From Nitrososphaeraceae archaeon (GTDB taxonomy: Archaea > Thermoproteota > Nitrososphaeria > Nitrososphaerales > Nitrososphaeraceae), in assembly GCA_044870765.1 (NCBI GenBank), contig JBIOZG010000056.1, forward strand, positions 1-20,552: a stretch of 20,552 nt of DNA, given 5' to 3'. Of this stretch, positions 1 to 20,552 are shown in pieces (within the stretch, counting starts at the first letter, position 1; each line of letters begins with the position of its first letter). Below the pieces are notes generated by a model. The model made no database searches, had not been told where the DNA came from, and saw only the letters and a list, made by a program, of their open reading frames with translations. The position numbers and the translations under genes were made by a program.

Positions 1-315
1 CATAATCTGTACGATGCGTTTTGGTGGGCTGTTGAGACCATGACAACCGTTGCTTATGGCGAATATTATCCTGTCACCTTCTTGGGAAGGATTATTGCGG
101 GAGTCTTGATGTTTGCAGCTATCGGTATACTTTGGACAGTAGTAGCGTTAATTACATCCAAACTTGTAGAACGAAGGTTAAAGCATGCAGGAACCGGCAT
201 AATCCAAGACACAAAAGATATGATAAAAGAGAAAATAGACTCTATAGAAAGATTGGATAGTAAAGAGCTTGAAGAACTGGTTCGCTTGATAAGAACACTT
301 AATCATTCAGGTTAA
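1..315 (+). CDS. Two-TM potassium-channel-like protein (Ion_trans_2 pore domain), C-terminal part; 5' end outside the window
   Basis: Frame 1 is open from base 1: HNLYDAFWWAVETMTTVAYGEYYPVTFLGRIIAGVLMFAAIG. This gives a pore helix, a filter-like TTVAYGE, the PxTxxGR motif and an inner TM helix. Confidence 0.85.
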   Translation, partial: HNLYDAFWWAVETMTTVAYGEYYPVTFLGRIIAGVLMFAAIGILWTVVALITSKLVERRLKHAGTGIIQDTKDMIKEKIDSIERLDSKELEELVRLIRTLNHSG

Positions 316-412
316 AGTGTGGTGGCCTTATAACTAATCTGGATCAACAGGTCATTTTAGCTGTACTCTTTAGTTGTACTGTTCACCGAATGTAAATGCC
401 GATAGAACTTGA

Positions 413-499
413 ATCAGCGTAGATAAAGTCGTCTCATTCTTGACCAAATATGTTGTATATGCCTCCACCTCCCCGAATCAAATCACTACCATCGTCAGC
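413..499 (-). pseudogene. Remnant of a hemolysin-type (RTX, GGxGxD) calcium-binding repeat protein
   Basis: Minus-strand translation ADDGSDLIRGGGGIYNIFGQE*DDFIYAD has nonapeptide periodicity, with TGA (434-436) where a GGA Gly is expected. Confidence 0.55.
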
Positions 500-661
500 C
501 TTGCAATCAAAATTTAAAAGGGAATTTGATCTATTAACTACAGAATGATTTGTAATTCCGTAAAAAATTAGATTAGACGACTATTTTACAGAATTGATGT
601 CTATCCTTTTATATGAAAATAGTAATTGAATAACGTGTCTCAATATTCGAATTTGTCGTGC

Positions 662-1894
662 ATGAATTTTAATACCACCAATGATCAGGACGGGTTTATT
701 TCAAAGGTGGACACTGTATGTAAGGCACTAAGAAGTTTTGAAGAAGCATGCTATATCGAAGAAAAGTTAAATGAAAAGTTGGTTCCTGAATTTAGTAAAA
801 TTGGAATGCTTGGTTGTCCTATTTCAAAGGAATATGGAGGGCTGGGATATGATATTCTAACTTATTGTAAGGCCCTGGAAAGAATCGGCGAAGAAGGTAA
901 TTCTATGAGAACATTTTTTTCTGTACATACTTCTATAGGACAGATGTTACTACAAGGCTGGGCAAATCAAGAGCAAAAAAAGGAATTCTTGCCTGAAACA
1001 ACTAATGGTAAAAGTATCATGGCCTTTGCTTTAACCGAACCTCAAGCGGGAAGCGATCCTTCCGCAATGATCAGTGAATACGAAGATGTAGGTGACTGCT
1101 ATTTACTAACTGGAAAGAAGCACTGGATTGGTAATGGAACGATAGCAAATATTATTACTACATATGCTAGAGATAAGACAACAGGTAAGATATCTGCATT
1201 TATTGTAGACATGGATTCATCTGGTATTAGAAAAAAAGAAATGAAAAACAAAGTGGGTTTACTTACCATTAAGAATGCTGAGATTAATTTCGAGGGTTGC
1301 CGTATACCAAAGCAGAATTTATTGGCAAATGTCGGCCAGGGACTAAACATTGCCTTCAGCGCCCTGATAGATGGGAGGTTAAGTGTTGCAGCAGGTTCAA
1401 TCGGAGTGATGAAAGACTGTCTCAACGAAACCTTAAGACACGCTAGGTCTAGAACACAACATGGATCTCCCCTAGCAAAGAAACAATTAATTCAACAACA
1501 TATCTCAAAGATTGTCATAGGTATGGAAAGCTCGAAATGGCTTACCTATAGAGCCGCATTTGCAAGACAGAAATTGCATGATTACGTTGAACAATTCAAA
1601 TTGGAACAAGAATCCTGGCAATCAGAACTAAATCGGAGTAACAGTACTTACTCGCAATTAAGAAAGGAAGCTGACCTGCTAACTACGATTGCCAAATTTC
1701 ATGCTACAAACATGGCATTTGATTGTGCATCTAGATCACTACAAGTGTTTGGATCATTTGGTTACCAGAAAACCTCACGTGTCGCAAAACACTTCCTTGA
1801 TTCTCGTGCAACAATGATCTATGAAGGAGCCAACGAAGTATTAGAACTCAAAATTGCGTCTGAGGTATTGGGAGATAGTTTCAAGGCATACTAG
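662..1894 (+). CDS. Acyl-CoA dehydrogenase family protein
   Basis: Motifs EYGGLG, FALTEPQAGSD, GKKHWIGNG, RTQHGSPL, QVFGSFGY and IYEGANE (catalytic Glu). ATG at 662 is preferred over TTG at 626. Confidence 0.93.
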   Translation: MNFNTTNDQDGFISKVDTVCKALRSFEEACYIEEKLNEKLVPEFSKIGMLGCPISKEYGGLGYDILTYCKALERIGEEGNSMRTFFSVHTSIGQMLLQGWANQEQKKEFLPETTNGKSIMAFALTEPQAGSDPSAMISEYEDVGDCYLLTGKKHWIGNGTIANIITTYARDKTTGKISAFIVDMDSSGIRKKEMKNKVGLLTIKNAEINFEGCRIPKQNLLANVGQGLNIAFSALIDGRLSVAAGSIGVMKDCLNETLRHARSRTQHGSPLAKKQLIQQHISKIVIGMESSKWLTYRAAFARQKLHDYVEQFKLEQESWQSELNRSNSTYSQLRKEADLLTTIAKFHATNMAFDCASRSLQVFGSFGYQKTSRVAKHFLDSRATMIYEGANEVLELKIASEVLGDSFKAY

Positions 1895-1929
1895 TAAGCC
1901 GACTGCCTGGGATTTATTTATATCTTTTT

Positions 1930-3156
1930 CTATTTATGATACCTGTTTATGGTATCGCATATTAAAGAAACACCTTTCGCAGCTTCCTCCTCATTTATGG
2001 TTAGTGGTGGCATTATTCTAATTGATTTTATTCCGGCTGGAAGTACGAGGAGTCCTTTCTTAAACAACCGGTTTACAACGTAATCTCTTATCATTTTTGT
2101 GTCAAATTCGAGCCCAATCATTAAGCCAATCCCTCTTACATCAATGAGTCCATTGATACCAATAATATCAACAAAATTCTTTAGCAACATATTGCCAATC
2201 CTTTGGGAATTAGATAATAAACCATCCTTGACAATAATCTCTATTATCTTTGTACCAACTGCCATGTCAATTCTATCTCCTCCTCCCCATGTACTTGAAA
2301 GAACTCCAGATTCCTCAGGTTCATATTCTTTGTCGTATACCGTGGCTCCTACTTGCAAGGCTTTTGCAACAGTCATTATGTCGGGTTCCACTCCATAATG
2401 TTGATAGGCCCACCATTTTCCAGTTCTTCCCATTCCACTTTGGACCTCGTCAAAGATCAGCGGAATTTTAAATTTATTTGCCAACTTTCTTAAGTTCTGG
2501 ATAAATAATTTACTTGCCACATTTAATCCTCCTTCTCCCTGTATTGTTTCAGTCAAAATAAAAGCTACTTTGTGTTCTCTTAGCAAACTTTCCAATTGAT
2601 TAATTTGAGGATCAGAATCAGCAGTACAAAATTTAATTCTCTTTACTGGTAACTGTGGAAAGTTTGTCTTTTGTACTTTTTTACTCATTGTAAAGCTCAA
2701 TGCACCGAGTGTTCTGCCATGAAAATCACCCTTACAAGACACTCCCGGCAAAGGACCCAATTTCTTGTAGGCTAACTTTATGGCGTTTTCCACCGCTTCT
2801 GCTCCACTATTTATGAAAAATACTTTAGAATTCCTCTTGCTTATTGAAAGGAGTCTTTTACCAATTTTAATGTGCTCTTCGCAATAAAAATCTTGACCGG
2901 CTATTTTATGAACTCCATTTTTAGTACTACAATAATCTTTGATAACCTCTAAAATTTCAGGATGAGAATATCCCAATGGGCAGGATCCAATATTGGATGT
3001 AAAATCTAAAAACTTGTTGCCATCCACATCTTCAATCCTACATCCACAACCGGTCTTAATCACAAGTGGGTAGGTGAAAGTAGAGTCATACGATAATTTC
3101 TTGAATTCCTTTACTATTCTTGAAGCTTTCGGGCCTGGAATTTTTGTCATATCCAT
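1930..3156 (-). CDS. Class III PLP-dependent aminotransferase (GABA/ornithine/lysine-6-aminotransferase-like)
   Basis: Motifs DVDGNKFLDF, LGYSHP, NSGAEAVENAIK, FHGRTLG, ETIQGEGG, FDEVQSGMGRTG, DIMTVAK (PLP Lys), STWGG and RGIGLMIG. Likely ATG at 3156 or 3150. Confidence 0.93.
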   Translation of the reverse strand: MDMTKIPGPKASRIVKEFKKLSYDSTFTYPLVIKTGCGCRIEDVDGNKFLDFTSNIGSCPLGYSHPEILEVIKDYCSTKNGVHKIAGQDFYCEEHIKIGKRLLSISKRNSKVFFINSGAEAVENAIKLAYKKLGPLPGVSCKGDFHGRTLGALSFTMSKKVQKTNFPQLPVKRIKFCTADSDPQINQLESLLREHKVAFILTETIQGEGGLNVASKLFIQNLRKLANKFKIPLIFDEVQSGMGRTGKWWAYQHYGVEPDIMTVAKALQVGATVYDKEYEPEESGVLSSTWGGGDRIDMAVGTKIIEIIVKDGLLSNSQRIGNMLLKNFVDIIGINGLIDVRGIGLMIGLEFDTKMIRDYVVNRLFKKGLLVLPAGIKSIRIMPPLTINEEEAAKGVSLICDTINRYHK

Positions 3157-3210
3157 AAATTCAAACGCCGATAAATAAGACTTGTACAAACACCACAACA
3201 AAGATTCTAA

Positions 3211-5433
3211 TTATCGACTATTTTCTCCTTTGAATTCTTTGTTAAGATTATTTCGTTTTTTTTGGAGCTCAGTTGCGGTAAGTAGAGATTTTGGTTTGTA
3301 TCTACCTAGTAGTATGGAATTCCCTACTACGGTCACCGAACTCATTGCCATTGCAAGTGCAGCCAACATTGGTAACCATCCAAATATTCCTACGCCTAGC
3401 AACGGAACTAAAACCCCTCCGGCTATAGGTATCAATCCTGTATTATACGCAAATGCCCAGAATAAATTCTGCTTTATCTTTGTGACCGTCTTCTTCCCTA
3501 GTTCCAGTGCGATAGATACATCTCTGACATCACCTTTTATTAGAATAATTCCTCCAGTTTCTTTCGCAACATCTGTACCCGAACCTATTGCAATACCCAA
3601 GTCTGCTACAGCTAATGCCGGTGCATCATTGATACCATCTCCTACCATAGCTACTGTCTTGCCTTCAGACTTTAATCCTGAAATTACTTTTTCTTTTTGT
3701 TGAGGTAGAACCTGAGATATGACTATATCAATTCCAAGTTGAGACGCAATTGACTTGGCTGTTCTTTCATTGTCTCCAGTGAGCATTATAACTTCCTTGC
3801 CCTTTGACTTTAAATCATCAACTGCAATTTTTGCACTTCCCTTTGTCGTATCAGCAAGAGCCAAAATTCCATACAGTTTTGAATCTGCTGCCAACAAGAC
3901 AGCAGTCTTTCCTAAATTTTCCAGCTCTGTTAGTTTTGATTCGACACGCTCACCAATTGGAATGCTATTTTCAATCATGAGTTTTCTAGTTCCAACCAAG
4001 ATGACAAGCCCTTGGTATACGGCCTTTAATCCTTGACCCGAAATTGCCTGGGATATCTCTGGAATTGGAATCGCATTATCTTCTCTGCCTTTTCTAACAA
4101 TGGCCTGCCCTAAGGGATGTTCTGAGCCTGCCTCCGCAATTGCCGCTAATCTAAGGATCTCCTTTTCTGCGATACCAGTTTCAGGAATGGAATAGATATC
4201 AGTAACAGCTGGCTTTCCTTCAGTTAATGTTCCAGTCTTGTCAAATACTATTGTCTGAATTTTACTTGCAATCTCAAGGTACTCCCCACCCTTGAATAAT
4301 ATGCCATGCTCGGCAGCTTTTCCGGAACCCATCATTAATGCGGCGGGCGTGGCAATTCCTAGTGCACAAGGGCACGCGATAATAATCACCGAAACAAAAG
4401 CCAGAAGGCTGTAAGTAAACCCTATACCACCTAAAAAGTACCACCCCAATCCAACGCCTATAGCAGTGAGTACTATTGCAGGAACGAAATATTTTGCAAC
4501 TTGGTCAACCATTCTCTGCACCTGTGCTTTTCCAGTTCGAGCTTCTTCGACTAGATTTATTATCTGTGAGAGCACAGTGTCCTGTCCGACCTTTGTAGCT
4601 CTGATTTTCAGCAGACCTGTCTTGTTTATAGTAGCACCTATGACTTCTTCGTCTTTTGCTTTGTCAACAGGCATACTTTCGCCGGTTACTGTTGATTCAT
4701 CTAATGTTGAAGCTCCTTCTATTATTATTCCATCTGTGGGAATGCTCTCTCCAGGTCTAACTATCAACATATCGTTCTCTTTTATCTCTTCAATTGGTAC
4801 CTTTGCTTCTTCCTCTAGGACTTGTCCAGTTGGACTCTTTATTACTCGCAATACGCTTGCTCTGCGAGGTTGTAATTCAAGGAGTCTTCTAACGGCGTAA
4901 GAGGCCTTTTCCTTGGTTCTTGTTTCAAGTAACCGCCCTATAAGTATCAACGTAATAATTACAGCAGCCGTCTCAAAATAAACGGAATTAAATGGGAAGA
5001 ATTCAGGAGCAATCGTTACTGTTGCACTGTATAAATAAGCTGCAGAAGTTCCAATTGCTATGAGTGTATCCATATTCGATGCTTTTGCTTTAACACCATC
5101 CCAAAATCCTTTATAAAATCTCCATCCAATCCAAAATTGTAAGGGAGTGGCTAATACAAGCATAATGTAGCTCGAGTTACGCATCAAGTCTATCGGGAGG
5201 AAATGACCGAACTGTGCTGGCAGCATGTGAGGCAGACTTAGAAGAATAATAGGAATCGTCAGTGCCACACTTAAAACTACTTGGATATTCAATTTTTTCA
5301 GCTCTTTTTCTGGTTCTCTAAATTCGTTTAGGCATTGGCTGCTGCAAAAGAAATATTTCTTACCATTCATTGTATGCCTGATCGAATCGGGTTTTTCTTC
5401 CACAAACATACCACATACAGGGTCTTTTGCCAT
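3211..5433 (-). CDS. copA: Cu(I)-translocating P1B-1 ATPase with N-terminal YHS/TRASH metal-binding domain
   Basis: MAKDPVCGM...YFFCSSQC, TGES, CPC, DKTGT, EHP, TGDN, GDGIND, YN and MAMSS. ATG at 5433. Confidence 0.95.
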   Translation of the reverse strand: MAKDPVCGMFVEEKPDSIRHTMNGKKYFFCSSQCLNEFREPEKELKKLNIQVVLSVALTIPIILLSLPHMLPAQFGHFLPIDLMRNSSYIMLVLATPLQFWIGWRFYKGFWDGVKAKASNMDTLIAIGTSAAYLYSATVTIAPEFFPFNSVYFETAAVIITLILIGRLLETRTKEKASYAVRRLLELQPRRASVLRVIKSPTGQVLEEEAKVPIEEIKENDMLIVRPGESIPTDGIIIEGASTLDESTVTGESMPVDKAKDEEVIGATINKTGLLKIRATKVGQDTVLSQIINLVEEARTGKAQVQRMVDQVAKYFVPAIVLTAIGVGLGWYFLGGIGFTYSLLAFVSVIIIACPCALGIATPAALMMGSGKAAEHGILFKGGEYLEIASKIQTIVFDKTGTLTEGKPAVTDIYSIPETGIAEKEILRLAAIAEAGSEHPLGQAIVRKGREDNAIPIPEISQAISGQGLKAVYQGLVILVGTRKLMIENSIPIGERVESKLTELENLGKTAVLLAADSKLYGILALADTTKGSAKIAVDDLKSKGKEVIMLTGDNERTAKSIASQLGIDIVISQVLPQQKEKVISGLKSEGKTVAMVGDGINDAPALAVADLGIAIGSGTDVAKETGGIILIKGDVRDVSIALELGKKTVTKIKQNLFWAFAYNTGLIPIAGGVLVPLLGVGIFGWLPMLAALAMAMSSVTVVGNSILLGRYKPKSLLTATELQKKRNNLNKEFKGENSR

Positions 5434-5472
5434 AGAATAATGATAAAACCGTATCAAATATAACAATAGAAC

Positions 5473-5486
5473 TTTACAAATGTAAA
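5473..5486. promoter_or_regulatory. Palindrome TTTACA-AA-TGTAAA upstream of copA (cop-box-like)
   Basis: Perfect 6-bp inverted repeat with a 2-nt spacer, 40-53 nt upstream of the copA ATG; contains TACAnnTGTA. Confidence 0.45.
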
Positions 5487-5849
5487 AAATAGTGTTGCAT
5501 ATACTGTATTGTAATAATTGGAAATTTGAGTTCTAAGATTAAAAAATAATCTCTCGGTTTGACTTCTGCAAATTGCATTATCACTAGCGATATGCTTATG
5601 TTTTCGCTTTTAAAGTTCTGCTGCGATATCGGGACATTTACGTTAATGCTGCAAAACGGGTGATGAATATATGGAGATTCTTCTTTTTATTCAGCTGATA
5701 AAGAGACTGGAATGTTCTGTGAAAATATATTAAATGCAGATGGATAAGTCCTCTCTGATTGCATCTTTTCATAAACAATTTTACATTTAACATATTATGT
5801 AATGTTATAACATCATAACTAGTTTTTTCTTTATGTAAACTTTATTTAT

Positions 5850-6176
5850 TTATCCCCTTTTTCTCTTTGTTTTTGGTTTTGGTTTTGTTTTTGTTTTTGT
5901 TTTTGGTTTTGGTTTTGGTTTTGGTTTTGGTTTTGGTTTTGGTTTTTTAGTCTTCTTTACGGAGGCACTTACTTTATCTTTTGCGTCCACAAATTGCCTC
6001 TGTTTTGCTGCTTTTTGCTTATGACCACAAATATCGCATTCGTAGTCTCTAATTCCCCCAGTTTCTTTAAATTGTCCTTTAGGTTCTGCACTAGCGCTAG
6101 CGGTTACCACAGGATATAGATGACCCTTTTTGCATTTAGGACATAACTCCAATCCAGACACAGAATTATCAATCAT
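5850..6176 (-). CDS. Small Zn-ribbon protein with a Lys/Pro/Thr-rich basic tail
   Basis: CPKC...CDICGH, followed by a (PK)n/(TK)n tail ending in RKRG. Confidence 0.75.
   Translation of the reverse strand: MIDNSVSGLELCPKCKKGHLYPVVTASASAEPKGQFKETGGIRDYECDICGHKQKAAKQRQFVDAKDKVSASVKKTKKPKPKPKPKPKPKPKTKTKTKPKPKTKRKRG
5866..5948. repeat. Hexamer microsatellite (GGTTTT/GTTTTT)n encoding the PK/TK tail
   Basis: About 13 tandem hexamers are directly visible. Confidence 0.9.
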
Positions 6177-6310
6177 GGGGCGGGTATTAAATATTACAAA
6201 TACACTTTTCTCCGTAGAACAACTAAAAGAAGAAAAGGTAAGAAGCGTAAGAGCAGATTTTCATATAAGCAAGAACATGATGATCCTGAAAAATTGACTA
6301 TGGACTAATT

Positions 6311-6526
6311 CTAGTCCATTTTTTCCTTTATCTTTTCTTTTTGGTACTCGCTATCTAAATCCTTATCAGGATCTGCTACTTTCTTTGCAACTGCTTTTGC
6401 ACCGGCTTGAACCTTGTCGCTTGCATCTTCCAATCCTTCTCCCGCATCTTCCAATCCTTCTTCGACATCGGACTTGGCTTCTTCAACTTCAACCTCTGTT
6501 TCTTCTTTAGTTTCGTAATCTGTCAT
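6311..6526 (-). CDS. Small acidic hydrophilic (LEA/general-stress-like) protein
   Basis: MTDYETKEETEVEVEE...; EGLEDA occurs twice (18-bp direct repeat at 6423-6440 and 6444-6461); TATA-like box upstream of ATG 6526. Confidence 0.75.
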   Translation of the reverse strand: MTDYETKEETEVEVEEAKSDVEEGLEDAGEGLEDASDKVQAGAKAVAKKVADPDKDLDSEYQKEKIKEKMD

Positions 6527-6683
6527 TGTAATATTAGTATGCACTACATTGCTTAATAACAGAGATGATAATCCTATTCATAGAAACAAATTCAATATTA
6601 TCTTATATTAGGTTTTATTTGCTGGGACGTCTGAATGACACGAACCGTGGAATAAAGTTCATTGACATCTGAAATCTAAGAGC

Positions 6684-6848
6684 TTATGATGAGGTTACTA
6701 TATAAAATAAATTTATTTTTGCTGTTAGCACTTCTCTTACCTTTCGGTTCAATTGGTTTGCGGCACGATTAGCCTCATACGCCAGGTAGAGTCCCACTAC
6801 TAGGATTATAATAAAAAGAATTATACTGATTTTGGTTTTACTTTTCAT
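6684..6848 (-). CDS. Small single-TM membrane protein (54 aa, not in the ORF track)
   Basis: MKSKTKISIILFIIILVVGLYLAYEANRAANQLNRKVREVLTAKINLFYIVTSS*: basic N-terminus followed by a hydrophobic helix. Confidence 0.55.
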   Translation of the reverse strand: MKSKTKISIILFIIILVVGLYLAYEANRAANQLNRKVREVLTAKINLFYIVTSS

Positions 6849-6931
6849 TTATTATTGAAATATTGTAATCGAATATTGCTTAGGAGGATAATCAGCAATC
6901 AACATCAAAATTCAAGATAAAAGTAAATTAC

Positions 6932-7312
6932 CTATTTCAGATCTCGCACATTTTTATAACGGTCAGACTGATCTGGTGGCTGAGTGGGAATTCCGACCAT
7001 CCTCTCTTTTACTACTTTTATTCCTTCACTTGAAACGATCTGCTCATCTACTGAAGGCTCTTCTCCGTAAAAGAATTTCCCACGAATCTCTTCCTCATTA
7101 TTACTTAGCCATATATACTCACCGTCATAAGCGTCTGCCAAATTCTTTGGTACCCAAAAACTTTTTTTTCCTACTGATCCTTTCTCTATTCTAAAATGAT
7201 TCTGGGATATTTTTCTGATTTTACCAAGTTTTTTACCATCATTAGATTTTACCTTTTTATTCTTAAGTTCACTCCACAGAACGGTGGGACCGGCTATATT
7301 TTCTTCAGGCAT
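6932..7312 (-). CDS. PRC-barrel-like (DUF2171-like) protein
   Basis: WSELKNKKVKSNDGKKLGKI...FWVPKNLADAYDGEYIW; same pattern as the proteins at 7392 and 16222. Confidence 0.75.
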   Translation of the reverse strand: MPEENIAGPTVLWSELKNKKVKSNDGKKLGKIRKISQNHFRIEKGSVGKKSFWVPKNLADAYDGEYIWLSNNEEEIRGKFFYGEEPSVDEQIVSSEGIKVVKERMVGIPTQPPDQSDRYKNVRDLK

Positions 7313-7391
7313 GTACTATTATGGTCAACATTGGATATAAGCAAACTAGTCAAATCGTTAAATGCAATATTGCGTACAGAAATGTAGCATA

Positions 7392-8024
7392 TTGACTAAG
7401 GTAAAAATTTCCGGTAAAAGATTGATTGACAAGAAAGTAAAGTCGTTTGATGGTAAAGATTTGGGCAAAATCAAAAGTGTTACACCAGAGTACGTAGAGT
7501 TAAAGGATGGTAGCAAGCGGTACTTCGTTCCTAAAGTACACATAAAGGAACGTGATAAAGATCTATATGTATTGCTAATGGGAGATGAAGTCAAAGAAAA
7601 ATATGAAAGGGAAGATCCTCCGCTAGCATCTGAAATACAAGAAGCAGAACGTACAGGGGAGGGATATGCTTCATATCATGAGGTGATACCATTCATGGCA
7701 AAGGAGCCTGGTTTGGAACTAAAGGGAGAAAAAACAGGTGACATCCTAAAAATATCTTGGGAGGATGTAATACATAAGCATGTAAGAACTGTTGACAACG
7801 TGGACATAGGGGATGTGGACAGAGTTGGTAATGAATTTATTGTAGTCAGAGAAGGTGTTGCAAATGTTCACATGTACTATATTCCAAAGCAGTATATTAC
7901 TAATTATGATGGAAGCTCCATTTGGATTGATGTACCGAGTGGATTAGTAAACGCTAAATTTGAACATGAAGACGAACCAACGCAGGAAGAAATTAATATG
8001 TTACTAAATGAATTACCGGAGTAA
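7392..8024 (+). CDS. Tandem two-domain PRC-barrel-like (DUF2171-like) protein
   Basis: Two repeats: LIDKKVKSFDGKDLGKI...YFVPK and WEDVIHKHVRTVDNVDIGDV...YYIPKQYITNYDGSSIW. Start is uncertain (TTG 7392 or ATG 7362). Confidence 0.75.
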   Translation: MTKVKISGKRLIDKKVKSFDGKDLGKIKSVTPEYVELKDGSKRYFVPKVHIKERDKDLYVLLMGDEVKEKYEREDPPLASEIQEAERTGEGYASYHEVIPFMAKEPGLELKGEKTGDILKISWEDVIHKHVRTVDNVDIGDVDRVGNEFIVVREGVANVHMYYIPKQYITNYDGSSIWIDVPSGLVNAKFEHEDEPTQEEINMLLNELPE

Positions 8025-8147
8025 AAATAGTGTTAAAAAATCTTTTTGATGCCCTAATACAACTCTCAAAATGCTCCTATGTGCTCATGATGGTACAATG
8101 ATATCTTTGAGAAAGTCAACTTTTTCTACTAGGCGAGATTGATTATA

Positions 8148-8261
8148 CTAGGGAAGACTGACTGAATGAACTTCATTGTCACAATTTTTGCACATAAATC
8201 TTTTGCAACTTTCGCACCACTGCACTTGACTGGAAGTATTACAGGAGTCACATGAGGCCAT
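8148..8261 (-). CDS. 37-aa B-box-like zinc-finger miniprotein (not in the ORF track)
   Basis: MASCDSCNTSSQVQWCESCKRFMCKNCDNEVHSVSLP*, pattern C-x2-C-x8-C-x2-C-x4-C-x2-C-D-x3-H; TATAAA lies 21-26 nt upstream. Confidence 0.65.
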   Translation of the reverse strand: MASCDSCNTSSQVQWCESCKRFMCKNCDNEVHSVSLP

Positions 8262-8656
8262 CTATTGTATCCCAGTTAATGTTTATACTAATTATTTTAT
8301 TAGCCAAAGTAACGTGTTGACTTCCTAAATATTATTTCTTTATCCGACATTCCGATTAATGATAGTCCTTTTTTAAGTAACTTATTTCTTATTTCATGAG
8401 TTATCTTGTCCTTCTCTAATACTATAATCAATTCTGAAGGTCTCTATTACTATGACCAATAAGACTTATAACAATTAAAGCAAGTGTCCGCGCAGGAGGT
8501 CACCTAAAACTATTTGGTTATTTACCATTCCTCCAATCTGGTCAATAATGATGTTTCAGATCGTTGTAGACTTTTTGTTAAAAGGTAGTAGTATGTAATT
8601 TAAACCAAATAAAGGAACTAGAAACTGCTATTAGTAACAGCATCTTTGAACTAATA

Positions 8657-8905
8657 TTGATAAAAAGTCTTACAATAACGTTGCTTCTTAGCGTTTTAGT
8701 CCCCGGCGTAGGTCATATATATTTAGGGGTTCACCATCCGGGAATAATTATCTTCTTAATTGGAGTGTTTCTAAGATTTGTCGCAGACGTCTTTTTACCT
8801 TTTCCATTAAATTGGGGAATCTTTGGCATTTACTGGGGCTGGGCATTAATACATGTTTACAGAATTTATAAGGTAATATCTGGGCCAGTAGGACAGGCAA
8901 ATTAG
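8657..8905 (+). CDS. Small membrane protein with a PGxGHxYLG motif (TM2-like)
   Basis: LLSVLVPGVGHIYLG followed by two further hydrophobic segments. Confidence 0.75.
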   Translation: MIKSLTITLLLSVLVPGVGHIYLGVHHPGIIIFLIGVFLRFVADVFLPFPLNWGIFGIYWGWALIHVYRIYKVISGPVGQAN

Positions 8906-8942
8906 AAAAGTAGGGTAATACTGTTAGAATTATCCAAGATTA

Positions 8943-8989
8943 CTGATGGGTCCAAGAAGAGACCGAGCCATATGTCGAGGACCCATCAG
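8943..8989 (-). repeat. Hairpin unit U1
   Basis: CTGATGGGTCC-N25-GGACCCATCAG, a perfect 11-bp stem. Strand is assigned from the sibling units. Confidence 0.85.
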
Positions 8990-9060
8990 AAGAGTAAAGA
9001 ATTCAGATAACTTTACTAGAGACCAAAGATAAAAGTTACCTGATTTTCTAAGATAAGAAA

Positions 9061-9094
9061 CTGACGGGTCAACACTACAGACCTGGTCCACCAG
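9061..9094 (-). repeat. Hairpin unit U2
   Basis: Plus strand CTGACGGG...TCCACCAG; on the minus strand CUGGUGG/CCGUCAG pairs with 2 G-U. Confidence 0.7.
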
Positions 9095-9156
9095 AACGAA
9101 TCAATTCCAAATACTGATTTGCGTTATACTACTTTCGCCAATAAAATATAAAAAAG

Positions 9157-9483
9157 TTAAAAATTGATGAGGTCGATGCGAATAGCAATGAACAAGTTTC
9201 CCACCTCAAGGATTTTTTTAATTAACCGGTAACTCAACGGCAAGAATGAACCGATCTGAACTGAACTATTGTTATTCGGGCATATTGTTCTATCATTTAG
9301 CGAATAGCAGTTAGGTGGCAAGTATTTTGTATTCTTCGATTTGGTATTTTCGTCCACAAAAAAGAATATTATGGCCCAAATAGTTGCGGCAATAATGATT
9401 GCTATAATTATCAATGCTATCTTTCGTTGAAATAATCTAGAAATTCTCGAATTGTTGACACCCTCTCGAAGATTAGGCAACAT
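9157..9483 (-). CDS. Hypothetical single-TM protein lying between hairpins U2 and U3
   Basis: 108-aa ORF with hydrophobic IALIIIAIIIAATIWAIIFFFV and a Cys pair (NCYSLNDRTIC). Confidence 0.55.
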   Translation of the reverse strand: MLPNLREGVNNSRISRLFQRKIALIIIAIIIAATIWAIIFFFVDENTKSKNTKYLPPNCYSLNDRTICPNNNSSVQIGSFLPLSYRLIKKILEVGNLFIAIRIDLINF

Positions 9484-9499
9484 TTTATAAATAATTTAA

Positions 9500-9548
9500 C
9501 TGATGGGTCCTCTTAATCATCTGCGACACAAAAGGTAGGACCCACCAG
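9500..9548 (-). repeat. Hairpin unit U3
   Basis: CTGATGGGTCCT-N25-AGGACCCACCAG; 12-bp stem with one plus-strand A/C mismatch (G-U on the minus strand). Confidence 0.85.
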
Positions 9549-9604
9549 AGGCTATATTCTTGGTTCTGAAATATAATCGGCATTAAACCATATAAGACTT
9601 AATT

Positions 9605-9654
9605 CTGACGGGAAGACGATGAATTAGAATGCAAACTAATTGTCCTCCCATCAG
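9605..9654 (-). repeat. Hairpin unit U4
   Basis: CTGACGGGAAGAC-N24-GTCCTCCCATCAG; 13-bp minus-strand stem with 2 G-U. Confidence 0.85.
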
Positions 9655-9796
9655 TGTTAGAGTAGTTCGGTAATTAATATTCGCAAACACATAATAAAAA
9701 ATTTACTCTTTGAGGTTCTGTATTATATTAGAAATTTTGAAATAAAATTTTCGCGTATTGTAATATGTCTGTCTTGAATGCATTTTTGGGATAGTC

Positions 9797-9840
9797 ATTG
9801 GTTGGTGCTCCATCTGGCCCGATAGGCACCAATCAATTTT
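9797..9840 (+). other. Isolated 12-bp hairpin followed by a T run (terminator-like or small RNA)
   Basis: ATTGGTTGGTGC-N17-GCACCAATCAAT-TTT, with one G-T pair on the plus strand. Confidence 0.5.
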
Positions 9841-10131
9841 ACTATTGACGAAGACATGATTTTTGTATAATTCTAGCCGTTAACGCAAACTTGATAAAAT
9901 ATCTAGTATATTTCGTTAATAGCGATTATGTGATTGGTATCTCTTCATCTTCAAATTGTAGCCTACGGCAACTAAGACACTTATCTCTCCATTCATTAAA
10001 TTGGGAAATAGAATTAATAATAACCGACGACAGAATCAGAGATTTTCATGCATAGCACCGTCTATGCGACAGTCAGGATTTCGGAACTTATCATTGCATT
10101 GGCATTCGTTAAAAAGGGAATAAATAATTTT

Positions 10132-10215
10132 CTAATGCGCATATGCAATAGCGGTTACGACCAGTCCCATAATAATGACCGTTAGTGCAGTCGCAGCGAA
10201 TTGTAAAATCAACAT
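10132..10215 (-). CDS. Possible 27-aa hydrophobic membrane micropeptide
   Basis: MLILQFAATALTVIIMGLVVTAIAYAH*, almost entirely one TM helix; overlaps the doubtful 61-aa track ORF in another frame. Confidence 0.4.
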   Translation of the reverse strand: MLILQFAATALTVIIMGLVVTAIAYAH

Positions 10216-10329
10216 TACAATAGTTAAAAAATCCAATTAAAACCTTAATGTAAGAAAATTCTGATATTTGTTCTGTAAATAAAATCGTACTCATATTTCA
10301 GCATTCATAGTTGTTCAGTCTTTGACCGT

Positions 10330-10923
10330 TTAGTGCAGGGTGTCATTTTTGTAATCGCTCATCAAATCCTGGATTTCAAAGTTACCGAGTTTGTCTTGGC
10401 TTTCGAGTTCTTTTCTGGTGTCGAGTTCTTTTCTGGCGACACTATCGTTATCTTTATCACCTTGATTCGTTGTAATCTGACTATCCTCCGTTGCAATCTC
10501 TTTATCTTTTGTCAAAAGATTATCATTTTTCAAATCAAAGCCCTTAGGGACTTGAACTTTATTATCATCAGATAACTCGTCGGTCGATACTTTCGGGCCA
10601 ATGGGCTTTATGCCTAATTCACCCCCATTAATAGTCAAACCGACGTCAGTTTGTGAATGAGTACAGCCCAAATCTTCGCCTCTAGAAGTTGTTTTACATT
10701 CTGTACAGTATTGAGTGGTCTTTTCGGTGGAACTATCGGTCTCCAGTTGACAACAAGTCTCCGTTGTAATCCCATCAGAAGTACTTTTTTCACAAAGTTT
10801 CACACTCTTTACTTTCAATGCATATAAATCTGAAGAGATCGAATTATAAATTACCGCGATAATCAAGGTCGATATAATTATAGACACAAAAAATCTGTAA
10901 TACATTTCCCTATCTGGTCTCAT
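10330..10923 (-). CDS. Secreted or membrane-anchored protein with a Cys-rich domain and an acidic tail
   Basis: N-terminal hydrophobic segment, six Cys (C, CC, CxxC, C), then a D/E/K-rich low-complexity C-terminus. Confidence 0.75.
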   Translation of the reverse strand: MRPDREMYYRFFVSIIISTLIIAVIYNSISSDLYALKVKSVKLCEKSTSDGITTETCCQLETDSSTEKTTQYCTECKTTSRGEDLGCTHSQTDVGLTINGGELGIKPIGPKVSTDELSDDNKVQVPKGFDLKNDNLLTKDKEIATEDSQITTNQGDKDNDSVARKELDTRKELESQDKLGNFEIQDLMSDYKNDTLH

Positions 10924-10950
10924 GGAACCTATTTAATTTTTCTCATTATA

Positions 10951-10974
10951 TGACAGTCTATGATAGTACTGTCA
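10951..10974. promoter_or_regulatory. Inverted repeat TGACAGT-N10-ACTGTCA in the divergent 10923/ku intergenic region
   Basis: 7-bp perfect arms with an inner CTA/TAG; abuts the minus-strand TATAAT of the 10923 gene. Confidence 0.45.
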
Positions 10975-11134
10975 AAGATAAAAGATTCAGTAGAAAATCA
11001 AGGCATCCTCTTTGCATTAGGAATTCTTAATTTTTTTGAGCGTAGGAAGTGGTCTGTTGAGTTGGTTGTATTTGATCAGTTACCCGTCCTCTATTATGAG
11101 CTGTTATAATCTTTGTTGGCTAAAATTACGATAT

Positions 11135-11920
11135 ATGCCGACTAGAAGTTTATGGCAAGGTAGTATTTCGTTCGGTCTTGTCAGCATACCGATTAAACTG
11201 TATACGGCAACAAACAGCAGAGAATACGTCTTCAACCAACTATGTCAAAATGGACATAGAATTAGATACAAAAAATGGTGTCCAGAGGAAGAAAGAGAGG
11301 TTCCTTATTCTGAGATAAAAAAAGGTTATGAAGTTGAAAGAGACAATTACATAGTATTCGAAAAAGAAGAACTAAACAAGGTAAAACTAAAGACGACCCA
11401 TTCCATCGATATTAAGGAATTTATAGAATACAAAGAGCTCGATCCTATCTTAATTGATAATAGTTATTACGTCGCCACTGATGCAAAAAAAGGAAACGAA
11501 AAGGCCTACGCACTTTTAGTGAAGATACTAAATGACAATAACTTGGTGGCCATAGGAAAAGTTATTCTAAAGGATAGAGAAAACGTGGTAGCCTTGAGAC
11601 CTTACCAGAGAGGTCTTGTGATGCACGTCTTAAATTACCTAGATGATATGAAGCCTGTAGATGAGATACCAGAAATGGGGAACGCAAAGTCAAAACTAGA
11701 ACCGGAAGAAATTTCGCTTGGCAAAATACTGGTGCAAAAATATCTCAGTAAGGGTTTTGATATTGGAGATTACTCCGACACCTATGTTAAAGAACTTAAA
11801 AAACTTATAGACGCAAAGAGTAAAGGGAAGAAGTTTGTTTCATCCACCCCTAAGGAAGCAAAGCCAACTAAGGATCTTCTTGAGGCCTTGAAGGCCAGTA
11901 TCGAAACCAAAAAGAAGTAA
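11135..11920 (+). CDS. ku: Prokaryotic Ku (NHEJ DNA end-binding protein)
   Basis: MPTRSLWQGSISFGLVSIPIKLYTAT, RIRYKKWC, EIKKGYEV, IDIKEF, SYYV, KAYALL, D-x-S-D-T-Y and DLLEALKAS. ATG at 11135 has TTATAA about 26-31 nt upstream. Confidence 0.95.
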   Translation: MPTRSLWQGSISFGLVSIPIKLYTATNSREYVFNQLCQNGHRIRYKKWCPEEEREVPYSEIKKGYEVERDNYIVFEKEELNKVKLKTTHSIDIKEFIEYKELDPILIDNSYYVATDAKKGNEKAYALLVKILNDNNLVAIGKVILKDRENVVALRPYQRGLVMHVLNYLDDMKPVDEIPEMGNAKSKLEPEEISLGKILVQKYLSKGFDIGDYSDTYVKELKKLIDAKSKGKKFVSSTPKEAKPTKDLLEALKASIETKKK

Positions 11921-11939
11921 ATGTAATCTCAGATAACAA

Positions 11940-12704
11940 ATGTCCGACGGGTTTCTAACTTTAGACTATGGGAATGTTACCGAAAAAATTACAAGTTTTA
12001 TTTCGGGCCAAGTCAAATCAAGAAAGAAAAATGGCGTAGTTATCGGGCTCAGCGGTGGCATCGACTCATCAGTCTGCACTATTTTGGCATGCAGAGCGCT
12101 TGGAAACAAAAGGATAATTGGTTTGAGTATGCCGGAAAAAGATCTGACGCCCAAAATAAATCTTCAAAATGCTCGTTCCTTGGCAAAAAAACTCAAAATT
12201 AGATATAAGGAAATTAATATTGAACGTGGAAAAAGGATTTTACTGAACAAGTCTCCGAGGGATAAACTAGCGGGAGGAAATTTTTCAGCACGACTTAGGA
12301 TGGCCTTGCTTTATTATTATGCTGCAACCAATAATTTACTAGTATTAGGAACTGCTGACAAGAGTGAACTAATGATAGGGTATTTTACCAAATTTGGTGA
12401 CGAAGGAGCTGATATATTTCCCATTGGAGAATTGTATAAAAGCCAGGTTAGATTGTTGGGGAAAGAACTACAAATACCGGAACAAATCTTGCAACAACCA
12501 AGCAGTCCTGGATTTTGGAAAGGTCAACTAGCGGAAAAAGAAATTGGATTGCCATATAATGAGATTGATAGAATCTTGGAATCTTATCTAAAGAAGAATT
12601 TGAATAGATGTGAATTTGGCAAGAGAAAGATAAAGTTAGTAACTGACATGATAAGGAAAAATCGGCATAAAAAGGATGAGATACCAATATGCAATCCTTT
12701 TTAG
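11940..12704 (+). CDS. nadE: NH3-dependent NAD+ synthetase
   Basis: GLSGGIDSS, GNFSARLRM, LVLGTADKSE, GYFTKFGDEG and PIGELYKSQV; no glutaminase domain; starts 19 nt after ku. Confidence 0.93.
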   Translation: MSDGFLTLDYGNVTEKITSFISGQVKSRKKNGVVIGLSGGIDSSVCTILACRALGNKRIIGLSMPEKDLTPKINLQNARSLAKKLKIRYKEINIERGKRILLNKSPRDKLAGGNFSARLRMALLYYYAATNNLLVLGTADKSELMIGYFTKFGDEGADIFPIGELYKSQVRLLGKELQIPEQILQQPSSPGFWKGQLAEKEIGLPYNEIDRILESYLKKNLNRCEFGKRKIKLVTDMIRKNRHKKDEIPICNPF

Positions 12705-12746
12705 TTTGAGTATCAGGAACTGTTTGTCTAAATTTACTTTTTACAA

Positions 12747-13216
12747 TTATCCTTGGAAACTTAGGCCGCAGTTGTCACAATACCTTGCCGTACTCCGATT
12801 TTCTATACCGCAACTATTGCATTTCTTATTCTCTGAAGTCTCAGCCATTGGATGATCCAAGGCGATTTTCTGCTTTACGATTCTATCTAATATCTCCCCA
12901 AATTTGGTCGAAGAACTGATTTGTGATTCTTTCAGAGCCTCAGATATAGCATCAGATATTGTTGACGCCATCATTCCAAATAGCATTAGGAAGTAGGGAC
13001 TAACATGTATGTCCGGGGTAAAATTACCGTCTAAATCCTTTCCTTGCTAGGAGGATCCAATAGATTTGGTGCCTCCAAAAATTTCAAGAAAGTATCATCA
13101 GGCATTTTTCTAAGGACGTCAAATAACCGATCCTTAAATTTATCCATAAAATACCACTCCGCTGGGAATTCCTTTGCCAACCAAGGATGTGATTTTTCCT
13201 TAATTTCATCAGACAT
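12747..13216 (-). pseudogene. Frameshifted gene (about 156 aa if rejoined) with a C-terminal zinc ribbon
   Basis: The frame of the 12747-12986 ORF stays open upstream (QGKDLDGNFTPDIHVSPYFL-MLFG) to about 13046 and overlaps the end of the 13031-13216 ORF. Adding one base joins them. C-terminus CNSCG-x3-RSTARYCDNCG. Confidence 0.6.
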
Positions 13217-13388
13217 TATTTTTGATAAGAATTGGTTTGATTAAAATATTGTCTTTATTATTTAAGATTCTTAATGCACCTAGTTGCACAGTTACTATCA
13301 TGGAGTTAGTGTGATTAGGAACAGGATGTCTGAGTAAAGTTATTTAAAATATAATGACTATGTCAGAAGATCAGAATGATAAACGGCT

Positions 13389-13619
13389 GTGTCAAATGAA
13401 ACGATTGGAAAATACCTTCTAAAAATTCAAGAGAAGACAATTGATGACCAAGGAAGTTACGTTGATATGTATAAAATTGGAGAAGACATCGGATTAGTAG
13501 ACAAAATTCAAACTGATCATATCGTAGGGATTCTTTTGAAGGACGGGTACATAATTAATGGTAGAGAAAATTCTAAAATCAAATTAACCAAAGAAGGCTA
13601 CAAAAGACTAAAGAAATAA
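13389..13619 (+). CDS. Small hypothetical protein, possibly winged-helix
   Basis: IGEDIGL...IVGILLKDGYI...IKLTKEG resembles a wHTH wing (LTxxG). GTG start is uncertain. Confidence 0.6.
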   Translation: MSNETIGKYLLKIQEKTIDDQGSYVDMYKIGEDIGLVDKIQTDHIVGILLKDGYIINGRENSKIKLTKEGYKRLKK

Positions 13620-13701
13620 TCATACATAATAATCAACTTACAAAGTATTTTCAGAGTCGGTCTTCTTTTATGCTGCTATATCCCTTACAGTTCCCTCAGA
13701 T

Positions 13702-13881
13702 CTAAGTCTCTTTTATTAATGACCTCATTTTTTCATTAAAGGCTGGAATAAAGTCTTGCTTTTTTATACCGTGAGCATTGAATGCGTGCTTTTGACCTTT
13801 TGTAAAGAGCTCATAGTCGCTCTCTGCTTGCGCAATGTAATCGCAATCAAATCCAGCGTCTCGACATGATAAGGATTTCAT
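13702..13881 (-). CDS. DUF1059-family small metal-binding protein (59 aa, not in the ORF track)
   Basis: MKSLSCRDAGFDCDYIAQAESDYELFTKGQKHAFNAHGIKKQDFIPAFNEKMRSLIKET*, with CxDxGxxC...HAxxxHG. Confidence 0.85.
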   Translation of the reverse strand: MKSLSCRDAGFDCDYIAQAESDYELFTKGQKHAFNAHGIKKQDFIPAFNEKMRSLIKET

Positions 13882-14090
13882 GTTAAGAATGGTTCAGTAA
13901 ACTATAAAAGAATTAGAGGTACGACTGGTGATTTCCAACGTGTAAAAACACATTGATACTAATTTGCAAAACGTTTAATGGAAAAGAGACAAACATTGTT
14001 ATTTTCTTCAAGAACATTAAAGAATACTATTGATAAGTCGCGAATTGACCCGTCCCTTTTGTAATCGCCTATGGACTAGATTTACTTGTT

Positions 14091-14330
14091 TTAGCCTTCA
14101 GTTACATTACCCCATATTTGCATTGCAAATCCAACTGCCAATAAAGCAGCACCCAACTGAGCGATTCTTGTCTCTAGCAGTCGATGTTTTTCCTCGTACA
14201 CATTCTCGTCATAATGCGTTTGAGACTCCTTCTTAATAGTCTTCTTCGACCGAAAAATTCTACCATAGCCGATCAGAATAGATGCAATTAAGTTAATCAC
14301 CAAACCAATTAGCATAAGTGTCTTTGCCAT
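14091..14330 (-). CDS. Small two-TM membrane protein
   Basis: Two hydrophobic helices flank a charged loop. Confidence 0.7.
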   Translation of the reverse strand: MAKTLMLIGLVINLIASILIGYGRIFRSKKTIKKESQTHYDENVYEEKHRLLETRIAQLGAALLAVGFAMQIWGNVTEG

Positions 14331-14389
14331 CTGCTTTAATTAATAGGCTGAGATCTTGTGATTCGAAGAGATTTTAAGTAATATGTCAA

Positions 14390-14794
14390 TTAAAATATGT
14401 TTTCCGAGTATCTATTTTCAGAAACGAACTCTTCAAGTGACATTATTAAACACAAATTCAAGATTTTATAACCGTATAGTCCAAATAGTTTCTTAAATTG
14501 TCTCTGCGTTACTAGTTCAGAGAACATCGGTTTTCTTCTTGCTAACTTCTTAAACAATCCAATGAGGTTTATTGTATTAAACATCGATCTGTAAGGTAAC
14601 ACATAACAACCAAGATTCTGTAATGACAGAACAATATCCAAGCCTTGGATATCTCTTATTATCCTAAAGAAAGTTTCTTCCTCCGAAACTTCCGTTCGTT
14701 TCACTGTAACTTCCTTTAAATTTTTGATATTCCCTATACATTGAGATTTAGTGTCTATAACTAGTTTTGATCCTGAGGTTGCTTTCCCAACCAT
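14390..14794 (-). CDS. Hypothetical protein or gene fragment
   Basis: 134-aa ORF with no recognisable motif. Confidence 0.35.
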   Translation of the reverse strand: MVGKATSGSKLVIDTKSQCIGNIKNLKEVTVKRTEVSEEETFFRIIRDIQGLDIVLSLQNLGCYVLPYRSMFNTINLIGLFKKLARRKPMFSELVTQRQFKKLFGLYGYKILNLCLIMSLEEFVSENRYSENIF

Positions 14795-14946
14795 ACATAA
14801 ATAATGTGCAACAAAGGCTAAAAATAAGCAATTTCTGCCTTGCCTTACGCTGATATAAGTTTATATCATTCAGGCATTTAAAAACAGTTTTGTATATTAC
14901 TTTACTACATAAGGAATAATAATATTTGTTAATTAAAAATAAAAAA

Positions 14947-15114
14947 TTATGCCGGATCTTTTTCGTCATTATCTTCGTCGACCATTTCTGCTGCCTCTTC
15001 TCTTAAGTTTTCAGCAGGTCCAGTCGTCTCAGGATCATTTTCAGCGGCTCCGGGCTTTTTCTGATTTTTCTGGGCTTCTTCAAGACCCTTGTTATCGTCA
15101 GTTGTCTCGCTCAT
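14947..15114 (-). CDS. Small acidic hydrophilic (stress-like) protein
   Basis: MSETTDDNKGLEEAQKNQKKPGAAENDPETTGPAENLREEAAE...; shared promoter motif upstream of ATG 15114. Confidence 0.7.
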   Translation of the reverse strand: MSETTDDNKGLEEAQKNQKKPGAAENDPETTGPAENLREEAAEMVDEDNDEKDPA

Positions 15115-15285
15115 TGTACTAATATACATAGCAACAAAGGTTAAGAATGTATAAAAATGGTTCAGTGAACCTATTTTTCTTTCTATTATTTCATTATTGC
15201 ATCAGATAGACAGCCTACAAATTAATATTTGATAAGGATCTATTCTAAACTACACCTACACAGATTCCCCTTTCGGATTGCTTAA

Positions 15286-15537
15286 CTACGCCGCACGTAG
15301 ATGCTTTTGAGATTTTATTTTATCCAGAAAATATGCTAAAAGAGTTTTTTGGTCCGCCCAAGCGCTTTTTCTCCAAAGAAGTTTATAGGTGATTTGAGAT
15401 ATGATATACCAAGCAATTGAATTTACAAGAAGAGTAACAAGAAATCCTAAATAAACTGTCATGATTACCCCAGTTATTGTACCGCCTATTAGGAAAGGAA
15501 CTTGGCGCTTTATCGCAGTTACTACATTATGATCCAA
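15286..15537 (-). CDS. Small membrane protein
   Basis: Hydrophobic PFLIGGTITGVIMTVYLGFLVTLLVNSIAWYII; start is uncertain. Confidence 0.65.
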   Translation of the reverse strand: MDHNVVTAIKRQVPFLIGGTITGVIMTVYLGFLVTLLVNSIAWYIISQITYKLLWRKSAWADQKTLLAYFLDKIKSQKHLRAA

Positions 15538-15737
15538 AATGTGCTACAACTATTAATACAGAACAATCCTTAATAATGCACTCATTTAGTTCTAACCCAG
15601 TGAATGTTCTAAATAACGACTGCAGTAACTCTCGGTTAATATTTTCAGTAAATAAGGTTTCATCTGTTTAGTTCTTATTGCTCTCATTATTGGTATACTG
15701 AATACTGCTATTGCAGTTGAAAGAACTTCGTCGATTA

Positions 15738-15965
15738 ACTGGTCAAAGATATGTATAAGTCCACTTGTCGATAATCTCGCACAGAACCCTGCGGTTCGCT
15801 GACTAGTCCCAATGGCACCGCGTTGACCGACCCCGGAAGAAAAATTTTAGTCTGTCTTATGCTAGGGGGGCTGTCTAAGTCTTTTGGACTTCCAGAAGAG
15901 CAGTTGAAGCTCTTGTTACCATCTTCAGGATGTACCGGCTTCAGTCCACAATTGCCCACTCAACC
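15738..15965 (-). ncRNA. Candidate structured ncRNA of unknown family
   Basis: About 52% GC over 15776-15965 (hand count 98/190) in an AT-rich intergenic region. Minus-strand helices: UGGACU/AGUCCA, CCGG/CUGG, CAUC/GAUG, AAGAGC-UUCAACU-GCUCUU, CCCC/GGGG, GAACC/GGUUC and GGUCAA/UUGACC. Confidence 0.55.
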
Positions 15966-16128
15966 ATAAAACAACTCGAATATTTTGTTTTGATATTTTC
16001 GCTCATCTATTAGGTAAAGGCTTGACTCTCAGCTGTAGTGCATACAAATTATCCTTTGTAAATGCTCTAGGAATGATCAAGTGAATATTCTTTTGCAAAT
16101 CATCACATACAACAAATTAAAAAAAGTT

Positions 16129-16171
16129 AAGACTATATCAGGACCAGTAGGACTGGCAAATTAAAAAAGTA
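16129..16171 (+). pseudogene. 3'-end remnant of a paralog of the 8657-8905 gene
   Basis: 36/43 nt identical to 8870-8912; KTISGPVGLAN* versus KVISGPVGQAN*, each followed by AAAAGTA. Confidence 0.7.
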
Positions 16172-16221
16172 AATTAATTTTTCAGAGATATGGCAGATTA
16201 CGGCAAAAAGTATTGTATAGA

Positions 16222-16452
16222 CTAATCGTGCTTGTATGCCTTGGCCTCATCTTTAGTAACACTGAACCAGACTTTATCTCCGTCGAACTTAGCAACTTTG
16301 CTTCTAGGTAAATAAAACTTATCTTTATCAACAACTCCTCTTTTTGTTACTACAAATTCTTCATTCAACTCTTGCACCTCACCCAAATCGTAATCATCTA
16401 GTCCCCTTGCTTCCTTTTTTATGATCTTGTCCCAATCTATTATATCGTTCAT
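16222..16452 (-). CDS. Single-domain PRC-barrel-like (DUF2171-like) protein
   Basis: IDWDKIIKKEARGLDDYDLGEV...KFYLPRSKVAKFDGDKVWF. Confidence 0.8.
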   Translation of the reverse strand: MNDIIDWDKIIKKEARGLDDYDLGEVQELNEEFVVTKRGVVDKDKFYLPRSKVAKFDGDKVWFSVTKDEAKAYKHD

Positions 16453-16571
16453 ATAGTGTAGTATAGCAACATTTCATATAAAGATTGAAAAATCCATTTG
16501 CGCCAAATATTGAACTCTTCTGAGGTCGGCCATGTTAAATCTGTTAAATAGTTTTATGACAATAACACATC

Positions 16572-16793
16572 ATGAGTAACTCAACCGTCCTGTCAAATAC
16601 TATGTACGATATCTTGAACGCAATGGGCAAAGATGCAGAATTTCTTTACGATACAATTGACAAGTACATAAAAGACGCAAAAGACGCAAATAAACAATAC
16701 TTAGTTGACACTTGGCAAAAGATTAAAGATGATAAATTAAATCATGTAACTATGTTGAAGGATGCTCTTGAAAAGGAGATCCACGGGGGATAA
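16572..16793 (+). CDS. Small helical ferritin-like protein
   Basis: Two-helix pattern YIKDAKDAN...WQKIKDDKLNHVTMLKDAL with a DxxH motif. Confidence 0.65.
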   Translation: MSNSTVLSNTMYDILNAMGKDAEFLYDTIDKYIKDAKDANKQYLVDTWQKIKDDKLNHVTMLKDALEKEIHGG

Positions 16794-16860
16794 GGCGTTT
16801 TTACTGTTGGAATATACAATTCCTTTTGGTAATACTACACGATTCTGGTAGGTAAAGAAT

Positions 16861-16960
16861 ACTGGTGGGTGAGCACTCAGCCATGAAGCGAACAGCAAGA
16901 GGTCCCCACTGGTGGGTGAGCACTCAGCCATGAAGCGAACAGCAAGAGGTCCACACCAGT
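16861..16960 (-). repeat. Hairpin unit U5, tandemly duplicated (2 x 45 bp, period 47)
   Basis: ACTGGTGGGTGAGCACTCAGCCATGAAGCGAACAGCAAGAGGTCC occurs at 16861 and 16908; terminal IR ACTGGTG/CACCAGT. Confidence 0.85.
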
Positions 16961-17032
16961 AGTCAGATTACTTTCTGGACTTAACCTAATCCGTGACAAA
17001 TCGTCAAATACAAACAATTATGAAATAATTTA

Positions 17033-17082
17033 ATACCGGTGGGAAGAATCGTAAACTGACAAAATTAATTGCCCACCGGCAT
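17033..17082 (-). repeat. Hairpin unit U6
   Basis: ATACCGGTGGG-N28-CCCACCGGCAT; 11-bp minus-strand stem with 1 G-U. Confidence 0.85.
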
Positions 17083-17146
17083 GTGGTTGCGATTCTACGT
17101 TATATTTCAATGCACATTAAATTATAAATAGCTAAAAGTATTGAGG

Positions 17147-17196
17147 CCGGTGGGAATTTAGCCTCATGAGTTTATGACAAGTCCTTTCCCCACCTC
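17147..17196 (-). repeat. Hairpin unit U7
   Basis: CCGGTGGGAA...TCCCCACCTC; 8-bp minus-strand stem with 1 G-U. Confidence 0.75.
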
Positions 17197-17255
17197 GATT
17201 GAAGGGTTAACTTACCAAGCCTATAACTTTAAAAATATAATAACAAGTTACAAAG

Positions 17256-17298
17256 CCGGTGGGATGAACGAGTGATTGGTAAGACAAGGCCCCACCGC
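17256..17298 (-). repeat. Hairpin unit U8
   Basis: CCGGTGGGA...CCCCACCGC; 8-bp minus-strand stem with 1 G-U. Confidence 0.8.
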
Positions 17299-17468
17299 CA
17301 TAATTTGTTTGAAAGGTTACCCGATACCCGATAAAGTAGACTGAAATTAGTCCTAAAAATTAAACTCGATGATTGTACCTTTTATTTTATTCACAATCGA
17401 TATATGCTTAACTTGAGACCAATTGGCATAATTGAACAGTACAAAACATGGAGTTTTAGAACAATAAG

Positions 17469-18350
17469 ATGAAGGATTCTTCTAAGGTTTTCAAGATTTC
17501 ATTAAGTTTAGCACTAATGGTACTTGTTTTTACAATGACACCCGGTTCTTCTTTATTTAATATTTTAAAACCTGTGTCGGCTGCTGCACTAACAGGTGTA
17601 TCCGTCTCACCTGCCAGTAACGTAATTAATGAAAGGGCAACCTATGATATCTTTCTTACAACAAAGACTACAGGAACGATCAAAATCATTCAAATAGATT
17701 TTCCATCTAGTTTTAATCTCGCTTCATTTAGACTGATAGAAAAGAGTGGCATTGGTCCTGGTTCATTTTCGTTCTCCGGTTCAACTTTGAAATATACGGT
17801 AAATAGTGCTACTAGTGTTCCTGCTGGAACGAATATTAAACTCGAAGTAGGCAGAATAATTGCGACAGAAGCAGGTAGTCAAACCGTCAGTATACAAACA
17901 ATAAATCCGCAGAATGTTGTAATAGACGGGCCGACATCATCCGGTTCTTTTACCATAAAGGCCATAACTGGTAATGATGTTTCACCGGGCTTTATAAAAA
18001 GAAAGACTTTGCTCGATGATGCCGCAGGAAACACACACGGATGGAACCCTGATGGCTCTGCCAAAATTTTTGGCATTATTGATGGTGACATCTCAGGACC
18101 TGCTAATAACATATTTGTCAGCGCAATCGATGAGGACGGAGCCGGTTGTAGGACAATAGATTTTGATGCTGAGGAGAATTTGATGAGTATTAGGTGTGAC
18201 TTTCCTCCGGCTAATAATAATGCCCTCCATTACCTAATAACTAAACTTCCAGCGAACGTTGTAACATCAACGTCATTAATTTCATCTCAATCTCTGCTTT
18301 CCTCATCTATACCTTCATCTCCGTTCGACACCTTACAGGTAGACAAATAG
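17469..18350 (+). CDS. Secreted or cell-surface beta-rich protein with a Ser-rich C-terminus
   Basis: Signal peptide (KVFKISLSLALMVLVF...VSA), S/T/G-rich beta pattern, one Cys pair and a Ser-rich tail. Confidence 0.8.
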   Translation: MKDSSKVFKISLSLALMVLVFTMTPGSSLFNILKPVSAAALTGVSVSPASNVINERATYDIFLTTKTTGTIKIIQIDFPSSFNLASFRLIEKSGIGPGSFSFSGSTLKYTVNSATSVPAGTNIKLEVGRIIATEAGSQTVSIQTINPQNVVIDGPTSSGSFTIKAITGNDVSPGFIKRKTLLDDAAGNTHGWNPDGSAKIFGIIDGDISGPANNIFVSAIDEDGAGCRTIDFDAEENLMSIRCDFPPANNNALHYLITKLPANVVTSTSLISSQSLLSSSIPSSPFDTLQVDK

Positions 18351-18654
18351 ACTATTTGTGTAAAAGTATACGAAGGAATTGTTCGACCCATAATTTATTA
18401 TCATCAAGTACTCAATTTAATCTCTAAATCACTAACAAGGGGAGGAGGGTAGAATAACTATTCTAATAAATAATTGACTAATTTAATTTCTCAGGTGTCT
18501 ACCTAGGTATTAACTGAAGGAAAAAGGTAGGAATACCTAAACGTTCTATTTTAGAGGAGGCTTCATAGTGCAATCAGGCGGTATAGGACCTGTGTTGAGA
18601 TCGATTCCACTTTTTACAATATCCAAGTGTGTTAATGGTAAGAAACTGGTATCG

Positions 18655-19539
18655 TTACTCATCAGGCTCAGAATAACAAGGAAACAGATAGTCATGTTGC
18701 CATTTGTCTAGTGTATTTTTCAACGTGTTGCTTCCCGTCATCGAATACAACCTTTCCAACATCTTTATGTATTCAGGATGGTCTTGGTGCAATACAAAAT
18801 TATCCTTAGGGAAAGAGTAGTACGTTCCACAATCTCCCGATAGGTCGTTGATATTTTTCTCCAATACATCTACCCCCTTGTTGAATAGTGTCAGTGCTCG
18901 CTCGTCCCCGGTATATTCGTAGTAAGTCATTAGGTTCGCAACACAAAACAGCTGACTGTTCAGTATTTTAGGATTGTTTTTTTCAGCCACTACTCCCAAA
19001 AGCCAGCCGTCATGATTTAGAACAGGAGAATTTAAGCCGTTGAATACTTTTTTGGAAAATTCTAGGTATTTGGAATTCCCTGTTTCATTATATTTTTTAG
19101 CAGTCACAAGCATCGCCTTACTCTGAGCTTCACAACCATACCAAGGCGCAGATATCTTAGAATAAAAGTGCCAATTGTAGTTGTACGGTATCAAATAGTA
19201 ATCTTGATGGTCTTCATAGTTGCTGCTATCAAGGAACCAGTCAGCATTATCGACAAAGTTAGGATTATAGACTTTGCCTATATGCAGGCCAAAGAGGTTT
19301 TTGTAATCCACCATCGTGTTATTGTTTGCATCACTAGTATATTCAATATCAGACCAGCCTGTTTTCTTCTCTTCATTGTTGTTGTTCTTATCGTCTGAGA
19401 TATAGACCTGAGCAGCAGCAGTAACAGACTCATCTGCTTCCCCGAATACAAAAATTGGTTTCACCATTGGAGTTGTTGAGACAGTGAGAAGTATTATGGA
19501 AAGTGAAGCCATGAGCGTAATTTTAATTATTGTTGCCAT
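18655..19539 (-). CDS. Secreted D-glucuronyl C5-epimerase C-terminal-domain-like protein (divergent)
   Basis: Signal peptide; APWYGCEAQSKA (cf. WYSAMAQG), KILNSQLF (cf. VLNG), LFNKGVDVLEKNI...GTYYS and DHPEYIKMLERLY. Confidence 0.65.
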   Translation of the reverse strand: MATIIKITLMASLSIILLTVSTTPMVKPIFVFGEADESVTAAAQVYISDDKNNNNEEKKTGWSDIEYTSDANNNTMVDYKNLFGLHIGKVYNPNFVDNADWFLDSSNYEDHQDYYLIPYNYNWHFYSKISAPWYGCEAQSKAMLVTAKKYNETGNSKYLEFSKKVFNGLNSPVLNHDGWLLGVVAEKNNPKILNSQLFCVANLMTYYEYTGDERALTLFNKGVDVLEKNINDLSGDCGTYYSFPKDNFVLHQDHPEYIKMLERLYSMTGSNTLKNTLDKWQHDYLFPCYSEPDE

Positions 19540-19723
19540 ATTAGTACTTCCGGAGATATTTCTTGTTTGTTGTCGCAATTCCTTTCATCGGCATCTTCAT
19601 ACCTTAAAATATTACTATCAGTAGGCGGAAATTTAGTTTTTTGTTGTTTTAGTTCGGTTTAGTTCAGCATTTTGCAACAAAAAGTAAAATCGTTTTTGAT
19701 GACCCAACACTGATGAATACGAT

Positions 19724-20215
19724 TTAAGTCATGTCTGTAGGGTTTATTGGTGTTAATGAACTACTGAAATCTGTATACACAATAGCAATTAATTCCAATG
19801 CATGTATGAAACTAAATAATGAATCAAAGAAATACTGTCTATTCAAATTTTCGACAAAAAATGTCTTTACTATTATGATACCAATATTTTCTTTTTTTAT
19901 TATTAAATTAAGACCAAACGGATATACTACTTTCTTGATACCCGCAAAGAACTTCTGTCGTAGACTTGGTTTGAGATTTAAAAATGACTTTTTGTCTTCT
20001 TTCGTGAATTCCATTTCCATCTGAAAATTGAAACTTTCTAAATGGTGATCAAAAATCACCCTGAATCTCATTTGGGAACTTGGGATTTGAACTATCAGTG
20101 AGTGTCTAATATTGGGATATCTCTGAAGAAATTTGCTTACTTTCCTGTCTTCCGTTTGGACTTTGTAACTAAAGGCTTTTAACCACATATCTATTTGTTC
20201 ATGAATTTCGGTCAT
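19724..20215 (-). CDS. Hypothetical protein, DUF2299-like
   Basis: 163-aa ORF: IDMWLKAFSYKV...FLNLKPSLRQKFF...LNRQYFFDSL. Family call rests on pattern resemblance only. Confidence 0.55.
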   Translation of the reverse strand: MTEIHEQIDMWLKAFSYKVQTEDRKVSKFLQRYPNIRHSLIVQIPSSQMRFRVIFDHHLESFNFQMEMEFTKEDKKSFLNLKPSLRQKFFAGIKKVVYPFGLNLIIKKENIGIIIVKTFFVENLNRQYFFDSLFSFIHALELIAIVYTDFSSSLTPINPTDMT

Positions 20216-20259
20216 ATTCTATCTATATCGACAGGCAAATTATTTTATTTATCGTTATC

Positions 20260-20398
20260 AACCTCGTCTCTATCCCCATCAACACAAATACCAACAGGAG
20301 TCCAAAACTGGCCATTATTACACTTCTTTTTGTCCCAAATTTAATTGAAATTTACCTTTTGCAGAAAATCTTTGCACACGATCATTATTATCATCTGC
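20260..20398 (-). pseudogene. Frameshifted NHL-repeat (beta-propeller) gene remnant
   Basis: Three frames in succession read ADDNNDRVQRFSAKGKF / IKFGTKRS / NGQFWTPVGICVDGDRDEV, matching the NHL consensus ADxxNxRVQxF...GQFxxPxGIxVD. Confidence 0.7.
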
Positions 20399-20552
20399 CA
20401 ATTTTAGTGGTGGCAGTGTACTAAGTAATTGTCCCTTCATTGGGCTTTTAGTTCCACACAACAATCTATTCCGTTACTCAGTGTATATTCTTTAGGGAAA
20501 TTTTTTTCTATATCTTTATCTTTATTTGATGTTCGATTTGTTTAAATTTTGA

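Follow-up and report, generated by a model that had tools for sequence, protein, structure and literature searches.

A large family of probable small-RNA genes with a conserved closing helix in one genus of Nitrososphaeraceae

The hairpins in the 20,552-nt stretch of DNA analyzed here (the window) are real. They are members of a large family, so far uncatalogued, whose units are probably small-RNA genes. The family is almost confined to one uncultured Nitrososphaeraceae genus of soil ammonia-oxidising archaea. We favor, with moderate confidence, a reading in which its members are trans-acting antisense small RNAs built on a shared scaffold, each unit in the window being a separate minus-strand gene.

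The first-pass annotation had reported units starting at positions 8943, 9061, 9500, 9605, 16862/16909, 17036, 17147, and 17256, with neighbors 118, 105, 127, 111, and 109 bp apart, and all of these values proved correct. Counting both strands, the window contains 15 copies of the arm word CYGRYGGG, compared with 1.18 in shuffled sequence (standard deviation, 1.06; maximum, 4; 0/100 shuffles reached 15). The proposed total of eight hairpins survived in part: four hairpins in the window are solid (U1, U3, U4, and U6), and a further four or five are decayed (U2, U5a/b, U7, and U8). All of them are best read on the minus strand, to which every window feature listed below belongs. U1 (8943 to 8989) has an 11-bp closing helix around a 25-nt C/U-rich interior (z = -4.25 relative to shuffles), U3 (9500 to 9548) a 12-bp closing helix with a minus-strand G·U pair (z = -3.96), and U4 (9605 to 9654) a 13-bp closing helix together with an inner stem (z = -6.92), while U6 (17036 to 17079) is of the CCGG..CCGG type (z = -3.26). 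No shuffle among 200 folded as well as U1, U3, or U4, and one folded as well as U6. The claim that A/C mismatches on the plus strand correspond to G·U pairs on the minus strand, with folding favored on one strand, was borne out by the fold energies of U3 (minus, -21.6 kcal/mol; plus, -16.4 kcal/mol) and U4 (minus, -24.0 kcal/mol; plus, -16.0 kcal/mol).

U2 (9061 to 9094; z = +0.37), U5b (z = -0.63), U7 (17147 to 17197; z = -1.75), and U8 (17256 to 17298; z = -1.33) do not stand out clearly from shuffles and are degenerate copies; the closing helix of U2 is broken, and the outermost pair of U8 is mismatched. U5a and U5b (16862 to 16959) form one weakly folding hairpin gene, within which 47 nt are duplicated in tandem. 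A covariance model, R1, seeded with 59 family members that include U1, U3, U4, and U6, was run on the window with filters off. The four seed units scored at E values of 2e-7 to 2e-5 (U1, 2e-7; U3, 3e-7; U6, 1.8e-7), as expected by construction. Among the decayed units, the best scores of U2 (E = 0.0074) and of U8 (E = 0.039) fell on the minus strand, U5a/U5b gave E values of 0.16 to 0.17, and U7 gave nothing at an E value of ≤1.

The first-pass annotation had placed TATA-like boxes about 20 to 28 nt upstream of U3, U4, and U6, which was wrong: the family box starts ~45 to 65 nt upstream on the minus strand. The predicted RNAs therefore exceed the 45 to 50 nt originally proposed and would probably include a 12- to 35-nt 5' leader, for a total of ~60 to 90 nt. 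Located 44 nt before its hairpin, the box of U2 (9139 to 9151) follows TTTTTAACTTTT and has one mismatch to TTATAWWWTGTTG; the stretch around it (query 550-606) matches unit promoter regions in many genomes of the genus. The box of U6 (17115 to 17127; two mismatches) lies 35 nt before the hairpin and is kept in a 15-row alignment of U6-type units, which are multi-copy in genomes G012 and G042. Promoter-like boxes with three mismatches precede U4 (9685 to 9699) and U5b (17011 to 17023). The corresponding box of U1 (approximately 9021 to 9037), as read from 11 aligned U1-type units of 7 genomes, has a 2-nt deletion relative to its orthologues. By inspection, two TATA-like words upstream of U3 (9581 to 9597 and 9569 to 9578, together spanning 9569 to 9597) are candidate promoters, a degenerate TATA-like box lies upstream of U7 (approximately 17231 to 17243), and the leader of U5b contains a small 5-bp hairpin (16977 to 16992) in which a minus-strand U·G pair becomes a C/A mismatch when the plus strand is read.

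Several of these units have relatives elsewhere. U1 as a whole is kept at 77 to 86% identity in six genomes (G010, G012, G013, G014, G016, and G042) and has a paralogue on contig C17 of the host genome (G000), and the promoter and leader of U4 (query ~9-85) are 74 to 94% identical in 11 genomes of the genus. U5 has a paralogue in the host genome (C4:26582) and homologues in G012, and its U5b leader recurs on host contigs C17 and C12 and in G012.

A covariance model and genome scans, the checks proposed in the first-pass annotation, uncovered further copies in the host genome and in its relatives. The 2.0-Mb host genome contains ~45 intergenic copies. A pattern search there found 28 strict hairpins and 58 with at most one arm mismatch, and the reversed-genome control gave 3; none of the 28 strict copies falls within an ORF of at least 80 amino acids, although crudely called ORFs take up 80% of the genome. 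R1 returned 36 strand-hits at an E value of ≤0.01, corresponding to ~24 loci. The hairpin pattern was present in 16 of 18 other genomes of the genus. Of 12 genomes drawn from the order's other families, one had it, and this lone match was not above its control. In a second draw spanning the family Nitrososphaeraceae, 19 of 21 other same-genus genomes were positive (0 to 71 copies each), and each of 129 genomes from 17 other genera had at most 3 matches. The suggestion that the family is undescribed held up in a search of Rfam 15, which returned no match. Membership tests for CRISPR and REP elements both failed, in line with the first-pass view that the arrays are not CRISPRs.

The hairpins are coupled to a family-specific BRE/TATA-like box that ends in TTGTTG; many units have this box 27 to 51 nt upstream, with a U-rich tract after the hairpin. 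The combined pattern (box, 22 to 52 nt, hairpin) gave 60 matches in 22 of 40 genomes of the genus (58 in 21 of 39 when the unpublished G037 is left out) and none in the backward control. A looser promoter expression matched 20 sites in the host genome, at 10 of which a family hairpin comes next (8 with a strict arm and 2 by eye). The extended box is absent from the 22 tRNA genes of this genome; in 5 of them, a TTATA word begins 30 to 38 nt before the mature 5' end, which indicates the TATA-to-start distance to be expected. For 66 units, the orientation was set solely from the promoter box (≤1 mismatch). Their 8-bp closing helices contain 475 Watson-Crick, 43 G·U, and 6 A·C pairs, plus 4 of other kinds; G·U without A·C is seen in 31 units, and A·C without G·U in 2. 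T is the base right after the hairpin in 51 of the 66. Together, the box, the U-tract, and the excess of G·U over A·C pairs imply that each unit is most likely its own gene for a 60- to 90-nt RNA.

The outer-stem covariation noticed at the outset is also real. Across a 59-row alignment, 86.0% of cells are paired (shuffles, 78.7%), with a covariation score of 0.321 (shuffles, 0.189); 0/500 shuffles reached either value. Pair 2 of the closing helix is UA in 37 rows, UG in 12, and CG in 10, and pair 4 is GC in 28, GU in 19, and AU in 11; subfamily D additionally has a covarying leader hairpin. The original idea of individually transcribed RNAs with variable loops is compatible with these findings, namely a dedicated box on the G·U strand of many units, the U-tract, covariation, genus-wide occurrence, and absence from Rfam; its RNA length, TATA distance, and number of intact units had to be revised. 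Two RNA runs were found, as contig assemblies from relatives that contained 5 to 6% of query words, and were uninformative on strand and ends.

The evidence for an antisense role comes from subfamily A, which is absent from the window. Together, its loop and 5' inner stem form the exact complement of nucleotides +1 to +19 of an ORF in the host genome (G000:C2:67267-67599). The predicted duplex has an energy of -31.5 kcal/mol, compared with a mean of -13.1 kcal/mol for 200 shuffles (standard deviation, 3.0; best, -25.4). The ORF encodes 110 amino acids with a signal-peptide-like N terminus and gave no match in a Pfam search; the gene is conserved, and its product is small and probably secreted. 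In a set of 27 orthologues, identity to the consensus averages 0.992 at +1 to +18 and 0.806 at +19 to +66, and third-position identity is 1.0, 1.0, 1.0, 1.0, 1.0, and 0.96 in codons 1 to 6, compared with 0.41 to 0.96 in codons 7 to 22. Each of the 13 substitutions within +1 to +19 replaces A with G at a position facing a U in the RNA, which leaves a wobble pair in place; A to G is a common mutation, and the 13 represent only ~4 or 5 independent events. Hairpin-rich genomes also carry the target orthologue, a co-occurrence that follows phylogeny and is therefore not independent evidence. A TATA-like word ends ~24 nt before the target ATG, a geometry also described (PMC3379541) for amo genes of ammonia-oxidising archaea that are probably leaderless, and the target mRNA is probably leaderless as well. 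The invariant 5' end could instead reflect constraints on leaderless-mRNA initiation.

The antisense role suggested in the first-pass annotation is therefore backed by subfamily A, whereas the units in the window are without a found target. BLAST searches with the loops and leaders of these units against the host genome gave only chance-level matches of ≤15 nt outside paralogues, and no gene-start match was found for the conserved U1 seed. In a crude genome-wide comparison of host hairpin RNAs with ATG-start regions, the best stretch averaged 17.65 pairs, with no excess over reversed controls (17.12).

From these patterns, we infer a mechanism that extends to the window units, including transcription, the RNA ends, leaderless targets, repression, and a protein partner. 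Transcription would be driven by an archaeal, family-specific promoter (a GTTTAAC-like word, a T-rich TATA box, and TTGTTG) and start ~12 to 18 nt past TTGTTG. The predicted leader, 12 to 35 nt long, often ends in CAU and in some subfamilies may form a small hairpin of its own. It would be followed by a 30- to 60-nt hairpin whose family-wide conserved closing helix of 8 to 12 bp (5' CYGRYGGG/CCCRYCRG 3') serves as a common stability scaffold and possibly a protein handle, and by a U-rich stop. The subfamily-specific, C/U-rich, G-poor interior would be displayed as an antisense seed and pair in trans with mRNA 5' ends, thereby blocking translation or altering mRNA stability.

A serious, if unlikely, alternative is that the units are transcribed structured RNAs that bind or titrate proteins (as decoys, sponges, or RNP scaffolds), the subfamily-A match being a by-product of an inverted gene-5'-end origin. 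The strongly conserved helix sequence, superfluous for an antisense role, counts against our preferred reading: positions 1, 3, and 6 to 8 are invariant or nearly so in the 59 rows, beyond what pairing needs. Moreover, several subfamilies, such as D, have highly conserved, internally structured interiors, most members lack a found target, and no global excess of pairing was seen. However, the subfamily-A target site is constrained at the nucleotide level in its 27 orthologues, with wobble-compatible changes, and the hairpin interiors are C/U-rich, G-poor, and CAU-enriched (CAT, 56 times; ATG, 25 times; U, 575; A, 424; C, 417; G, 284), as expected of accessible seeds against start regions.

We consider it quite improbable that the units are portable terminator-plus-promoter cassettes in which the hairpin ends one unit and the next box starts another, located at joints of swappable small accessory genes and promoting recombination shuffling. 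In arrays, the next box does directly follow each hairpin; the surroundings are mosaic, with homologues of window genes scattered across contigs in relatives; arrays are not kept in place; and one leader can be joined to different hairpins, as with the U5b-type leader on host contig C17. An exact family box without a hairpin after it (9478 to 9490) even precedes a protein ORF (9157 to 9483), which encodes a small membrane-like protein in a region 73 to 83% identical in G012, G016, the unpublished G037, and host contig C55. Yet some arrays are gene-free runs of 3 to 5 units ordered promoter, leader, hairpin, and their box-to-hairpin gap of only 27 to 51 nt leaves no room for a gene. Subfamilies also keep their interiors from species to species, alongside covariation and strand-specific G·U pairs; one interior is a trans match to the start of a gene; and archaeal termination is not known to require a hairpin.

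REP/MITE-like DNA palindromes that fold as single strands and owe their movement to an HUH (Y1) transposase or other recombinase encoded elsewhere, as the first-pass annotation had also proposed, would account for the multi-copy, intergenic palindromes of species-dependent position and number (0 to 71 per genome), and DNA hairpins tolerate G·T wobble too, but this explanation is hardly tenable given that the 96.65%-complete host genome has no Y1_Tnp (PF01797) match, that the interiors fall into subfamilies rather than being conserved as whole palindromes, that an unsystematic look noticed no target-site duplications or empty sites, and that the fixed-distance coupling of the hairpin with a BRE/TATA-like box and U-tract, found on the strand that bears the wobbles, argues for transcription and against a single-stranded DNA substrate.

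Among known systems, REP/BIME (RAYT) elements and integron attC sites resemble the family: they too are imperfect palindromes, dispersed or in arrays, that fold in a strand-specific way. They differ in that the present units are spaced ~110 bp apart without cassettes, each coupled to a promoter box, with no HUH transposase found in the host genome and, as first read from the sequence, no attC core words in the arms. Archaeal C/D box and H/ACA guide sRNAs (~50 to 70 nt) likewise combine a common scaffold with variable segments in multiple, sometimes clustered copies; membership in either class fails here, as foreseen for C/D boxes, with neither C/D nor ACA boxes, no Rfam match, and no excess complementarity to 16S or 23S rRNA. 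Bacterial sibling sRNAs (LhrC, Qrr, and the cia-dependent csRNAs) occur as several paralogues per genome, often in tandem, and use C/U-rich loops to pair with translation-initiation regions, often of mRNAs for surface or secreted proteins; their 3' end is a hairpin with a U-tail. The family described here shares the tandem paralogues, the C/U-rich loops, and the hairpin-plus-U-tract 3' end, but it has an archaeal promoter, no Hfq, a far higher copy number (up to 71), and, as its common element, a closing helix of conserved sequence in place of a generic terminator. The trans-encoded base-pairing sRNAs of Methanosarcina and Haloferax are short, structured, independently transcribed, intergenic RNAs that pair with mRNA 5' ends, including leaderless ones. 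The present family is predicted to be alike in these respects, and it differs from them in comprising dozens of genes per genome that have a single conserved closing helix and a single extended promoter box in common, arranged in tandem arrays and divided into subfamilies conserved across the genus.

Re-reading of the window sequence placed the hairpin units U1 to U8 (8943..17298), which share the closing helix CYGRYGGG/CCCRYCRG, at the positions and spacings reported by the first-pass annotation. Counting both strands of the window gave 15 occurrences of the arm word CYGRYGGG relative to 1.18 expected, and 0 of 100 shuffles reached this count. On the minus strand, U1 (8943-8989), U3 (9500-9548), U4 (9605-9654), and U6 (17036-17079) are intact hairpins, with fold z-scores of -3.3 to -6.9, whereas U2, U5b, U7, and U8 folded no better than shuffles (z, +0.37 to -1.75). 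Only four of the eight proposed hairpins are thus intact. A covariance model built from 59 family members, including the four intact units, matched U2 (E = 0.0074) and U8 (E = 0.039) on the minus strand and U5a and U5b with E values of 0.16 to 0.17; U7 was without a match at E ≤ 1. The U5 locus (16862-16959) is a single hairpin gene in which a 47-nt tandem duplication has produced two overlapping, half-broken hairpins (U5a and U5b) with one common promoter. The observation that folding favors one strand also held: the minus-strand folds of U3 and U4 are more stable than the plus-strand folds by 5 to 8 kcal/mol, since positions mismatched as A/C on the plus strand pair as G·U on the minus strand. 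All window units are assigned to the minus strand from their promoter boxes, wobble pairs, and covariance-model scores. A search for tRNAs in the window found none.

These units belong to a larger family. In the assembly that contains the window as contig C56 (2.0 Mb, 36% G+C, 96.65% complete), a strict pattern requiring both 8-nt arms with 10 to 60 nt in between matched 28 times, and allowing one arm mismatch raised the count to 58, relative to 3 when the genome was reversed. None of the 28 strict copies falls inside an ORF of at least 80 aa, even though crude ORFs make up 80% of the genome. Ten one-mismatch matches fell within ORFs of at least 150 aa; these were taken as chance and excluded from later counts, leaving 49 entries with overlaps, or ~45 elements. 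The covariance model gave 36 strand-hits at ~24 loci in this genome (E ≤ 0.01). Among relatives in the same uncultured Nitrososphaeraceae genus, of which we know no cultured member, the hairpin pattern was found in 16 of 18 other genomes, compared with 1 of 12 genomes from other families of the order (a single match, relative to 2 in the control). A family-wide draw gave a similar picture, with 19 of 21 other genomes of the genus positive (0 to 71 copies each) and at most 3 matches in each of 129 genomes from 17 other genera. Backward-pattern controls were near zero in both draws, and a few of the sporadic matches outside the genus, such as one in genome G161, resemble true members by eye. Taken together, these data establish beyond reasonable doubt that the family is real. 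Hairpins number 0 to 2 in the largest of the genomes placed in the genus (G006, G018, G046, and G050; 2.7 to 3.7 Mb) and 7 to 71 in its ~2-Mb genomes; the genus seems to comprise two clades that differ in the hairpin system.

Many of the hairpins are preceded, on one strand, by a BRE/TATA-like box in which a GTTTAAC-like word is followed by a T-rich TATA box and then by TTGTTG. A loose form of this box has 20 sites in the window's genome, and at 10 of these a family hairpin begins within ~30 to 50 nt (strict arm in 8, degenerate by eye in 2). Combining box, a spacing of 22 to 52 nt, and hairpin in one pattern yielded 60 matches in 22 of 40 genomes of the genus (58 matches in 21 of 39 without genome G037), relative to 0 for the backward control. 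The unpublished genomes G037 and G038 enter the analysis through tallies of this kind only, and the conclusions are independent of them. Collecting units from the window's genome and 51 fetched stretches gave 99 units (92 unique), and 66 of these have at most one box mismatch. Among the 66, TTGTTG lies 27 to 51 nt (median, 38) from a hairpin of 29 to 56 nt (median, 41), and the first base past the hairpin is T in 51, with T-rich positions after it.

These signals allow the transcript to be predicted. The 22 tRNA genes of the window's genome lack the extended box, and 5 of them have a TTATA word 30 to 38 nt before the mature 5' end; in amo genes of ammonia-oxidizing archaea, TATA/BRE elements lie 23 to 24 nt upstream of the ATG, according to PMC3379541. 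With the amo geometry, transcription would start ~12 to 18 nt past TTGTTG, and conservation between orthologous units begins near this position. The RNAs are therefore predicted to be ~60 to 90 nt long, rather than the 45 to 50 nt first suggested. Each unit appears to have its own promoter and its own 3' end independent of neighboring genes, as far as sequence signals tell; the idea of individually transcribed RNAs is accordingly supported by box, T tract, and intergenic position, although not in the size originally assigned to them. Two RNA runs (X1 and X2) covered 5 to 6% of query words, in assembled contigs from relatives whose strand and ends are not readable. One X1 contig, from a soil RNA library, has a U1-type interior at the position of U6, beside a homologue of ORF 17469-18350, implying that the relative carries a different hairpin at that place; we rejected this contig, which joins window positions 8962 and 17035, as a transcript of the locus, as it reflects shared hairpin arms in the relative. 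An exact box at 9478-9490 (minus strand) precedes a small membrane-like ORF (9157-9483) rather than a hairpin. This ORF is kept in genomes G012 and G016 and on another contig (C55) of the window's genome, and the box may thus define a regulon of RNA genes and small protein genes.

Orienting the 66 units by the promoter box alone provided a test of which strand folds, since the pattern used for searching equals its reverse complement and cannot introduce a strand bias. Of the pairs in their 8-bp closing helices, 475 are Watson-Crick, 43 are G·U, 6 are A·C, and 4 are of other kinds, with G·U pairs only in 31 units and A·C pairs only in 2. The folded strand is the promoter strand. In an alignment of 59 rows (55 units of other genomes plus U1, U3, U4, and U6), which are related and were picked by an arm pattern that lets variable positions differ from each other, 86.0% of paired cells were complementary, compared with 78.7% in shuffles, and the covariation score was 0.321, compared with 0.189; 0 of 500 shuffles reached either value. 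Shifting the partner by 1 to 3 columns lowered pairing to 28 to 46%. The outer-stem covariation seen by eye in the window thus extends to the family, and these sequence features give good support to the view that the units are RNA genes.

The interiors fall into groups that recur across species, each with its own leader between predicted start and hairpin. In six other genomes (G010, G012, G013, G014, G016, and G042), U1-type units are conserved over their whole length, promoter and tail included; a paralogue lies on contig C17 of the window's genome, and the 5' half of their interior is almost invariant. U6-type units are multicopy in G012 and G042, the promoter and leader of U4 recur in 11 genomes, and the leader of subfamily D forms a covarying 8-bp hairpin. 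The interiors are poor in G and rich in C and U (U, 575; A, 424; C, 417; G, 284) and contain CAT 56 times, relative to 25 for ATG. Among the 66 units, which come from the window's genome and loci L002 to L083, the last 12 nt of the leader contain CAT in 40 and ATG in 6, relative to 11 and 5 in an upstream control stretch; the CAU word lies 4 to 10 nt before the hairpin, where it may act as an anti-start codon, direct processing, or be bound by a protein. A U5b-type leader stands before a different hairpin on C17, and leader and hairpin have recombined in some units. The U5b leader and its paralogues (window 16960-17010, minus strand; C17:32284-32334) contain C-box-like and D-box-like words and a 5-bp hairpin in which one U·G pair is strand specific; neither an rRNA target nor an Rfam match was found for this leader type. 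Pseudoknots between leader and loop, and a motif of the leader close to CAAGAACAC, were noticed by eye but discarded as inconsistent, and small ORFs opposite subfamily A were set aside as short and unconserved.

The strongest candidate for a function comes from subfamily A, which has ~10 copies in the window's genome, none of them in the window. Its loop and 5' inner stem are perfectly complementary to the opening 19 nt of an ORF on contig C2 (67267-67599; 19/19 at the start codon) that encodes a 110-aa protein with a signal peptide-like N terminus and no Pfam family. The predicted duplex has an energy of -31.5 kcal/mol, compared with a mean of -13.1 (SD, 3.0) and a best value of -25.4 among 200 shuffles; for eight other subfamily-A copies, the duplex with this target ranges from -16.8 to -27.8 kcal/mol. 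The ORF has matches at E ≤ 1e-5 in 38 of 40 genomes of the genus, with close orthologues in most, whereas hairpin-poor genomes have distant paralogues only. (Of the latter, G006, G018, G046, and G050 lack a close orthologue.) Across 27 orthologues (G037 left out), positions +1 to +18 are 99.2% identical to the consensus, compared with 80.6% for +19 to +66, and the third positions of codons 1 to 6 are invariant in five cases and 0.96 conserved in the sixth, relative to 0.41 to 0.96 for codons 7 to 22. All 13 substitutions in +1 to +19, which reflect few independent events, change an A that faces a U of the RNA into G, such that a wobble pair is kept. A TATA-like word ends ~24 nt before the ATG, and by the geometry cited above for amo genes (PMC3379541), the target mRNA is probably leaderless.

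These sequence data fit a loop-initiated antisense interaction over the mRNA 5' end, and the antisense mechanism is proposed from this one subfamily. Translation initiation constraints could instead have conserved the 5' stretch of the target, and the co-distribution of hairpins and target orthologues follows phylogeny and is thus not independent evidence. For the window units and the family as a whole, loop and leader BLAST and scans of seeds and stretches identified no targets: leader BLAST returned paralogues alone, 11-mer seeds against ATG regions gave noise only, and a stretch-based scan of the family showed neither enrichment nor a global excess of pairing. A recurrent near-match to the U1 seed (C46:30925 of the window's genome) was rejected as a gene start because its ORF has only 13 codons. 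The main rival to an antisense function is a role as protein decoy or scaffold, which would explain why the helix is conserved in sequence; we consider it unlikely.

An antisense function could also be part of a broader scheme, to which we would assign a low probability, in which the closing helix serves a dedicated putative RNA-binding protein as a handle and the family is a programmable guide-RNA system of soil ammonia-oxidizing archaea. Under this scheme, ten to seventy guide genes per genome would be transcribed from one specialized promoter class, perhaps recognized by one specific TFB/TBP paralogue or by a stress regulator, and each gene would display its own antisense seed with which leaderless mRNAs would be caught at their 5' ends. 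Among nitrifiers, soil Nitrososphaeraceae are a major group, and to our knowledge, almost nothing is known about their posttranscriptional regulation. Dozens of small RNA genes per genome with a common helix and promoter class, expanded in one lineage, would rank among the largest archaeal regulatory RNA families. The family offers a testable pair of small RNA and target on a probably leaderless mRNA, its defined helix could serve as bait for a partner protein, and the covariance model and promoter motif are usable on soil metatranscriptomes.

The arrays lie in mosaic surroundings with many small genes of unknown function, many single-domain response regulators, and many small secreted proteins, and no nuclease, recombinase, or RNA-binding family was recognized among the neighboring proteins. 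They are not kept in place between species: in G012, no array lies upstream of the orthologue of ORF 17469-18350, and most of 30 loci around homologues of the window's Ku70/80 beta-barrel gene (11036-11920, plus strand; PF02735, E = 1.2e-43) have no hairpins within 8 kb, with only the Ku gene aligning to the window. This mosaic setting, together with reshuffled modules and joints in which a hairpin is followed by a promoter, would suit portable terminator/promoter cassettes. However, the tandem arrays are gene-free between units, and subfamily conservation, strand-specific wobble pairs, and the match in trans all argue against cassettes, which we regard as quite improbable compared with RNA genes.

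Several MAGs of the genus have two Ku loci, and the Ku gene aligns between genomes but its neighborhood does not. Three paralogous small proteins are encoded in the window (6932-7312, minus; 7362-8024, plus; 16222-16452, minus), one of them just below the Pfam cutoff for DUF2171 (24.3 bits versus 25), and members of this family are also encoded near hairpin arrays in other parts of the genome. A small zinc ribbon-like ORF (5850-6176, minus) ends in a long tail of Lys-Pro and Lys-Thr dipeptide repeats. The ~110-aa secreted proteins (C2:67267-67599 and C21:15727-16065) form a genus-wide family with no Pfam match, members of which often lie near hairpin units, and their C-terminal domain also ends larger secreted proteins (C21:12405-13370 and C22:36110-37771).

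REP-like single-stranded DNA palindromes mobilized by an HUH transposase, one of the initial suggestions, are very improbable, given that the Y1 transposase family PF01797 of REP/RAYT systems had 0 matches in the 96.65%-complete genome and was present in 6 of 14 control genomes. The arms lack the integron attC core words (RYYYAAC/GTTRRRY), and no cassettes lie between units, as judged by eye. The initial exclusion of a CRISPR array was upheld, since the conserved words form the two inverted arms of individual hairpins spaced ~105 to 127 bp apart, each unit with its own promoter box. Rfam 15 had no match in the window (E ≤ 1) or among 15 loci of other subfamilies (E ≤ 0.1). C/D box small RNAs were rejected because Rfam matches are lacking, antisense matches to rRNA stay at shuffle level, and the C/D-like leader has no rRNA target. 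Compared with the 16S rRNA of this genome and the 23S rRNA of a congener (the 23S gene being absent from the assembly), the longest antisense matches of the loops averaged 7.11 nt (7.11 in shuffles) and 7.61 nt (7.54 in shuffles), respectively, and neither rRNA contains family arm words. H/ACA small RNAs are likewise excluded by the U-rich stretch after the hairpin (T first in 51/66), the absence of rRNA complementarity, and the absence of an Rfam match. By these sequence comparisons, the RNAs are not rRNA guides; they are probably trans-acting small RNAs. Full-text searches of open-access papers and bioRxiv found no description of such a family, and its combination of a common closing helix, a dedicated promoter class, high copy number, and restriction to one genus is new. 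If the guide-RNA scheme were true, the system would be a functional analogue of snoRNP or crRNP logic, related to neither.
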